Source: a virus (Duplodnaviria > Heunggongvirae > Uroviricota > Caudoviricetes). From it: 15,329 nucleotides of DNA. Positions 1 through 15,329 of this stretch are shown here, piece after piece. The notes beneath the pieces were generated by a model. The model was not told the DNA's origin. It did not search any database and worked only from the letters and a program-made list of their open reading frames with translations. The stretch is from the IMG/VR virus record IMGVR_UViG_2531839583_000004, positions 1-15,329 of that record. One strand, given 5' to 3'. Positions within the stretch are counted from its first letter, which is position 1, and each line of letters starts with the position of its first letter. The position numbers and the translations under genes are program-made.

Positions 1-671
1 CCGAATCACTCGGGCAACTTGCTCATCAAAACCTGTCAGCATGGATGATTGACGTCATCGGTCACGCAATAAGCGGTACGCAGGAGCGTGAATTATCTCT
101 GGCTGAATTATCCTGGTGGGCGGTCCGCAATCAGGTGGCGGACGCGCTACCGGAAGCGGTATTACGTCGTTCGCTGGGGTTGCGTGCGGAAAAAATTCGC
201 TCTGTGTACAGTGAAAGCGACATCATACCGGGAGAGCAGACCGCCACCAGCATACTGAAACAGCGCACAAAAAATCTTGCGCCGCTGCCTCACGCCCACC
301 AGCAACAGAACCCACCACAGGAAAAGACGGTGGTCAGCATTGCCGTTGATCCCGAGTCACCGGCTCAGTATCTCCAGCGCCAGAAATCACAACGGGAAGA
401 GATGCCTGTATACACGCGCTGGGTAAAAACGCAGAAATGCATGACGTGTGGCAATCAGGCAGATGATCCGCATCACATCATTGGTCATGGACTGGGAGGG
501 ATGGGAACAAAGGCTGATGATTTGTTTGTTATTCCGCTGTGCCGTAAATGCCATAGCGAACTACACGCCGGGGTAAAAGATTTTGAAGAAAAACACGGCA
601 GCCAGCTGTTGTTGCTGATTCGTTTTTTAATGCACGCGAGAAATTCGGGTGTTCTGAAGTGGAAAGCATAA
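1..671 (+). CDS. 5'-truncated phage ORF with C-terminal Cys/His HNH-like zinc-binding motif (DUF968/YdfU-like nin-region protein); the frame is open to the window edge
   Basis: Reading frame is open from position 3 through stop at 669-671 with no upstream stop. C-terminal motif CMTCGNQADDPHHIIGHGLGG...IPLCRKCHSELH resembles HNH/zinc-ribbon. Lies immediately upstream of rusA, as such ORFs do in lambdoid prophages. Confidence 0.5.
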   Translation, partial: ESLGQLAHQNLSAWMIDVIGHAISGTQERELSLAELSWWAVRNQVADALPEAVLRRSLGLRAEKIRSVYSESDIIPGEQTATSILKQRTKNLAPLPHAHQQQNPPQEKTVVSIAVDPESPAQYLQRQKSQREEMPVYTRWVKTQKCMTCGNQADDPHHIIGHGLGGMGTKADDLFVIPLCRKCHSELHAGVKDFEEKHGSQLLLLIRFLMHARNSGVLKWKA

Positions 672-1037
672 ATGACTGAACGCATAGAATTTGTTTTGCC
701 TTACCCGCCAACGGTGAACACTTACTGGCGACGTCGTGGCAGCACATATTTTGTATCAAAAGCCGGTGAGCGTTATCGCCGTGATGTGGCGCTTATTGTT
801 CGCCAGCAGCGGCTGAAATTAAACCTGTCCGGAAGGCTGGCGATAAAGATTATTGCAGAGCCACCGGATAAACGTCGTCGTGACCTGGACAATATCCTGA
901 AAGCACCACTGGATGCGCTGACGCATGCCGGACTTCTCATAGACGACGAGCAGTTTGATGAAATCAATATTGTGCGCGGTCAGCGCGTTCCTGGGGGGCG
1001 GCTGGGCGTGAAGATTTACAAAATTGAGAGTGAGTGA
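672..1037 (+). CDS. rusA: RusA-family Holliday junction resolvase
   Basis: 121 aa; conserved RusA signature PDKRRRDLDNILKAPLDAL with acidic catalytic residues; start ATG directly follows the upstream stop; typical position upstream of Q. Confidence 0.9.
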   Translation: MTERIEFVLPYPPTVNTYWRRRGSTYFVSKAGERYRRDVALIVRQQRLKLNLSGRLAIKIIAEPPDKRRRDLDNILKAPLDALTHAGLLIDDEQFDEINIVRGQRVPGGRLGVKIYKIESE

Positions 1038-1588
1038 TCGTAAATATGATATACCCGGAAATTACAGGCAAAAGCGGCGAGCATTTACGTCTAAAAACGC
1101 TGGAAGCCGTCTGGATCCAGGGGAAATTACGGATGTGGGGGCGTTGGTCGTATATAGGTGGTGGCAAACCAGGAAATATGTTCAATCAGTTGCTGGCATC
1201 CAAAAAACTGACAAAAACCGCAATCAATGAAGCCCTGCGTAGAATCAGGGAGTCAGGGATTGATAAACCAGAGCTGGAAGCATTCTTGCGAGAGATGATC
1301 GCTGGCAGACAGAAGAGCTGGTTGTCTCACTGTACTGATGCAGAGGCGTTACGCATTGATGGGGTGATAAGTAAAGCGCTTGCACGTTATCCTGGATTGA
1401 TTGATATCCTGCGGCAAAGGTACGAAGGGCGGGGGATGAGTAAACGCAAAATGGCTGAATTGTTGAATGAGGTGCACCCGGAATGGTGTTTTAGTACATG
1501 CGAAAAGCGAATTGCTAATTGGTTAGCTGTTGCTGAATATGCGCTATACATCCCTATGCGAGAATCGTTTGCTCAAAAAATGTCTTGA
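1034..1588 (+). CDS. putative late-gene antitermination protein (Q-like, non-lambda family)
   Basis: 184 aa ORF whose start overlaps the rusA stop (ATGA), suggesting translational coupling. Sits between rusA and a promoter-plus-terminator region, the canonical Q position. Possible His/Cys metal site (SHC...HPEWCFSTC). No recognisable similarity to lambda Q, so function is inferred from position. Confidence 0.5.
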   Translation: MIVNMIYPEITGKSGEHLRLKTLEAVWIQGKLRMWGRWSYIGGGKPGNMFNQLLASKKLTKTAINEALRRIRESGIDKPELEAFLREMIAGRQKSWLSHCTDAEALRIDGVISKALARYPGLIDILRQRYEGRGMSKRKMAELLNEVHPEWCFSTCEKRIANWLAVAEYALYIPMRESFAQKMS

Positions 1589-1613
1589 TTTTTTACGCAT
1601 AAACTGTTTCAAT
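1585..1613 (+). promoter_or_regulatory. candidate late promoter (pR'-like): TTGATT, 17 bp spacer, TTCAAT
   Basis: -35-like TTGATT at 1585-1590 and a weak -10-like TTCAAT at 1608-1613, immediately downstream of the Q-like gene and about 60 bp upstream of a strong terminator, mirroring the lambda pR'/tR' arrangement. Confidence 0.25.
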
Positions 1614-1671
1614 CCAGCTACGCTTCGCAAAGCTATACCGCGAGGCGAATAGCAGACATGGACACCTGAAA

Positions 1672-1697
1672 GAACCCGCTTTATGCGGGTTTTTTTG
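1672..1697 (+). terminator. rho-independent terminator (tR'-like)
   Basis: Hairpin CCCGC (1675-1679) / GCGGG (1685-1689) with loop TTTAT, followed by a run of seven T (1690-1696). Confidence 0.8.
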
Positions 1698-1819
1698 TGC
1701 CCGAAAAGCGGTACAGGACGTTAAATGCGCTGGTGGTTGCGAATGCCGGTCTTTCAGCTTGCTGGCTTTTTCGACAAGAGGTATTGGTATGTCACGTTAA
1801 CCGGAAAAGGGAAAAAGGC

Positions 1820-2017
1820 ATGCTAAAACAGCAGGATATGACCGAAACCGCCAGAGTGGTGTTTAATGAATTAAGCATCACCGAACCGGCGACCGTCGGG
1901 GAAATTGCGCAGAATACTTACCTTTCACGCGAACGCTGCCAGTTAATACTGACTCAGCTTGTTATGGCGGGTCTGGCAGATTATCAGTTCGGTTGTTACA
2001 GACGCCTTCCGCAGTGA
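1820..2017 (+). CDS. small hypothetical protein (65 aa), possible DNA-binding fold
   Basis: ATG at 1820 preceded by a purine-rich stretch (GGAAAAGGGAAAAAGGC). The track ORF 1697..2017 would start inside the terminator hairpin, so the internal start is preferred. Its own terminator follows at 2004-2026. Confidence 0.4.
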   Translation: MLKQQDMTETARVVFNELSITEPATVGEIAQNTYLSRERCQLILTQLVMAGLADYQFGCYRRLPQ

Positions 2018-2026
2018 AGGCTTTTT
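2004..2026 (+). terminator. rho-independent terminator overlapping the 3' end of the small ORF
   Basis: Stem GCCTTC (2004-2009) / GAAGGC (2016-2021) with loop CGCAGT, followed by TTTTT (2022-2026). Confidence 0.6.
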
Positions 2027-2167
2027 AATTTGTGGTAATGGGCGGCTGGGGGGTGTTAGCGGCACCTGCCAGCCATCTGCTCATGCGTTGGGGTCACAAG
2101 CAAACCTCAGGCCCATCTGCTTTGCGCAAAAGCGGTATGAGCCTATCAGAGAAGTGCTTATTGATCT

Positions 2168-3217
2168 ATGATTAATACTGTAAAAATATCCAGTTGTGAG
2201 TTAATCAACGCTGATTGCCTGGAGTTTATCCAGACCTTACCGGAAAATTCTGTCGATCTGATAGTCACAGACCCGCCATACTTTAAAGTGAAGCCCGAGG
2301 GCTGGGATAACCAGTGGGAGGGCGACGATGATTACCTGAAATGGCTGGACCAGTGTCTGGCGCAGTTCTGGCGGGTACTGAAGCCTACCGGAAGTCTTTA
2401 CCTGTTCTGTGGTCATCGCCTGGCATCTGACACCGAAATCATGATGCGTGAGCGCTTTAATGTGCTGAACCACATTATCTGGGCGAAGCCGTCCGGACGC
2501 TGGAACGGGTGCAATAAGGAAAGTCTGCGGGCGTATTTTCCGGCAACAGAGCGCATTCTGTTTGCAGAACATTATCAGGGACCGTATCGCCCGAAAGATG
2601 ATGGCTATGTGGCACAGGGGCGCGAGCTAAAACAGCACGTCATGGCCCCGCTGATTTCTTACTTTCGTGATGCGCGTAAATCACTGGGAATAACGTCAAA
2701 ACAGATAGCGGAAGCCACCGGAAAGAAAAACATGGCTTCGCACTGGTTTGGTACCAGTCAGTGGCAGTTACCGAACGAGGGGGATTACAACAAATTGCAG
2801 GCGTTGTTTGCGCGTGTTGCGGCAGAAAAACATCAGCGCGGGGAACTGGAAAAGCCACACCACCAGCTGGTCAGCACATACAGTGAGCTGAACCGGCAGT
2901 ACACGGAACTGCTGAGTGAATATAAAAATTTGCGGCGGTATTTCGGTGTGACGGCGCAGGTTCCGTACACCGATGTCTGGACGCATAAACCGGTGCAGTA
3001 CTATCCAGGAAAACATCCGTGCGAAAAACCGGCAGAAATGCTGCAGCAGATAATCAACGCGAGCAGTCGTCCGGGAGACCTGGTTGCAGATTTTTTTATG
3101 GGTTCAGGTTCAACGGTAAAAGCGGCGATGGCACTGGGGCGTTGTGCGATTGGTGTTGAGCTGGAGACAGGACGTTTTGAACAGACAGTCAGGGAAGTTC
3201 AGGATTTAATCGTTTGA
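2168..3217 (+). CDS. DNA amino-methyltransferase (N6-adenine or N4-cytosine), beta-class, orphan
   Basis: 349 aa. Motif IV DPPY (LIVTDPPYF) near the N-terminus and motif I FxGxG (DFFMGSGST) near the C-terminus give the beta-class order. A central region with an HTH-like segment (LGITSKQIAEATGK) is the likely target-recognition region. No adjacent restriction endonuclease ORF. Confidence 0.9.
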   Translation: MINTVKISSCELINADCLEFIQTLPENSVDLIVTDPPYFKVKPEGWDNQWEGDDDYLKWLDQCLAQFWRVLKPTGSLYLFCGHRLASDTEIMMRERFNVLNHIIWAKPSGRWNGCNKESLRAYFPATERILFAEHYQGPYRPKDDGYVAQGRELKQHVMAPLISYFRDARKSLGITSKQIAEATGKKNMASHWFGTSQWQLPNEGDYNKLQALFARVAAEKHQRGELEKPHHQLVSTYSELNRQYTELLSEYKNLRRYFGVTAQVPYTDVWTHKPVQYYPGKHPCEKPAEMLQQIINASSRPGDLVADFFMGSGSTVKAAMALGRCAIGVELETGRFEQTVREVQDLIV

Positions 3218-3266
3218 AACGGATGAGATTGCAGAATTAATTACGCACCATTATTATTCTGCTCCC

Positions 3267-3342
3267 GGCCCTTTAGCTCAGTGGTGAGAGCGAGCGACTC
3301 ATAATCGCCAGGTCGCTGGTTCAAATCCAGCAAGGGCCACCA
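3267..3342 (+). tRNA. tRNA with anticodon CAU (Ile2/lysidine-type or Met), including encoded CCA
   Basis: Cloverleaf: acceptor GGCCCTT/AAGGGCC, D-arm GCTC...GAGC, anticodon loop CTCATAA (anticodon CAT at 3300-3302), T-loop GGTTCAAATCC, 3' ACCA. Very close to E. coli ileX and to ileZ of Stx phages as recalled. Confidence 0.9.
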
Positions 3343-3349
3343 TCACATA

Positions 3350-3423
3350 CCGCCATTAGCTCATCGACAGAGAGTGCCAGCTTTCGAAACTGGCTGTGTG
3401 GGGCTCGGGTCCCCGATGGCAAT
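3350..3423 (+). pseudogene. degenerate tRNA-like element (possible decayed tRNA-Arg, anticodon-like TCG)
   Basis: Partial cloverleaf: acceptor CCGCCAT/ATGGCAA with two terminal mismatches, D-arm GCTC...GAGA, anticodon-like stem GCCAG/CTGGC around a 9-nt loop CTTTCGAAA (TCG central), T-arm TGGGG-CTCGGGT-CCCCG. No encoded CCA. Confidence 0.3.
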
Positions 3424-3439
3424 CCATTATCTGCATTAT

Positions 3440-3516
3440 GCGTTGTTAGCTCAGCCGGACAGAGCAATTGCCTTCTAAGCAATCGGTCACTGGTTCGAAT
3501 CCAGTACAACGCGCCA
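3440..3516 (+). tRNA. tRNA-Arg (anticodon UCU), including encoded CCA
   Basis: Acceptor GCGTTGT/ACAACGC, D-arm GCTCAGCCGGACAGAGC, anticodon loop CTTCTAA (anticodon TCT), T-loop GGTTCGAATCC, discriminator G plus CCA at 3514-3516. Resembles the argU/argO type. Confidence 0.9.
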
Positions 3517-3529
3517 CGCTTATTTTTCC

Positions 3530-3554
3530 AGGCTCGCTTTGGCGGGCCTTTTTC
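3530..3554 (+). terminator. rho-independent terminator downstream of the tRNA cluster
   Basis: Stem AGGCTCGC (3530-3537) / GCGGGCCT (3542-3549) including one G-U pair, loop TTTG, followed by TTTT (3550-3553). Confidence 0.5.
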
Positions 3555-3763
3555 ATATCCGCGCCCGTTATGAAGCGCCACCGCGTTCTGCTAATGCTGA
3601 AGCCCTTCGTCAGCTGACTGATGTTGCAGATACTGATGATACTGTGAATGTGCTGTGTCTGTGTCTGGATATCGCTGACCAGGACGGTATCGGTCAGGAA
3701 GAAGAAGCGCAACTGAAGAAAATTGCGCAGGCGCTGCAGTTGCCGCTGGAGCAGTACCTGTGA
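3539..3763 (+). pseudogene. TerB-like C-terminal fragment (probable gene remnant, 74 codons, no ATG start)
   Basis: ORF begins at TTG inside the terminator hairpin and has no in-frame ATG. The translation (VLCLCLDIADQDGIGQEEEAQLKKIAQALQLP) resembles the C-terminal half of TerB/DjlA-N-type domains as I recall them. GC-rich. Confidence 0.3.
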
Positions 3764-3912
3764 AAAGTGCGCGCCTTGTGCTGGCTGTCATCCTGTTGTT
3801 TCTGGTAGTGATGGTGGATTTCACCGGACGACTGATGTCAGTGCTGGCAGATGGTGTGCTGGTGGCGATGGCGCTGATCGTGCTCCGGCCTTTACTGCGT
3901 AAATCTGAATAA
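3760..3912 (+). CDS. small hydrophobic membrane protein (50 aa), GTG start overlapping the upstream stop
   Basis: GTG at 3760 overlaps TGA 3761-3763 (GTGA). Translation VKSARLVLAVILLFLVVMVDFTGRLMSVLADGVLVAMALIVLRPLLRKSE predicts two hydrophobic helices. Below the ORF-track size cutoff. Confidence 0.35.
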   Translation: MKSARLVLAVILLFLVVMVDFTGRLMSVLADGVLVAMALIVLRPLLRKSE

Positions 3913-4000
3913 CATCACACAAAAGGCATCTGCGGGGGCCTTTGACGGGGTGTTTTTTTACGGGTCGCTGGTGGCCCTTTTTTTATTTTCAGGAGGAAGT

Positions 4001-4390
4001 ATGTCTGAACCCTTATCCGGTTCCGGCACGGCTGCGGCGCTGGGTGGCGCGACGGTATTCGGGCTGTTTACCGGGATGGATTTCGGGATTGTGTTTGGCG
4101 CGTTCGCCGGGGCGTTATTTGTGGCAACGATGCCGCAGTCACTTTCAGTCTGGCGCGTGGTGGCGCATTTTCTGGTGTCGTTTATTGTCGGCGTGCTGGG
4201 AGCGCGTGTGCTGTCAGCCTGGATTGCATCAAAAACAGGGTATGACGGTACATCGGCAGATGCGCTGTGTGCGGTGCTGGTATCGGTGGTGTCGGTGAAG
4301 ATTCTGTCGTTCATCCACCAGCAGGATATTGCATCGTTGGTGTCCGGTGTGTTCTCCCGTCTGCGGGGTGGAGGCGGTAATGTTAAGTAA
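4001..4390 (+). CDS. putative holin (multi-pass membrane protein, 129 aa)
   Basis: Strong Shine-Dalgarno AGGAGGA 5 nt upstream of ATG 4001. Gly/Ala-rich hydrophobic segments with a charged C-terminal tail. First gene of a cassette ending in an endolysin. No similarity to lambda S recalled. Confidence 0.55.
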   Translation: MSEPLSGSGTAAALGGATVFGLFTGMDFGIVFGAFAGALFVATMPQSLSVWRVVAHFLVSFIVGVLGARVLSAWIASKTGYDGTSADALCAVLVSVVSVKILSFIHQQDIASLVSGVFSRLRGGGGNVK

Positions 4391-4655
4391 CCTTCCCGGA
4401 TTACTGAATGTGGTGTTAAGCACGGTTATCGTGCTGACGCTCTTTTTTTATCGTCGTGGTGATTCCAGACATAAACCGCTGATGTCGTGGCTGGCCTGGC
4501 TGCTGATGCTGCTGTATGCCTTTGCGCCACTTTGTTATCTGTGTGGTCGCTTTCCACCCGGTAACTGGCTGGTCGTCCTGATTAACCTGGTGTTCTGCGT
4601 GCTGGTGATACGAGCACGCGGGAACGTATCAAAAATCCTTTCATTACGGAGGTGA
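4380..4655 (+). CDS. second lysis-cassette membrane protein (holin/antiholin-like, 91 aa)
   Basis: GGAGG 5 nt upstream of ATG 4380; overlaps the holin 3' end by 11 nt; stop is 2 nt before the endolysin start. Predicted 2-3 transmembrane segments. Confidence 0.5.
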   Translation: MLSNLPGLLNVVLSTVIVLTLFFYRRGDSRHKPLMSWLAWLLMLLYAFAPLCYLCGRFPPGNWLVVLINLVFCVLVIRARGNVSKILSLRR

Positions 4656-4657
4656 GT

Positions 4658-5035
4658 ATGCCCGGTAAATTCAGATTCAGTCGTCGAAGTGAGAAAAATC
4701 TGGAGGGCGTCAAACCACAGCTGGTTGCTGTTGTTCGCCGTGCGCTGGAGCTGACGGAGGTTGACTTCGGTATTACGGAAGGCCTGCGCAGTAAGTATCG
4801 CCAGAAGCAGCTGGTCGCGGAAGGGAAAAGCCAGACCATGAACAGCCGCCACCTGACCGGTGATGCGGTGGATGTTGTGGCCTACATTGGTAGCCAGGTG
4901 TCATGGGACTGGCCTCTGTACGAGAAAATCGCGCAGGCATTTAAGCAGGCTGCCGCAGAGCTGGGAACTGCCATCGAATGGGGCGGGGACTGGAAAACAC
5001 TGAAAGACGGGCCTCACTTTCAGTTGAAGTGCTAA
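4658..5035 (+). CDS. endolysin, peptidase M15 family (L-alanyl-D-glutamate endopeptidase, T5 Lys-like)
   Basis: GGAGG 5 nt upstream of ATG 4658. Conserved Zn-ligand context SRHL...DAVD...DGPHFQL (His, Asp, His) typical of M15 phage endolysins. About 126 aa. Confidence 0.85.
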   Translation: MPGKFRFSRRSEKNLEGVKPQLVAVVRRALELTEVDFGITEGLRSKYRQKQLVAEGKSQTMNSRHLTGDAVDVVAYIGSQVSWDWPLYEKIAQAFKQAAAELGTAIEWGGDWKTLKDGPHFQLKC

Positions 5036-5049
5036 TAACCAGGTGGTTT

Positions 5050-5232
5050 ATGAGCCGAAAACACTGGACACACAGAATGCCGCGAACGGCGGCGAAATGG
5101 GCACTGGTAGCGATACTGGTGCCTTTTTTCCTGGTGGGATGCGTTAGCCTGGATAAGGTGCGCCAGCTTTTCGATACGGCCTCGCAGGTCTGCGAAATTG
5201 TCGAAAGTGCCAGGCAGTGTATGCAGAACTGA
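5050..5232 (+). CDS. small lipoprotein (lipobox LVGC); possible o-spanin-like or other lysis-associated lipoprotein
   Basis: AGGTGG upstream of ATG 5050. Signal peptide AKWALVAILVPFFLVG followed by Cys; mature peptide about 30 aa with three Cys. Immediately follows the endolysin. No Rz-like partner ORF detected. Confidence 0.5.
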   Translation: MSRKHWTHRMPRTAAKWALVAILVPFFLVGCVSLDKVRQLFDTASQVCEIVESARQCMQN

Positions 5233-5319
5233 TCGCCTGTAAGAGCAGAATATTGTTGAATCTAAATTTACTTTGAACAGTGGCCCGGATGGAAAGGGCA
5301 TCTAAATAGGAGCAGAAAA

Positions 5320-5529
5320 ATGTTAACTGTAAAAGTCATGTCTCAAAATGGTGGGGAAGAGCTCCATTGCGGGCGTAGCATTGGCTATCATCCAGAGCAG
5401 CGGAGTATTGCCGTATCGGGAAAGGATGGGAAAGTCATTCTGAAAGATGGAGATATTGCTTATGTAATGAACCAAAACGCTCAAATAATATCTGTTTATC
5501 GGCCCAATAATAGTCAGAAAAACATTTGA
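5320..5529 (+). CDS. hypothetical small protein (69 aa) in AT-rich moron
   Basis: Good Shine-Dalgarno AGGAG 6 nt upstream of ATG 5320. Low-GC codon usage distinct from flanking phage genes. Confidence 0.5.
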   Translation: MLTVKVMSQNGGEELHCGRSIGYHPEQRSIAVSGKDGKVILKDGDIAYVMNQNAQIISVYRPNNSQKNI

Positions 5530-5571
5530 ATTTCGCAAGTCCAAAGTTCAGTGGTGATCGTTATCAACTAA

Positions 5572-5600
5572 TTGAAATAACAAGCTTATGTTTGTGTAAT
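5572..5600 (+). promoter_or_regulatory. candidate sigma70 promoter (TTGAAA, 17 bp spacer, TGTAAT) for the second moron ORF
   Basis: TTGAAA at 5572-5577, 17-bp spacer, TGTAAT at 5595-5600, about 50 bp upstream of the ORF starting at 5653. Confidence 0.35.
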
Positions 5601-5652
5601 TGGTGATATAGCATGTTAATGCTGAATATCAGCGTCAACATGGAGTTATACA

Positions 5653-5868
5653 ATGGTTTTTAAACACTATTACGTGAACAAAAATGCTCAGAGCAATGGC
5701 GATCATGAGGTGCATGCTGAGGAATGTTCATATCTTCCTGCTGTAGCTAACCGCGATTACCTTGGTTACTATAGTGATTGTTCTTCGGCGGTAACAGAGG
5801 CAAAGGCCAAAGGATATTCCCGGGTGAATGGTTGCTATTGGTGTGCCAATAAGTGCCACACGTCTTAA
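5653..5868 (+). CDS. hypothetical small Cys/His-rich protein (71 aa) in AT-rich moron
   Basis: GGAG 8 nt upstream of ATG 5653. Cys/His pattern (EEC...DC...GCYWCANKCH) suggests a metal-binding mini-domain. Followed directly by a terminator. Confidence 0.5.
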   Translation: MVFKHYYVNKNAQSNGDHEVHAEECSYLPAVANRDYLGYYSDCSSAVTEAKAKGYSRVNGCYWCANKCHTS

Positions 5869-5887
5869 TCAATTGTCAATAAACCAT

Positions 5888-5911
5888 AAAGGCCGCTCTG
5901 CGGCCTTTTTC
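5888..5911 (+). terminator. rho-independent terminator closing the moron
   Basis: Stem GGCCG (5891-5895) / CGGCC (5901-5905), loop CTCTG, then TTTTT (5906-5910); an upstream A-run makes it potentially bidirectional. Confidence 0.7.
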
Positions 5912-6185
5912 ATGTTAAAAAAGATTGCGGCATTACAGCAGCCCTTCACACTGAGTGGCTGCGATAATGTGAGAAATAAAAAACCGGCAGGGGAAATCCA
6001 TTGAAGATTTGCCGGTGGCAAAAAGATGGCCATGCTTTCAACCTTAGTCGCAGGGTTACGGAGTGCAACTACGAATGCTGCCGGTATATGGCTGAATGGC
6101 GTTTCAATGATGTACGTCATCTTATCTGTAAATGTTAATGATAAAAGCTCTCATTTGTGCGGGTCCTTCCGGTGGGGTGGCCTGC

Positions 6186-6206
6186 CACGGGGCGGAAGGC
6201 GCGCGG
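6186..6206. other. cosN (cohesive-end site), variant 12-nt core GGGCGGAAGGCG
   Basis: Flanking sequence ...CACG|GGGCGG......|CGCGGGTTTTCGCTATTTATGAAAATTTTCCGG matches the lambda left end as recalled. The 12-nt core differs from lambda GGGCGGCGACCT at positions 7-10 and 12. Confidence 0.6.
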
Positions 6207-6239
6207 GTTTTCGCTATTTATGAAAATTTTCCGGGGAAA

Positions 6240-6356
6240 ATCATGTCGGTACTTCTCGAACATAACTATTTGTTTTTTCTAATATCGAATCCGTAAAAGG
6301 TCCGACATGAAAACGCCTAAAAAAGTCATTTTCGGGCACTTTCATGTCGGACCCTG
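6240..6356. promoter_or_regulatory. cosB-like region: three CATGTCGG(A/T)C repeats (R3, inverted R2, R1) around an AT-rich putative IHF-bending segment
   Basis: CATGTCGGTAC at 6242-6252 (+), TCCGACATGAAA at 6301-6312 (inverted), TTTCATGTCGGACC at 6341-6354 (+); AT-rich spacer 6254-6298. Arrangement parallels lambda R3-I1-R2-R1 but with a different repeat sequence. Confidence 0.55.
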
Positions 6357-6377
6357 TGTTTGTTGTGAGACTGTTTC

Positions 6378-6897
6378 ATGAAGGTTAATAAAAAGAAACT
6401 TGCCGAAATTTTCAACGTGGATCCGCGAACGATTGAACGCTGGCAGTCTCAGGGACTCCCTTGCGTCTCCGGAGGTGGTAAGGGCGTTGAATCTGTATTT
6501 GATACCTCCATGGCAATTCAGTGGTATGCGCAGAGGGAGGCTGATATCGAAAATGAAAAACTCCGTAAAGAGGTTGAGGATTACAGGGCTGCCAGTGAGG
6601 CAGATCTCCAGCCTGGGACTATTGAGTACGAACGCCATCGACTTACGCGTGCGCAGGCCGACGCACAGGAGCTGAAGAATGCCAGAGACTCCGCAGAAGT
6701 GGTGGAAACCGCATTCTGTACTTTCGTGCTGTCACGGATCGCAGGTGAAATTGCCAGTATTCTTGACGGGATCCCTCTCTCGGTACAGCGGCGTTTTCCG
6801 GAACTGGAAAACCGACATGTTGATTTCCTGAAACGGGATATCATCAAAGCCATGAACAAAGCAGCCGCGCTGGATGAACTGATACCGGGGTTGCTGA

Positions 6898-6923
<26 letters not shown>
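6378..6923 (+). CDS. nu1: terminase small subunit Nu1
   Basis: 181 aa. C-terminal two thirds essentially identical to lambda Nu1 as recalled; N-terminal winged-HTH region homologous but diverged. Located just downstream of cos. Confidence 0.95.
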
Positions 6924-10604
<3,681 letters not shown>

Positions 10605-10624
<20 letters not shown>

Positions 10625-11924
10625 TCTCCCGCATATTGCCAGCATGGCCTTTAATGAGCCGCTGATGCTTGAACCCGCCTATGCGCGGGTTTTCTTTTGT
10701 GCGCTTGCAGGCCAGCTTGGGATCAGCCGCCTGACGGATGCGGTGTCCGGCGACAGCCTGACTGCCCAGGAGGCACTCGTGACGCTGGCATTATCCGGTG
10801 ATGATGACGGACCACGACAGGCCCGCAGTTATCAGGTCATGAACGGCATCGCCGTGCTGCCGGTGTCCGGCACGCTGGTCAGCCGGACGCGGGCGCTGCA
10901 GCCGTACTCGGGGATGACCGGTTACAACGGCATTATCGCCCGTCTGCAACAGGCTGCCAGCGACCCGATGGTGGACGGCATTCTGCTCGATATGGACACG
11001 CCAGGCGGAATGGTGGCGGGGGCATTTGACTGCGCTGACATCATCGCCCGTGTGCGTGACATAAAACCGGTATGGGCGCTGGCCAACGACATGAACTGCA
11101 GTGCAGGTCAGCTGCTTGCCAGTGCCGCCTCCCGGCGTCTGGTCACGCAGACCGCCCGGACAGGCTCCATCGGCGTCATGATGGCTCACAGTAATTACGG
11201 TGCTGCCCTGGAGAAACAGGGTGTGGAAATCACGCTGATTTACAGCGGCAGCCATAAGGGGGATGGCAATCCCTACAGCCATCTTCCGGATGACGTCCGG
11301 GAGACACTGCAGTCCCGGATGGACGCAACCCGCCAGATGTTTGCGCAGAAGGGGTCGGCATATACCGGCCTGTCTGTGCAGGCTGTGCTGGATACCGAGG
11401 CTGCAGTGTACAGCGGTCAGGAGGCCATTGATGCCGGACTGGCTGATGAACTTGTTAACAGCACCGATGCGATCACCGTCATGCGTGATGCACTGGATGC
11501 GCGTAAATCCCGTCTCTCAGGAGGGCGAATGACCAAAGAGACTCAATCAACAACTGTTTCAGCCACTGCTTCGCAGACTGACGTTACTGACGTGGTGCCA
11601 GCGACGGAGGGCGAAAACGCCAGCGCGGCGCAGCCGGACGTGAACGCGCAGATCACCGCTGCGGTTGCGGCAGAAAACAGCCGCATTATGGGGATCCTCA
11701 ACTGTGAGGAGGCTCACGGACGCGAAGAACAGGCCCGCGTGCTGGCAGAAACCCCCGGTATGACCGTGGAAACGGCCCGCCGCATTCTGGCAGCTGCACC
11801 ACAGAGTGCACAGGCGCGCAGTGACACTGCGCTGGATCGTCTGATGCAGGGGGCACCGGCACCGCTGGCTGCAGGTAACCCGGCATCTGATGCCGTTAAC
11901 GATTTGCTGAACACACCAGTGTAA
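10605..11924 (+). CDS. C: capsid assembly protease / minor capsid protein C
   Basis: GTG start at 10605 overlapping the B 3' end by 20 nt; 439 codons; translation VTAELRNLPHIASMAFNEPLMLEP... matches lambda gpC. The track ORF start at 10458 lies inside B and is rejected. Confidence 0.93.
11319..11924 (+). CDS. nu3: scaffolding protein Nu3 (in-frame internal start within C)
   Basis: In-frame ATG at 11319 giving MDATRQMFAQKGSAYTGL..., co-terminal with C as in lambda. Confidence 0.8.
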   Translation: MDATRQMFAQKGSAYTGLSVQAVLDTEAAVYSGQEAIDAGLADELVNSTDAITVMRDALDARKSRLSGGRMTKETQSTTVSATASQTDVTDVVPATEGENASAAQPDVNAQITAAVAAENSRIMGILNCEEAHGREEQARVLAETPGMTVETARRILAAAPQSAQARSDTALDRLMQGAPAPLAAGNPASDAVNDLLNTPV

Positions 11925-11933
11925 GGGATGTTT

Positions 11934-12266
11934 ATGACGAGCAAAGAAACCTTTACCCATTACCAGCCGCTGGGCAACAGTGACCCGGCACATACGGCAA
12001 CCGCGCCCGGCGGATTGAGTGCGAAAGCGCCTGCAATGACCCCGCTGATGCTGGACCCCTCCACCCGTAAGCTGGTTGTGTGGGATGGCACCACCGACGG
12101 TGCTGCCGTTGGCATTCTGGCGGTTGCTGCTGACCAGACCAGCACCACGCTGACGTTCTACAAGTCCGGCACGTTCCGTTATGAGGATGTGCTCTGGCCG
12201 GAGGCTGCCAGCGACGAGACGAAAAAACGGACCGCGTTTGCCGGAACGGCAATCAGCATCGTTTAA
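11934..12266 (+). CDS. D: head decoration protein D
   Basis: 110 aa, [27 protein letters not shown]... matches lambda gpD; Shine-Dalgarno AAGGGA upstream of ATG 11934. Confidence 0.95.
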
Positions 12267-12286
12267 CCTTACCCTTCATCACTAAA

Positions 12287-12308
12287 GGCCGCCTGTGCGG
12301 CTTTTTTT
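12287..12308 (+). terminator. intergenic hairpin plus T-run between D and E (terminator/attenuator-like)
   Basis: Stem GCCGC (12288-12292) / GCGGC (12297-12301), loop CTGT, then TTTTTTT (12302-12308). Confidence 0.45.
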
Positions 12309-12321
12309 ACGGGATTTTTTT

Positions 12322-13347
12322 ATGTCGATGTACACAACCGCCCAGCTGCTGGCGGCAAATGAGAAGAAATTTAAGTTTGATCCGCTGTTTCTGCGTCTCT
12401 TTTTCCGTGAGAGCTATCCCTTCACCACGGAGAAAGTCTATCTCTCACAAATTCCGGGACTGGTAAACATGGCGCTGTACGTTTCGCCGATTGTTTCCGG
12501 TGAGGTTATCCGCTCCCGTGGCGGCTCCACCTCTGAATTTACACCGGGATATGTCAAGCCGAAGCATGAGGTGAATCCGCAGATGACCCTGCGTCGCCTG
12601 CCGGATGAAGATCCACAGAATCTGGCGGACCCGGCTTACCGCCGCCGTCGCATCATTCTGCAGAACATGCGAGACGAAGAGCTGGCCATTGCTCAGGTCG
12701 AAGAGATGCAGGCCGTTTCTGCCGTGCTTAAGGGCAAATATACCATGACCGGTGAAGCCTTCGATCCGGTTGAAGTGGATATGGGCCGCAGTGTGGCGAA
12801 CAACATCACGCAGTCCGGCGGTACGGAGTGGAGCAAGCGTGACAAGTCCACGTATGACCCGACCGACGATATCGAAGCCTACGCGCTGAACGCCAGCGGT
12901 GTGGTGAATATCATCGTGTTTGATCCGAAAGGCTGGGCGCTGTTCCGTTCCTTCAAAGCCGTCAGGGAGAAGCTGGATGCCCGTCGCGGCTCTCATTCCG
13001 AGCTGGAGACAGCGGTAAAAGATCTGGGCGAAGCGGTGTCCTATAAGGGGATGTATGGCGATACGGCGATCGTCGTGTATTCCGGACAGTACGTGGAAAA
13101 CGACGTCAAAAAGAACTTCCTGCCGGACAACACGATGGTGCTGGGGAACACTCAGGCACGCGGTCTGCGCACCTATGGCTGCATTCAGGATGCGGACGCA
13201 CAGCGCGAAGGTATTAACGCCTCTGCCCGCTACCCGAAAAACTGGGTGACCACCGGCGATCCGGCGCGTGAGTTCACCATGATTCAGTCAGCACCGCTGA
13301 TGCTGCTGGCTGACCCTGATGCGTTCGTGTCCGTACAACTGGCGTAA
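12322..13347 (+). CDS. E: major capsid protein E
   Basis: 341 aa, MSMYTTAQLLAANEKKFKFDPLFLRLFF... matches lambda gpE. ATG 12322 is preferred over the track start 12295, which lies inside the hairpin. Confidence 0.97.
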   Translation: MSMYTTAQLLAANEKKFKFDPLFLRLFFRESYPFTTEKVYLSQIPGLVNMALYVSPIVSGEVIRSRGGSTSEFTPGYVKPKHEVNPQMTLRRLPDEDPQNLADPAYRRRRIILQNMRDEELAIAQVEEMQAVSAVLKGKYTMTGEAFDPVEVDMGRSVANNITQSGGTEWSKRDKSTYDPTDDIEAYALNASGVVNIIVFDPKGWALFRSFKAVREKLDARRGSHSELETAVKDLGEAVSYKGMYGDTAIVVYSGQYVENDVKKNFLPDNTMVLGNTQARGLRTYGCIQDADAQREGINASARYPKNWVTTGDPAREFTMIQSAPLMLLADPDAFVSVQLA

Positions 13348-13388
13348 TCATGGCCCTTCGGGGCCATTTTCTCTCTGTGGAGGAGTCC

Positions 13389-13784
13389 ATGACGAAAGAT
13401 GAACTGATTGCCCGTCTTCAGGTGCTGGGTGAGCAACTGAACCGTGATGTCAGCCTGACGGGGACGAAAGAAGAACTGGCACTCCGTGTGGCAGAGCTGG
13501 AAGAGGAGCTTGATGACACGGATGACGCTGCTGGTCAGGACACATCTGTCAGCCCGGAAAATGCGCTGACCGGACATGAAAATGAGGTTGTATCAGCGCA
13601 GCCGGATACCGTGACTGATACGGCTGATCTGGTCACGGTTGTGGCACTGGTGACGCTGCATACTGATGCACTTCACGCCACGCGGGATGAGGCTGTGGCA
13701 TTTGTGCTGCCGGGAACGGCGTTCCGTGTCTCTGCCGGTGTGGCAGCTGAAATGACAGAGCGCGGCCTGGCCAGAATGCAATAA
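13389..13784 (+). CDS. FI: DNA packaging / head completion protein FI
   Basis: 131 aa, MTKDELIARLQVLGEQLNRDVSLTGTKEELALRVAELEEEL... matches lambda gpFI; Shine-Dalgarno GGAGGAG upstream. Confidence 0.9.
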   Translation: MTKDELIARLQVLGEQLNRDVSLTGTKEELALRVAELEEELDDTDDAAGQDTSVSPENALTGHENEVVSAQPDTVTDTADLVTVVALVTLHTDALHATRDEAVAFVLPGTAFRVSAGVAAEMTERGLARMQ

Positions 13785-13795
13785 CGGGAGGCGCT

Positions 13796-14149
13796 GTGGC
13801 TGATTTCGATAACCTGTTCGATGCTGCCATTGCCCGCGCCGATGAAACGATACGCGGGTACATGGGAACGTCAGCCACCATGACATCCGGTGAGCAGTCC
13901 GGTGCTGTGATACGTGGTGTTTTTGATGATCCTGAAAATATCAGCTATGCCGGACAGGGCGTGCGCGTTGAAGGCTCCAGCCCGTCCCTGTTTGTCCGGA
14001 CTGATGATGTGCGGCAGCTGCGGCGTGGAGACACGCTGACCATCGGTGAGGAAAACTTCTGGGTAGATCGGGTTACGCCGGATGATGGCGGAAGCTGTCA
14101 TCTCTGGCTTGGGCGGGGGGTACCGCCTGCCGTTAACCGTCGCCGCTGA
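13796..14149 (+). CDS. FII: head-tail connector protein FII
   Basis: GTG start at 13796; 117 aa; ADFDNLFDAAIARADETIRGYMGT... matches lambda gpFII. Confidence 0.9.
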   Translation: MADFDNLFDAAIARADETIRGYMGTSATMTSGEQSGAVIRGVFDDPENISYAGQGVRVEGSSPSLFVRTDDVRQLRRGDTLTIGEENFWVDRVTPDDGGSCHLWLGRGVPPAVNRRR

Positions 14150-14160
14150 AAGGGGGATGT

Positions 14161-14739
14161 ATGGCCATAAAAGGTCTTGAGCAGGCCGTTGAAAACCTCA
14201 GCCGTATCAGCAAAACGGCGGTGCCTGGTGCCGCCGCAATGGCCATTAACCGCGTTGCTTCATCCGCGATATCGCAGTCGGCGTCACAGGTTGCCCGTGA
14301 GACAAAGGTACGCCGGAAACTGGTAAAGGAAAGGGCCAGGCTGAAAAGGGCCACGGTCAAAAATCCGCAGGCCAGAATCAAAGTTAACCGGGGGGATTTG
14401 CCCGTAATCAGGCTGGGTAACGCGCGGGTTGTCCTGTCCCGACGCAGGCGTCGTAAAAAGGGGCAGCGTTCAGCCCTGAAAGGTGGCGGCAGCGTGCTTG
14501 TGGTGGGAAACCGTCGTATTCCCGGCGCGTTTATTCAGCAACTGAAAAATGGCCGCTGGCATGTCATGCAGCGTGTGGCCGGGAAAAACCGTTACCCCAT
14601 TGATGTGGTGAAAATCCCGATGGCGGTGCCGCTGACCACGGCGTTTAAACAGAATATTGAACGGATACGGCGTGAACGTCTTCCGAAAGAGCTGGGCTAT
14701 GCGCTGCAGCATCAACTGAGAATGGTAATAAAGCGATGA
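14161..14739 (+). CDS. Z: tail completion protein Z
   Basis: 192 aa, MAIKGLEQAVENLSRISKTAVPGAAAMAINRV... matches lambda gpZ; Shine-Dalgarno AGGGGGA upstream. Confidence 0.95.
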   Translation: MAIKGLEQAVENLSRISKTAVPGAAAMAINRVASSAISQSASQVARETKVRRKLVKERARLKRATVKNPQARIKVNRGDLPVIRLGNARVVLSRRRRRKKGQRSALKGGGSVLVVGNRRIPGAFIQQLKNGRWHVMQRVAGKNRYPIDVVKIPMAVPLTTAFKQNIERIRRERLPKELGYALQHQLRMVIKR

Positions 14740-15131
14740 AACATACTGAACTCCGTGCAGCCGTACTGGATGCACTGGAGAAGCATGACACCGGGGCGAC
14801 GCTTTTTGATGGTCGCCCCGCTGTTTTTGATGAGGCGGATTTTCCGGCAGTTGCCGTTTATCTCACCGGCGCTGAATACACGGGCGAAGAGCTGGACAGC
14901 GATACCTGGCAGGCGGAGCTGCATATCGAAGTTTTCCTGCCTGCTCAGGTGCCGGATTCAGAGCTGGATGCGTGGATGGAGTCCCGGATTTATCCGGTGA
15001 TGAGCGATATCCCGGCACTGTCAGATTTGATCACCAGTATGGTGGCCAGCGGCTATGACTACCGGCGCGACGATGATGCGGGCCTGTGGAGTTCAGCCGA
15101 TCTGACTTATGTCATTACCTATGAAATGTGA
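14736..15131 (+). CDS. U: tail tube terminator protein U
   Basis: 131 aa, MKHTELRAAVLDALEKHDTGATLFDGRPAVFDEADF... matches lambda gpU; ATGA overlap with the Z stop. Confidence 0.95.
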   Translation: MKHTELRAAVLDALEKHDTGATLFDGRPAVFDEADFPAVAVYLTGAEYTGEELDSDTWQAELHIEVFLPAQVPDSELDAWMESRIYPVMSDIPALSDLITSMVASGYDYRRDDDAGLWSSADLTYVITYEM

Positions 15132-15138
15132 GGACGCT

Positions 15139-15159
15139 ATGCCTGTACGGAAACATTGA
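15139..15159 (+). pseudogene. V: vestigial start of major tail gene V (ATGCCTGTAC) followed by an in-frame stop after 6 codons
   Basis: Sequence AGGACGCTATGCCTGTAC matches the lambda U-V junction and V start as recalled, then diverges; frame reads M-P-V-R-K-H-stop. Confidence 0.4.
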
Positions 15160-15329
15160 CTTTATCGAGATCTCGGCGCGCGGTCTGCCTTCTTCGCTTA
15201 CTGCTGATAATGTATCTCGTTACCTGAGTATACGCCGTTTAGGGCCAACCGGGCTAATCAATAGCATGCAAATGCGTTACGGCCTGGTTAAAGATGATGG
15301 CTTTATTGAGGTTTGGGCCTTCCAGCGTG

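Follow-up and report, generated by a model that had tools for sequence, protein, structure and literature searches.

A conserved structured RNA leader and a small, putative winged-helix gene precede an M.EcoGII-family adenine methyltransferase in the late region of lambdoid prophages

How is a toxic adenine methyltransferase kept silent in a prophage and then released? The EcoGII enzyme is a commercial tool and the textbook promiscuous phage methylase, and M.EcoGII itself is a prophage-borne protein of 349 aa that is silent in the lysogen and deleterious when expressed (Murray et al. 2018, PMC5778455). In the literature that we searched, we found no description of how a phage silences and releases a lethal activity of the M.EcoGII type. 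The question arises for the locus analysed here, in which a methyltransferase gene without a restriction partner follows a small open reading frame (ORF) and two terminator-like sites. The new result at this locus is a conserved, structured leader of 140 nt, belonging to no Rfam family, which stands directly before the methylase.

The window, by which we mean the whole stretch of 15,329 nt that was analysed, covers the beginning of the late operon in a lambdoid prophage of E. coli. Its genes run in the order Q-like gene, terminator, 65-aa ORF, methylase, tRNAs and lysis genes, and terminase genes also lie near. The features that concern us are listed here by position.

1034-1588, + strand: Q-like late antiterminator gene of the DUF1133 family, marking the start of the late region
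1672-1697, + strand: terminator 1, a strong intrinsic, tR'-like terminator, AACCCGC-TTTAT-GCGGGTT followed by T7
1758-1796, + strand: conserved block CTTGCTG-N17-TATTGG-TATGTCAC, a candidate weak promoter by its conservation and N15-like pattern
1820-2017, + strand: 65-aa gene for a predicted minimal winged-helix protein (RefSeq CDS, phrog_331)
2004-2031 (hairpin 2004-2021), + strand: terminator 2 from the terminator scan, hairpin GCCTTC-CGCAGT-GAAGGC followed by TTTTTAATTT
2030-2170, + strand: methylase leader RNA, 140 nt, with SL1 at 2038-2084 and SL2 at 2091-2167, from a covariance model and compensatory changes
2168-3217, + strand: methylase, a 349-aa beta-class N6-adenine DNA methyltransferase of the M.EcoGII family (PF01555, M.EcoGII alignment)
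3267-3516, + strand: tRNA cluster ileZ-(degenerate argN)-argO, 3' of the methylase (ARAGORN, Rfam, RefSeq)
3530-3549, + strand: terminator-like hairpin with a T-run, 3' of the tRNAs (terminator scan and fold)

The Q-like gene matches Pfam DUF1133 (E 6e-103), Phage_antitermQ (28.3 bits, cutoff 26) and phrog_753, 'anti-termination protein Q-like' (E 8e-78). On the other side of the methylase, ARAGORN placed tRNAs at 3267-3342 (CAT anticodon, annotated Ile) and 3440-3516 (TCT; Arg-UCU), and Rfam gave tRNA matches of 72.5 and 70.1 bits as well as a sub-threshold one of 23.7 bits at 3350-3423; these calls agree with RefSeq and with the phiP27 annotation, and the placing of the cluster after the methylase is that of Stx phages. 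The hairpin beyond the tRNAs (-14.6 kcal/mol, z = -3.4) would be a further stop for polymerase that is not antiterminated. Thus the methylase indeed sits in the late region, between a terminator and the tRNAs, as the original prediction had it, and the enzyme is indeed an orphan: the 15-kb window contains no restriction endonuclease gene, nor do the next 6 kb upstream, as read from an E. coli prophage that is 99.9% identical, and the PADLOC matches are all to methyltransferase models. In phiP27 and many Stx2 phages the same ORF-methylase module precedes stx, and homology with these phages starts at terminator 1. When a 1972-nt query (window 1589-3560) was compared with complete E. coli genomes, 3276 of 5426 (~60%) gave a match, some of which may be to the tRNAs only since the query spans both tRNAs along with the 65-aa ORF and the methylase; 1768 genomes were matched over at least 80% of the query length. 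The cassette occurs in a large part of the complete E. coli genomes and also in Stx, N15-like and Vibrio phages.

Terminator 1 folds at -22.4 kcal/mol (z = -6.1), with none of 200 shuffles as good, and an equivalent GC hairpin and T-run precedes the module in every aligned locus, although its sequence varies. It would end the short transcript made downstream of Q. The consensus terminator scan did not list this site, presumably because its greedy stem extension consumed the T-run. The scan reported 19 terminator-like sites against 7.4 +/- 2.7 expected, terminator 2 among them. The hairpin of terminator 2 overlaps the stop codon of the 65-aa ORF and folds weakly on its own (-8.9 kcal/mol, z = -1.2), and its stem covaries across the Enterobacteriaceae (GCCUUC/GAAGGC, GCCUCC/GGAGGC, GCUGCC/GGCAGU). 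Only the Escherichia, Enterobacter and Salmonella versions make good terminators; several other genera have a poor T-tract, and the versions of Proteus and Providencia (Morganellaceae) lack the hairpin altogether. Hence the original prediction, that two intrinsic terminators bracket the small ORF as an insulated mini-unit, describes the window, where both sites were found, but not all of its relatives. Insulation is moreover only part of the picture: terminator 2 belongs with the 140-nt leader, and N15-like phages, in which a terminator stands at an equal distance before the leader, carry the terminator-leader-methylase unit with no small ORF between terminators. A possible origin of the two terminator regions by internal duplication (terminator 1 region against the terminator 2/leader region) was rejected on a local alignment score of 18 against a shuffled mean of 19.9.

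Within the block ahead of the small ORF, TTGCTG and CAGAGTTA hardly vary among 30 loci of many genera, and the spacing between them is constant. A candidate promoter can be read there (-35 TTGCTG at 1759-1764, -10-like TATTGG at 1782-1787), whose pattern and spacing match those of the putative late promoter annotated in N15 and phiKO2, TTGGCA-N17-TATCTT/TATCGT. The block fails the sigma-70 scan because position 6 of its -10 is not T; over window positions 1-6500 that scan gave no sites, and neither pR' nor a methylase promoter was placed. An RNA fold for the block was rejected, since the alifold consensus reached only -4.4 with inconsistent helices.

The leader itself is conserved beyond either flanking gene. 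It ends exactly at the methylase start codon, with the basal helix of SL2 predicted to pair nucleotides -1 to -12 of the methylase start. A covariance model of the leader found one sense-strand match per locus, always ending at the methylase ATG (126.5 bits in the window), and scored 36-64 bits (E 6e-6 to 3e-12) on N15-like and Vibrio phages on which it had not been trained. Raw column-pair covariation among 23 sequences was set aside for its many spurious pairs from one deep phylogenetic split, and more clades, together with slid and shuffled controls, were therefore used. In the pair counts 92% of cells are paired and 12 pairs show compensatory change, as high as none of 500 shuffles; in a wider set, whose alignment is fitted to the model, 27 of 40 pairs do so, and the covariation is partly confounded in that the single deep split, Enterobacteriaceae against Morganellaceae, explains much of it. 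The minimum free energy structure of the window's leader is the consensus structure (-60.6 kcal/mol, z = -2.8, against -47.3 for the antisense strand), G-U pairs are strand-asymmetric over most of its length, the SL1 stem of ~20 bp varies freely yet stays paired, and the single-stranded stretches AAUGGGCG, GGCCCA and AAAGC are invariant. On this comparative evidence, the leader shows a sense-strand RNA structure sited at the methylase start codon. Rfam gave no relevant match for window positions 1990-2200 at E up to 10 (only sub-threshold miRNA and CRISPR-repeat models, E at least 0.73) and no match at E up to 1 for the leader loci of phiKO2, N15 and Yersinia P840, and a literal search of the literature for leader sequence strings returned nothing relevant. 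The leader is accordingly a candidate for a new RNA family. An ORF internal to the spacer (ATG 2038, 45 aa, overlapping the methylase start) was discarded, as it meets stop codons after 7-33 codons in most relatives and its frame is shifted by 1-nt indels.

Does this structure cover the translation start? No usable Shine-Dalgarno sequence stands at normal spacing before the methylase AUG. In most lambdoid leaders positions -12 to -1 are predicted to pair with a partner at least 45 nt upstream, with a probability of 0.44-0.95 in 20 of 24; three leaders (L091, L093, L139) give ~0.01-0.07 for such long-range pairing. An alignment-free test gave a mean pairing of 0.66 for these positions, compared with 0.53 when the upstream sequence was shuffled. 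For N15-like phages occlusion is not predicted (0.20-0.56, with at most 0.26 for a long-range partner). The effect is thus modest and absent from the predictions for N15-like phages. Occlusion of translation may therefore not be the conserved function of the leader, and a model of translation inhibition carries less weight accordingly.

The small ORF was expected to be conserved if it mattered, and it is: of 27 genome loci, drawn from ~12 genera, 26 have it intact with a length of 62-67 aa, and between the window and a Salmonella locus pN (0.083) is far below pS (0.73). By this pattern of substitution it is a real protein-coding gene under purifying selection. A 106-aa form proposed by some gene callers (GTG 1697) was rejected, its extension being unconserved and overlapping the T-run of terminator 1. 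The protein matches phrog_331 (E 6e-37) and is named 'TrmB family transcriptional regulator' or 'hypothetical' in RefSeq. Its similarity to TrmB PF01978 (18.4 bits, E 0.002) is below the cutoff of 25.6 and covers the winged-helix core only; HTH_24 gave another weak profile match and NCBIfam no match. AlphaFold2 predicted three helices at a pLDDT of 69.5, with the wing region poorly predicted, and the top Foldseek matches of the model are all winged-helix domains, none of them significant (best E 0.4).

What ties this protein to the methylase is linkage. In all 27 genome loci that extend far enough (27/27) the methylase follows the ORF; the two starts are 337-354 nt apart, and the spacer measures 142-153 nt wherever the ORF is intact. 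The arrangement persists from 98% down to ~50% ORF identity, in ~12 genera and behind differing upstream Q modules. Thus, ORF, leader and methylase are tightly linked. Further afield, hhalign connects the ORF family to gp51 of N15 and phiKO2 (probability 87%, E 3.8e-6), which lies just upstream of a homologous leader and methylase. BLASTP against phiKO2 gp51 gave no match for the 65-aa protein, so that profile comparison alone makes the connection, and gp51 is on this basis a probable homologue of the winged-helix protein. Since gp51 lies upstream of the late promoter in N15, co-transcription of the small gene with the methylase is not conserved. In a Vibrio phage an unclassified 82-aa ORF occupies the position matching that of the 65-aa ORF, and in both N15-like and Vibrio phages the neighbourhood probably includes a homologue of it. 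Vibrio phage ST2-1pr has a Com zinc-ribbon ORF (PF10122, E 1e-5, 25.3 bits, cutoff 22.9) between the leader and an M.EcoGII-family methyltransferase, and the AUG of this Com ORF falls within the SL2 basal helix. An exception was found in ~20 sampled E. coli prophage variants, which carry an AraC-like gene in place of the methylase while the 65-aa ORF is still intact. These variants are close relatives within a single E. coli group, and their origin may be recent. In them the 3' part of the leader is gone together with the methylase; therefore the leader appears to serve the methylase and not the rest of the late operon. The proposal that the small protein regulates the methylase is, given such tight linkage, a reasonable one, even though the ORF outlives the methylase in these variants.

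The methylase itself is not new. As predicted, it is a 349-aa beta-class amino-methyltransferase: PF01555 (N6_N4_Mtase) covers residues 29-340 (E 6.5e-45), with DPPY at residues 35-38 (nt 2270-2281), F-M-G-S-G at residues 310-314 (nt 3095-3109) and the beta-class order of motif IV, target recognition domain and motif I. Only distant beta-class methyltransferases are found among its nearest solved structures. Aligned with M.EcoGII, also of 349 aa, it is identical at 316 of 350 positions (~90%, 2 gaps), where the reference is the sequence printed in the supplement of the SUPREM paper, machine-read and possibly carrying a few reading errors. As read from this pairwise alignment, ~13 of the ~34 substitutions fall in the 78-residue target recognition domain, which is ~83% identical. 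By its sequence the protein thus belongs, with nothing unusual about it, to the M.EcoGII family, which has been characterised before. M.EcoGII closely resembles the methyltransferase of phage 1720a-02 (PMC5778455), a phage that matches the window sequence; reconstructed ancestors of the family are largely non-site-specific too (PMC11551740); and Yersinia phage P840 can do without its homologue in both lysis and lysogeny (PMC10612081). The window's own copy would likewise methylate adenine independently of sequence, a property that we assume, since its target recognition domain has diverged from that of M.EcoGII. As the type member methylates adenine in any context, a search for a target motif would likely find none. 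Of the two roles originally proposed, late anti-restriction fits better and is also the reading favoured in the literature, whereas a site-specific epigenetic role is unlikely given the identity to a non-specific enzyme.

Our best reading, to which we give a probability of roughly 0.6, is that the locus is a layered cassette for silencing and gating a toxic enzyme, functionally like com-mom of Mu. The methylase would be made only after Q-dependent antitermination, whereupon progeny phage DNA would become resistant to many adenine-sensitive restriction systems; an orphan enzyme would need no cognate nuclease for this. Because the enzyme is toxic, we infer that silencing in the lysogen relies on stacked devices, namely the tR'-like terminator at 1672-1697, the hairpin and T-tract at 2004-2031, and the 140-nt leader, in which SL2 is predicted to pair the 12 nt before a methylase AUG that has no usable Shine-Dalgarno sequence at normal spacing. 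The winged-helix protein would be a dedicated partner in the cassette, most likely regulating the methylase through the leader, which it might bind as RNA, in the manner of a Com-like translational gate, or as DNA. Late-only expression, gating or repression of translation by the leader, and action of the 65-aa protein upon it are each suggested by this arrangement.

Among the alternatives, the one that fares best, and which we nevertheless judge rather unlikely, makes the 65-aa protein a DNA-binding transcription factor. Its dimer would sit on a dyad-symmetric element in the leader (2123-2137, GCTTTGCGCAAAAGC) or on the block at 1758-1796 and repress or activate its own gene and the methylase, the conservation of the leader being then in part that of operator DNA. 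The Foldseek matches, mostly DNA-binding repressors such as CzrA, OhrR and MarR, would agree with this, as would the weak TrmB and HTH_24 similarities and the likeness of the block to the N15 late promoter. Moreover, every clade has a DNA palindrome at the centre of P4 (GCGC, ACGT, TGCA and CGCG are all seen), though an RNA loop need not be one; a dyad-symmetric protein site on DNA accounts for this equally well as a hairpin does. DNA operators, however, do not require the strand-asymmetric G-U pairs or the stronger sense-strand fold observed here. Furthermore, the SL1 loops are not palindromic and its stem changes freely with pairing kept, the motif is locked to the start codon and not to a promoter, and no sigma-70-like promoter was detected between ORF and methylase.

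It is also possible, but in our view unlikely, that the leader acts alone. It could be a riboswitch for a metabolite, with SAM or SAH as the logical ligand of a SAM-dependent methylase; an element for stability or for processing by RNase III/E; an RNA of the put/nut kind, which would modify polymerase where the late operon begins; or a substrate of the methylase itself, as M.EcoGII methylates RNA. The leader has invariant single-stranded stretches, as ligand- or protein-binding RNAs do; AUGGGC could pair alternatively with the invariant GCCCA 65 nt downstream and so form a switch; and the SL1 stem has the size of an RNase III substrate. In N15-like phages, furthermore, the motif directly follows the late terminator and the start region is not predicted to be occluded. 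The leader nonetheless resembles no riboswitch or other family in Rfam at the thresholds given above, it is deleted with the methylase and not kept for the downstream late genes, and it always ends at the start codon.

Improbable, we think, is the suggestion that the 65-aa ORF is an independent moron (promoter, gene and terminator), expressed from the prophage with a function unrelated to the methylase, and that a single recombination module accounts for their adjacency. The bracketing terminators and the conserved promoter-like block are what a moron would have; the ORF is intact where the AraC-like gene replaced the methylase and the 3' leader; and in N15-like phages the late promoter separates its probable homologue from the leader and methylase. 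Mosaic phage genomes, however, rarely retain unrelated adjacent genes over the distance seen here, from 98% to ~50% ORF identity in ~12 genera with different Q modules. The probable homologue again adjoins leader and methylase in N15-like phages, a Vibrio phage has an 82-aa ORF at the matching position, and the variants without methylase are a single, possibly recent group.

Orphan methyltransferases such as Dam and CcrM have epigenetic roles. That the window's methylase is a sequence-specific enzyme with such a role in the lysogen is very improbable: although its target recognition domain differs from that of M.EcoGII as described, it is ~90% identical to that non-specific, lysogen-silent enzyme, M.EcoGI/II homologues at 92-94% similarity have no detectable motif in STEC methylomes (PMC6602927), and the gene stands behind two terminators and a structured leader.

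We would go beyond the cassette reading only tentatively. The leader and the winged-helix protein might form an undescribed and widespread cassette that gates translation of a toxic, non-specific adenine methyltransferase, with the protein as an RNA-binding activator and thus a non-homologous counterpart of Mu Com, or else the leader might represent a new class of self-acting riboregulator; we consider this more specific proposal doubtful. If it is true, leader and dedicated small protein are the missing control layer for the methylase and a second, independently evolved instance of com-mom logic. In Shiga-toxin phages the cassette directly precedes the tRNA-stx region, and E. coli carries it very commonly; the leader/protein pair could be useful for tight control of toxic genes. 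If the regulatory idea is wrong, the locus is one more copy of a known prophage methylase.

How does the locus compare with known systems? Its closest enzyme relatives, M.EcoGII and M.EcoGI of E. coli O104:H4 C227-11, share the length, the DPPY...FxGxG layout, the residence in a lambdoid prophage and the want of a cognate nuclease, and M.EcoGII shares relatives with the window's methylase, including phage 1720a-02. Neither the winged-helix gene upstream nor the leader RNA is described in the published work on M.EcoGII (PMC5778455). Restriction-modification systems, too, encode small helix-turn-helix proteins beside a methyltransferase, the controller (C) proteins, which are thought to time its expression. 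They are, however, of the Xre type, bind C-boxes and mainly control the nuclease, whereas the window has no nuclease, no C-box and no Xre fold, the 65-aa protein giving no Xre-family match. Terminator 1 follows the Q-like gene as tR' does in the lambdoid pR'-tR' units that yield short transcripts such as StxS and IsrK. At 1622-1695 Rfam gave an IsrK-like match, weak at 21.6 bits (E 0.22) and below the gathering score; this element lies upstream of the ORF module and is distinct from the methylase leader. A comparative study of pR' mentions neither the methylase nor the 65-aa ORF (PMC6266700).

Telomere phages of the N15, phiKO2 and PY54 kind have the order gp51, late promoter, terminator and gp52 methylase. 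Their methylases are 55-61% identical to that of the window, their leaders score 43-64 bits with the covariance model, and a terminator lies directly before the leader. They differ in that the winged-helix gene is upstream of the putative late promoter and not between two terminators, and in that little or no basal helix is predicted at their start codon.

The closest functional likeness is to com-mom of Mu, in which a 62-aa protein binds a hairpin beside a translation-inhibition structure (PMC6483171). Mom and M.EcoGII have been paired in review as lysogen-silent and toxic (PMC12707154), and in Mu-like prophages (FluMu, Pnm1, Hia) com-like genes are paired with non-specific adenine methyltransferases (PMC3299994). 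Both systems would have a toxic, late DNA-modification enzyme of anti-restriction type, and both have a small gene (~62-65 aa) upstream. For the mRNA hairpin of Mu beside a helix covering the translation start, the counterpart would be SL1 followed by SL2, whose pairing at the start is predicted in lambdoid versions modestly above shuffled controls and is not predicted in N15-like phages. There are differences as well. The 65-aa protein is a predicted winged helix, with no PF10122 (Com) match and only one or two cysteines, and so lacks the CCCC zinc ribbon that Com is. Mom and the methylase are not related. With its 140 nt and two domains the leader is much larger than the Mu site, to which it has no sequence likeness; and Com binds and activates, whereas action of the 65-aa protein on the leader is predicted by analogy. 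With its leader and a real Com gene, the Vibrio phage provides a natural bridge between the two systems.

Gene calls, domain profiles and RefSeq comparisons identify the window as the late region of a lambdoid prophage, and every element of the original prediction, which had described an orphan methylase preceded by a small terminator-flanked ORF, was found where it had been placed. The features are as follows.

45-671, DUF968/NinG-like gene
672-1037, RusA
1034-1588, Q-like DUF1133 gene
1672-1697, terminator 1, strong
1820-2017, plus strand, 65-aa ORF
2004-2031, terminator 2
2038-2084, SL1, long hairpin of the leader (RNAalifold and minimum-energy fold)
2091-2167, SL2, branched hairpin of the leader (RNAalifold and minimum-energy fold)
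2168-3217, plus strand, 349-aa methyltransferase
3267-3516, tRNA-Ile2(CAT), degenerate tRNA, tRNA-Arg(UCU)
3530-3549, terminator after the tRNAs
downstream of that terminator, in order: gene fragment, DUF3927 gene, then holins, endolysin, terminase and portal

Chromosomal prophages of human ETEC-type E. coli strains share 99.9% identity with the segment from 1589 to 3560 (1972 nt). As a query, this segment had matches in 3276 of the 5426 complete E. coli genomes, and in 1768 of these the match covered at least 80% of the query. In phiP27 (genes L23 and L24), and likewise in many Stx2a, Stx2c and Stx2d phages, the module of ORF, methylase and tRNAs lies immediately 5′ of stx. The slot occupied by stxAB in Stx phages (here 3539-3912) holds a C-terminal TerB-like fragment (tellurite-resistance family), annotated as a pseudogene and followed by a 50-aa DUF3927/TciB-like gene. 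Between both tRNA genes, a degenerate tRNA-like sequence (3350-3423; Rfam tRNA score 23.7 bits, threshold 29) is probably what remains of argN, given that related prophages have three tRNAs at that place. Past the lysis genes, a bidirectional terminator-like site (5888-5908) consists of a GC-rich hairpin of 9 perfect base pairs and T-runs on both strands. One compared prophage (L001, NZ_CP025856.1) has Q-like genes of two kinds, at 1043-1567 and 5458-6000, some 4 kb from each other. One encodes an 'antiterminator Q family protein' and the other is the DUF1133 gene adjoining the module; hokD and other genes separate them, and the late-control region of this prophage looks like a mosaic or tandem arrangement.

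The claimed beta-class motifs are present in the methylase (DPPY, residues 35-38; FMGSG, residues 310-314; PF01555 match), and no nuclease partner was found in gene calls, profiles, annotated neighbours or a defence-system search, in keeping with its proposed orphan status. It is identical to M.EcoGII at 316 of 350 aligned positions, the reference being machine-read from the SUPREM paper supplement with a few errors possible. M.EcoGII is a 349-aa beta-class enzyme, prophage-encoded in E. coli O104:H4, silent in normal growth and harmful once expressed, and it methylates adenines of DNA and RNA alike, whatever the context; the methyltransferase of phage 1720a-02 has been named its close relative (PMC5778455). 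In our sequence search, phage 1720a-02 matched the window. Reconstructed ancestors of the M.EcoGII family are still largely non-site-specific (PMC11551740), O111 STEC homologues with 92-94% similarity are listed as non-specific with no detectable motif in lysogens (PMC6602927), and disruption of the homologue in Yersinia telomere phage P840 leaves lysis and lysogeny intact (PMC10612081). Therefore, the methylase is an accessory late function. Of the two roles first suggested for it, anti-restriction, as broad protection of progeny DNA, is the most plausible and a site-specific epigenetic one is unlikely; a target-motif search, as proposed, is unlikely to turn one up. As written, the original prediction is an accurate account of a known kind of gene, by itself of low interest, and it overlooked a structured leader in the spacer ahead of the methylase.

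The 65-aa ORF is a genuine gene that is conserved among relatives. Its profile match is phrog_331 (E 6e-37), and it has homologues in Escherichia, Shigella, Salmonella, Klebsiella, Citrobacter, Buttiauxella and other genera. The lack of conservation named at the outset as a refutation was not seen: the ORF is 62-67 aa long and intact in all but one of 28 genome loci from about 12 Enterobacterales genera. Synonymous sites are saturated and replacement changes few (mean pN/pS 0.44; pS 0.73 and pN 0.083 between the window and a Salmonella locus). Relatives share the ATG at 1820 as start codon, and an upstream GTG, which is not conserved, was rejected as the start. TrmB/wHTH profiles matched the protein below threshold only, and its AlphaFold2 model has three helices at moderate confidence (pLDDT 69.5). 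With this model Foldseek returned no significant match; the top non-significant matches were all winged-helix, DNA-binding repressors and RNA-binding SelB domains among them.

This ORF is a conserved partner of the methylase. An M.EcoGII-family gene follows it in all 27 genome loci long enough to tell, with start-to-start distances of 337-354 nt and identities from 98% to 52% for the ORF and 100% to 61% for the methylase. Across 190 loci the upstream Q modules differ and the pair stays together, with the exception of about 20 closely related E. coli prophages that have a 237-aa AraC-like gene in place of the methylase and an intact ORF. In these variants (L165, L178 and about 18 similar IMG/VR E. 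coli prophage loci; for example L165 2501-3830) the breakpoint lies inside SL1, and the 65-aa ORF, terminator 2 and the ileZ-argN-argO tRNAs are kept.

The spacer between the two genes (142-153 nt) is better conserved than either: its nucleotide identity is 0.69-0.81, that of the ORF 0.57-0.77 and that of the methylase 0.65-0.74. A protein-coding spacer is excluded by frame-breaking indels and stop codons. The RNAalifold consensus and the window's minimum-energy fold agree on a leader of two domains, and in the basal helix of SL2 GGGUCAcAAGC is predicted to pair with GCUUAuUGAUCU, the 12 nt directly 5′ of the AUG at 2168. Folding energies are -60.6 kcal/mol (z = -2.8) for the sense strand and -47.3 for the antisense strand. 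Many of the pairs are G-U, which points to a sense-strand RNA. When pairs were counted on a hand-built structure over 35 non-redundant sequences, 92.1% of cells were paired (30-42% in a control with slid partners) and 12 pairs had changed on both sides (shuffled mean 8.9); the covariation score was 0.214 versus 0.142 for the control and was reached by none of 500 shuffles. In the first data set, of 23 sequences, the covariation stems in large part from a single deep split. By eye, SL1 stems of different sequences form the same hairpin. A covariance model from the 35-sequence alignment found exactly one sense-strand match per locus, always ending at the methylase ATG, and also matched full length in six N15-like phages and one Vibrio phage left out of model building (36-64 bits, E 6e-6 to 3e-12). 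Once these sequences join, 27 of 40 pairs have compensatory change, in an alignment fitted to the model. No Rfam family matched the leader in the window or in relatives' loci, and our literature search found no paper describing it. The leader is an undescribed, widespread structured RNA at the methylase start.

This leader is real and keeps its place at the start codon, and blocking the ribosome may be its conserved job. An alignment-free test of start-site occlusion was modestly positive only, the mean pairing probability of positions -12 to -1 being 0.66 for all sequences and 0.53 with upstream sequence shuffled; values were 0.77-0.96 in Morganellaceae-type versions, 0.53-0.81 in most Enterobacteriaceae versions (11 of 14) and 0.20-0.56 in N15-like phages. 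The centre of P4, a helix within the leader, is a DNA palindrome in every clade, so that it could equally be a dyad-symmetric protein site. Nearly all lambdoid versions have a GATC (Dam) site at -6 to -3 of the methylase start (2162-2167, CTGATCTATG); in Morganellaceae versions the pairing partner contains another GATC, and the site is missing from N15-like phages.

As for the two predicted terminators, the first has a strong fold (-22.4 kcal/mol, z = -6.1), and the second, hairpin 2004-2021 plus TTTTTAATTT, passes the terminator pattern scan but is thermodynamically weak by itself. Its stem keeps pairing across genera through changes on both sides; its U-run is decayed in Kluyvera, Klebsiella, Citrobacter and Buttiauxella, and Proteus and Providencia versions lack the hairpin. 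Terminator 2 is part of an ancestral terminator-leader-methylase unit. Terminator 1 plus the next 25 nt (TTTTTTTGTGCCCGAAAAG...; 1672-1725) resembles the N15 late terminator and leader start (L191 1340-1400; local score 41, shuffles 17.5 ± 3.6), a likeness suggesting that the ORF cassette may have been inserted between an ancestral terminator and leader. IsrK, a family of prophage sRNAs, matches 1622-1695 weakly along its full length (21.6 bits, E 0.22, below threshold), and on this basis the short transcript ended by terminator 1 may be an IsrK/StxS-type RNA. About 55 nt 5′ of the ORF, all genera have a conserved block, TTGCTG-N17-TATTGG (1758-1796), whose TATTGG reads TATCTG or TACATG in other genera. 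In pattern and spacing it agrees with what is annotated as the putative late promoter in N15 and phiKO2. It is a poor sigma-70 match, and no consistent RNA fold was found in it.

In N15, phiKO2 and relatives, the gene for a 75-aa winged-helix protein, gp51, is closely followed by the putative late promoter, then a terminator and the gene for gp52, the homologous methylase. Profile comparison places gp51 with the 65-aa family at a probability of 87% (E 3.8e-6, 55 columns). Q is encoded elsewhere in N15-like phages, in immB (PMC4997575). In N15 (AF064539.1), a tblastn match from methylase residue 1 (L191 1501-1735) begins 234 nt 5′ of the annotated gene 52 start, where the leader model also ends, so the gp52 start in the deposited record probably lies too far 3′. 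In Vibrio phage ST2-1pr (L198, MZ496293.1) the order is an 82-aa ORF, terminator, leader, Com zinc-ribbon ORF and M.EcoGII-family methylase. The 82-aa ORF is unclassified (30% identity to phiKO2 gp51 in alignment; no match in a Pfam search), and the leader match scores 36 bits. In the region 597-910, the AUG of the Com-family ORF (ATG 728 to 838; PF10122 above cutoff) is within the SL2 basal helix, and the methylase's own AGGAGG sits in a small hairpin.

We infer that the region most likely provides layered control of a toxic late enzyme. Polymerase without antitermination would stop at terminator 1; leak-through, or starts at the promoter-like block, would transcribe the small gene and then stop at terminator 2, and Q-modified polymerase would pass both. 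Even after read-through, the methylase has no usable Shine-Dalgarno sequence, and its initiation region is predicted to lie in the SL2 base. The small putative winged-helix protein is the best candidate factor to open or close this gate. Our analysis adds the ORF as methylase partner, the place of terminator 2 in an ancestral unit, and an undescribed leader at the methylase start. The closest functional precedent is com-mom of phage Mu, in which binding of a 62-aa protein to a hairpin adjoining a translation-inhibition structure lets a toxic DNA-modifying enzyme be made late in infection (PMC6483171); in Mu-like prophages, com-like genes also precede non-specific adenine methyltransferases (PMC3299994). 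The likeness is functional only; the 65-aa protein is not a Com homologue.

Follow-up and report, generated by a model that had tools for sequence, protein, structure and literature searches.

Two kinds of cargo are known to lie next to tRNA genes in phages related to the one described here. In the Stx2-converting phage PA2, the genes follow the order Q, a methylase remnant, ileZ, argN, argO, stx2A (beginning 91 nt further on), stx2B, other genes, and the holin. In PA2 and in 933W-type phages alike, the stx2AB cargo belongs to the late operon, with the tRNAs on one side of it and the holin on the other. The other kind is found in phage P1, which carries tciA-tciB-tciC; TciA is a 141-aa TerB-family protein, and TciB is a peptide of roughly 50 aa whose start overlaps the tciA stop. 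The P1 tci genes lie among phage tRNA genes, including one for tRNA-Ile2(CAU), and together with them form part of the C1-repressed ban operon. A CRISPRi screen in P1 found tciA, tciB, and tciC to be non-essential (PMC10695390), and the tci operon is variable and frequently lost among P1-like phage-plasmids (PMC9603915). Both tciA and tciB occur in D6-like elements, located "in the tRNAs region" and presumed to be morons (PMC6799933). The two genes are also annotated in phages JLK-2012, CharmingMan, and SJ46 and in prophage Sp10 of E. coli O157 Sakai (ECs_1959). In the intact lambdoid cassettes (strain CFSAN018748, Sakai Sp10, and JLK-2012), the pair occupies one and the same site, after the Q-proximal tRNAs and a hairpin and before the lysis genes.

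The DNA that we analyzed is a stretch of 15,329 nt (the window). Sequence comparison places this 15.3-kb window among the lambdoid prophages of the enterotoxigenic E. coli (ETEC) type: strain 504838 is 98.7% identical to it over 99% of its length, and ETEC H10407 is 98.0% identical with 94% coverage. All genes from Q through the holins lie on the plus strand, as do the other features given below. Upstream are a DUF968 gene (45-671) and RusA (672-1037). The next gene encodes a Q-like late antiterminator (1034-1588), with matches to Pfam DUF1133 (E=6.4e-103) and to phrog_753, "anti-termination protein Q-like" (E=8e-78), and a weak match to Phage_antitermQ. It is followed by a tR'-like intrinsic terminator hairpin at 1668-1699, read from the sequence as AACCCGC-TTTAT-GCGGGTT plus T7; the fold of the surrounding region (1618-1702) reaches -34.3 kcal/mol with z=-4.86, and the Rfam family isrK matches weakly over 1622-1695. 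Ahead of this hairpin, TTGATT-17-TTCAAT at about 1586-1614 may be a weak pR'-like promoter. A small ORF with a second, weaker hairpin at its end (2004-2021, terminator scan) comes next, and then an N6/N4 DNA methyltransferase (2168-3217; Pfam N6_N4_Mtase, E=6.5e-45; "DNA-methyltransferase" in PGAP).

Downstream of the methylase lie three tRNA loci. The first (3267-3342) has the anticodon CAU and is an ileZ-type tRNA-Ile2, called by ARAGORN, by Rfam with 72.5 bits, and by PGAP as tRNA-Ile; it is identical to P1 trnI at 65 of 76 positions (86%). The last (3440-3516) is an argO-type tRNA-Arg(UCU), called by ARAGORN and by Rfam with 70.1 bits. Between them, at 3350-3423, is a decayed argN-type pseudo-tRNA, tRNA-Arg(UCG), which scores 23.7 bits with the Rfam tRNA model against a threshold of 29, is not called by ARAGORN, and has a fold no more stable than that of shuffled sequence (z=-0.41). 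At the homologous position in strain IrN, tRNA-Arg(UCG) is intact and annotated. The last tRNA is followed by an intrinsic terminator at 3530-3554, found by the terminator scan, with an 8-bp stem (hairpin 3530-3549), a TTTG loop, and T5; it folds with -16.1 kcal/mol (z=-2.35). This hairpin is kept in PA2, Sakai Sp10, and JLK-2012 and is thus common to tciAB and stx phages. Two small ORFs follow, and after them two hairpins at 3921-3977 (terminator scan and fold), the second of which (3962-3977 plus T7) is terminator-like; taken whole, the fold of 3910-4000 is not significant (z=-0.98). The lysis cassette, which marks the downstream edge of the cargo slot, consists of a first holin (4001-4390; Pfam Phage_holin_8, E=3e-23; "putative holin" in PGAP), a second holin (4329-4655), and an M15 peptidase, the endolysin (4652-5035), the last two by PGAP and Pfam. 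Terminase and head genes lie downstream of the endolysin. In prophages of EPEC and EHEC, Pas sRNAs have been reported beside holins and TerB genes (PMC13192938); in the window, an Rfam scan of 1500-4500 gave no candidate for such an RNA above threshold.

The slot thus runs from the Q-like antiterminator through the tR'-like hairpin, the methylase, tRNA-Ile2(CAU), the decayed tRNA-Arg(UCG), tRNA-Arg(UCU), and the terminator hairpin to two small ORFs, two holins, and the endolysin. A preliminary description of this DNA had given the same order for the Q-like gene, the tR'-like terminator, the methylase, tRNA(CAU), tRNA-Arg(UCU), and the lysis genes, and every one of these features is in its place; the two tRNAs that it listed are real, and the decayed tRNA-Arg(UCG) at 3350-3423 had been missed. 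It had also compared the slot with that of Stx phages, and rightly so: positions 3116-3565 (450 nt) are 89% identical to PA2, in which stx2A begins 91 nt after the same tRNA-Arg, and the similarity ends at 3565. A search with bases 3200-3565 recovered 290 phage records at about 90% identity, and most of them are Stx2-converting phages. At its downstream edge, the shared block closes with the terminator hairpin and ATATCYGCGCC, and beyond this motif the cargo is no longer the same. The stx2AB cargo is unrelated to that of the window, and the lysis genes farther downstream also belong to another type. The slot had been said to hold no toxin, and a tblastn search of the window with Stx2A and Stx2B gave only matches with E above 1 (best E=1.3); there is no stx.

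What the slot holds was identified by comparison with close relatives. At the same place, strain CFSAN018748 has a gene for 141 aa, annotated "tellurite resistance TerB family protein", and after it one for 50 aa, annotated "DUF3927 family protein". The first small ORF of the window (3539-3763, 74 aa) starts with TTG; its lack of an ATG had been noted. It had also been called GC-rich, which does not hold up: GC in the region is 0.53-0.565, compared with 0.49-0.595 nearby. The further proposal that it encodes the C-terminal half of a TerB-like domain was borne out. Its bases line up one for one with the 3' half of the 141-aa gene, and the ORF matches positions 73-143 of the 143-position family phrog_632, "tellurite resistance", with E=1.3e-22. 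The lack of a significant TerB-family match had been named in advance as part of what would refute the proposal, and by that check the outcome would have been borderline: Pfam TerB (PF05099) on the 74-aa ORF alone gives 14.1 bits (E=0.06), below the cut-off of 24.4, which the full-length CFSAN018748 orthologue passes with 31.6 bits. The TerB identity is settled by the comparative evidence and not by the Pfam score of the 74-aa ORF. We assign 3555-3763 to a tciA pseudogene remnant comprising codons 74-141 plus the stop, which PGAP describes as "incomplete; missing N-terminus". The 74-aa ORF opens with five codons, TTG included, that come from the terminator hairpin and the T-run behind it and not from TciA; the frame between 3539 and the start of the remnant is open by chance only.

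The second small ORF is tciB (3760-3912), an intact gene for a very hydrophobic 50-aa peptide of the DUF3927 family (54.6 bits with Pfam PF13064, whose cut-off is 25, E=1.1e-14; phrog_1470 "TciB-like", E=1.7e-23). Its GTG start shares the sequence GTGA (3760-3763) with the stop of the preceding frame, an overlap that the preliminary description had reported correctly, and GGAG sits 8 nt upstream of the GTG. In an alignment of 25 family members, the window peptide has every invariant residue: L13-F14-L15, V19-D-F-T-G23, S27, D31-G32, and P44. The peptide had been described as a two-helix membrane peptide. Its hydropathy profile makes a two-helix membrane hairpin plausible, with two hydrophobic peaks (residues 8-17 and 36-38), a trough at the invariant DFTG(R), and basic residues at both ends; the AlphaFold2 model, on the other hand, is one continuous helix over residues 2-47 (pLDDT 92.5). 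The pair in the slot is the named tciA-tciB cassette of P1 and many lambdoid prophages. It is thus already known, and a copy of the present version is already annotated as a pseudogene in RefSeq. The full-length tciA of the CFSAN018748 type is about 80% identical in nucleotides to P1 tciA over the gene. P1 differs from the window in having tciC, which is missing here, and a tciA that is not cut to residues 74-141; its operon is repressed by C1, whereas the window cassette belongs to what is apparently a Q-dependent late operon. The intact lambdoid cassettes share the leader boundary of the window and the same tciB with its GTGA overlap, and they keep a 174-nt spacer from tRNA to ATG, terminator hairpin included, and all 141 codons; the window is 353 bp short.

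We located the missing 353 bp by aligning the window to the full-length allele of CFSAN018748, which left a single clean gap. An 11-bp direct repeat, ATATCCGCGCC, stands at both ends of the missing segment in CFSAN018748, and its lone remaining copy in the window, at 3555-3565, marks the deletion junction. In the full-length allele, one copy directly follows the post-tRNA terminator, and the other covers tciA codons 73-76. The lost segment spans a 136-nt leader, the Shine-Dalgarno sequence (AAAGGA), the ATG, and the coding sequence as far as the first base of codon 73, so that all of codons 1-72 are gone; the translation start of the full-length allele, AAAGGA-N8-ATG, went with it. The junction bears the classic signature of a short-repeat deletion, which may have arisen by slippage or through microhomology. 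Since both copies of the repeat are found in 36 of 81 related full-length loci, we regard the architecture as deletion-prone. The leader that was removed (136 to roughly 160 nt) is almost invariant among 45 distinct upstream sequences. We considered a structured RNA and a promoter in this leader and dropped both; it folds no better than shuffled sequences (z=-1.14), and a sigma-70 consensus was not found.

The deletion cuts a protein that is predicted to be a single structural unit. According to the predicted structure, intact TciA is a 141-aa cytoplasmic protein of the TerB fold with six helices and two acidic loop motifs. In a fold comparison, the model matches 2h5n and 2ou3, the latter a COG3793 "tellurite resistance protein"; by sequence, TciA had no meaningful match among PDB chains, either as a single sequence or as a profile. 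To our knowledge, tellurite resistance has never been demonstrated for TciA. Its relation to the terZABCDE operon lies in the full-length protein, which passes the Pfam TerB model and has a fold like TerB-type structures; its partner, however, is a 50-aa peptide and not TerC. Among the window ORFs tested, no family of the ter operon other than TerB was found, and the neighbors are the methylase, tRNAs, holins, and the endolysin. A search of the PADLOC-DB defence models with full-length TciA, the remnant, and TciB gave no match at E<=0.1. The breakpoint falls within the helix formed by residues 58-80, helix 3 of the single six-helix bundle, and the window remnant does not contain a complete bundle with both acidic loop motifs. 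Its sole in-frame start, the TTG at 3539, lies inside the terminator stem and has no usable Shine-Dalgarno sequence. Because the remnant picks up partway through helix 3 and lacks any start signal, we infer that it is a dead pseudogene.

We then asked how common this allele is. A junction-spanning probe detected the deletion in 22 of 5,426 complete E. coli genomes. The carriers are mostly ETEC; many are named ETEC strains or human isolates, a few are environmental strains, and the set includes H10407, ATCC 43896, TW10828, ETEC-2264, and the human-isolate series E8 to E1739. Of the complete E. coli genomes, 165 carry a closely related full-length tciA-tciB, and 981 contain tciA-like sequence of some kind. 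Over 347 nt, no more than one base separates the 22 copies with the deletion, and identity to the nearest intact allele is only 96.0%. Two prophage backbones with different Q and terminase genes, the H10407 type and the IrN type, host the allele, which indicates that it moved by recombination. Over 204 nt, the remnant differs from the 3' half of the full-length gene at 12 positions (about 94% nucleotide identity); extending the comparison through tciB and the downstream spacer gives 96% identity to the full-length allele over 452 nt. Relative to the nearest intact gene, 8 of the differences are synonymous and 4 are non-synonymous. The four replacements, S81P, A94T, G98D, and A102T, all fall at positions that are invariant across 81 full-length genes and are suggestive of relaxed selection on the remnant; with only 12 differences, its pN/pS of 0.17 is not significantly above the background of 0.105.

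These data suggest that the slot holds a tciA-tciB cassette in which tciA was killed by a repeat-bounded 353-bp deletion, leaving tciB intact and orphaned. We put the probability of this reading at roughly 0.9. According to this explanation, tciA-tciB, a presumed phage accessory ("moron") pair that was first named in P1, would have occupied the slot between tRNAs and lysis genes, and recombination or replication slippage between the two copies of ATATCCGCGCC would have removed 353 bp. By analogy with lambdoid phages, we would expect late expression of the tRNAs, the cargo, and the lysis genes, and RNA polymerase starting at pR' and modified by Q would read through the hairpins at 1668-1699, 2004-2021, and 3530-3554, as well as the one at 3962-3977. 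The tciB gene could therefore still be transcribed, on an antiterminated late transcript that passes the three intervening terminators and continues into the holin genes. After the deletion, only this late transcript would reach tciB, and both its translational coupling and its partner, TciA, would be gone. The preliminary description had offered two readings of the slot, the decayed footprint of a cargo gene and a small late-expressed module; each was partly right.

An orphan that is intact could also be one that works. It might be that the cassette has become a functional module of tciB only, in which the peptide made from the late transcript acts alone, on membrane integrity or holin timing, and is kept intact in ETEC prophages for that reason. 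In favor of this, the window tciB has its own GGAG-N8-GTG, all invariant residues of the family, and a confident helical model, and the allele has spread by recombination into H10407-type and IrN-type backbones. All 22 genomes with the deletion allele also share one and the same undamaged tciB, an observation that fits retention and fits a recent origin as well. With at most one SNP in 347 nt among these genomes, however, youth alone predicts intactness. Moreover, the natural distribution of the family speaks for a pair. In 81 of 81 loci, tciB directly follows a 141-aa tciA, with the GTGA overlap in 80 of them, and a natural TciA::TciB fusion exists. Among 11 tciB matches in species-representative genomes, tciA lies immediately upstream in all seven that span essentially the whole peptide, while the four without tciA are all partial: one (L089) is truncated to a 35-aa ORF, one (L094) has no listed open frame of at least 35 aa, and two from E. 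albertii (L092 and L097) cover residues 2-34 and 17-36 only. Since all matches without tciA are partial and all whole ones are paired, this argues that tciB is not maintained without tciA and that the window copy owes its intact state to the recent date of the deletion. The allele is also uncommon, with 22 of 5,426 genomes against 165 that carry a close full-length version. We consider an autonomous tciB very unlikely. A broader proposal is that ETEC prophages keep the deletion allele because the orphan TciB made late, or else a product of the TerB half, is active in its own right, for instance by tuning membrane permeabilization or lysis timing; this, too, strikes us as very unlikely.

The remnant itself could be a genuine small protein, half of a TerB domain able to fold or dimerize by itself. 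Its frame is open for 74 codons, and the ORF has a PHROG family to itself: it matches phrog_9865, a family of 74 positions, over positions 2-74 with E=1e-50. PGAP annotates the same DNA in IrN-type genomes as an intact 93-aa "TerB family protein". In addition, both halves of TciA align to the same part of the Pfam TerB profile, positions 60-111, which hints at an internal repeat. Because a 74-position family matches the truncated ORF at positions 2-74, phrog_9865 appears to have been built from this same ORF. The PGAP call begins at an ATC codon inside tRNA-Arg and is an annotation artefact, and in H10407 the copy is flagged as a pseudogene "missing N-terminus". An internal duplication that would make half of TciA self-sufficient was rejected, since BLASTP of one half against the other finds nothing and the model is one bundle, which the breakpoint cuts in helix 3. 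Translation of the remnant could conceivably start at the TTG at 3539 or at an internal GTG; the TTG, however, is buried in the terminator stem and lacks a Shine-Dalgarno sequence, and the protein would carry four replacements at invariant positions. A functional half-domain is in our view highly improbable. Finally, the notion that the region is non-coding spacer with a chance resemblance to TerB, which could appeal to the insignificant Pfam score of the 74-aa ORF alone, is refuted by the phrog_632 match, the DUF3927 score of tciB, and the alignment to full-length genes, and we give it practically no weight.

As to what the intact pair does, family resemblance allows a guess at best: TciA may be a putative metal-binding domain of the TerB type, by virtue of its acidic loops, that docks at the inner membrane via TciB, and the two might modulate envelope or membrane stress in the lytic phase. 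The locus described here is an ordinary decaying cargo gene and has little weight beyond its correct annotation. It shows that, in an ETEC prophage without stx, the cargo slot corresponding to that of Stx phages is occupied by a common tciAB cassette, in a copy that was inactivated by what looks like a simple repeat-mediated deletion. For annotation, the case matters in that RefSeq treats the same DNA inconsistently, as a pseudogene in H10407 and as an "intact" 93-aa protein in IrN-type genomes, and in that the truncated ORF seems to have seeded its own PHROG family. TciA and TciB are highly conserved, always paired, and usually found near phage tRNA genes, and their role would be better studied in an intact copy.

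Upstream of tciA, in locus L003 (4356-4491) and in 80 IMG/VR loci (L008-L087), the left edge of the cassette is sharply defined, at GCGCCACGCCCGGCGC. The tciA leader of about 160 nt is nearly invariant over 45 distinct upstream sequences, which carry different tRNAs or none, and it is this part that is missing from the window. We looked for a consensus promoter in the leader and found none, and its predicted fold was not significant (z=-1.14). Across the 81 related loci with full-length tciA and the P1 locus, phage tRNA genes usually adjoin tciAB, with tRNAs lying no more than 1.5 kb upstream in 54 of the 81. The identity of these tRNAs varies: the sets are Ile2/Arg/Arg, Thr/Gly, Lys/Thr/Gly/Val and, in P1, Asn/Thr plus Ile2.

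The truncated tciA ORF of the window matches PHROG 9865 (74 positions) almost end to end. In strain IrN the same remnant lies at L002 4283-4564, which corresponds to 3482-3763 of the window. RefSeq lists it there as an intact "TerB family protein" of 93 aa, whose start is an ATC codon within the tRNA-Arg gene (4241-4317). Identical DNA in H10407 is annotated as a pseudogene. The copies of this prophage in H10407 and ATCC 43896 (H222-H225) are otherwise near-identical but have an IS66-family (ISCro1) element inserted at some point within the aligned stretch. That element is absent from both the window and strain 504838.

Two loci from species-representative genomes, L089 (2909-3135) and L094 (2886-3123), represent a larger and independent decay of the tciAB cassette in other Enterobacteriaceae. 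The tciB fragment directly follows the methylase gene in L089, where it is 5′-truncated to a 35-aa ORF, and the Q-like gene in L094. Neither locus has a tciA match, and the gap ahead of the fragment, about 90 to 115 nt, is by its length without space for tRNA genes.

Decay also touches the tRNA cluster of the window. Between the two called tRNAs, at 3350-3423, we found a decayed argN-type tRNA-Arg(UCG) that scores 23.7 bits in Rfam against a threshold of 29 and was not called by ARAGORN. Its acceptor end is mismatched; strain IrN and Stx2 phages have an intact tRNA-Arg at the equivalent position. A sub-threshold Rfam match to STnc100 (17.7 bits versus 47; E=0.76) spans 3411-3556 and overlaps tRNA-Arg(UCU) and the terminator. 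Frequent occurrence of this family close to prophage Pas sRNAs has been reported (PMC13192938); the match is probably not meaningful here.

Directly 3′ of the Q stop, at 1586-1700, a weak pR′-like element (TTGATT-17-TTCAAT) is followed by a very stable hairpin with U7 (z=-4.86), and together they would yield a short putative transcript of about 75 nt. Rfam gives a sub-threshold isrK match at 1622-1695 (21.6 bits versus 50). The terminator scan did not pick up this hairpin, apparently because the stem is able to extend into the T-run. The spacer between tciB and the holin start (3913-4000) contains two hairpins, the second of which (3962-3977 plus T7) is terminator-like. In EPEC and EHEC prophages, a 2026 preprint (PMC13192938) locates the sRNAs PasA and PasC immediately 5′ of holin genes and in the vicinity of TerB genes.

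Finally, protein P0060 (196 aa) is a natural in-frame fusion of TciA with a P1-type TciB, carrying the Pfam TerB and DUF3927 domains in a single chain. This fusion is consistent with the TciA and TciB products acting jointly.

Follow-up and report, generated by a model that had tools for sequence, protein, structure and literature searches.

The question raised by this locus is how a prophage with lambda-type head genes opens its host cell when its lysis genes are not of the lambda type, and in particular which of two overlapping membrane-protein genes makes the hole in the inner membrane and what, if anything, acts on the outer membrane. The window, a stretch of 15,329 nucleotides of tailed-phage DNA carries a lambda-type set in profile matches, as had been described for its head genes: Nu1, gpA, a lambda-family portal, an S49 protease at the position of lambda C, D, E, a head-tail attachment protein at the position of lambda FII, Z and U. 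The lysis genes lie between a Q-like gene (1034-1588; phrog_753, 8e-78) and this intact packaging/head module. No Rz/Rz1 was found in 5036-6377, and the earlier view of a lysis module other than S/R/Rz holds. The cassette is nevertheless already known, as an ordinary block of lysis genes of the phiP27 type in an E. coli prophage, and the explanation that we hold with high confidence is that it belongs to the late operon of a lambdoid E. coli prophage and represents a type first annotated in phiP27, acting by the mechanism proposed below.

The cassette consists of four genes on the plus strand: hol1 (4001-4390; 129-amino acid membrane protein), hol2 (4380-4655; 91-amino acid membrane protein), an endolysin gene (4658-5035; 125-amino acid soluble Zn metallopeptidase of the M15C/LAS type) and, as the last gene, one for a 60-amino acid lipoprotein precursor with a lipobox (5050-5232). 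None of the four ORFs is disrupted, and each has a good Shine-Dalgarno sequence; the extents given in the preliminary description for the two membrane-protein genes, and for the M15 peptidase gene ending at 5035, were recovered. RefSeq names the first three products putative holin, phage holin family protein and M15 metallopeptidase. An AGGAGG lies 5 nt 5' of the ATG at 4001, and the N-terminus MSEP/MSDP/MTDP is kept in Hol1 homologues with as little as 27% identity; therefore, a longer 146-amino acid ORF from GTG 3950 is not the gene. Likewise, GGAGG lies 5 nt 5' of the hol2 ATG at 4380, and a 108-amino acid ORF from TTG 4329 was ruled out by the Shine-Dalgarno position and the conserved N-termini. 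For the endolysin, GGAGGTGA precedes ATG 4658, which sets the start at that codon and the length at 125 residues, identical to the RefSeq call; the GTG at 4652, which would give 127 residues, falls within the Shine-Dalgarno sequence, and with the start at 4658 an apparent overlap with hol2 disappears. The overlap between hol1 and hol2 is genuine and spans 11 nt (ATGTTAAGTAA). Because the hol2 Shine-Dalgarno sequence is inside hol1, translational coupling of the two genes is likely from their arrangement. Two terminator-like hairpin/T-run elements (3926-3977, plus strand) are located directly 5' of the hol1 Shine-Dalgarno sequence, the one at 3962-3977 being a stem followed by T7; HK639 has four annotated terminators at the equivalent position, and Q antitermination presumably lets transcription pass through such elements.

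Both membrane proteins match curated holin families above the Pfam gathering scores, which bears out their earlier description as holin candidates. Hol1 matched Phage_holin_8 (PF16931) over profile positions 1-121 of 121 with 82.6 bits (gathering cut-off 26.4; 3e-23) and phrog_198 'holin' at 3.5e-42, and all 32 Hol1 homologues matched Phage_holin_8. Hol2 matched Phage_holin_3_7 (PF05449, formerly DUF754) with 75.0 bits (gathering cut-off 25.4; 4.8e-21) and phrog_217 'holin' at 6e-36. NCBIfam returned no specific family. Homology to non-lysis proteins such as transporters had been named in advance as a finding that would speak against a role in lysis, and some Hol1 homologues carry the JGI name of a ThrE/YjjB transporter. 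However, the matches of this kind were insignificant: among the 32 family members, ThrE was matched by four (best E 0.12) and ThrE_2 (DUF3815) by one (E 0.46).

The two proteins also have the general features of holins. Hol1 is small, has transmembrane domains (TMDs) and a charged C-terminal tail (SRLRGGGG; SRLRGG..K), and is encoded next to the endolysin in the late operon; it further contains a Gly-rich motif, GxDxGxxxGAFxGAxF, in which Asp27 is invariant. [quoted passage not shown] Hol2, likewise small and encoded directly 5' of the M15 gene, is predicted from hydropathy, charge and AF2 to have three TMDs, N-out/C-in, the topology of class I. Its AF2 helices (2-25, 32-54 and 63-79; pLDDT 60, again a low confidence from a shallow alignment) are followed by a basic C-terminal tail (RARGNVSKILSLRR), and it has a basic loop, RRGDSRHK. 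For both proteins, the helices modelled by AF2 are consistent with the hydropathy profile and with the positive-inside rule.

Hol1 and hol2 form a fixed module, which is found together with endolysins of four unrelated families. In a sample made up of three clades of Enterobacterales phages, with repeated contigs included, hol1 was located directly 5' of hol2 in all 238 testable viral loci carrying hol2, and the same short overlap was found in 231 of them. The endolysin gene 3' of the pair belonged to M15 (107 loci), GH19 (73), GH108+PG_binding_3 (60) or Muramidase (2), and no N-terminal TMD was found in the sequences of one representative of each of the four families. Such indifference of the holin module to the kind of soluble endolysin is in keeping with a canonical large-hole holin and not with a pinholin, and the sequences thus point to a holin system of the former kind. 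The order hol1, hol2, M15, lipoprotein is the commonest architecture among relatives (33/80 and 38/80 loci). Fusions of hol1 and hol2 occur in three single-member clusters (P0018, P0092 and P0129). Programmed frameshifting was rejected as their origin: they are probably errors or mutations of 1 nt in a run of Gly codons, and in a fusion Hol2 would have to adopt a topology that is disfavoured. As a natural holin module that swaps among endolysin families, the pair is a good test system for two-component holins.

The endolysin matched PF13539 with 48.2 bits (cut-off 25; 1.6e-12) and phrog_465 'endolysin' at 3e-75. Its best structural matches in the PDB were 23ri, 8q2g and ChiX (5opz), all at about 1e-43. 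The alignment with ChiX (8.7e-43) is free of gaps over residues 4-123, and R44, H65, D72, D117 and H120 align with R47, H68, D75, D120 and H123, the five functional residues of ChiX, so that the His-Asp-His Zn ligands, the catalytic Asp and the Arg that binds substrate are all present; for ChiX, cleavage of the L-Ala-D-Glu bond has been demonstrated (PMC5778951). [quoted passage not shown] The comparison with T5 Lys that had been made earlier is also justified (PDB 2MXZ, 3e-23): the two share the fold family and the SxH..D metal motif (SKHITGDAID in T5, SRHLTGDAVD here). T5 Lys is, however, more distant than ChiX or enzymes of the 8q2g type, and its alignment contains small insertions and breaks off at query residue 117, short of the GPH motif. 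Neither a signal peptide nor a SAR segment was found in the 125 residues, in which hydropathy revealed no hydrophobic window. Similarly, the ChiWXYZ system of Serratia marcescens and YenLC of Yersinia entomophaga have a soluble endolysin that needs a holin for access to the periplasm (PMC4259817, PMC10847048). In contrast to the hol1-hol2 pair, ChiW and HolA are single holins, and these systems keep Rz/Rz1-like spanins and sit outside prophages. ChiW and ChiY were also considered as homologues of Hol1 and Hol2 and rejected, as ChiW is reported to be a lambda-S-type holin unrelated to either (PMC4259817) and ChiY and ChiZ are spanins.

The preliminary description suggested an uncommon family for the two membrane proteins and implied that the cassette is new; neither point was upheld. 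The cassette region shares 99.8% identity with ETEC chromosomes, where it is annotated holin/holin/M15, and the surrounding 1.7 kb was matched in 386 of 5426 complete E. coli genomes. The hol1-hol2 pair occurs widely among prophages and phages of Enterobacterales, for example in phiP27, mEp390, HK639, Klebsiella phage Seifer, and Yersinia and Salmonella phages, and a hol1 orthologue has already been studied genetically (PMC12571312). The Stx2e phage phiP27 (NC_003356) has the same four genes, three of them annotated (L28, L29 and L30) and the lipoprotein ORF detected by tblastn. Its cassette was annotated in AJ298298, with a genome paper in Infect Immun of 2002 as cited by PMC12571312, and a survey of Stx phages (PMC8136144) called it a 'canonical metallopeptidase endolysin + classical holin'. 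Gene families, gene order, the hol1/hol2 overlap and the site, 3' of a methylase gene and the ileZ/argO tRNAs, are the same as in the window, with about 88% DNA identity and protein identities of 84-85% (Hol1), 80% (Hol2), 97% (M15) and 88% (lipoprotein). The differences are in the flanks: phiP27 has stx2e between the tRNAs and hol1, where the window has a TerB fragment (a pseudogene, 3539-3763) and a DUF3927 gene; it has an insert of about 480 bp between endolysin and lipoprotein genes, with a minus-strand gene of 90 amino acids (phrog_36812), that is absent from the window; and its packaging genes are HNH/terminase, different from the lambda-type head genes here. In mEp390 (gp48/49), HK639 (67/68) and Seifer (gp35/36), the same two Pfam/InterPro families occur in the same order directly 5' of the endolysin gene, with the two genes in overlap or abutting and with 27-49% (Hol1) and 33-42% (Hol2) identity, but the endolysins are GH19 or GH108 instead of M15. 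The spanins differ as well: overlapped i-/o-spanins are recognised in mEp390 and HK639, and in Seifer the gene behind that of a membrane protein is annotated as an o-spanin, whereas the window has neither arrangement. As found, the cassette is of little import in itself, being widely distributed and made of parts in curated families. In relatives, however, the hol1-hol2 pair adjoins genes for AB5 toxins (Stx2e, Stx2k, LT-IIa/b and a pertussis-like toxin), and the identity of the hole-former bears on the release of these toxins.

In the mechanism that we propose, Q-dependent late transcription would read through the terminators 5' of 4001, and Hol1 and Hol2, probably translationally coupled, would accumulate together in the inner membrane. 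As a two-component holin, they would form timed, non-specific lesions large enough for a folded cytoplasmic enzyme, and the Zn peptidase released in this way would cut the L-Ala-D-Glu bond of stem peptides, an activity taken from its close homologues. The outer membrane would then be handled without Rz/Rz1, and the lipoprotein encoded at 5050-5232 may serve at this step.

For the division of roles between the two membrane proteins, a strict holin/antiholin pair is one of two live readings. In this reading, Hol2 would be the sole hole-former, with its textbook class I features, and Hol1 an inhibitor that delays triggering, as P2 LysA is toward P2 Y; the four-TMD, N-in/C-in layout predicted for Hol1 is that reported for LysA. 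In addition, no dual-start motif like that of lambda, from which an antiholin might be made, was seen in the hol1 or hol2 sequence, and an in-frame GTG at 4368 would extend Hol2 only by MEAV, which brings no positive charge. A separate second membrane-protein gene beside the holin gene is also seen in P2 (Y/LysA), P1 (LydA/LydB) and the Burkholderia P2-like phages KS5, KS14 and KL3, although the P2 and P1 proteins have no sequence relationship to Hol1 or Hol2 and the P2 gene order differs. In the Burkholderia phages, an 'antiholin' with three to four TMDs followed by a DUF754 holin has been annotated for what is described as the same gene order (PMC3091744), and the annotation of Seifer leaves the pair as 'holin-antiholin'. 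However, the published antiholin labels were guessed from gene position and do not come from experiments, and all roles in DUF754-type cassettes are positional predictions only. A text search by the Pfam and InterPro identifiers of both holin families found no experimental paper, and a paper on a Neisseria prophage holin was set aside as irrelevant to their function, since it concerns a 49-amino acid protein with a single TMD and cites P27 only for replication genes (PMC1931599).

The genetic data argue against Hol1 as an inhibitor. Deletion of the region equivalent to 4001-4390 abolished enrofloxacin-induced release of Stx2e, and the hol1 orthologue alone on a plasmid restored it (PMC12571312). 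The primers used for this orthologue match 4001 and 4390, and when they are read against the sequence the downstream homology arm begins at the base equivalent to 4391, so that the hol2 ATG was deleted as well. The published 'holin' knockout thus apparently removes the start of hol2 too, which affects how that work is to be read. Restoration of release by hol1 with both hol1 and the hol2 start deleted is unexpected for an inhibitor, although what was read out was not lysis timing but the toxin in supernatants of overnight cultures, with the gene on a multicopy plasmid, so that membrane leakiness from overexpression is possible. Furthermore, none of the 238 loci with hol2 lacked hol1, whereas a pure antiholin can usually be dispensed with and is often lost. 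A strict holin/antiholin pair is therefore somewhat unlikely in our judgement, and because hol1 alone restored toxin release without the hol2 start codon, we lean toward both proteins contributing to the hole, in which Hol2 would be the class-I-like core and Hol1 would take an active part instead of purely inhibiting.

Two other explanations concern the cassette as a whole. It might have been domesticated for the release of toxins or other proteins, like a T10SS (cf. ChiW/ChiX), and no longer serve phage lysis: the endolysin matches the Serratia T10SS enzyme ChiX, the same holin pair lies beside AB5 toxin genes in relatives, and the authors who linked Stx2e release to the hol1 orthologue argue that it does not involve lysis (PMC12571312). 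However, no toxin gene was found in the window, where the TerB fragment and the DUF3927 gene occupy the slot; the position from the Q-like gene to the lambda-type head module is the canonical one of a late operon; ChiW is unrelated to Hol1 and Hol2 (PMC4259817); and a toxin gene beside lysis genes, being the usual layout of Stx phages, is no sign of secretion without lysis. We consider this domestication very unlikely. Still more improbable is that the block is a decaying remnant whose genes are no longer functional, as might be supposed from the TerB pseudogene just 5', from the absence of an i-spanin, and from ATCC 43896, in which the adjoining terminase gene is interrupted by an IS66 element. 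Against such decay stand the four intact ORFs with good Shine-Dalgarno sequences, the intact catalytic residues of the endolysin, the full-length terminase, portal and capsid genes of the window, and the fact that this very gene order is the commonest among relatives.

The lipoprotein encoded by the last gene of the cassette has the lipobox LVG-C31 and a mature part of 30 residues that is helical, with a net charge of -1 and an invariant Cys48, and contains no Pro, unlike the Pro-rich lambda Rz1. It matched phrog_7528, the function of which is not known, but no Pfam family at E<=0.1, and there was no match to PF03245. No plus-strand ORF with a TMD, which could be an i-spanin, was found between 4900 and 6377, and the lipoprotein is thus present without the partner that a two-component spanin of the Rz/Rz1 type has. 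Nor does it resemble a unimolecular spanin of the T1 gp11 type, since it has the lipobox but lacks a C-terminal TMD and is short in its mature part. The lipoprotein gene could also be a moron unrelated to lysis, as in phage GER2 a homologue with 62% identity is found about 750 bp beyond Rz. This possibility is weakened by the 80 closest homologues on viral contigs, all of which follow hol1, hol2 and an endolysin gene and none of which occurs with Rz, and by the GC content, which falls only right after the lipoprotein stop codon. We infer that the lipoprotein is a candidate factor for the outer-membrane step, and the only candidate in the cassette.

In sister cassettes, small ORFs with a C-terminal TMD (57 and 60 amino acids; phrog_4493 and phrog_1115) sit before the lipoprotein gene. 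Their basic N-termini predict a cytoplasmic orientation, which makes a role as i-spanins unlikely, and they are absent from the window. A more far-reaching and rather improbable idea is that no i-spanin is needed: Hol1 and Hol2 would be an obligate hetero-oligomeric holin, and the lipoprotein, alone or with the small C-terminal-TMD proteins of sister cassettes, would perform the outer-membrane step in a way unlike Rz/Rz1, T1 gp11 or the phiKT disruptin. If so, the 'separated spanin' entry for phiP27 in the published spanin catalogue would be wrong. With no credible i-spanin, the cassette offers a tractable E. coli case for spanin-independent disruption of the outer membrane. The list of Kongari et al. 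(2018) gives the phiP27 homologue of the lipoprotein as an o-spanin, together with an i-spanin that was rejected as a partner here because the phiP27 insert carrying it is absent from the window. Even in phiP27 itself this i-spanin is doubtful from its sequence: it is a TTG ORF with no PHROG match and lies antisense to the 90-amino acid gene, which has one.

All three ORFs of the stretch that had been read as a non-lambda lysis cassette proved to be real. The first membrane-protein gene, hol1, extends from an ATG at 4001 to 4390 (129 aa), with AGGAGG 5 nt before the start, and its homologues keep an MSEP, MSDP or MTDP N-terminus even at 27% identity; a longer ORF of 146 aa was ruled out as hol1 by the position of the AGGAGG and by this conserved N-terminus. 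The second, hol2, extends from an ATG at 4380 to 4655 (91 aa), its GGAGG falls within the 3' end of hol1, and hol1 and hol2 share an 11-nt overlap (ATGTTAAGTAA). The peptidase gene (125 aa) starts at ATG 4658, as in RefSeq, which is a better start than GTG 4652 because the latter is part of the gene's own GGAGGTGA ribosome-binding site. A lambda-type dual start was found in neither hol1 nor hol2. Rare database proteins of 217-220 aa (P0018, P0092 and P0129) are hol1-hol2 fusions that arise by a 1-nt frameshift in a run of Gly codons, joining …SRLR to VEEAAMLSNL… (window equivalent, 4355-4380), and there is no stop in the hol2 frame over the 17 codons 5' of its ATG; these fusions are probably sequencing errors or mutations, not programmed frameshifting.

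The family matches were PF16931 (Phage_holin_8, 3.2e-23) and phrog_198 'holin' for hol1, PF05449 (Phage_holin_3_7, 4.8e-21) and phrog_217 'holin' for hol2, and PF13539 (Peptidase_M15_4, 1.6e-12) and phrog_465 'endolysin' (3e-75) for the peptidase. Some hol1 homologues carry the JGI name 'YjjB/DUF3815', and neither membrane protein showed meaningful similarity to transporters; the ThrE-type Pfam matches of hol1 homologues were insignificant, and the reading of lysis proteins thus survives this comparison. It was also correct to call the endolysin a T5-Lys-like L-Ala-D-Glu peptidase (T5 Lys, 2mxz, 3e-23), though ChiX-type enzymes are far closer: PDB sequence matches at ~1e-43 were to the phage-type L-Ala-D-Glu endopeptidases 23ri and 8q2g and to Serratia ChiX (5opz), all aligned gap-free over residues 4/5-123. 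The zinc ligands His68, Asp75 and His123, the catalytic Asp120 and Arg47 of ChiX (PMC5778951) align with H65, D72, H120, D117 and R44, respectively. The ChiWXYZ and YenLC type 10 secretion systems have this endolysin in common with the cassette, whereas their holins and spanins differ. Hydropathy analysis found no hydrophobic segment in the peptidase, which points to a cytoplasmic enzyme, predicted to need a holin.

When loci from three viral-contig clades (phiP27-like, mEp390-like and Seifer-like) were searched with profiles of both membrane-protein families, a hol1-family ORF lay directly 5' of the hol2 homologue in all 238 loci with enough upstream DNA, with the same short overlap in 231 of the 238. 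Among annotated phages, mEp390, HK639, Seifer and Rac-SA53 have the same arrangement, and the same order has been reported for Burkholderia P2-like phages, in which a 'putative antiholin' of 113-124 aa precedes a DUF754 holin (PMC3091744). Four unrelated endolysin families supply the gene 3' of the pair, namely M15 peptidase (107 loci), GH19 (73 loci), GH108 with PG_binding_3 (60 loci) and Muramidase (2 loci), and an N-terminal membrane segment was absent from all four representatives, one per family. Because the module is interchangeable among soluble endolysins, these comparisons argue for hol1-hol2 being a canonical holin that would make non-specific large lesions, not a pinholin.

Built on shallow alignments, the AF2 models have low confidence, at pLDDT 62 for hol1 and 60 for hol2; their helices agree with hydropathy and charge distribution. 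With predicted helices at 7-24, 28-42, 50-79 and 84-122, we read hol1 as having four membrane helices and both ends cytoplasmic; Asp27, which is conserved, sits at the first turn, and hol1 has a Gly-rich motif, GAFxGA. The predicted helices of hol2 are 2-25, 32-54 and 63-79, and its basic parts, the loop RRGDSRHK and the tail RARGNVSKILSLRR, are both on the predicted cytoplasmic side, so that hol2 would be N-out/C-in (class I topology, like lambda S105, with which it has no sequence homology).

The upstream gene of such pairs has been named an antiholin by position and topology (PMC3091744); the Seifer annotation leaves the role open ('holin-antiholin'). However, two porcine STEC strains in which a kanamycin cassette had taken the place of the hol1 orthologue no longer showed a rise in extracellular Stx2e on enrofloxacin induction, and plasmid-borne hol1 alone brought this rise back (PMC12571312). 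Matching the published primers to the window, we found that the downstream homology arm has the counterpart of 4391 as its first base, immediately 3' of the hol1 stop, so that the overlapping hol2 ATG (4380) appears to have been deleted too, and the mutant would in effect be a hol1+hol2 double knockout. That hol1 alone rescues such a mutant speaks for hol1 permeabilising the membrane by itself and against its being a pure inhibitor, with leakiness on overexpression as a possible alternative explanation. We favour a two-component holin system to which both hol1 and hol2 would contribute; a strict holin/antiholin model, with hol1 as a pure inhibitor, is a serious if rather unlikely rival.

Rz/Rz1 genes were not present at the cassette, and the + strand between the endolysin and Nu1 holds no ORF with a TMD. 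The last gene of the cassette, 14 bases 3' of the endolysin stop, is a 60-aa lipoprotein ORF (5050-5232); its N-region is basic, its core hydrophobic and its lipobox L-V-G-C31. The mature lipoprotein, of 30 residues, is helical, Pro-free and weakly acidic, and the lipobox Cys31 and Cys48 are invariant across 52 variants. It could conceivably be a moron, as phage GER2 has a more remote homologue (62%) located past a complete S/R/Rz cassette. We assign the lipoprotein to the cassette because GC content falls from ~54% to 36-46% immediately past its stop, because the 80 closest viral-contig homologues (80/80) come after hol1-hol2-endolysin (M15 or GH108) without Rz, and because the few Rz-bearing sister cassettes are without the lipoprotein. 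In Kongari et al. (2018), the phiP27 copy is entered as an o-spanin whose partner in a 'separated' spanin is a 64-aa i-spanin (20348-20542). From the sequence context, this two-component call seems doubtful, because the listed i-spanin ORF has a TTG start and no PHROG match, is antisense to a 90-aa gene with a PHROG match (phrog_36812), and is within a ~480-bp insert missing from the window and from the commonest architecture. In the window, an i-spanin, a defining feature of a two-component spanin, was looked for and not found anywhere near the lipoprotein gene. In sister cassettes, small C-terminal-TMD proteins of 57-60 aa (phrog_4493, phrog_1115) stand directly 5' of the lipoprotein (related loci L018, 4079-4252; L019, 3987-4169; L006, 1630-1779), and GER2 has a homologue directly 5' of Rz; they look like a lysis-cassette-associated family of small membrane proteins, which is absent from the window.

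The cassette is of the type of phiP27, an Stx2e phage whose genome paper reportedly appeared in 2002, with ~88% DNA identity and protein identities of 84-85% (hol1), 80% (hol2), 97% (M15) and 88% (lipoprotein). It is already known: the phiP27 record (AJ298298) annotates two putative holins and an endolysin, a survey of 279 Stx phages described a 'canonical metallopeptidase endolysin with classical holin' as confined to the Stx2e cluster (PMC8136144), and there is the prior genetic study of the hol1 orthologue (PMC12571312). How hol1 and hol2 share the work and the missing i-spanin are real points, but they refine a system of a familiar kind and do not make it a new one. The preliminary description was borne out in seeing a lysis cassette but not in suggesting that its membrane proteins could be of an uncommon family. 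Matches to bases 3700-5400 occur in 386 of 5426 complete E. coli genomes.

The cassette lies in a lambdoid E. coli prophage whose late region makes up the window, and the chromosomes of ETEC ATCC 43896 and 504838 are 99.8% identical to bases 3700-5400. The cassette is preceded by DUF968 and RusA genes, a Q-like antiterminator (1034-1588, phrog_753), an N6/N4 DNA methylase (2168-3217) and two tRNA genes, at 3267-3342 (tRNA-Met(CAT) by ARAGORN, tRNA-Ile (ileZ) in RefSeq and phiP27) and 3440-3516 (tRNA-Arg(TCT) by ARAGORN, argO in phiP27); the same pair stands before stx2e in phiP27. In relatives, genes for Stx2e, Stx2k, LT-II or pertussis-like toxins sit either in the slot from the tRNAs to hol1 or immediately 3' of the endolysin. 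In the window this slot is without a toxin gene and contains a TerB-like fragment (3539-3763; a RefSeq pseudogene with its N-terminus missing) and a DUF3927 gene (3760-3912; 50 aa, two TMDs, phrog_1470 'TciB-like'). Directly 5' of the hol1 ribosome-binding site are two terminator-like hairpin/T-run elements (3926-3977), which transcription presumably passes with the help of Q antitermination; four terminators are annotated at the equivalent spot in HK639. The head genes 3' of the cassette are lambda-type, as had been stated: Nu1, gpA, a lambda-family portal, an S49 protease (lambda C position), D, E, a head-tail attachment protein (lambda FII position), Z and U. An IS66-family element splits the gene for the terminase large subunit in the 99.8% identical ATCC 43896 prophage (locus L002, 7699-10701); in the window that gene is intact (641 aa). 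Between the lysis cassette and Nu1, a region of low GC (36-46%; 5233-6377) contains two small conserved ORFs of unassigned function, at 5320-5529 (69 aa, phrog_3909) and 5653-5868 (71 aa, Cys-rich, phrog_4298), and a bidirectional terminator-like hairpin at 5888-5908.

Follow-up and report, generated by a model that had tools for sequence, protein, structure and literature searches.

The low-GC patch between the lysis genes and cos of this lambdoid prophage is probably a composite accessory island, made of an autonomous ORF2 transcription unit and a promoterless late-operon gene, ORF1, and not one operon. The analysis was performed on the window, i.e. the whole stretch of 15,329 nucleotides, whose first base is position 1; all features described below lie on the + strand. 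ORF1 and ORF2 do not make up a single two-gene unit: each is found without the other, and where they adjoin either may come first, so they are separable modules; in this respect the original prediction, a single two-gene moron, had to be abandoned. Among 79 ORF1-anchored loci from IMG/VR viral contigs, ORF1 occurs alone in 62 and with ORF2 immediately upstream in 17. Conversely, ORF1 lies upstream of ORF2, the order found in the window, in 24 of 79 ORF2-anchored viral loci, lies downstream, in reverse order, in 36 and is absent from 19, while none of 80 non-enterobacterial genomic loci bearing an ORF2 homologue contains it. The comparison of a locus carrying ORF2 followed by ORF1 (L184) with one carrying ORF1 only (L192) revealed a clean insertion of about 333 bp, composed of leader, ORF2 and terminator, and located between the stop codon of a Rz1-like gene and the terminator-plus-RBS placed 5' of ORF1.

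The window is part of a lambda-like Escherichia coli prophage. The chromosomes of ETEC strains 510016, ATCC 43896, E66 and 504838 match its segment 4300-6900 at 99.5-99.9% identity, and E24377A matches it at 98.5%. All relevant genes of the neighbourhood are carried by the + strand, in the order DUF968 (NinG-like) gene, RusA, Q-like antiterminator (1034-1588), DNA methylase, two tRNA genes, two holins, M15 endolysin (4652-5035), a small lipoprotein ORF (5077-5232) and the low-GC region (5233-5912), followed by the cos region, Nu1 (6378-6923), large terminase, gpW and portal. The match to the phage 21 cos segment begins at about 6190. The predicted position between lysis genes and cos is therefore correct, with the endolysin gene on one side and the cos match and Nu1 on the other; the region falls within the late operon, in the same orientation and downstream of the Q-like gene.

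A windowed GC calculation agreed with the predicted drop in GC relative to the flanks. The GC content of 5233-5912 is 0.407, compared to 0.539 for the whole window, and the minimum among all 680-bp windows (0.399) falls here, starting at 5247, only 0.5% of windows being as low. Third codon positions behave similarly: GC3 is 0.58-0.63 in the genes for holin, endolysin and large terminase, and falls to 0.37 in ORF1 and 0.42 in ORF2.

Horizontal acquisition into the lysis-to-cos slot, which had also been proposed, is supported by this GC dip, by a clean empty site, by the presence of other cargo in the same slot elsewhere and by the distribution of the segment. About 690 bp constitute a discrete insertion, since phage phiSTEC1575-Stx2k (L004) joins window position 5240 straight to 5930: its homologous lipoprotein gene is directly followed by sequence matching the window from 5930 (junction ...GCAGAACTGATCACCAG|CATTACAGCAGCC...), so that the whole accessory insertion, both modules included (5241-5929), is missing, the last matched base before the gap being 5237/5240. 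A different gene, of 369 nt, is found between the positions corresponding to 5254 and 5929 in E. coli E500002 (L003). The 689-bp segment was detected in 45 of 5426 complete E. coli genomes, every copy being at least 99% identical, while its flanks were found in 4526 of them; flanking DNA shows 80-90% identity in the same prophages in which the island itself reaches at least 99%. Strain D217-5 (L002) carries a copy about 98% identical to that of the window, together with a neighbouring holin region at 90% and a Nu1 region at 80% identity, and its endolysin belongs to another family, GH108; such a mosaic is the pattern that would be expected of recently exchanged cargo. Searches with the cassette DNA produced no match in PLSDB plasmids, nor in GenBank phages at the megablast level.

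Both ORFs are genes. ORF1 (5320-5529, 69 aa) is preceded at 8 nt by the ribosome-binding site AGGAG (5308-5312) and ORF2 (5653-5868, 71 aa) at 7 nt by GGAG (5642-5645), which, together with the data given below, bears out the two small ORFs with good ribosome-binding sites originally proposed. Each fits a PHROG family over its full length, ORF1 phrog_3909 (E 3.2e-36, residues 1-64 of 64) and ORF2 phrog_4298 (E 4.5e-32, residues 1-69 of 70); the two entries are annotated as 'unknown function' and hold no functional information. The same ORF1-ORF2 pair occupies the same slot in Salmonella prophages. Substitution patterns relative to one Salmonella orthologue each indicate purifying selection on both ORFs: dN/dS is 0.12 for ORF2, with dS 1.3, and pN is 0.30 versus a pS of 0.83 for ORF1, whose synonymous sites are saturated, while +1-frame controls of the same DNA give ratios above 1. 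Family matches and hundreds of homologues thus indicate that both frames are conserved and do not occur merely by chance. The prediction of Cys/His-rich products holds for ORF2, which contains 5 Cys and 4 His in 71 aa, and not for ORF1.

No function was found for either ORF by homology or fold match. Neither matches Pfam (E <=0.1) or NCBIfam, nor the PADLOC defence-system models at E <=0.1, and a profile search against PDB sequences returned insignificant matches only, which were dropped: a designed repeat protein and a PsaC ferredoxin-like CxxCxxxC for ORF2, a sliding clamp and CFAP52 for ORF1. Small beta-rich phage inhibitor proteins, such as T4 Dmd and AcrIF9, and WD40 repeats were listed among the closest known systems; a WD40 repeat or beta-propeller assignment, which takes both a Pfam WD40 match and a four-stranded blade fold, was discarded. 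An Rfam scan of 5000-6450 gave nothing near the gathering score. Literature searches by peptide string, accession or PHROG identifier found nothing on either ORF, and no expression data.

ORF1 is probably a passenger of the late operon. Homologues were detected by tblastn in 252 phage records, mostly from virulent phages of Klebsiella, Salmonella and Escherichia, either T5-like with a length of about 110 kb or of about 140 kb. In phage AKFV33 the homologue lies amid the tRNA genes of the early region, in other contigs it is tightly placed in a replication operon between a DUF2800 nuclease, an Enc34-type ssDNA-binding protein and DNA polymerase A, and HK97-like phage Fraca carries it in the post-lysis slot. 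Among prophage homologues, an intrinsic terminator is found upstream of ORF1 in 28 of 30 distinct upstream regions, its T-run ending 24-27 nt upstream of the start codon; stem sequences vary, while what follows them is conserved. No room is left for a promoter, and ORF1 has none of its own. The window and the Salmonella copy L021 have only a weak stem at this site, with no T-run: in the window it is a degenerate hairpin (5282-5299) upstream of the ORF1 ribosome-binding site, which comparison with relatives identifies as a terminator remnant. Expression of the window copy, which is not preceded by a terminator, may therefore differ from that of its relatives.

As ORF1 is promoterless and, in most relatives, located at a fixed distance of 24 nt behind an intrinsic terminator, only late RNA polymerase antiterminated by Q and arriving from upstream would transcribe it (Q-like gene at 1034-1588). 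The AlphaFold2 model of the protein is a confident one (pLDDT 90.8), all-beta, with seven strands, and ORF1 may be described as a small beta-sandwich protein common to virulent T5-like phages. As it is common in virulent phages, its role looks more like a lytic or late function than lysogenic conversion, and it could act in the lytic cycle as a binder or inhibitor of a host protein.

The spacer between ORF1 and ORF2 contains conserved blocks, even though synonymous sites are near saturation between E. coli and Salmonella copies. The leaders of ORF2 were analysed by aligning 32 distinct sequences from enterobacterial prophages, whose ORF2 proteins are about 58-100% identical to that of the window. 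Across these diverged leaders a CRP/FNR-like site, a -10-like hexamer, a covarying hairpin, the Shine-Dalgarno sequence and the ATG are all kept. The site has the form GTGA-N6-TCA (5554-5566, GTGATCGTTATCA) and, in this strict form, is found in 32 of 35 distinct leaders. When the relaxed pattern [GT]TGA-N6-[TC]CA is used, its distance from the hairpin is 67 nt in 24 of the 32 aligned leaders and 64-68 nt in 31. Outside enterobacterial prophages, the regions preceding 75 homologues lack the strict motif. Its single occurrence in the window is not significant alone, and the case is made by positional conservation. The window copy matches about 7 of 10 consensus positions; a different regulator could bind it.

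The hairpin, GCTGA-ATA-TCAGC in the window (5621-5633), has a 5-bp stem, for which all 160 cells of the alignment form standard pairs; two of the five pairs covary (CG/AU/UA/UG and GC/GU/AU). None of 500 shuffles reached the observed values, and in slid controls 15-66% of cells pair. The length of the loop varies between leaders, which argues for a hairpin over a dimer operator. A TAnnnT hexamer is located 12-13 nt 5' of the hairpin in 30 of 32 leaders, compared to no more than 4 at any other offset. In the window this is TAGCAT (5609-5614), which together with the -35-like TTATGT (5586-5591) and a 17-nt spacer defines a weak promoter candidate (5586-5614), missed by the strict scanner; the -35 is poor in all leaders. 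If TAnnnT is taken as the -10, the transcript would begin with the first base of the hairpin, which would then form the 5' end of the ORF2 mRNA, and the upstream site would be centred at -59.5 or -60.5.

In class I CRP-dependent promoters, of the lac type, the site is located at -61.5, and a poor -35 is usual for activator-dependent promoters. The ORF2 leader resembles this class in the position of its GTGA-N6-TCA site relative to the putative start and in its poor -35; it differs in that the site is a partial match to TGTGA-N6-TCACA, with a more FNR-like right half, and in that the start itself is inferred.

The best raw hexamer pair of the spacer, TTGAAA-17-TGTAAT (5572-5600), is probably the sequence originally proposed as a sigma70 promoter between the ORFs. 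It matches 10 of 12 positions, with a G at the critical -11, and was rejected as a functional promoter: the pair is unconserved, the aligned hexamers being TTGAAA/CGCAAC in L021 and GAGGTA/TATAAC in L006. A strict sigma70 consensus scan of 4600-6500 revealed no promoter. The proposal is thus sustained in part, by a different promoter-like architecture conserved in the 32 leaders, and fails for the obvious hexamer pair.

At the other end of the unit, the strong terminator predicted near 5888-5911 was recovered by a terminator scan (5888-5908) as a 9-bp stem, in which 6 pairs are GC, capped by a 3-nt loop and with a T-run after it, with a dG of -14.3 kcal/mol; the entire element extends over 5888-5913. 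Its stem has undergone two independent compensatory changes in Salmonella copies (GGCCGC/GCGGCC, GGCCAC/GTGGCC, GGTCGC/GCGACC). The ORF2 module (about 5554-5913) would then comprise, in order, an activator site at about -60, a weak sigma70 promoter (TTATGT-17-TAGCAT), a 5'-terminal stem-loop, the Shine-Dalgarno sequence, ORF2 and the terminator, an arrangement from which ORF2 may be made in the lysogen under catabolite (cAMP-CRP) control.

A word-indexed search detected 812 homologues of ORF2. The 120 listed are 57-75% identical to it, save for one E. coli copy at 99%, and none of these 120 contains a Pfam domain. By using one exact peptide pattern, the family was found in at least 582 species-representative genomes, with relatives at 55-72% identity, distributed among Bacteroidota, Acidobacteriota, Gemmatimonadota, Actinomycetota, Myxococcota, Patescibacteria, Alpha- and Gammaproteobacteria; homologues also occur in an Anaerohalosphaeraceae MAG and in Psychrilyobacter, which we take to belong to Planctomycetota and Fusobacteriota, respectively. 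This pan-bacterial spread, unlike the PHROG entry phrog_4298, reaches well past phages. The genomic contexts of the homologues are those of mobile cargo. Two chromosomal copies adjoin IS1595 transposases, one homologue lies between a ParA/relaxase module and a HTH-M78 pair, and another is carried by a Vibrio inovirus; in this inovirus, in a Photobacterium prophage, in Streptococcus Javan prophages and in Staphylococcus phage 187 the gene is oriented opposite to those surrounding it. Several homologues are followed by strong terminators. At 31 loci, mainly from Flavobacterium, Pedobacter and Chryseobacterium, the gene is located 3' of a TPR histidine kinase and a response regulator; neighbour clustering revealed no universal partner gene, and the synteny seen in Bacteroidota is lineage-specific. 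In several of the genomes examined ORF2 is left unannotated by RefSeq.

The alignment of 120 sequences contains 22 invariant columns. Seven of these are potential metal ligands (H21, C25, C43, C61, C64, C68, H69), and the other invariant residues include Y6, Y7, V8, N9, Q13, N15, G16, D17, E19 and V20. Metal binding by ORF2 is plausible because of the invariant Cys and His residues. The AlphaFold2 model, of high confidence (pLDDT 95.2), consists of four strands and one helix; no solved structural relative and no Pfam or NCBIfam model was found for the family. The N-terminal zinc domain of Ada, a Cys4 methyl-phosphotriester repair domain (PDB 1eyf), was among the closest known systems, and sequence-level homology to it was rejected, as the hhalign comparison (A3 vs Ada residues 1-94) gave a match probability of 0.04 and no Pfam match was present at E <=0.1. 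Similarly, inspection of the sequence dismissed a HExxH metalloprotease, the HEVH of ORF2 (H-E-x-H) having the wrong spacing. The gene product may be described as a 71-aa cytoplasmic protein from a pan-bacterial family borne by mobile elements. Seven of its Cys/His residues are invariant, and its polar loop (NKNAQSNGD) is nearly so; the protein would bind metal, most likely zinc, and could act by binding a conserved cellular or nucleic-acid target.

Three other explanations were weighed against the composite island. The two ORFs might constitute a coupled system, e.g. a small defence/anti-defence or toxin-antidote-like pair, co-selected as a unit. The pair is indeed maintained in E. coli and Salmonella prophages at about 57-78% protein identity, and ORF1 adjoins ORF2 in 60 of 79 ORF2-bearing viral contigs, in two gene orders, which means that the two came together independently at least twice; this adjacency in both orders could reflect functional coupling instead of shared use of a hot spot. 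Against this stand the 62 of 79 ORF1 loci which lack ORF2, the 252 phage records in which ORF1 has no accompanying ORF2 match in enterobacterial phages, and ORF2 itself, which is found on its own in at least 582 species, in contexts that are plasmid-like or flanked by IS elements and in phages of Gram-positive hosts. Moreover, a terminator separates the two genes when their order is reversed, and PADLOC provides no match, so that a coupled pair is regarded as doubtful.

Another explanation, in which both are ordinary AT-rich genes of the late operon, such as lysis or packaging accessories that stay silent until induction and bring the lysogen no advantage, is somewhat less improbable but still unlikely. 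It accounts for the position of both ORFs, which are oriented like the late operon and lie after the lysis genes and before cos, and for ORF1, which is found post-lysis, directly 3' of a terminator, in many prophages and in Fraca. It does not account for the complete absence of the segment from related functional phages, for the presence of ORF1 in T5-like early/tRNA regions and in replication modules, or for the occurrence of ORF2 in non-phage contexts, with its own conserved leader and terminator. A third view, in which non-coding, AT-rich sequence near cos happens to contain two open frames, can be drawn from the failure of RefSeq to annotate ORF2 in several genomes and from the lack of Pfam or NCBIfam matches for either ORF; it is already refuted by the conservation data and retains almost no credibility, in view of the strong PHROG matches of both ORFs, the low dN/dS of ORF2, with frame-shifted controls above 1, the hundreds of homologues and the confident structure models (pLDDT 95 and 91).

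The composite island, which remains the preferred reading, can be compared with the known accessory genes of lambdoid phages. A moron is defined as added DNA of deviant GC content, equipped with its own promoter and terminator, and those of lambdoid phages which have been reviewed include HK97 gene 15 and lambda bor (PMC3594210). The region 5233-5912 shares with them a GC content unlike that of the surrounding genes and consists of extra DNA between genes adjacent in a related phage, as evident from the empty site of phiSTEC1575-Stx2k and, for the ORF2 unit, from the comparison of L184 with L192. The ORF2 unit has its own terminator and a promoter-like leader, whose architecture is present in 30-32 of 32 leaders, the strict scan giving no match; ORF1 has no promoter. 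The moron signature originally proposed therefore applies to ORF2, in view of its promoter-like leader, its terminator and its orientation opposite to neighbours in other phages, and does not extend to promoterless ORF1. With its promoter regarded as putative, the ORF2 unit fits the structural definition of a self-contained moron.

The island differs from the lambdoid morons in other respects. It holds two independent modules in one slot, the same post-lysis, pre-cos region in which lambda carries bor; bor is antisense, while ORF1 and ORF2 are co-oriented with the late operon. The products of the island are small, apparently cytoplasmic proteins and not surface proteins. As accessory DNA, the island is an ordinary kind of feature, with nothing unexpected in kind. 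It provides a clean and well-bounded case of a lambdoid lysis-to-cos slot gathering independent one-gene cargo modules, and ORF2, with its leader and terminator, represents a compact cassette of autonomous anatomy.

A more ambitious proposal can be formulated for ORF2, and is considered improbable. According to it, ORF2 would define an undescribed pan-bacterial family of metal-binding proteins of about 68 aa, having a fold with no solved relative, and spread by phages, plasmids and IS-flanked islands as a self-regulated one-gene cassette; in enterobacterial prophages, cAMP-CRP would turn it on in the lysogen, where it would act on a target conserved universally, as a new class of lysogenic-conversion or anti-defence factor, possibly together with ORF1.

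Of greatest interest among the remaining points is the ORF2 protein family, which is tiny, strongly conserved (55-72% identity across phyla), widespread and often unannotated in RefSeq, with no functional or structural assignment. Should the predicted CRP-type control and metal binding be true, the cassette would offer an easy experimental entry to a large family borne by mobile elements.

The accessory slot between the lysis genes and cos/Nu1, which holds the ORF1/ORF2 pair, is much larger in a prophage of Salmonella enterica GCA_002049225.1 (L006, locus 3370-6266). There, Nu1 is preceded by a DUF465 gene, the ORF1/ORF2 pair and a second DUF2514 (Rz-like) copy, as well as by two further small ORFs and an oppositely oriented DUF4145 gene. 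This enlarged, multi-gene content shows that cargo has accreted repeatedly at the lysis-to-cos slot. A second cargo-rich slot of the window, at 2168-3516, separates the Q-like gene from the holins; it contains two tRNA genes, for Met-CAT (3267-3342) and Arg-TCT (3440-3516), and a gene for a DNA methylase (N6_N4_Mtase). The ETEC strain 510016 differs at this position, tRNA-Ile, tRNA-Thr and tRNA-Gly being annotated in RefSeq upstream of the holins.

The right boundary of the lysis-to-cos slot is the same across the prophages compared, i.e. the window and the right junctions of E. coli D217-5 and E500002 and of phage phiSTEC1575-Stx2k, where the slot is empty. It starts with an inverted repeat, CATTACAGCAGCCC...GGGCTGCTGTAATG (5930-5968), which is degenerate in the window but nearly perfect in relatives, and is not accompanied by a T-run; it could mark where recombination takes place, or serve as a structural element ahead of cos. 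Between cos and the start of Nu1, a near-perfect long palindrome, GGTCCGACATGAAA...TTTCATGTCGGACC (6293-6357), produces inverted self-matches in BLAST and may be part of the cosB/terminase-binding region. Matches to miRNA-type Rfam models, also found at the palindrome, were weak and spurious.

The lysis cassette ends with a small ORF at 5077-5232 (longest ORF 4978-5232), which has a lipoprotein-type signal ending in LVGC. It matches phrog_7528, annotated as of unknown function, and the RefSeq entry is a hypothetical protein of 51 aa. Since the lysis cassette of the window shows no evident spanin pair of the Rz/Rz1 type, this ORF might be the spanin component.

Upstream of the ORF1 homologues (L184-L263, L006 and L265), a unit composed of a terminator, 24 nt and the ATG is kept. 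The terminator stems are variable and covarying, and the downstream TTTTTATTRCCAGAAGCAGGAGAAGAAGCATG is nearly invariant, a combination which suggests either that antitermination gates the expression of ORF1 or that the hairpin has an additional, translational role. Within the ORF1-ORF2 spacer, an IHF-like match, TATCAACTAATTG (5563-5575), fits the consensus WATCAANNNNTTR; it is retained in the Salmonella orthologue L021, but absent in L006, and shares bases with the right half-site of the CRP/FNR-like element.

Exhaustive phmmer searches matched ORF1 residues 16-45 to WD40 repeats of large bacterial nSTAND1-WD40 proteins, in up to 12 stretches per protein. A propeller blade is, however, supported neither by Pfam WD40 nor by the fold predicted for ORF1.

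Homologues of ORF2 are located about 250 nt 3' of genes for a histidine kinase with TPR repeats and a response regulator in about 31 loci (within L025-L102), mainly from Flavobacterium, Pedobacter and Chryseobacterium. Such loci may be regulated stress or defence islets; DUF4236, HSDR_N/PD-(D/E)XK-like, TerB-like and small Cys-rich genes often follow on the 3' side.

Follow-up and report, generated by a model that had tools for sequence, protein, structure and literature searches.

Lambda-like phages commonly differ from one another at bp 7-12 of their cohesive ends (Feiss et al. 2015, PMC4669245). The ends of N15 and phiD326 depart from that of lambda at bp 9 and 12, and the end of Gifsy-1 does so at bp 8, 9 and 11 (PMC4669245); in each of these phages the substitutions lie only within bp 7-12, the end is otherwise lambda-like and terminase function is intact. 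We confirmed the N15 end from its sequence as GGGCGGCGTCCG; cos is absent from the start of the Gifsy-1 record, and the Gifsy-1 allele is given here from PMC4669245 only. The two halves of lambda cosN are functionally asymmetric (Xu & Feiss 1991, as summarised in PMC4669245). Mutations in the right half have a minimal phenotype, and while G2C cuts the phage yield about 10-fold, the symmetrical change C11G has no effect (PMC4669245). The CG pairs at the nicks and the cosQ signal are conserved, and neither the lambda terminase nor that of the lambda-N15 hybrid N15hy4, both of which have the lambda TerL, discriminates between cosN sequences (PMC4669245). Chromosomes with ends mismatched at 2 of the 12 positions are viable with a yield of about 25% and can segregate both alleles (PMC4669245).

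Here we describe a cos site in a DNA stretch of 15,329 nucleotides (positions 1 to 15,329 of the IMG/VR record IMGVR_UViG_2531839583_000004, hereafter referred to as the window), of which the predicted cohesive end departs from that of lambda at more positions than the ends mentioned above. The window represents an E. coli lambdoid prophage, 98-99% identical copies of which are present in several finished E. coli genomes; the closest copies are from human isolates, the enterotoxigenic strain ETEC H10407 among them.

Results

Organization of the cos site

On the evidence of its sequence, the segment 6161-6355 of the window is an intact lambda-family cos site, consisting of cosQ, cosN and a cosB of phage 21 specificity, upstream of full-length terminase genes. 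The cosQ heptamer GGGTCCT, the packaging-termination signal (6161-6167, plus strand), is invariant in lambda, phage 21, phage 1W and IdasGreatGrand. It is followed on the same strand by a cosQ-to-cosN spacer of the cdtI/phi458 type, TCCGGTGGGGTGGCCTGCCACG (6168-6189), which is not lambda-like save for its final ACG. Relative to lambda, the part of this spacer at 6168-6186 carries many substitutions and lacks 1 bp, and the distance from cosQ to the predicted top-strand nick is 22 nt in the window compared to 23 nt in lambda. From cosQ to this nick the window reads GGGTCCTTCCGGTGGGGTGGCCTGCCACG, exactly as at the right end of phage cdtI (AB285204) and as in phi458, and the cdtI record ends exactly at CCACG, with its last base matching position 6189 of the window. 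As defined by Murialdo & Feiss, cosN comprises the 12 bp of the cohesive end together with a CG pair at either border and would here cover 6188-6203 (PMC9026076 and PMC4669245 give this definition and describe the two CG pairs as conserved). The two CG pairs, at 6188-6189 and 6202-6203, are conserved across all phages in our alignment. Between them lies the predicted 5' cohesive end of 12 nt, GGGCGGAAGGCG (6190-6201, plus strand), its limits being set by the presumed nick positions.

To the right of cosN, the segment 6202-6234 (plus strand) reads CGCGGGTTTTCGCTATTTATGAAAATTTTCCGG and is identical to lambda at 33 of 33 positions. This segment includes the putative site I2 for the integration host factor IHF (6219-6233), which was mapped from the annotation of phage 21 (M81255) and matches the phage 21 site at 13 of 15 positions. 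Beyond 6234, the window tracks a cosB of the phage 21 type and not that of lambda. In order, we found a candidate R3 box, a predicted binding site of the small terminase subunit with phage 21 specificity (6239-6254, plus strand; 15 of 16 positions identical to the annotated phage 21 box), the putative IHF site I1 (6261-6275, plus strand; 13/15), an R2 box on the minus strand (6297-6312; 16/16) and an R1 box on the plus strand (6340-6355; 14/16). The orientation of R2, inverted relative to R3 and R1, is that given in PMC4669245. The interval between cosN and R3 shows no indel relative to phage 21, the spacing being equal. Phage 21 and IdasGreatGrand thus have the same order of cosQ, cosN, I2, R3, I1, R2, R1 and terminase genes as the window, but their cohesive end is the canonical GGGCGGCGACCT and their cosQ spacer is lambda-like with 23 nt; in the window the end is GGGCGGAAGGCG and the spacer is cdtI-like with 22 nt. 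The preliminary description of this DNA had regarded the sequences adjoining the core as identical to those of lambda. This holds for the right side throughout, whereas on the left side the ACG at 6187-6189, which was correctly matched to lambda, and the upstream cosQ are all that the window and lambda have in common, the remainder being cdtI/phi458-like.

Two short open reading frames extend across the cos site (6026-6223 and 6132-6296), and equivalents are annotated as hypothetical proteins in the records of IdasGreatGrand and phage 1W, among others. Linear virion DNA would have these frames split between its two ends, and the calls are probably spurious.

[quoted passage not shown]

In an alignment with positions 6100-6400 of the window, the columns of the predicted cohesive end show GGGCGGCGACCT in each of lambda DE3, phage 21 (M81255), phage 1W and IdasGreatGrand. 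[quoted passage not shown] The alignment bears out both statements: the quoted core is the one read in all four phages, and within the core the window differs from each of them in the right half only. The left half GGGCGG (6190-6195) is canonical, being the same in lambda, phage 21 and N15. The differences from lambda are at bp 7, 8, 9, 10 and 12 (6196-6199 and 6201), while C11 (6200) is the only base of the right half that the window has in common with lambda. N15 has changes at two positions of its end and Gifsy-1 at three, compared to five in the window allele. Moreover, the window allele is combined with a complex cosB of the lambda/21 type and a lambda-type large terminase subunit gpA, whereas the variants of N15 and Gifsy-1 are found in distinct phage lineages. 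From cosQ through the top-strand nick and the GGGCGG, cdtI and phi458 are identical to the window, but their right half is GAGCGT (end GGGCGGGAGCGT), and both the sequence beyond CGCGG and the annotated sizes of the terminase subunits differ from those of the window.

The altered right half has little effect on the predicted stability of the duplex. Both 12-mers contain 10 G+C, and the nearest-neighbour free energy (dG at 37°C) is −17.7 kcal/mol for the variant and −18.1 kcal/mol for the canonical sequence. The variant also creates a BssHII-type palindrome, GCGCGC, at 6199-6204 inside an alternating GCGCGCG run, and the centre of this palindrome falls exactly at 6201/6202, where the bottom strand is predicted to be nicked.

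Overall, the window has the canonical left half, the CG pairs at the nicks, C11, cosQ, the 33 bp of the right flank, the downstream Nu1 and gpA genes and a lambda-type gpA in common with lambda, and it differs from lambda at bp 7-10 and 12 as well as in the cosB and the Nu1 DNA-binding domain, which both appear to have phage 21 specificity. It therefore keeps every element that PMC4669245 treats as constrained and alters only the part that is called unconstrained there.

Distribution of the allele

The 20-mer ACGGGGCGGAAGGCGCGCGG has 81 exact matches in IMG/VR, which are located on 81 contigs. The 12-mer is invariant across about 46 distinct contexts (−45 to +90) in these contigs, which include several unrelated left flanks and cosB sequences of the lambda type, the phage 21 type and a third type. 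For complete E. coli genomes, we used a 36-mer that can seed only through the variant bases. This variant 36-mer was found at 166 places in 155 of the 5,426 genomes, 16 of these places being on plasmids, and the canonical 36-mer was found at 7,405 places in 4,097 genomes of the same set, so that the allele accounts for about 2% of the E. coli sites. When 120 IMG/VR sites were sampled irrespective of their allele, about 7 carried AAGGCG at bp 7-12, 112 were canonical and 1 had CGACCG.

Exactly GGGCGGAAGGCG, together with the conserved right flank, is also present in PhiR46_1 (PV340565) and the N15-like YDC107_1 (CP025712). Unlike the window, both have a cosB of the lambda type and a left flank that is lambda-like with 23 nt, and neither record has an annotation for cos. 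PhiR46.1 is listed as an isolated temperate phage of the panel of Brenes & Laub 2025 in the supplementary strain table (PMC13190303), and its sequence record starts and stops at positions other than the genome ends. In a collection of genome contigs with one genome per species, the 20-mer gave 16 matches, of which only that in Escherichia sp. E1V33 is plausible; the other 15, in non-enterobacterial and in many cases GC-rich genomes, are presumably chance matches. This one-genome-per-species collection hence provided no evidence for the allele outside Escherichia, and a search of plasmids with terminase genes added nothing on cosN. In the searchable literature, a query for exact GGGCGGAAGGCG gave only an unrelated Ginkgo paper, and this end is not among the alleles named in PMC4669245; the allele is apparently undescribed.

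One IMG/VR contig (L031, IMGVR_UViG_2623620496_000002) has a cos with AAGGCG and, at a distance of about 12.3 kb, a canonical cos that points the same way. These two sites may belong to adjacent prophages or remnants, and a pair of this kind could, in principle, give rise to DNA whose ends are mismatched.

Allele spectrum and linkage to the left flank

Within the same flanks, scans of IMG/VR that covered right halves other than AGACCT and other than AGA or CGA at bp 7-9 combined with a non-canonical bp 10 or 11 and a final T gave at least the following rarer alleles of bp 7-12: CAGGCG (4 contigs), CAGACG (3 contigs), GAGCGT (2 contigs), TGACCT (2 contigs), and CAACCT, CTGACG, AAGCGT, AAGGCT and CGACCG (1 contig each). 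AGACCT is the right half of the isolated phage PhiR70_1 (L092, PV340577), the end of which is GGGCGGAGACCT, and one further IMG/VR contig (L161) has the end GGGCGGCGACCG; both are single-step variants of the canonical sequence. The right half of cosN is thus truly polymorphic, with two dominant alleles, and AAGGCG is the second commonest cosN allele in E. coli.

Among the loci that were fetched, the 22-nt cosQ spacing occurs at 27 of 86 AAGGCG sites, 3 of 4 CAGGCG sites and both GAGCGT sites, but at only 1 of 118 canonical sites. Accordingly, the type of the left flank and the cohesive-end allele are in linkage disequilibrium, and the window combines AAGGCG with the 22-nt spacing that is also seen in cdtI and phi458. 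This skew suggests that the non-canonical alleles arose on a cdtI-like flank and later spread to lambda-like flanks, and AAGGCG probably arose on a cdtI-like left flank as in the window. A mosaic origin of AAGGCG from the canonical allele and GAGCGT, the allele of cdtI, was rejected because bp 7, 10 and 12 match neither of these. The cdtI-type end GGGCGGGAGCGT was itself found in two IMG/VR loci (L225 and L228), where it is joined to a lambda-like right flank, CGCGGGTTTTCGC, and to cosB sequences of the lambda and phage 21 types. The cdtI allele, too, therefore crosses between sites with differing downstream sequences.

Two loci from the same metagenome, L080 (AAGGCG) and L098 (CGACCT), form a near-isogenic pair: 7,053 bp could be aligned with 19 mismatches, and 5 of these 19 are bp 7, 8, 9, 10 and 12 of cosN. 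Likewise, PhiR46_1 and L098 differ between −150 and +400 at those five cosN bases only. A swap of five bases on a background divergence of about 0.2% points to replacement of a block and not to drift.

Terminase and the wider prophage context

The small terminase subunit Nu1/gp1 (181 aa) is encoded at 6378-6923 on the plus strand (Pfam Phage_Nu1, E = 2.6e-90) and the large subunit gpA, the ATPase and cosN-nicking endonuclease (641 aa), at 6898-8823 on the same strand (Pfam GpA_ATPase and GpA_nuclease). Full-length genes with strong Pfam matches downstream of cos are those for Nu1, gpA, W, a lambda-family portal protein and the major capsid protein E, and in strain 504838 a 99%-identical copy of the prophage has a full lambda-type complement of annotated head and proximal tail genes. 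The Nu1 of the window shares 99% identity with its counterpart in IdasGreatGrand, an isolated phage with a canonical cosN. Its identity to gp1 of phage 21 is 65%, nearly all of which lies within the first 100 or so residues. In the first 60 residues 54 positions are identical, so that the DNA-binding domain is predicted to be of the phage 21 type. Nu1 of the window thus looks like a natural chimera, with an N-terminal part of about 100 aa that is 21-like and a C-terminal part that has diverged from phage 21. We take this C-terminal part to resemble that of lambda Nu1, which would fit the pairing with a lambda-type gpA.

For 91 loci with a complete gpA, we compared the last 620 residues of this protein. 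Both cosN alleles are present in five sets of loci in which this sequence is identical. In particular, the last 620 residues of the window gpA are identical to those of L097, which has a canonical cosN, and gpA of PhiR46_1 is identical to gpA of L098 and L137, which are both canonical. Co-adaptation of terminase and cosN allele was therefore rejected: since identical gpA and 99%-identical Nu1 proteins occur with both alleles, no co-adapted terminase is needed.

Additional features of the prophage were observed. Two tRNA genes (3267-3342 and 3440-3516) separate the lysis genes from a DNA methyltransferase gene (2168-3217); ARAGORN identifies them as tRNA-Met(CAT) and tRNA-Arg(TCT), and the first is labelled tRNA-Ile by RefSeq in a 99%-identical copy. 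In E. coli 510016 (NZ_CP025851.1, 4650121-4656537), another 99%-identical copy is interrupted at the terminase genes by ISEc10, an insertion sequence of the IS21 family, which indicates that some copies of this prophage type are undergoing inactivation.

Discussion

We consider it very probable that GGGCGGAAGGCG is a functional natural allele of cosN that would give rise to a different 12-nt overhang, and that it is tolerated and behaves as a discrete block moved among the lambdoid phages of E. coli. The nick positions and the overhang are predicted here by homology with lambda. In the mechanism that we propose, Nu1 and IHF would bind cosB, with Nu1 at the R boxes, and position gpA, which would then introduce a nick between 6189 and 6190 on the top strand and another between 6201 and 6202 on the bottom strand, thereby releasing 5' overhangs of 12 nt that read GGGCGGAAGGCG instead of GGGCGGCGACCT. 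The substitution may be tolerated because nicking of the bottom strand is set by the anchoring of the terminase at cosB and not by a reading of bp 7-12. The elements that are expected to matter are all present, namely GGGCGG, a CG pair at either nick, C11, cosQ and the spacing between cosN and R3, and the two ends of any one phage would still be complementary, with a predicted duplex stability that is essentially unchanged.

The preliminary description had offered two explanations for the altered core, a change of the cohesive ends or the decay of a non-inducible prophage. We infer the former from the cos sequence, whereas the latter receives little support. A defective prophage in which cosN has drifted and is no longer cut would be in keeping with the prophage nature of the window DNA and with the IS21-family element that has inserted beside or inside the terminase genes of the nearly identical copy in strain 510016. 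However, the identical 12-mer is found on 81 IMG/VR contigs and at 166 places in E. coli genomes, on unrelated flanks and with three types of cosB; PhiR46.1, an isolated temperate phage, also carries it, the genes for packaging and the head are all full-length in the window, and the near-isogenic pair points to a block replacement and not to drift. Decay is therefore largely refuted and very improbable. An error of sequencing or assembly in this GC-rich stretch has even less to recommend it: we found no point in its favour, and it is refuted by the recurrence of the same sequence in phage isolates, in metagenomic contigs and in 155 E. coli genomes that were each finished independently, so that its likelihood is negligible.

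An alternative that deserves more weight, even though we regard it as rather unlikely, is that the allele is functional but costly or specialised, being cut less efficiently or requiring a co-adapted terminase or host factor with a distinct cosN specificity. The change of five of the six right-half positions goes beyond the two or three that were tested or discussed by Feiss et al., so that there may be some loss of cleavage efficiency, and the allele is a minority one, with about 2% of the E. coli sites. The occurrence of identical gpA and 99%-identical Nu1 with both alleles argues against such specialisation, as do the published observations that the lambda and lambda-N15 hybrid terminases lack cosN specificity and that right-half mutations, including C11G, have no phenotype (PMC4669245). 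The documented natural variation at bp 7-12 without a phenotype also largely removes the surprise that the altered core might imply. The kind of variation seen here is thus documented, but the allele itself is more divergent than those described, with five changes compared to two or three.

For the functional, block-moving allele, a further and more tentative idea, which we think possible though improbable, is that GGGCGGAAGGCG defines a second compatibility group of cohesive ends: ends mismatched at 5 of the 12 positions would cyclise poorly, and the block would move via mismatched ends or short-patch conversion. If this were true, a chromosome packaged from a canonical cos to one with AAGGCG, whether these lie in adjacent prophages or in a recombinant concatemer, would have such mismatched ends, which would act as a partial barrier to the formation of hybrids, and rare survivors with mismatched ends, or short-patch conversion, would transfer the overhang block alone between otherwise identical genomes. 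This would explain the clean five-base swaps and the dominance of two alleles, with rare variants that are one to four substitutions away from either.

In practical terms, annotation by means of the string GGGCGGCGACCT would miss about 2% of the lambda-type cos sites in complete E. coli genomes and about 6% in the IMG/VR sample, and the genome records of phages that carry the present allele could be started from their correct ends; the practical value of this is modest. The findings overturn nothing that is known. They extend the published view that bp 7-12 are free to vary, since five of these six positions are replaced at sites served by terminases identical to those of canonical sites, they indicate that two discrete alleles, each moving as a block, dominate the variation found in nature, and they bear on the viability of hybrids between lambdoid phages with different sticky ends.

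What the first reader, a model, noticed from the sequence alone, without database searches (positions are those of the whole stretch)
6240..6620. Swapped packaging-specificity module: novel cosB repeats paired with a diverged Nu1 N-terminal DNA-binding domain
cosB contains three copies of CATGTCGG(A/T)C in R3 / inverted R2 / R1 arrangement instead of lambda's CGTTTCC-type R sites. In step with this, the first 75 residues of Nu1 (the winged-HTH that reads the R sites) are diverged from lambda, whereas the rest of Nu1 and all of A are near-identical. This implies a recombination junction inside nu1 around 6600-6620 and a packaging specificity distinct from lambda.
Basis: partly seen in the sequence, partly recalled or inferred. 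Interest (0 to 1): 0.45.

Follow-up and report, generated by a model that had tools for sequence, protein, structure and literature searches.

The report
Phage-21-type packaging site on lambda terminase
This E. coli prophage carries the DNA-packaging recognition site and matching DNA-binding domain of phage 21 joined, by a crossover inside the small-terminase gene, to lambda-type terminase and head genes; this is a natural copy of hybrids made in the laboratory decades ago, and about one in ten sequenced E. coli genomes has it.

Summary
TCATGTCGG occurs three times in the window, all within 110 bp between cosN and nu1, in direct/inverted/direct order. Nu1 changes from diverged to near-identical to lambda.

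The repeats are not novel. They are the R3, R2 and R1 boxes of phage 21 cosB, which GenBank M81255 annotates. Window 6235-6582 is 86% identical to phage 21.

- Nu1 residues 1-64 are 89% identical to phage 21 gp1. The turn and recognition helix are identical, including the specificity residues E20 and S24.
- R3 carries the 21-type base pairs at positions 56 and 59.
- Nu1 residues 76-181 are 99% lambda, and gpA is 99.4% lambda.

This matches the viable, 21-specific laboratory hybrid lambda-21 hy51. The same junction sequence is present in roughly 460-560 of 5,426 complete E. coli genomes and in the phage IdasGreatGrand.

One relative (L051) is identical to the window from the lysis genes through cos, then carries 21-type head genes. 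So in this lineage a single crossover in nu1 replaced the head-gene block.

Side findings: the R2-R1 spacer is inverted relative to phage 21, and the cohesive end is a variant (GGGCGGAAGGCG).

Verdict: an ordinary but tidy natural mosaic, of low to moderate interest.

The parts
6161..6167 (+). cosQ (GGGTCCT), the packaging-termination signal
   Evidence: It is identical to lambda bp 48473-48479. It lies 22 nt from the nick site, against 23 nt in lambda and phage 21. Its function is inferred from lambda (PMC4669245).
6190..6201 (+). cosN cohesive-end sequence, variant GGGCGGAAGGCG (lambda and phage 21 have GGGCGGCGACCT)
   Evidence: The alignment to lambda, phage 21 and IdasGreatGrand has no gaps here. 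Positions 7-10 and 12 differ, while the left half and the flanking CG dinucleotides are kept. The exact 21-mer occurs in 77 IMG/VR contigs and in the propagated phage PhiR46_1.
6219..6233 (+). Position equivalent to the IHF site I2 of phage 21, inside the conserved cosN-to-cosB stretch
   Evidence: Mapped from the M81255 annotation (I2 at 196-210) through the gap-free alignment.
6239..6254 (+). R3 box (AATCATGTCGGTACTT), the critical TerS binding site
   Evidence: It maps to R3 of phage 21 (M81255 216-231) with 15 of 16 bases identical. It is at the same distance from cosN as in lambda and phage 21. Base pairs 56 and 59 are G, the 21 type (PMC4669245).
6261..6275 (-). I1, the IHF binding and bending site between R3 and R2
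   Evidence: It maps to I1 of phage 21 (238-252). AAACAAATAGTTA at 6263-6275 on the minus strand matches WATCAANNNNTTR with one mismatch, as the phage 21 site does.
6297..6312 (-). R2 box (AAGGTCCGACATGAAA on the + strand), inverted relative to R3 and R1
   Evidence: It is identical to R2 of phage 21 (273-288). The window has one more base between I1 and R2 than phage 21.
6311..6341 (.). 31-bp R2-R1 spacer, inverted relative to phage 21
   Evidence: It is 27/31 identical to the reverse complement of the phage 21 spacer and 20/31 identical in direct orientation. At the 11 non-palindromic positions, 8 match the inverted orientation and 1 the direct one. Fisher p = 2.6e-6.
6340..6355 (+). R1 box (TTTCATGTCGGACCCT)
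   Evidence: It maps to R1 of phage 21 (316-331) with 14 of 16 bases identical.
6378..6569 (+). nu1 codons 1-64: 21-type winged helix-turn-helix DNA-binding domain
   Evidence: It is 57/64 identical to phage 21 gp1 and 37/64 identical to lambda Nu1. Residues 8-29 are identical to phage 21, including E20 and S24. It matches the solved DNA-binding domains PDB 7lwr (sequence of the phage 21 domain) and 1j9i.
6570..6593 (+). Recombination junction zone in nu1 (codons 65-72)
   Evidence: Informative sites switch from 21-type to lambda-type here, with the maximum chi-square between 6589 and 6593. The same junction sequence is in all 46 hybrid loci examined.
6594..6923 (+). nu1 codons 73-181: lambda-type oligomerisation and TerL-binding part
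   Evidence: Residues 76-181 are 105/106 identical to lambda. The whole protein matches Pfam PF07471 Phage_Nu1.
6898..8823 (+). Gene A, lambda-type large terminase subunit
   Evidence: It is 637/641 identical to lambda gpA. The first 48 residues, which bind TerS, are 47/48 identical. It matches the Pfam GpA_ATPase and GpA_nuclease families.

Best explanation
Window 6161-6923 holds a complete lambda-family cos site and a naturally chimeric small-terminase gene. cosB (R3, I1, R2, R1) and the first ~64 codons of nu1 belong to the phage 21 specificity class, in a diverged allele I call '21b'. From codon ~72 onward, nu1, A and the head genes are lambda-type.

Mechanism, inferred from the lambda/21 paradigm. 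Dimers of the 21-type winged-HTH domain bind R3 and R2, which IHF brings together by bending the DNA at I1. R1 plays an accessory role. The lambda-type C-terminus of the same protein holds lambda-type gpA over cosN. gpA then makes the staggered nicks and docks on the lambda-type portal.

The prophage should therefore package with 21-like specificity, not lambda specificity, while building lambda-type heads.

The chimera arose by homologous recombination at the end of the DNA-binding domain. In this lineage it was one crossover, which joined a 21-like left arm (lysis genes, cos, 5' nu1) to a lambda-type head-gene block.

Shown here: the sequence relationships, the junction and the distribution. 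Inferred: the binding and the packaging specificity.
For: - Window 6235-6582 is 86% identical to phage 21 (X02501, M81255, OL657228).
- The M81255 annotation of R3, I1, R2 and R1 maps onto the three repeats and the IHF-like site.
- The TerS turn and recognition helix are identical to phage 21, including E20 and S24. R3 base pairs 56 and 59 are G/G as in phage 21. PMC4669245 names these positions as critical for lambda/21 discrimination.
- The cosN-to-R3 distance is unchanged.
- The switch is sharp. On the left, 17 of 137 informative sites are lambda-type. On the right, 132 of 136 are. None of 2000 permutations reached this chi-square.
- The Nu1 C-terminal part is 99% lambda, gpA residues 1-48 are 47/48 lambda, and the portal is 98.9% lambda. 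All protein-protein interfaces are therefore of matching type.
- The laboratory hybrid lambda-21 hy51 (cosB-21, 5' half of gene 1, 3' half of Nu1) is viable and is used as the 21-specific helper (PMC4669245; PMC9026076).
- Phage IdasGreatGrand, deposited as an E. coli phage from swamp mud, carries the same module at 98% identity.
- L051 is identical to the window up to about 6445-6532 and is 21-type thereafter.
- All hybrids examined share one junction sequence.
Against: - No binding or packaging experiment exists for this allele.
- It differs from phage 21 at seven positions in TerS residues 1-64: K7R in the support helix, V30A, G32K, G34S and V37I in and around the wing, S44A, and A55T.
- It also differs by one base in R3 and two in R1, by one extra base pair between I1 and R2, and by the inverted R2-R1 spacer. 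No match was found at the phage 21 I0 position. Its specificity could therefore be shifted or broadened relative to phage 21.
- The cohesive end and the cosQ-cosN spacer are non-canonical, and nothing here shows that this particular prophage is inducible.
- The direction of the exchange cannot be decided. L051 could equally be the derived recombinant.
Confidence: 0.85

Rival explanations
1. This is a new, third packaging specificity. The '21b' allele of cosB and the DNA-binding domain has diverged far enough from phage 21 that it is no longer cross-packaged with phage 21, so it forms its own specificity group.
For: - Nucleotide identity to phage 21 over the module is only 86%.
- There are seven amino-acid differences in residues 1-64, including K7 in the support helix and a lambda-like GGGKG wing.
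- The R3-R2 spacing is one base pair longer, and the R2-R1 spacer is inverted.
- The allele is kept at 96-100% identity across many loci, distinct from the true phage 21 allele.
Against: - The turn and the recognition helix (residues 13-26) are identical to phage 21, including the genetically defined specificity residues 20 and 24.
- The R-box cores are identical or closer to the consensus than those of phage 21. R3 here is CATGTCGG, against CGTGTCGG in phage 21.
- From my own recollection of Feiss et al. 2010 (Genetics 184:43), which the paper tools did not hold, the wing does not contribute to cosB specificity.
Confidence: 0.1
2. This is a decayed remnant. The cos and nu1 region belongs to a defective prophage, and the mosaic is a non-functional by-product of recombination among resident prophages.
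For: - Related loci include clear wrecks: Nu1-A deletion fusions in L049, L100, L109 and L117, and IS insertions in A in strain 510016 and H10407-like strains.
- The cohesive end is non-canonical.
Against: - In the window, nu1, A, W, B, C, D, E, FI, FII, Z and U are all intact and 96% identical to lambda over 9 kb.
- The same module is in the deposited phage IdasGreatGrand, and the same cohesive-end variant is in the propagated phage PhiR46_1.
- The hybrid allele is conserved in roughly 460-560 genomes.
Confidence: 0.05

Closest known systems
Phage 21 cosB and gene 1 (TerS-21) packaging-specificity determinants
   Same: - The same R3-I1-R2(inverted)-R1 layout, at the same distance from cosN.
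- The same R-box core, CATGTCGG.
- An identical turn and recognition helix (E20, S24), and 21-type base pairs 56 and 59 in R3.
- 86% nucleotide and 89% amino-acid identity over the module.
   Different: - In phage 21 the rest of gene 1, gene 2 and the head genes are only 50-65% identical to the window.
- The window allele has a lambda-like GGGKG wing and K7 instead of R7.
- It has one extra base pair between I1 and R2, an inverted R2-R1 spacer, and no I0-like IHF match.
- Its cohesive end differs.
Laboratory hybrid phage lambda-21 hy51 (Frackman, Siegele and Feiss 1985; used in PMC4669245)
   Same: cosB-21 and the 5' part of gene 1 are fused in frame to the 3' part of lambda Nu1, working with lambda gpA and lambda heads. 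That hybrid is viable and 21-specific.
   Different: - hy51 was selected in laboratory crosses between lambda and phage 21 themselves, and is described as half and half.
- Here the joint is at codons ~65-72, the donor is a diverged 21-like allele, and the chimera is natural and widespread.
- I could not read the 1985 paper to compare crossover points.
Phage lambda cos/Nu1/A
   Same: [quoted passage not shown]
   Different: cosB and Nu1 residues 1-64 are of the other specificity class (about 50-60% identity). Five of the 12 cohesive-end bases differ. The cosQ-cosN spacer is diverged and 1 nt shorter.
Escherichia phage IdasGreatGrand (PP925829)
   Same: The same 21b cosB, the same hybrid nu1 and the same junction sequence, at 98.4% identity over 6235-6610.
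   Different: It has the lambda-type cosQ-cosN region and cohesive end, different upstream genes, and a further mosaic joint at the nu1/A overlap.
TerS mosaicism in P22-like phages (cited in PMC4669245)
   Same: Horizontal exchange of TerS gene segments that separates the DNA-recognition part from the TerL-binding part.
   Different: Those are headful (pac) phages from an unrelated TerS family, with the recognition site inside the gene.

Membership tests
Phage 21-type cosB / TerS specificity class | Three R boxes with core CATGTCGG, in the order R3 (direct), R2 (inverted), R1 (direct), between cosN and the TerS start codon | tested here: met
   All three exact copies of TCATGTCGG in the window lie here. 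They map onto the annotated R3, R2 and R1 of M81255.
Phage 21-type cosB / TerS specificity class | An IHF site (I1) between R3 and R2 | tested here: met
   A one-mismatch match to WATCAANNNNTTR lies at 6263-6275 (-), at the position of the phage 21 I1 site, which has the same single mismatch. IHF binding itself was not tested.
Phage 21-type cosB / TerS specificity class | R3 at the fixed distance from cosN, with G:C at base pairs 56 and 59 (lambda has T and C) | tested here: met
   The alignment from cosN through R3 has no gaps. The window has G at both positions, as phage 21 does. PMC4669245 gives these positions as critical.
Phage 21-type cosB / TerS specificity class | A TerS helix-turn-helix with the phage 21 recognition helix (residue 20 = E, residue 24 = S) | tested here: met
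   Residues 8-29 are identical to phage 21 gp1. The domain matches the solved DNA-binding domain 7lwr, which has the phage 21 sequence, at E = 6e-28.
Phage 21-type cosB / TerS specificity class | Packaging of cos-21 DNA and more than 1000-fold discrimination against cos-lambda DNA | not testable with these tools
   This needs helper-packaging or in vitro packaging assays.
Lambda Nu1 family of small terminase subunits (Pfam PF07471) | A full-length match to the family profile above the curated cut-off | tested here: met
   300.8 bits against a cut-off of 30, covering residues 1-164 of 164 profile positions.
Lambda-21 chimeric TerS (hy51-like) | [quoted passage not shown] | tested here: met
   Residues 1-64 are 89% identical to phage 21 and 58% to lambda. 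Residues 76-181 are 99% identical to lambda and 51% to phage 21. gpA is 99.4% lambda, and its first 48 residues are 47/48 lambda.
Lambda-like cos (as defined in PMC4669245) | A 12-base 5' cohesive end with significant identity to lambda, a conserved left half and flanking CG dinucleotides, and a conserved 7-bp cosQ | tested here: met
   Positions 1-6 (GGGCGG) are identical, CG flanks both nick sites, and cosQ GGGTCCT is present. The actual DNA ends were not determined.

The most novel reading that the evidence does not exclude
A single ancestral lambda/21 chimeric nu1 allele, with one shared junction, has spread to about a tenth of sequenced E. coli genomes. It now sits behind at least two different cohesive-end types and several different late regions. 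The reading is that selection favours moving the cosB/DNA-binding-domain specificity unit between head-gene backbones. One possible benefit is that co-resident lambda-like prophages, or cos-type satellites that target the TerS DNA-binding domain, cannot cross-package or hijack each other. On this reading the '21b' allele, with its inverted R2-R1 unit and lambda-like wing, would be a functionally distinct specificity group, and the GGGCGGAAGGCG cohesive end would define a separate end-compatibility group.
Probability: 0.15. Interest if true: 0.45.

Novelty: new member of a known kind. Interest (0 to 1): 0.22.

Why it matters
It shows that the domain boundary the Feiss laboratory defined with engineered lambda-21 hybrids is also used in nature. 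[quoted passage not shown] The resulting chimera is common in pathogenic E. coli, including ETEC and O157:H7.

In practical terms, prophages annotated simply as 'lambda-like' or 'terminase small subunit' may have 21-type rather than lambda-type packaging specificity. This affects predictions of which co-resident prophages, cosmids or satellites can be packaged by which terminase. It does not change the understanding of the mechanism.

Tried and rejected
- **A third TerS backbone.** Loci L049, L100, L109 and L117 have a 'win'-type cosB with an unmatched C-terminal part. I rejected this reading because translation shows they are deletions fusing Nu1 codon ~34 to gpA sequence, so they are defective prophages.
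- **A left-hand cassette junction at about 6236.** Lambda-type informative sites at 6204-6235 are followed by 21-type sites. I rejected this as a joint of this lineage, because the full-length 21-like relatives L051 and L053 have the identical sequence from the lysis genes through cosB.
- **The non-canonical cohesive end as a sign of a dead cos.** The same 12-mer is in 77 IMG/VR contigs and in the propagated phage PhiR46_1, and PMC4669245 says right-half variation is common and tolerated.
- **Escape from PICI Rpp proteins as the driver.** The two lambda TerS residues whose mutation gives Rpp escape (Y50, E65; PMC6739421) are unchanged in the window protein, so there is no support for this.
- **Primary papers I could not read.** Sippy et al. 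2015 (PMC5006951), Feiss et al. 2010 (PMC2815929) and Feiss et al. 2015 Virology (PMC4461450) are not held. A search for the PDB code 7LWR found no paper.
- **Source of the window.** No complete E. coli genome is identical to it. The best match is 98.7% identity to ETEC strain 504838.

Full report
**Context.** The window is the late region of a lambda-like prophage of E. coli.
- The closest complete genome is ETEC strain 504838, at 98.7% identity over 99% of the window.
- That strain's annotation and the ORF list give this gene order: DUF968, RusA, DUF1133, a DNA methyltransferase, two tRNA genes, holins, an M15 endolysin, cos, nu1 (6378-6923), A (6898-8823), then W, B, C, D, E, FI, FII, Z and U.
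- From 6202 to 15148 the window is 96% identical to lambda.

**Checking the observation.**
- The exact 9-mer TCATGTCGG occurs three times in the window: 6241-6249 (+), 6302-6310 (-) and 6342-6350 (+). The chance expectation is 0.19.
- R2 and R1 form the cores of a 25-nt imperfect palindrome.
- The Nu1 pattern is also as described. Residues 1-64 are 58% identical to lambda, residues 76-181 are 99% identical, and gpA is 99.4% identical.

**What the repeats are.** They are not novel.
- A BLAST search of 6235-6610 against phage genomes finds phage 21 (X02501, M81255, OL657228) and relatives at 86% identity over 6235-6582.
- The M81255 record annotates R3 (216-231), the IHF site I1 (238-252), R2 (273-288) and R1 (316-331) as gp1 and IHF binding sites of cosB-21.
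- Through the alignment these map to window positions R3 6239-6254 (15/16 identical), I1 6261-6275, R2 6297-6312 (16/16) and R1 6340-6355 (14/16).
- The I1 position carries a one-mismatch IHF consensus on the minus strand, as the phage 21 site does.
- The alignment from cosN to R3 has no gaps. This matters because the cosN-to-R3 distance is critical in lambda (PMC4669245).

**Specificity determinants.** Feiss et al. 2015 (PMC4669245) make three relevant statements:
- Lambda and phage 21 each package their own DNA more than 1000-fold better than the other's.
- Base pairs 56 and 59 of R3 and residues 20 and 24 of TerS are critical for recognition and discrimination.
- Glu24 of lambda TerS clashes with the G:C pair at position 56 of R3-21.

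The window is 21-type at every one of these positions.
- It has G at base pairs 56 and 59.
- Its TerS has E20 and S24.
- Residues 8-29 of its TerS are identical to phage 21 gp1.

The N-terminal domain matches solved small-terminase DNA-binding domains. These include 7lwr, whose sequence is that of phage 21 (E = 6e-28), and 1j9i, the lambda Nu1 domain.

Within TerS residues 1-64 the window differs from phage 21 at seven positions: K7R in the support helix; V30A, G32K, G34S and V37I in and around the wing; and S44A and A55T.

**The junction.**
- On 273 sites where lambda and phage 21 differ, the window is 21-type at 120 of 137 sites to the left and lambda-type at 132 of 136 to the right.
- The maximum chi-square falls between 6589 and 6593 (chi2 = 197; 0 of 2000 permutations reached this). 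The last run of 21-type sites ends at 6569.
- The zone 6570-6593 (codons 65-72) is patchy and matches neither reference fully.
- Everything that has to fit together on the protein side is lambda-type: the Nu1 C-terminal part (105/106), gpA residues 1-48 (47/48) and the portal gpB (98.9%).

**Comparison with known hybrids.** This is the architecture of the laboratory hybrid lambda-21 hy51.
- hy51 has cosB-21 and the 5' half of gene 1, followed by the 3' half of Nu1. It is viable and serves as the 21-specific helper phage (PMC4669245).
- That class of chimera originally defined the TerS domains for cosB binding and for TerL binding (Frackman et al. 1985, as cited in PMC9026076).
- The natural chimera should therefore assemble with lambda gpA and recognise a 21-type cosB. 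This step is inferred, not shown.

**How common it is.**
- A 525-nt query spanning the junction (6236-6760) finds full-length matches at about 98% identity in roughly 460-560 of 5,426 complete E. coli genomes, including O157:H7 strains. I estimated this from the evenly spaced rows and the identity bands.
- True 21-type genes at 95% identity or better occur in about 580 genomes.
- The exact Nu1 protein is on at least 130 contigs, including an ETEC H10407 accession, and is always named just 'terminase small subunit'.
- One deposited phage, IdasGreatGrand (PP925829), has the same module at 98% identity.
- All 46 hybrid loci I collected from IMG/VR share one junction sequence, so this is one ancestral event that has since spread.

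**Origin.** I classified 147 IMG/VR loci. The sample is biased by the search patterns I used. The window's allele of the module, which I call 21b, occurs in three settings:
- with a lambda-type nu1 3' end and a lambda cohesive end (34 loci);
- with a lambda-type 3' end and the variant cohesive end (12 loci);
- inside full-length 21-like genes (6 loci: L051, L053, L093, L116, L146, L151), whose 3' part is 92-97% identical to phage 21.

L051 is essentially identical to the window from 4646 to about 6445-6532, which covers the lysis genes, cosQ, cosN, cosB and 5' nu1. It then becomes 21-type through the head genes. For this lineage the simplest history is one crossover in nu1 that exchanged the head-gene block, not a two-ended cassette swap. 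The direction of the exchange cannot be decided.

In IdasGreatGrand and many other loci, the same hybrid nu1 follows a lambda-type cosQ-cosN. Further joints must therefore lie in the conserved cosN-I2 stretch. De Paepe et al. 2014 (PMC3945230) showed experimentally that exchanges between lambda and defective prophages cluster next to cos and can replace nu1.

**Additional features of this cos.**
1. *Inverted spacer.* The 31-bp R2-R1 spacer (6311-6341) is inverted relative to phage 21.
   - It is 27/31 identical to the reverse complement of the phage 21 spacer and 20/31 identical in direct orientation. The direct figure is no more than the spacer's own palindromy gives.
   - Of the 11 non-palindromic positions, 8 match the inverted orientation and 1 the direct one.
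   - Mismatches in the direct comparison concentrate at those positions (Fisher p = 2.6e-6).
   - All 56 21b-type loci have this orientation and all 43 21-type loci have the other.
   - A flip by recombination or template switching between the inverted R2 and R1 boxes would explain this, and it is presumably neutral.
2. *Variant cohesive end.* The cohesive end is GGGCGGAAGGCG, differing from lambda at positions 7-10 and 12.
   - The cosQ-cosN spacer is diverged and 1 nt shorter, while cosQ itself (GGGTCCT, 6161-6167) is intact.
   - PMC4669245 reports that right-half cohesive-end variation is common and does not affect cutting.
   - This variant has five changes, more than the examples given there. 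It is found with lambda-type, 21b-type and a third type of cosB/TerS, and in the propagated phage PhiR46_1.

**Verdict.**
- There is a recombinant nu1 whose DNA-binding domain matches its cosB, and the predicted specificity is not lambda's.
- The repeats are the known phage 21 R boxes.
- The arrangement duplicates a classic laboratory hybrid.
- The allele is already present, unremarked, in hundreds of genomes.

I rate it a new member of a known kind, of low to moderate interest. The inverted R2-R1 spacer and the mix-and-match of cosQ spacer, cohesive end and cosB class are the only points I did not find described.

Noticed in passing
window 6190-6201 (and the spacer 6168-6189): The cohesive-end sequence is GGGCGGAAGGCG instead of lambda/21 GGGCGGCGACCT, with 5 of 12 bases changed, all in the right half. 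The cosQ-to-nick spacer is strongly diverged and 1 nt shorter than in lambda. The exact 21-mer around it is in 77 IMG/VR contigs. It is combined there with lambda-type, 21-like and a third type of cosB/TerS. It also occurs in the propagated phage PhiR46_1.
   Followed up: partly
window 6311-6341: The spacer between R2 and R1 is inverted relative to phage 21 (27/31 identity to the reverse complement, 20/31 direct). All 21b-type loci have this orientation and all 21-type loci have the other.
   Followed up: yes
L051 (IMGVR_UViG_2537561932_000021) versus window 4646-7300: This contig is about 100% identical to the window from the lysis genes through cos and 5' nu1. It then switches to phage-21-type terminase and head genes. 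The two are a sister pair differing by one crossover in nu1.
   Followed up: yes
L003 (IdasGreatGrand) versus window 6918-6960: A second mosaic joint lies exactly at the nu1/A overlap. IdasGreatGrand drops to 70-80% identity for about 40 nt at the start of A, then returns to about 97%. Its large terminase is annotated as two ORFs.
   Followed up: no
L049, L100, L109, L117: In other prophages the same 21b cosB is followed by deletions that fuse Nu1 codon ~34 in frame to internal or C-terminal gpA sequence. These are defective remnants that keep cos.
   Followed up: partly
L082 (E. coli 510016) and H10407-like genomes: The otherwise identical prophage has an IS21-family element (ISEc10) inserted in gene A. 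Other ETEC strains have ISCro1 in the same region. The window's copy of A is intact.
   Followed up: no
window 3267-3342 and 3440-3516: Two tRNA genes lie between the methyltransferase and the lysis genes. One has a CAT anticodon (called Met by ARAGORN, and Ile in the RefSeq annotation of a near-identical strain). The other is tRNA-Arg (TCT). This is typical of the late regions of lambdoid prophages in pathogenic E. coli.
   Followed up: no
window 6362-6376: Phage 21 has an annotated IHF site (I0) between R1 and the gene 1 start, with a one-mismatch consensus match. The window has no match at one mismatch or fewer at the equivalent position.
   Followed up: partly

Follow-up and report, generated by a model that had tools for sequence, protein, structure and literature searches.

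DLP12, located at argU in Escherichia coli K-12, is a classic example of lambdoid prophage decay. In the prophage of E. coli HS that carries essQ, rrrQ and pinQ (L019 11080-14102, NC_009800.1), an independent internal deletion fuses two truncated late genes; a terminase large subunit lacking its C-terminus is joined to a tail tip protein J lacking its N-terminus, and lom and stf, the side-tail-fibre gene (1258 aa), are kept. Deletion is a described route of prophage decay, and lambdoid prophages are known to decay by internal deletions together with IS insertions (PMC6379469). The locus studied here lies at the end of a 15,329-nucleotide stretch of phage DNA, hereafter the window. It is similar to the HS prophage in that two truncated late genes are fused; however, the breakpoints fall in V and stf instead of in A and J, and the stf gene of HS is full length. 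We consider it highly probable that one large deletion in a lambda-like prophage removed about 12 kb and joined base 10 of V to codon 390 of stf by illegitimate recombination at a TAC trinucleotide, which would have left the V and stf remnants non-functional and the prophage tail-less and without infectious particles alone. The event is ordinary prophage decay, of a kind already known, and is neither an insertion nor a new gene.

The window resembles the lambda late operon (J02459/NC_001416) at 99.1% identity over Z, U and the first 10 bases of V, the match ending at window position 15148 (lambda 8964), and the joined pieces follow the lambda order and strand. It differs from lambda in lacking the roughly 12 kb that separate V base 10 from stf codon 390. 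The features around the breakpoint, in window coordinates, are the following.

14736..15131, + strand: U, tail terminator gene, intact, 131 aa (ORF list; Pfam PF06141 Phage_tail_U, full length, E=2.2e-61).
15130..15134, + strand: GAGGA, purine-rich, 5 bases upstream of the V start; putative V ribosome-binding site, as read from the sequence.
15139..15159, + strand: V remnant, MPVRKH followed by TGA at 15157-15159 (translation).
15146..15148, + strand: V/stf junction, read as that of a deletion, with the 3-base microhomology TAC (base-by-base comparison with the intact V of the relative L003 and the intact stf of E. coli HS and phage Ayreon).
15149..15329, running off the window, + strand: stf internal fragment, codons 390-449 plus the first base of codon 450, of about 1252-1258 codons (identity to Ayreon and E. 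coli stf).

The left parent of the joint is a lambda-type Z-U-V region. Lambda and 92 other phage records matched window 14600-15148 at up to 99.3% identity, and all matches listed end at 15148. When 14900-15329 was used as the query, 3,749 of 5,426 complete E. coli genomes gave a match, all but six of them falling short of the full query; among the matches listed, those that fell short end at 15148 as well. The best relative over the whole window is a prophage adjoining potC in strain 504838 (L003), which is 98.7% identical over 1-15148 and continues beyond that point into intact V, G, T, H, M, L, K, I, J, lom, stf and tfa. Its V gene, which begins with the same 10 bases and is preceded by an identical GAGGA string, encodes a protein with the tail tube domain PF16461 (Phage_TTP_12; E=1.6e-70, Pfam). 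The window holds no complete ORF of about 246 aa with this domain; 10 bases of V and a six-codon frame are what is left. The exact Z protein of the window is widespread (2628 blocks of the collection), and the search with it returned only intact prophages. U is the last complete gene ahead of the scar. Within U there is a 13-nt inverted repeat (14788-14824, + strand; 92% complementary, with 11 nt between the arms), which is also present in one of the junction-bearing chromosomes described below (L007) and is probably insignificant.

The right parent is stf. Over 15150-15329 the window matches, at 99.4% identity, an interior segment of the gene annotated as "side tail fiber protein" in phage Ayreon, and at least 85 E. 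coli genomes have an stf gene that matches 15149-15329 at 100% identity, several of these genes being full length. The allele is that of Ayreon and of the E. coli HS prophage (about 1252-1258 codons). In the HS gene of 1258 codons, codon 390 begins at the base equivalent to window position 15149, and the open frame of the window is the stf frame. The peptide YGNIDFIEISAR... corresponds to Stf residues 389 onward. The first-pass annotation had called the sequence of the open frame unfamiliar; it can now be identified as Stf residues 390-449, at 99.4-100% nucleotide identity to stf genes. An open stretch of 68 codons has a probability of about 0.04-0.05 of arising by chance, and is on its own weakly significant; it is because of the nucleotide identity to stf in the same reading frame that we regard it as real coding sequence. 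Pfam matched no family in either the 68-aa frame or a 500-aa version of the remnant, so the assignment to stf relies on nucleotide identity to annotated stf genes. In intact Ayreon Stf, Pfam places PF08400 (phage_tail_N) at residues 1-134, which fall within the missing codons 1-389; the remnant has Stf homology in the stf reading frame, and both the N-terminal tail-attachment domain and a genuine start codon are absent from it. The C-terminal S74 peptidase/intramolecular chaperone domain would fall past the window edge.

At the joint itself, the V start codon occupies 15139-15141, and ATGCCTGTAC (15139-15148) consists of this ATG and 7 more V bases, after which the sequence is stf, out of frame. 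Leftward of 15149, the stf identity continues for exactly 3 more bases (TAC). These bases are common to V bases 8-10 and to the stf codon Tyr389, and the crossover lies within or beside them. V homology thus runs through 15148 and stf homology starts at 15146, with an overlap of TAC, colinear flanks and, by base-by-base comparison with both parents, no filler DNA, which is the configuration of a microhomology-mediated deletion. The stf frame is +1 relative to V. These results bear out the initial description of the locus as a lambda-like U-V junction followed by divergence, with a V frame that stops after six codons and a +1 frame, beginning at 15125 with a GTG at 15128, that is free of stops for 68 codons (to 15328) and reaches the window edge.

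Eight other sequences have an identical junction, namely six complete chromosomes of E. coli and two contigs of IMG/VR, and it is accordingly not an assembly artefact or chimera. Three of the chromosomes were examined in detail (L001, L004 and L007, which are H3, H4 and H7, and not H5, H6 or H8); in each of them the junction sits in a decayed prophage of the DLP12 type, integrated at the tRNA gene argU. Like DLP12, these prophages are integrated at argU, where a partial int is followed by exo-bet-gam-kil-cIII, and their right-end cargo is of the appY-ompT-envY-ybcH type, of which appY, ompT and envY are retained in L007. They further resemble DLP12 as remnants of lambdoid prophages whose morphogenesis genes disappeared through internal deletions and the insertion of IS elements (PMC6379469). 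The window differs from DLP12 and from the other carriers in that its head and neck module is complete from Nu1 to U, which is not the case in them, and its left part resembles another prophage, the one adjoining potC in strain 504838. We take K-12 DLP12, in which the Nu1 homologue nohD is joined directly to tail-fibre-assembly fragments, to be a more advanced state of the same decay.

In L007 (strain Res13-Lact-PEB20-37-A, NZ_CP062853.1) the stf frame is open for 872 codons past the junction, as far as its natural stop (12240-14859), and is annotated by PGAP as a pyocin knob domain-containing S74 family peptidase; tail-fibre-assembly (tfa) fragments, appY, ompT and envY follow. One would not quite expect a pseudogene to stay open over this length, although it would be explained if the remnant were of recent origin or had exchanged alleles with functional stf genes. 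The L007 remnant differs from the window by 15 substitutions that are clustered at window-equivalent positions 15205-15298 (94 bp), a distribution that looks like an allele patch introduced by recombination and not like decay in place. In L001 and L004 (strains 13P484A and EC190486), the stf remnant is cut by IS3 after about 490 stf codons; the insertion point (in the region 10690-10760 of L001, and at the equivalent position of L004) lies directly after GGTGCAAATA, and the last 12 codons of the "hypothetical protein" annotated there by PGAP (WP_236919972.1) are read-through into the end of IS3. The chromosomal genes ybcH and nfrA come next. In contrast to L007, these two strains are without the stf 3' end, appY, ompT and envY, the C-terminal S74 peptidase/intramolecular chaperone part of stf having been lost to IS3. 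This IS3 is 1.5 kb downstream of the V junction and is unrelated to it. The two junction-bearing IMG/VR contigs (L005, 4947 bp, and L006, 13789 bp) end 123-390 bases past the junction, and the window ends 181 bases past it; assemblies may break inside the multi-copy stf gene, which would explain where the window stops.

A tblastn search with V, G, T, H, M, L, K, I, J and Lom of the intact relative gave no match downstream of the junction in the loci of the eight carriers, or in the window. In three intact relatives, the two breakpoints are 11,924, 12,345 and 12,348 bp apart, and both joined pieces lie on one strand in the lambda gene order (U, V to lom, stf). The deletion would accordingly have removed V, G/T, H, M, L, K, I, J, lom and stf codons 1-389, illegitimate recombination at the TAC microhomology having joined V base 10 to stf codon 390. 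At the level of sequence comparison, the parental identities of V and stf, the breakpoint, their frame relation and the lack of tail genes downstream in the other carriers are established. From these we infer the recombination mechanism and the occurrence of the deletion within one prophage; a microhomology of 3 bases is short and is weak evidence for any particular mechanism. Only 181 bases of the window lie beyond the junction, and the DNA that follows it would be expected to resemble that of the other carriers.

The window and the other carriers have the scar by common descent, but it sits in a recombination mosaic. Comparison of window 13255-15329 with L001 7352-9430 revealed a sharp mosaic boundary: the window and the argU carriers have 0 mismatches over 14803-15329 and 56 mismatches over 13255-14802, and there is no similarity to the left of 13255. 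This pattern indicates that recombination occurred around the scar after its formation. The other carriers lack the Nu1-to-E region, and in them a second deletion joins a fragment of the terminase small subunit gene to the end of E. The junction and an intact head module were not found together elsewhere: exact 42-mer and 25-mer scans of genome_contigs and a 42-mer scan of metagenome_contigs gave no copy of the junction, and an exact-junction scan of viral_contigs returned only two short, more decayed contigs. The window could represent either an earlier stage of decay or a recombinant that took up the scar by homologous exchange. Taken with the carriers in which decay has gone further, it is consistent with a stepwise decay in which the V-to-stf loss was followed by the Nu1-to-E loss, and then by the IS3 insertion and loss of the right end.

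The mosaic bears on a different origin of the junction, namely recombination between two prophages in one chromosome, one supplying V and the other stf, with a chromosomal deletion or rearrangement as the result, or the transfer of an existing scar into the window from a remnant of the DLP12 type by homologous recombination. Several lambdoid prophages with copies of U/V and stf are present in E. coli genomes (median 1, up to 7 places per genome), the allele of stf found at the joint differs from that of L003, the closest head-module relative, and the complete identity to the argU carriers begins only within U. Against this, in the complete genomes the scar lies in a single prophage that has argU and int on its left and DLP12 cargo (appY, ompT, envY, ybcH) on its right, in normal order and orientation, so no chromosomal rearrangement is needed, and the outcome would be equal either way, a non-functional V'-'stf scar. 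We regard such an origin as very improbable.

The first-pass annotation had offered three explanations for the interruption of V: an inactivating lesion; a breakpoint to a different tail module; and an insertion such as a mobile element, an intron or a homing-endonuclease-like cassette. The first has held up, in the form of a deletion of about 12 kb that leaves V as a six-codon ORF, and the other two have not. A junction between a lambda-type head and a different functional tail module, with the open frame as the first protein of that module, would fit the high mosaicism of lambdoid phages and that of the window relative to the other carriers, but it would call for an intact major tail protein in the open frame, and the frame proved to be the middle of a side-tail-fibre gene without a credible start. 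Moreover, no tail tube, tape measure or tip gene comes afterwards in any carrier, where the junction is followed only by truncated stf and then by tfa fragments, appY and ompT or by IS3 and ybcH; the joint interrupts two coding sequences and does not keep their frame, unlike functional mosaics, which join at gene boundaries. A module swap is therefore extremely improbable. Next to no credit can be given to an insertion of a mobile element, group I intron or homing-endonuclease cassette after the V start codon, with the rest of V further downstream, for which only the abrupt end of V homology after 10 bases and an unrecognised open frame at the window edge could be cited, since the DNA past the breakpoint is stf coding sequence (99-100%) colinear from codon 390, V to Lom are absent downstream in the eight other carriers, a repeat search detected no terminal inverted repeats, direct duplications or target-site duplication flanking the junction, Rfam at the gathering threshold identified two tRNAs in the window and no intron or other structured RNA, and neither the 68-aa nor the 500-aa remnant gave a Pfam match to a transposase or an endonuclease. 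By class, the locus is neither an IS element or transposon, there being no repeats, no transposase domain and no resumption of V, nor a group I or II intron or homing-endonuclease cassette, there being no intron RNA and no downstream V exon in any carrier.

The deletion reading also bears on what the remnants can still express. V is a six-codon ORF behind its own putative ribosome-binding site. A scan of 14600-15329 detected no promoter-like or terminator-like sites. The only in-frame start codons of the stf remnant are GTG 15128, ATG 15266 and ATG 15272, none of which has a purine-rich Shine-Dalgarno sequence upstream; ATG 15266 is the start chosen by PGAP in L001 and is not conserved in L007. 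Judged from these sequence features, the stf remnant lacks a start codon of its own, a ribosome-binding site and the N-terminal attachment domain, and a pseudogene fragment is the best description of it. In the head and neck module, Nu1, A, W, B, C, D, E, FI, FII, Z and U are all open, with lengths equal to those of the intact relative, and the prophage would be predicted to make at most tail-less heads and no infectious particles alone.

It is conceivable, if very doubtful, that the scar is not inert. Late-operon transcripts might continue past U into the stf remnant, and ribosomes ending at the U stop codon might restart at the overlapping GTG (ATGTGA, in which GTG 15128 overlaps TGA 15129). 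The product would be a free receptor-binding protein, an Stf without its N-terminus that could reach about 877 aa if the frame ran from this GTG to the stop codon seen in L007. If true, such a protein could serve, for example, as a receptor-masking exclusion factor. Separately, the tail-less heads might package DNA and borrow the tails of co-resident lambdoid phages.

Recombination of the stf/tfa regions of the defective prophages Rac and Qin with incoming lambda has been shown experimentally (PMC3945230), and by analogy the most plausible residual role of the stf fragment would be that of a recombination donor for incoming phages. With the deletion as the preferred explanation, the last 205 bases of the window should be annotated as a V'-'stf deletion scar, without calling V or any new ORF in them. 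The importance of this correction goes little beyond annotation; elsewhere, PGAP names the continuation of the frame "hypothetical protein" or "pyocin knob domain-containing S74 family peptidase".

In the left part of the window, two phage-borne tRNA genes (3267-3342 and 3440-3516, + strand) were found just downstream of a DNA methyltransferase ORF (2168..3217). One of them has the anticodon CAT and was called tRNA-Met by ARAGORN; the PGAP copy at the matching position of L003 is tRNA-Ile, and on the basis of that call the gene probably encodes a lysidine-type Ile tRNA. The other is tRNA-Arg (TCT). Both look like rare-codon tRNAs of the kind that lambdoid prophages carry upstream of their lysis genes.
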